Positions 1-10,837 are shown, counted from the first letter of the stretch. The stretch: 10,837 bases of DNA from a virus (IMGVR_UViG_2724679236_000003:1-10837); one strand, 5' to 3'. Numbers and translations are program-made. Notes: generated from the letters alone by a model not told the origin.

Positions 1-2501
1 TCATACACCGCCTTCATCATCTGTGGACCTGGCAGACCATTCGTACCGTCGTTGTTAATCACCACGTTGTTGTTCTGCTCAAACCTGATACCCTCTGAAC
101 GCCGCATTTGCGCCGGACTTCCGGTGCCACCGACATAACCACCGGTGGCATAGCCGCGCATCAGCCGGTAGAGATTCCCCACGCCAATCCGGCTGGTTGC
201 CTCCTTCGTGAAGACAAATTCACCACGGTGGACAATCCCCGCTGGCTCATATTTGCCGCCGGTCCCCGTAAAACCTCCGGTCGCAAAATGGAATTTCGCC
301 GCAGCAGCCTGAATGGCTGTACCGCCTGACGGTGATGCGCCGCCACCAACAGCTCCGCCAATGGCGCTGCCGATACTCCCGACAATCCCCACCATTGCCT
401 GCTTAAGCAGAATTTCTGTCATCATGGACAGCACGGAACGGGTGAAGCTGCGCCAGTTCTGCTCACTGCCGGTCAGCATCGCCGCCATATTCTGCGCAAT
501 ACCATCAAAGGTCTGCGTGGCAGCACTTTTAACCTGCGACATACTGTCCGTGGCACTATCTTTCCACTCGCTCCAGCCGGACTTCAGGCCAGCCATCCAG
601 CTCCCGTTAAGCTGGTCTTCAGCCGCCCAGGTCTTTTTCTGTTCTGACAGGACGTTATTCAGCGCCAGCGTATTATCGCCATACTGTTCCTTCAGGCGCT
701 GTTCAGTGGCTTCCCGCGCTGCCTGCCGGTCTGTCATCCCCCGGTTTTTCGCATCAATGGCAGCCCGTTTTGCCCTTTGTTGCTGTGCGAATTTATCCGC
801 CTGCTGCGCCAGTGTATTCAGGCGTTTCTGATGTTCGACCTTATCGCCTAACTCCGCCAGTTGTCGTTTGTACTCCAGCGTCTCCTCTTTATGTACCAGC
901 AGGGATTTCTCCTGTGCGGACAGCTGGCGACGTTGTGCCGCTTCCTCCAGTACAGCGAACTGACTCTCCGCCTTCCACAAATCCCGGCGCTGCTGGCTGA
1001 TTTTCTCATTCGCTCCGGCATGCTTCTCCAGCGTCCGGAGTTCTGCCTGAAGCGTCAGCAGGGCAGCATGAGCACTGTCTTCCTGGCGATCGCCTGCAGA
1101 CACTTTCACGCCGGACTGTTTCGGCTTTTTCAGCGTCGCTTCATAATCCTTTTTCGCCGCCGCCATCAGCGTGTTGTAATCTGCCTGCAGGATTTTTCCG
1201 TCTTTCAGTGCCTTGTTCAGTTCTTCCTGACGGGCGGTATATTTCTCCAGCGGAGTCTGCAGACGCTCGTAAGCCTTCTGCGCCTCTTCGGTATATTTCA
1301 GCCGTGATGCCTCAGACTCAGCACGATCTTTTGCTGCCATCTCACTGGCCTTTTCAAGATCTGCCTGCAATGTGGCGGCTGAAAGACCAAGTTGCGCATT
1401 CGCCCTGTCCTCCCATGCGCCACGGAGATTGGCAAGAAATGCTGAGGTTTTACCACGCCGGTGGCTCCGGCTCTGATACCACTGCCATTTCTTGTCCGCT
1501 TCATCAAAAGCCTTTTCTGCTTTCTCCAGCATTTCCCGGGCAGTGTACGGGCGACCAATATCCAGCACCGAATCCCACATGGATTTAAATGCCCGTGCTG
1601 TCTTATCTGCCCAGGTCTCCAGCGTGCCCATGTTATCTGTCAGGCGGCGGGTCTGGTCATCAAACCCTTTCGTTGCGGCCTCGTTCGCCGCCTGCAATGC
1701 CCCGGCTTCATCGCCGGAACGCTGCAACTGAGCAACATACGCAATCTGCTCCGCTGTCACGTTATGGAACTGGCGCGCCATCGCTGTCAGCCCCGACGTC
1801 GGGTCTGTGGTCAGCTTCCCGAAGGCTTCAGCAACCTTGTCCACCTCCACGCCCGATGCAGAGGAGAAACGAGCCACACTCTGGCTGATCGCCTCAAACT
1901 GCTCACCACCACGCACACCGGCATTCACCAGCGCCGTCAGTGACTCGCTGGTCTGGTTAAACGTCAGCCCTGCAGCCTGCCCTGCTCTGGACAGGACCAG
2001 CATACGATCTGCCGTCAGTCCTGCCTGATTACCGGAAAGGACCAGCGTTTTATTGAAACTGGACAGGGTTGAGTCCCCCTGATACCAGGCATACGCCAGC
2101 GCTCCGGTGGCAACTGCCAGCGAAGTGAACCCCACCATCGGCAGGGTGACTGCACCGGCAAGCCCCCTGAACATGGGGATCAACCCACCGAAGGAATCTT
2201 TTACCTGACCGCCCTGTTGCAGCAGGATGAGAAACGGGTTCTGCCCCCCTGCAAGCTGCGTGGCCACGTCGGTGAACTGCGCAGGCAGCATACGCATGGC
2301 AGCTTTATACTGCCCTACAGAGATACCCGCTTTCTGTGCAGCCAGCGCCTGTCGGTTCATCGACTGCTCAACAACTGCCGCTGTTTTTTTCGCATCACTT
2401 TCCGTACCGGAAAAATGACGCCTGACTCTGGCCATCTGCTCGTCAAATCTGGCTGCATCCAGACTTAAATCAACGACCAGATCGCCTACCGGTTCAGCCA
2501 T
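1..2501 (-). CDS. H: Tail tape measure protein gpH; start codon in window, 3' end runs off the window start (partial)
   Basis: ATG at 2501..2499 preceded by AGGAGGAG (rc of 2506-2513). N-terminus translates MAEPVGDLVVDLSLD and the window-start end translates ...RIGVGNLYRLMRGYATGGYVGG...FEQNNNVVINNDGTNG, both matching lambda gpH as recalled. I scanned every codon of this frame (plus-strand triplets starting at multiples of 3) from 2501 down to 3 and found no stop, so about 833 codons are open. Absent from the ORF track, presumably because its stop lies outside the window. Confidence 0.9.
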   Translation of the reverse strand, partial: MAEPVGDLVVDLSLDAARFDEQMARVRRHFSGTESDAKKTAAVVEQSMNRQALAAQKAGISVGQYKAAMRMLPAQFTDVATQLAGGQNPFLILLQQGGQVKDSFGGLIPMFRGLAGAVTLPMVGFTSLAVATGALAYAWYQGDSTLSSFNKTLVLSGNQAGLTADRMLVLSRAGQAAGLTFNQTSESLTALVNAGVRGGEQFEAISQSVARFSSASGVEVDKVAEAFGKLTTDPTSGLTAMARQFHNVTAEQIAYVAQLQRSGDEAGALQAANEAATKGFDDQTRRLTDNMGTLETWADKTARAFKSMWDSVLDIGRPYTAREMLEKAEKAFDEADKKWQWYQSRSHRRGKTSAFLANLRGAWEDRANAQLGLSAATLQADLEKASEMAAKDRAESEASRLKYTEEAQKAYERLQTPLEKYTARQEELNKALKDGKILQADYNTLMAAAKKDYEATLKKPKQSGVKVSAGDRQEDSAHAALLTLQAELRTLEKHAGANEKISQQRRDLWKAESQFAVLEEAAQRRQLSAQEKSLLVHKEETLEYKRQLAELGDKVEHQKRLNTLAQQADKFAQQQRAKRAAIDAKNRGMTDRQAAREATEQRLKEQYGDNTLALNNVLSEQKKTWAAEDQLNGSWMAGLKSGWSEWKDSATDSMSQVKSAATQTFDGIAQNMAAMLTGSEQNWRSFTRSVLSMMTEILLKQAMVGIVGSIGSAIGGAVGGGASPSGGTAIQAAAAKFHFATGGFTGTGGKYEPAGIVHRGEFVFTKEATSRIGVGNLYRLMRGYATGGYVGGTGSPAQMRRSEGIRFEQNNNVVINNDGTNGLPGPQMMKAVY

Positions 2502-2925
2502 ACCGGACTCCTCCTGCGATCCCTTCTGATACTGTCATCAGCATTGCGTCATCCTCCGTCATGTCCGGGGAAGCGGGGATAACTTCATTCCCGTCCGGAC
2601 CAAAACGAACACCTCCGGCAAGCCCTGCCGCTTTCTGCATCAGCACATCATCTTCAGGCTCTTCGTCAGCCCCGCGCCGGTTCAGCAGACTGAAATCCAG
2701 CGGATGCATATCCGGATCGCTGAAAAACAGGCTGAGCACGGTGTACGTCAGCCCGGAAAAGTGCATATCCAGCAGAACATCATGAAAATAATGGGTACTG
2801 TAAAAGCGGTGCCAGTCGGCATACTCCGTGGATGACATCCCGGCAAGCATGGCACGCCAGTCGGGTCGCCCCATCTCACGCGCCAGTTTCAGGGCAAAAC
2901 TCAGCTCACCGTCGAACACTTTCCC
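2494..2925 (-). CDS. T: T portion of the gpG-T tail assembly chaperone fusion, reached by -1 frameshift from G; no independent initiation expected
   Basis: The -1 frame relative to G is open from the slippery site to TGA at 2496..2494 and translates VFDGELSFALKLAREMGRPDWRAMLAGM..., matching lambda gpT as recalled. The first codon in the ORF track is GTG with no Shine-Dalgarno. The stop overlaps the H start. Confidence 0.85.
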   Translation of the reverse strand, partial: GKVFDGELSFALKLAREMGRPDWRAMLAGMSSTEYADWHRFYSTHYFHDVLLDMHFSGLTYTVLSLFFSDPDMHPLDFSLLNRRGADEEPEDDVLMQKAAGLAGGVRFGPDGNEVIPASPDMTEDDAMLMTVSEGIAGGVRYG

Positions 2926-3323
2926 GCAGAAACAGGCTCTGCAGGCCCGGCGTCCTCTGCCTGTTCAGGGGCATCATTCACCACAAACTCATACATACCG
3001 GACAGCCGGTACACCACGTTTTCAGCATGAGAAATCGCCTCTGTGGGCCAGGTGGTGAGCACTTCCTGCTCAATCTGTTTAACGGCTTCATTCATGGACA
3101 GCATCTGCGTCTTCTTCGGATGGTTATGCCACAGGGACATCGCCACCACAAAAGCGCCGGTTCTGATGACGTCTTCCACAGTAAACTTCCGGTTACTGTC
3201 TGACTCTGCCTGTTCTGCCTGCCGTTTCATCAGGGCGAGATGCTCAATGCGCTGCAGGGCTGACAGTTCAGAAAGCGTGACGGTCACGCCGTTATGTTCA
3301 AATGATTCGGTTTTCAGGAACAT
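2901..3323 (-). CDS. G: Tail assembly chaperone gpG
   Basis: 140 aa ORF, ATG at 3323..3321 with GGAGAG Shine-Dalgarno upstream, TGA at 2903..2901. Sequence MFLKTESFEHNGVTVTLSELSALQRIEHLALMKRQAEQ... matches lambda gpG as recalled. Confidence 0.92.
   Translation of the reverse strand: MFLKTESFEHNGVTVTLSELSALQRIEHLALMKRQAEQAESDSNRKFTVEDVIRTGAFVVAMSLWHNHPKKTQMLSMNEAVKQIEQEVLTTWPTEAISHAENVVYRLSGMYEFVVNDAPEQAEDAGPAEPVSAGKCSTVS
2919..2925 (-). promoter_or_regulatory. Programmed -1 ribosomal frameshift slippery heptamer G GGA AAG (G-T frameshift site)
   Basis: Plus strand 2919-2925 reads ctttccc, so the minus strand reads GGGAAAG. In the G frame the codons are GCG GGA AAG (A-G-K), 6 codons before the G stop; the -1 frame continues directly into T. 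Confidence 0.8.
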
Positions 3324-3338
3324 CGCTGACTCTCCGGA

Positions 3339-4079
3339 TTAACTGGCGGTGACGTTGATTTCTGCAACCGCAGCAAACTCACCATTACCGGATACAACCG
3401 GAATGTTGACCTTACCTGCAGCAACGCCCTTCACGGTGATGGTCATACCACTGACCGACACCGTGGCTTTTGTTTTATCCGCTGACACCGCACGGAAGCT
3501 CTTGTCGGTTGCGCCTTCCGGCTGGAATGCCACGGTCAGCGTGGTGCTCTGCCCTTTCACTACGGAAGCACTGGCTGGCGTTACCGTCATGCCGGTTGCC
3601 GCTGTCACCGTGCTGCGATCTTCTGCCATTGACGGACGGCCCACATTGGTGACCTTCACCATACGGGTGATCGCTTCCTTCGCCGTTACCGCCTTACCGA
3701 TACTGCTGACCCAGCCACGGAACACATCGACCGTGCCGTTCGGGAAGCGGATTTTATAGGCCCGGACATCCCCTTCATTAAACCACGCCAGCAGCGCCTG
3801 CTGCCCCTGCTCTCCGGGCATCCACGCCAGCGTGAAGCTGGTATCTCCGGCTGACTTCTGCCCCTGTCCGGTCGCGGTCCAGTCAGCATCTTCATCATCA
3901 AGATAACTGTCGTCATAGGACTCAGCGGTCAGTTCGCCGGGCGTCAGGTCTTTAACTTTAGCCAGACGCGACCAGTCAACGTCTGAAAGCGGGTTCGCAT
4001 AAGGGTCACCGTTCCCCTTATAAACCCACAGTGTGGTCCCGGCACCTTTCACCGGCATTGTAGGATTTGGTACAGGCAT
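3339..4079 (-). CDS. V: Major tail tube protein gpV with C-terminal Ig-like domain
   Basis: ATG at 4079..4077 with GAGGA Shine-Dalgarno about 5 nt upstream; translates [22 protein letters not shown]..., ending ...[11 protein letters not shown], stop TAA at 3341..3339. The ORF-track start at 4109 lies inside U and lacks a Shine-Dalgarno, so I use 4079. Confidence 0.9.
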
Positions 4080-4086
4080 ATCGTCC

Positions 4087-4482
4087 TCACATTTCATAGG
4101 TAATGACATAAGTCAGATCGGCTGAACTCCACAGGCCCGCATCATCGTCGCGCCGGTAGTCATAGCCACTGGCCACCATACTGGTGATCAAATCTGACAG
4201 TGCCGGGATATCGCTCATCACCGGATAAATCCGGGACTCCATCCACGAATCCAGCTCTGAATCCGGCACCTGAGCAGGCAGGAAAACTTCGATATGCAGC
4301 TCCGCCTGCCAGGTATCGCTGTCCAGCTCTTCGCCCGTGTATTCAGCGCCGGTGAGATAAACGGCAATTGCCGGAAAATCCGCCTCATCAAAAACAGCGG
4401 GGCGACCATCAAAAAACGTCGCCCCGGTGTTATGCTTCTCCAGTGCATCCAGTACGGCTGCACGGATATCCGTATGTTTCAT
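4087..4482 (-). CDS. U: Tail terminator protein gpU
   Basis: 131 aa, [28 protein letters not shown]... matches lambda gpU as recalled. Its ATG at 4482..4480 overlaps the Z stop (ATGA). Confidence 0.92.
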
Positions 4483-5057
4483 CGCTTTATCGCAATCCTC
4501 AGTTGTTGTTTCAGGACGTATTCCAGTTCTTTCGGCAAACGTTCACGCCGTATCTGTTCAATATTCTGTTTAAATGCCGTGGTCAGCGGCACCGCCATCG
4601 GAATTTTCACCACATCAATGGGGTAACGGTTTTTCCCGGCCACACGCTGCATGACATGCCACCGGCCATTTTTCAGTTGCTGAATAAACGCGCCGGGAAT
4701 ACGACGGTTTCCCACCACAAGCACGCTGCCGCCACCTTTCAGGGATGAACGCTGCCCCTTTTTACGACGTCTGCGGCGGGAAAGGACGACCCGCGCGTTA
4801 CCCAGCTTGATTACGGGCAAATCCCCCCGGTTAACCTTGATTCTGGCCTGCGGATTTTTGACCGTGGCCCTTTTCAGCCTGGCCCTTTCCTTTACCAGTT
4901 TTCGCCGCACCTTTGTCTCACGGGCAACCTGTGACGCCGACTGATTCATTGCCGTTGTGGCCACGCGGTTAATGGCCATTGCGGAGGCACCGGGCACCGC
5001 CGTTTTGCTGATACGGCTGAGGTTTTCAACGGCCTGCTCAAGACCTTTTATAGCCAT
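4479..5057 (-). CDS. Z: Tail completion protein gpZ
   Basis: 192 aa, MAIKGLEQAVENLSRISKTAVPGASAMAINRV... matches lambda gpZ as recalled. ATG at 5057..5055 preceded by AGGGGGA. Confidence 0.92.
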   Translation of the reverse strand: MAIKGLEQAVENLSRISKTAVPGASAMAINRVATTAMNQSASQVARETKVRRKLVKERARLKRATVKNPQARIKVNRGDLPVIKLGNARVVLSRRRRRKKGQRSSLKGGGSVLVVGNRRIPGAFIQQLKNGRWHVMQRVAGKNRYPIDVVKIPMAVPLTTAFKQNIEQIRRERLPKELEYVLKQQLRIAIKR

Positions 5058-5068
5058 ACATCCCCCTT

Positions 5069-5422
5069 TCAGCGGCGACGGTTAACGGCAGGCGGTACGC
5101 CACGCCCGAGCCAGAGATGACAGCTTCCGCCATCATCCGGCGAAATCCGGTCTATCCAGAAGTTTTCCTCACCGATGGTCAGCGTGTCGCCGCGCCGCAG
5201 CTGCCGCACATCATCAGTCCGGACAAACAGGGACGGGCTGGAGCCTTCAACGCGTACGCCCTGTCCGGCATAACTGATATTTTCAGGGTCATCAAAAACA
5301 CCACGTATCACAGCACCGGACTGCTCACCGGATGTAATGGTGGCTGACGTTCCCATGTACCCGCGTATCGTTTCATCGGCGCGGGCAATGGCAGCATCGA
5401 ACAGGTTATTGAAATCAGCCAC
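5069..5422 (-). CDS. FII: Head-tail connector protein gpFII
   Basis: 117 aa, (M)ADFNNLFDAAIARADETIRGYMGTSATITSGEQ... matches lambda gpFII as recalled. The start codon is GTG (rc of cac at 5420-5422) with GGGAGG Shine-Dalgarno 4-5 nt upstream. Confidence 0.9.
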   Translation of the reverse strand: MADFNNLFDAAIARADETIRGYMGTSATITSGEQSGAVIRGVFDDPENISYAGQGVRVEGSSPSLFVRTDDVRQLRRGDTLTIGEENFWIDRISPDDGGSCHLWLGRGVPPAVNRRR

Positions 5423-5433
5423 AGTGCCTCCCG

Positions 5434-5820
5434 TTATTGCATTCTGGCCAGGCCGCGCTCTGTCATTTCAGCTGCCACACCGACAGAGACACGAAACGCC
5501 GTTCCCGGCAGCACAAATGCCACAGCCTCATCCCGCGTGGCGTGAAGTGCATCAGTATGCAGCGTCACCAGTGCCACAACCGTGACCAGAGCAGCCGTAT
5601 CAGTCACGGTATCCGGCTGCGCTGATACAGCCTCATTTTCATGTCCGGTCAGCGCATTTTCCGGGCTGATAGGGGTATCCTGATCGGCAGTGTCATCAAG
5701 CTCCTCTTCCAGCTCTGCCACACGGAGCGTCAGTTCTTCTTTCGTTCCCCTCAAACTGACATCGCGGTTCAGTTGCTCACCCAGCTCCTGAAGACGGGCA
5801 ATCAGTTCATCTTTCGTCAT
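5434..5820 (-). CDS. FI: DNA packaging / head completion protein gpFI
   Basis: ATG at 5820..5818 preceded by GGAGGAG (rc of 5824-5830); translates MTKDELIARLQELGEQLNRDVSL..., ending ...AAEMTERGLARMQ. The ORF-track start at 5859 is a GTG inside the upstream hairpin with no Shine-Dalgarno, so I use 5820. Confidence 0.82.
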   Translation of the reverse strand: MTKDELIARLQELGEQLNRDVSLRGTKEELTLRVAELEEELDDTADQDTPISPENALTGHENEAVSAQPDTVTDTAALVTVVALVTLHTDALHATRDEAVAFVLPGTAFRVSVGVAAEMTERGLARMQ

Positions 5821-5832
5821 GAACTCCTCCAC

Positions 5833-5858
5833 AGAGAGAAAATGGCCCCGAAGGGCCA
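5833..5858 (-). terminator. Terminator-like hairpin just after the E stop: 6-bp GC-rich stem with UUCG tetraloop, followed by UUUUCUCUCU
   Basis: Plus strand 5843-5858 reads TGGCCC CGAA GGGCCA, which on the minus-strand RNA is UGGCCC-UUCG-GGGCCA. It is followed on the minus strand by UUUUCUCUCU (rc of 5833-5842), between the E stop (5862) and the FI start (5820). Confidence 0.45.
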
Positions 5859-5861
5859 CGA

Positions 5862-6887
5862 TTACGCCAGTTGTACGGAAACGAACTCATCAGGGTCAGC
5901 CAGCAGCATCAGCGGTGCTGACTGAATCATGGTGAACTCACGCGCCGGATCGCCGGTGGTCACCCAGTTTTTCGGGTAACGGGCAGAGGCGTTAATGCCT
6001 TCGCGCTGTGCGTCCGCATCCTGAATGCAGCCATAGGTGCGCAGACCGCGAGCCTGAGTGTTCCCCAGCACCATCGTGTTGTCCGGCAGGAAGTTCTTTT
6101 TGACGCCGTTTTCCACGTACTGTCCGGAATACACGACGATGGCCACATCGCCATACATTCCCTTATAGGACACCGCTTTGCCCAGGTCTTTTACCGCTGT
6201 CTCCAGCTCGGAATGAGAGCCGCGACGGGTATCCAGCTTCTCCCTGACGGCTTTGAAGGAACGGAACAGTGCCCAGCCTTTCGGATCAAACACGATGATA
6301 TTCACCACACCGCTGGCGTTCAGCGCGTAGGCTTCGATATCGTCGGTCGGGTCATACGTGGACTTGTCACGCTTGCTCCACTCCGTGCCGCCGGACTGCG
6401 TGATGTTATTCGCCTCACTGCGGCCCATATCCACCTCAACCGGATCGAAGGCTTCACCGGTCATGGTGTATTTGCCCCTGAGCACGGCAGAAACGGCCTG
6501 CATCTCTTCGACCTGGGCAATCGCCAGATTTTCATCCAGCATATTCTGCCGAATAATACGGCGACGACGGTAAGCCGGGTCAGCCAGGTTCTGCGGATCT
6601 TCATCCGGCAGGCGACGCAGGGTCATCTGCGGATTCACCTCATGCTTGGGTTTGACATAACCCGGCGTAAATTCAGAGGTGGAGCCGCCACGGGATCGGA
6701 TAACCTCACCGGAAACAATCGGCGAAACGTACAGCGCCATGTTTACCAGTCCCGGAATTTGTGAGAGATAGACTTTTTCCGTGGTGAAAGGATAGGTTTC
6801 ACGGAAAAACAGGCGCAGAAACAGCGGATCGAACTTAAAGTGATGCTGGGTCGATGCCAGTAATTCTGCAGTTGTATATACAGACAT
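5862..6887 (-). CDS. E: Major capsid protein gpE
   Basis: 341 aa, MSVYTTAELLA...KFDPLFLRLFFRE(T/S)YPFTTEKVYLSQIPGLVNMALYVSPIVSGEVIRSRGGSTSEFTPGYVKPKHEV... matches lambda gpE closely. ATG at 6887..6885, TAA at 5864..5862. Confidence 0.95.
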   Translation of the reverse strand: MSVYTTAELLASTQHHFKFDPLFLRLFFRETYPFTTEKVYLSQIPGLVNMALYVSPIVSGEVIRSRGGSTSEFTPGYVKPKHEVNPQMTLRRLPDEDPQNLADPAYRRRRIIRQNMLDENLAIAQVEEMQAVSAVLRGKYTMTGEAFDPVEVDMGRSEANNITQSGGTEWSKRDKSTYDPTDDIEAYALNASGVVNIIVFDPKGWALFRSFKAVREKLDTRRGSHSELETAVKDLGKAVSYKGMYGDVAIVVYSGQYVENGVKKNFLPDNTMVLGNTQARGLRTYGCIQDADAQREGINASARYPKNWVTTGDPAREFTMIQSAPLMLLADPDEFVSVQLA

Positions 6888-6897
6888 AAATTATTTC

Positions 6898-6925
6898 CAT
6901 AAAAAAAGCCGCACAGGCGGCCTTT
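6898..6925 (-). terminator. Intrinsic-terminator-like hairpin in the D-E intergenic region: GCCGC-CUGU-GCGGC stem-loop, extendable by A-U pairs, followed by a 7-U run
   Basis: Plus strand 6901-6925 reads AAAAAAAGCCGCACAGGCGGCCTTT, so the minus-strand RNA reads AAAGGCCGC CUGU GCGGCUUUUUUU AUG. It lies between the D stop (6943) and the E start (6887). Confidence 0.5.
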
Positions 6926-6942
6926 GTTGATGAAGGGGAAGA

Positions 6943-7275
6943 TTAAACGATGCTGATTGCCGTTCCGGCAAACGCGGTCCGTTTTTTCGTCTCGTCGCTG
7001 GCAGCCTCCGGCCAGAGCACATCCTCATAACGGAACGAGCCGGACTTGTAGAACGTCAGTGTGGTGCTGGTCTGGTCAGCAGCAACCGCAAGAATGCCAA
7101 CGACTGCACCGTCGGTGGTGCCATCCCACACAACCAGCTTACGGGTAGTGCCATCCAGCATCAGTGGGGTCATTGCAGGCGTTTTCGCACTCAATCCGCC
7201 AGGCGCAATTGCTGTATGAGCCGGATCACTGTTACCCAGCGGCTGGTAATGGTTAAACTCTTCTTTTGTCGCCAT
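6943..7275 (-). CDS. D: Head decoration protein gpD
   Basis: 110 aa, [31 protein letters not shown]...[11 protein letters not shown] matches lambda gpD as recalled. ATG at 7275..7273 with AAGAGG Shine-Dalgarno, TAA at 6945..6943. Confidence 0.95.
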
Positions 7276-7284
7276 AACTGCCTC

Positions 7285-7902
7285 TTATACCGGTAAAGCT
7301 TCAGGTGTATTAAGTAATTCTTTATTGGTATCAGATGCCAGGTTACTTGCAGCCAGCGGTGCCGGTGCACCCTGCATCAGACGATCCAGCGCAGTGTCAC
7401 TGCGCGCCTGTGCACTCTGTGGTGCTGCGGCCAGAATGCGGCGGGCCGTTTCCACGGTCATACCGGGGGTTTCTGCCAGCACGCGGGCCTGTTCTTCGCG
7501 TCCGTGAGCCTCCTCACAGTTGAGGATCCCCATAATGCGGCTGTTTTCTGCCGCAACCGCAGCGGTGATCTGCGCGTTCACGTCCGGCTGCGCCGCGCTG
7601 GCGTTTTCGCCCTCCGTCGCTGGCACCACGCCAGTAACGTCAGCCTGCGAAGCAGTGGCTGAAACAGTTGTTGATTGAGTCTCTTTGGTCATTCGCCCTC
7701 CTGAGAGACGGGGTTTACGTGCATCCAGTGCATCACGCATGACGGTGATCGCATCGGTACTGTTAACAAGTTCATCAGCCAGTCCGGCATCAATGGCCTC
7801 CTGACCGCTGTACACTGCTGCCTCGGTATCCAGCACGGCCTGCACGGACAGGCCGGTATATGCCGACACCTTCTGTGCAAACATCCGGCAGGTTGCATCC
7901 AT
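7285..7902 (-). CDS. Nu3: Capsid scaffolding protein gpNu3, translated in frame from an internal start within C
   Basis: Internal ATG at 7902..7900 in the C frame (…LQSR-MDATCRMFAQKVSAYTGLSV…), giving 205 codons to the shared TAA at 7287..7285. The nested in-frame C/Nu3 arrangement is established for lambda. No strong Shine-Dalgarno is visible upstream. Confidence 0.75.
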   Translation of the reverse strand: MDATCRMFAQKVSAYTGLSVQAVLDTEAAVYSGQEAIDAGLADELVNSTDAITVMRDALDARKPRLSGGRMTKETQSTTVSATASQADVTGVVPATEGENASAAQPDVNAQITAAVAAENSRIMGILNCEEAHGREEQARVLAETPGMTVETARRILAAAPQSAQARSDTALDRLMQGAPAPLAASNLASDTNKELLNTPEALPV

Positions 7903-8596
7903 CCGGGACTGCAGTGTTTCCCGGACATCATCCGGTAGATGGCTGTAGGGGTTGCCATCCACCTTATGGCTGCCGCTGTAAATCAGCGTGATTTCCACAC
8001 CCTGTTTCTCCAGCGCAGCACCGTAATTACTGTGAGCCATCATGACGCCGATGGAGCCTGTCCGGGCGGTCTGCGTGACCAGACGCCGGGAGGCGGCGCT
8101 GGCAAGCAGCTGCCCTGCACTGCAGTTCATGTCATTGGCCAGCGCCCATACCGGCTTTATGTCACGCACACGGGCGATGATGTCAGCGCAGTCAAATGCC
8201 CCTGCCACCATCCCGCCTGGCGTATCCATATCGAGCAGAATGCCGTCCACCATCGGGTCGCTGGCAGCCTGTTGCAGACGGGCGATAATGCCGTTGTAAC
8301 CGGTCATCCCCGAATACGGCTGCAGCGCCCGCGTCCGGCTGACCAGCGTGCCGGACACCGGCAGCACGGCGATGCCGTTCATGACCTGATAACTGCGGGC
8401 CTGTCGTGGTCCGTCATCATCACCGGATAACGCCAGCGTCGCGGGTGCCTCCGGGGCAGTCAGGCTGTCACCGGACACCGCATCCGTCAGGCGGCTGATC
8501 CCAAGCTGGCCTGCAAGCGCACAAAAGAAAACCCGCGCATAGGCGGGTTCAAGCATCAGCGGCTCATTAAAGGCCATGCTGGCAATATGCGGGAGA

Positions 8597-8616
<20 letters not shown>
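7285..8616 (-). CDS. C: Head maturation protease / minor capsid protein gpC (S49-family peptidase)
   Basis: GTG at 8616..8614 preceded by AGGAGGAG (rc of 8621-8628); translates (M)TAELRNLPHIASMAFNEPLMLEPAYARVFF..., matching the lambda gpC N-terminus as recalled. It overlaps the 3' end of B by 20 nt, as in lambda. The ORF-track ATG at 8748 would add 44 residues inside B and is not supported. Confidence 0.85.

Positions 8617-10837
<2,221 letters not shown>

Follow-up and report, generated by a model that had tools for sequence, protein, structure and literature searches.

For processive antitermination, the late operon of phage lambda serves as the textbook example, yet the reason why this operon should contain internal terminators is unsettled. 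The question arises anew for a viral stretch of 10,837 nt (hereafter the window, by which we mean the whole of the DNA that was analysed), whose minus strand corresponds to a lambda-type head/tail late operon with the gene order W, B, C/Nu3, D, E, FI, FII, Z, U, V, G. An original prediction, made from the sequence alone, had proposed that the major capsid gene E of this operon is bracketed by two terminator-like hairpins, unlikely to be full terminators on a Q-antiterminated transcript, that could act as RNA stability or processing barriers or as partial attenuators, helping to adjust the output of E relative to its neighbours. Are these hairpins genuine elements, are they terminators, and what would they be for?

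Two hairpins in the gaps around gene E

The window is 92% identical to lambda; over the 1.9 kb around E, identity is 97% with phage PhiR47_2 and 92% with lambda (J02459), and the E protein shares 96% amino-acid identity with lambda E. From W to G, only two intergenic gaps exceed 15 nt, the D-E gap (55 nt) and the E-FI gap (41 nt), and each of them is occupied by a hairpin (Table 1); the original prediction was right about the presence and the place of both, and about the seven U at the end of the D-E hairpin. A scan of the sense strand of the window found no sigma-70-like promoter, which suggests that E is not transcribed from its own promoter, and we have rejected on this ground the idea of a separate E promoter located 3' of the D-E terminator. 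By homology, we infer that both hairpins lie inside a single Q-antiterminated late transcription unit, whose Q gene and late promoter would be located outside the window.

Table 1. Genes and hairpins of the late operon discussed in the text, in window coordinates
Feature	Position	Strand	Sequence or basis
Hairpin inside gene C	8523-8550	minus	GAACCCGC-CUAUGC-GCGGGUUU then UCUUUU
Gene D, head decoration protein, 110 aa	6943-7275	minus	ORF; Pfam PF02924 HDPD, E 5.9e-20; matches lambda D
D stop codon	6945-6943	minus	
D-E hairpin	6901-6925	minus	AAAGGCCGC-CUGU-GCGGCUUUU + uninterrupted U7
D-E hairpin, 5' arm	6925-6917	minus	AAAGGCCGC
D-E hairpin, loop	6916-6913	minus	CUGU
D-E hairpin, 3' arm	6912-6904	minus	GCGGCUUUU
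D-E hairpin, U7 run	6907-6901	minus	uninterrupted
Gene E, major capsid protein, 341 aa	5862-6887	minus	Pfam PF03864 Phage_cap_E, E 1.1e-69
E start	6887	minus	
E stop codon	5864-5862	minus	
E-FI hairpin	5833-5859	minus	GUGGCCC-UUCG-GGGCCAU then UUUCUCUCU
E-FI hairpin, 5' arm	5859-5853	minus	GUGGCCC
E-FI hairpin, loop	5852-5849	minus	UUCG
E-FI hairpin, 3' arm	5848-5842	minus	GGGCCAU
E-FI hairpin, tail	5841-5833	minus	UUUCUCUCU
FI Shine-Dalgarno	5830-5824	minus	GGAGGAG
Gene FI, DNA-packaging protein	5820-5434 (with Shine-Dalgarno 5434-5830); start 5820	minus	Pfam PF14000 Packaging_FI, E 9.2e-46

The D-E hairpin is located 17 nt past the D stop codon and ends 13 nt short of the E start codon. Its stem of 9 bp (5 G-C) and its 4-nt loop are within the range of intrinsic terminators (about 5-14 bp, with a loop of 3-8 nt), its U tail, with a score of 4.97, is also that of an intrinsic terminator, and there is in addition an upstream A tract. 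To score such hairpins we used the classical terminator discriminant, which combines hairpin and U tail, in a home-made version with modern energy parameters that handles perfect stems only and gives approximate values, a hairpin passing when d > 0. The D-E hairpin obtains d = 22 to 26, as compared, on the same home-made scale, with d = 25 and 30 for two lambda hairpins that we take, from their positions, to be tR2 and t-oop, respectively. Both tR2 and t-oop belong to the early region and are experimentally tested terminators; they share with the D-E hairpin a GC stem, a short loop and a U tract. In short, the D-E hairpin looks like a canonical element of the intrinsic-terminator type.

A consensus scanner gave E-FI as a minus-strand hairpin but read the D-E palindrome on the plus strand only; in a separate hairpin scan, the D-E hairpin was recovered in the sense orientation, complete with its seven U. 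The possibility of a bidirectional terminator was rejected, since in lambda the antisense direction of neither hairpin scores as a terminator with the discriminant. An Rfam scan of the whole window gave as its sole hit a sub-threshold match to Leu_leader (RF00512) over the D-E hairpin (6901-6996, minus strand; 29.8 bits for a threshold of 50), which we discarded as a generic resemblance to terminators.

The E-FI hairpin is a cUUCGg stem-loop, a type whose loop is extra-stable, located 2 nt past the E stop codon, with the Shine-Dalgarno sequence of FI coming right after its tail. It had been described as a 6-bp GC stem with a UUCG loop; the UUCG stem-loop is there, but not the six GC pairs, the actual stem of 7 bp being made of 5 G-C pairs, one U-A pair and one G.U pair. 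This stem, too, has the dimensions of an intrinsic terminator. Its U/C tail is interrupted, and the discriminant is variable and lower than for the hairpins taken to be tR2 and t-oop: d is +9 to +20 with the window tail UUUUCUCUC, -3.5 to +10 in lambda, varying with the point at which the stem is cut, and -12.5 in N15. The lambda U tail reads UUGUUUCU and that of the window UUUUCUCU, which is slightly better, and the flanks of the two hairpins also differ.

Comparison of the folding energies with those of shuffled sequences had been suggested as a check. Both hairpins do better than the shuffles, the D-E hairpin with -11.8 kcal/mol (shuffles -6.6 +/- 2.5; z -2.0; 5/200 as good) and the E-FI hairpin with -13.2 kcal/mol (shuffles -5.4 +/- 2.1; z -3.7; 0/200 as good), but they are only modestly unusual, z being only -1.6 for the E-FI hairpin in its 51-nt context. 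The case against chance therefore rests on the gaps, on the scarcity of stable hairpins followed by a T-rich tail (only four on the sense strand over the full 10.8 kb of the window, the D-E and E-FI hairpins among them) and on conservation in relatives.

The same sites in lambda and other relatives

The original prediction left open whether both hairpins are described for lambda itself. The same hairpins are present there, bar one wobble pair: the stem, loop and U7 of the D-E hairpin are identical in lambda and 434, and the only difference in the E-FI stem between the window and lambda is a G.U pair for an A-U pair at its base. Moreover, both sites are annotated as putative rho-independent terminators in the N15 record (AF064539; stem_loops at locus 1463-1487 and 2536-2556) and as rho-independent terminators in the HK225 record (JQ086371; locus 1467-1487 and 2538-2557), and the D-E site is annotated as a rho-independent terminator in the 434B record (6100-6120). 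All these annotated sites coincide with the hairpins found in the window. The hairpin pair is thus not new, being already annotated in the records of related phages. Options of the stability or attenuation type for intra-operon terminators are also already in print in a general form (PMC8022706). This 2020 phage-genome paper, with Casjens as a co-author, describes, for the P22-like phage L, a terminator predicted at the right-hand boundary of the procapsid module, inside the late operon, states that the roles of intra-operon terminators are not known, and proposes two of them, either partial termination or the halting of spurious transcription begun without antitermination (PMC8022706). The case of phage L differs from the present one in that its capsid gene family and sequence are unrelated to lambda E, and in that one terminator is described, not a pair. 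A full-text literature search, which included the hairpin sequences themselves, found no paper mapping or testing the D-E or E-FI sites in terms of 3' ends, read-through or half-life.

E homologues were gathered from annotated phages, from a set with one genome per species, and from IMG/VR; the relatives found in the IMG/VR scan are all at least 95% identical and serve for the study of micro-variation, not of diversity. We called a hairpin stable when it reached -9 kcal/mol or better within 70 nt upstream or downstream of E, and we used 70-nt sense windows as background. Lack of stem conservation among lambdoid phages had been named as grounds for abandoning the original prediction, and the opposite was found: the stems are kept, with a stable hairpin upstream of E in 22/24 non-redundant loci (21/24 with a T-rich tail) and downstream of E in 20/24 (16/24 with a T-rich tail), as compared to 10.8% of the background windows (1.7% with a T-rich tail). 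The enrichment of E-flanking hairpins over background is eight- to fifty-fold; the surveyed loci are phylogenetically related, so that binomial P values overstate their independence, but the enrichment is still large.

Relatives with 56-61% E identity also have a hairpin at each site, but one of quite another sequence, with stems such as CAGGCCACC/GGUGGCCUG, GCGGGGGC/GCCCCCGU, GCCGCC/GGCGGU and AGAGUC/GGCUCU, and hairpins are found at these sites even in alpha-proteobacterial prophages with 31% E identity. Within the alignable lambda/N15 group, the D-E loop exhibits at least ten sequences, with the GCCGC/GCGGC stem and the U7 fixed; the proportion of paired cells is 92% for the D-E stem and 95% for the E-FI stem, and two-sided compensatory changes occur at three pairs in the former and two in the latter. 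We do not rely on this formal covariation as the main proof, for the signal is weak, and the replacement of hairpins in non-alignable relatives is stronger evidence. In 80 close relatives, it is the loops, the flanks and the tail of the E-FI hairpin that vary. Both substitutions observed in the D-E stem keep a G.U pair, and those of the E-FI stem are one A-U to G.U change at the base and one disruptive singleton at the loop-closing pair. We think that both hairpins are very likely selected elements.

They do not behave in the same way, however, when one moves away from lambda. Among 30 loci, 24 have a stable upstream hairpin and 21 of these pass the discriminant (median U-tail score 4.7), whereas a stable downstream stem is present in 25/30 but only 11 of these 25 pass, with a median tail score of 2.2. 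The distant Chi-like phages are without the upstream hairpin and have kept a strong, U-poor stem-loop 3' of the capsid gene. The most widely conserved feature is the hairpin that follows the major capsid gene, found in 5/6 distant phages and in most cases lacking a U tract. As judged from these patterns, the upstream and downstream hairpins are different kinds of element, a canonical predicted terminator in the case of D-E and a conserved stem-loop in the case of E-FI. The fact that the E-FI stem is kept regardless of the U tract and persists in Chi-like phages makes an added RNA-level role, as a barrier to 3' exonucleases, likely. It is known that intercistronic hairpins located 3' of an upstream cistron, such as the REP sequences of malEFG or the hairpin of the puf operon, can block 3' exonucleases and raise the expression of this cistron. 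The E-FI hairpin has the structure of such elements, that is to say, a stable stem-loop directly 3' of a cistron which is kept independently of the U tract, and stabilising hairpins of the REP/puf type appear to be its closest analogue, with the difference that REP elements form a dispersed repeat family and the lambda-type hairpins do not.

A hairpin encoded by gene C

The idea that E is specially bracketed did not survive the analysis. A third conserved hairpin followed by a U tract is present inside gene C, and in lambda sense-strand hairpins are found after B (that is, inside C), D, E, I, J (in the J-lom gap) and lom. No hairpin is present in the 15-nt gap after gene V, which encodes the abundant tail tube. 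The absence of a hairpin after V, together with the presence of hairpins after low-copy genes, indicates that their placement does not track protein abundance.

The C hairpin is located 46 nt past the B stop codon, is encoded by the C codons E-P-A-Y-A-R-V-F-F, and is identical in lambda (core 4487-4502). It is present in 17/19 scanned loci with a lambda-type C protease (17/21 scanned overall), the C genes of these loci having only 55-72% nucleotide identity to the window. The eight hairpin codons CCC GCC TAY GCG CGG GTT TTC TTT have a normalised synonymous entropy of 0.16, as compared to a mean of 0.72 over the remaining 171 columns of C with a conserved residue, and a value as low was not reached in any of 200,000 random draws of eight columns. 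Only one codon of the hairpin varies freely, that of the loop Tyr, and one locus carries a two-sided compensatory change (CCU...CAG). The codons of the U tract, GTT TTC TTT, are frozen, which points to termination or pausing and not to a mere exonuclease barrier. A programmed frameshift at GGGUUUU was considered and rejected by inspection, the heptamer being out of frame and the hairpin lying upstream of it. As far as we could find, this coding-embedded hairpin, a putative terminator, has no earlier description in the literature.

Terminators, tuners or translation signals

Our favoured interpretation, to which we would give a probability of about one half, is that the hairpins are intrinsic (Rho-independent) terminators overridden by the Q-modified polymerase, with the E-FI hairpin also stabilising the mRNA. 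Polymerase without Q, whether it comes from prophage read-through or spurious transcription or arrives before Q acts, would terminate at the hairpins, and the capsid-shell genes would then be silent; polymerase loaded with Q and coming from the late promoter would read through, at little cost for lytic growth. Reading through terminators is an established property of the Q-loaded polymerase of lambda, and such an override would make a strong terminator tolerable right before the gene with the highest expression. The D-E hairpin would fit this scheme best, with its U7, its upstream A tract and its location upstream of the gene needing the highest output. The E-FI hairpin would be a weaker and variable terminator, whose stem-loop most likely also blocks 3'-to-5' exonucleases, in such a way that the D/E segment of the mRNA would outlive that of the downstream genes. 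The invariance of U7 in the lambda/N15 group and the frozen U tract in C suggest that the U tract is under selection, which favours termination over an exonuclease barrier, and a terminator model would account both for this conservation and for the fact that one of the sites can be accommodated within a gene. Two observations argue against a checkpoint dependent on Q. In phage-21-like temperate relatives, the D-E hairpin is weak (d = -23 at locus L005) or absent (locus L045), which suggests that the checkpoint is dispensable in some phages using Q. Post-capsid hairpins are also found in Chi-like phages, which are believed to be virulent; if this is correct, insulation of lysogens would be inapplicable to them.

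The main alternative is that the hairpins tune stoichiometry in lytic growth, acting even in the presence of Q as partial terminators and/or 3'-exonuclease barriers that would keep D and E mRNA above that of the downstream genes. This is possible, but we find it the less convincing of the two. It would explain why D and E are each followed directly by a hairpin, why the post-capsid-gene hairpin, as a rule U-poor in the distant phages, is the one most widely conserved, and why the cUUCGg loop is an extra-stable one. There are also analogues in other phages, T-phi of T7, located 3' of gene 10, and the terminator of the filamentous phage f1, located 3' of gene VIII; in both cases a hairpin comes right after the major coat gene, the downstream genes need read-through, and there is more mRNA for the coat gene, although the polymerase is a different one in T7, no antitermination of the Q type is involved, and there is no sequence relationship with the hairpins described here. 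Partial termination is a published option for intra-operon terminators, the putative terminator of phage L being a case in point (PMC8022706), and inefficient terminators that balance expression have been documented in other phages (PMC9163698). On the other hand, a leaky terminator upstream of E, or partial termination in the D-E gap, would lower the output of E with respect to D instead of raising it. Tuning does not explain either why the abundant V gene has no hairpin and why equivalent lambda hairpins follow the low-copy B/C and I; the hairpin in C, which is in translated sequence, would leave a truncated C mRNA if it were a 3' barrier, and an exonuclease barrier needs no frozen U tracts.

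Two further readings appear to us much weaker. In one of them, the elements would serve translation initiation, the U7 being an S1 enhancer for E kept accessible by the hairpin, and the E-FI tail damping FI by pairing with its Shine-Dalgarno sequence. The U7 does end 13 nt before the start of E, whose own Shine-Dalgarno is weak (GGA/GGGA), the fold of the window does pair UUUCUCU (5841-5835) with GGAGGAG (5830-5824), and we have counted in its favour the conclusion, reportedly reached by Sampson et al. in 1988, that late-gene ratios are set by translation initiation. However, this pairing includes three G.U pairs and is therefore weak; the lambda fold lacks it, and N15-type sequences, in which the tail runs straight into the Shine-Dalgarno, could not form it. 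Neither the stems nor the equivalent in gene C would be explained, and we consider this reading improbable. Even less credit can be given to the idea that the hairpins have no function of their own, being chance palindromes, inherited filler, or module-boundary linkers for the homologous recombination of mosaic phages. Their location at gene boundaries, the modest z-scores obtained by folding single sequences, and the fact that the stems of the alignable group are mostly conserved in sequence, with little covariation, could be understood in this way. Such a reading is hardly reconciled with the eight- to fifty-fold enrichment over background, with the fact that distant relatives have, at these positions, hairpins that differ in sequence, with loops and flanks that vary when stems do not (most stem changes keeping the pairing), or with the synonymous-site constraint and compensatory pair of the C hairpin, and we regard it as largely refuted by the conservation data.

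Coming back to terminators overridden by Q, one can imagine a more ambitious version, in which three "checkpoint" terminators (in C, before E and after E) would keep the capsid-shell proteins unexpressed in lysogens, the post-E stem-loop being in addition a stabiliser of the mRNA in lytic growth. We think that this complete scheme is rather unlikely. If the set of checkpoints were nevertheless real, it might correspond to the avoidance of toxic assembly or of host defences that sense capsids, for example. The present results also have a practical side for lambda D/E display vectors and for cloning, since a functional terminator is probably present in the D-E gap. Finally, they allow a sharper question to be asked about the lambda late operon, namely whether the sites around E are insulators or tuners of expression.

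Readings of the hairpins flanking E

The only Rfam hint at the D-E hairpin, the terminator-type stem between genes D and E, is a match to the leucine operon leader (window 6901-6996, minus strand) that falls below threshold, at 29.8 bits against 50. It covers the 3' end of D together with the hairpin, and we think that it probably reflects just the terminator part of the Rfam model. The consensus terminator scanner gave the D-E palindrome (window 6908-6921) on the plus strand only, with the tail CTTTGTTGAT, and left out the minus-strand reading, which has seven U and is far better; its per-strand listing is therefore unreliable at face value for palindromic stems.

On the other side of E, the window fold pairs the pyrimidine tail UUUCUCU, 3' of the E-FI hairpin, with the FI Shine-Dalgarno GGAGGAG (5824-5841, minus strand). 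This pairing is weak (three G.U pairs), is not in the lambda fold, and is impossible for sequences of the type found in the related phage N15.

Relatives of E and gene boundaries

E genes 91-99% identical to that of the window lie on short, low-coverage contigs in dozens of assemblies whose source organisms are unrelated, among them Chromatium, Kitasatospora, Paenibacillus, Bradyrhizobium, Akkermansia and Corynebacterium. These contigs (L009-L024, L042-L043 and L052-L076 in our survey of E homologues) look like contaminating lambda control or ladder DNA, and not like real prophages. In the related phage PhiR70_1, the D-E-FI segment is matched in two separate pieces, and the annotation beneath the match includes the transposase InsG; this suggests an insertion sequence inside or adjoining the head genes.

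The longest open reading frames of C and V begin well 5' of the lambda-equivalent start codons (window 8748-8597 and 4109-4080, respectively, minus strand), giving apparent overlaps of 152 nt between C and B and of 23 nt between V and U. From alignment with lambda, the true start of C is probably the GTG at 8616.

Hairpins elsewhere in the late operon

Gene C itself contains a terminator-like hairpin with a U tract, whose first nucleotide lies 46 nt past the B stop codon. Among loci with C genes just 55-72% identical to that of the window, its synonymous sites are frozen (entropy 0.16 versus 0.72, with 0 of 200,000 permutations as low), and one locus carries a compensatory double change. The hairpin is without annotation in the records of lambda and the related phage 434B.

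Terminator-like hairpins in gene C and in further lambda gaps
Location	Record	Positions	Strand	Lambda equivalent
Gene C (with U tract)	window	8523-8550	minus	4487-4510
I-J gap	lambda (L170, J02459)	15466-15479	plus	
J-lom gap	lambda (L170, J02459)	18920-18935	plus	
Post-lom gap	lambda (L170, J02459)	19613-19632	plus	

Lambda has three further such hairpins on the sense strand, so that in the late operon the majority of the longer gaps between genes contain a hairpin of this kind; the L-K gap, going by the annotation in J02459, is an apparent exception.
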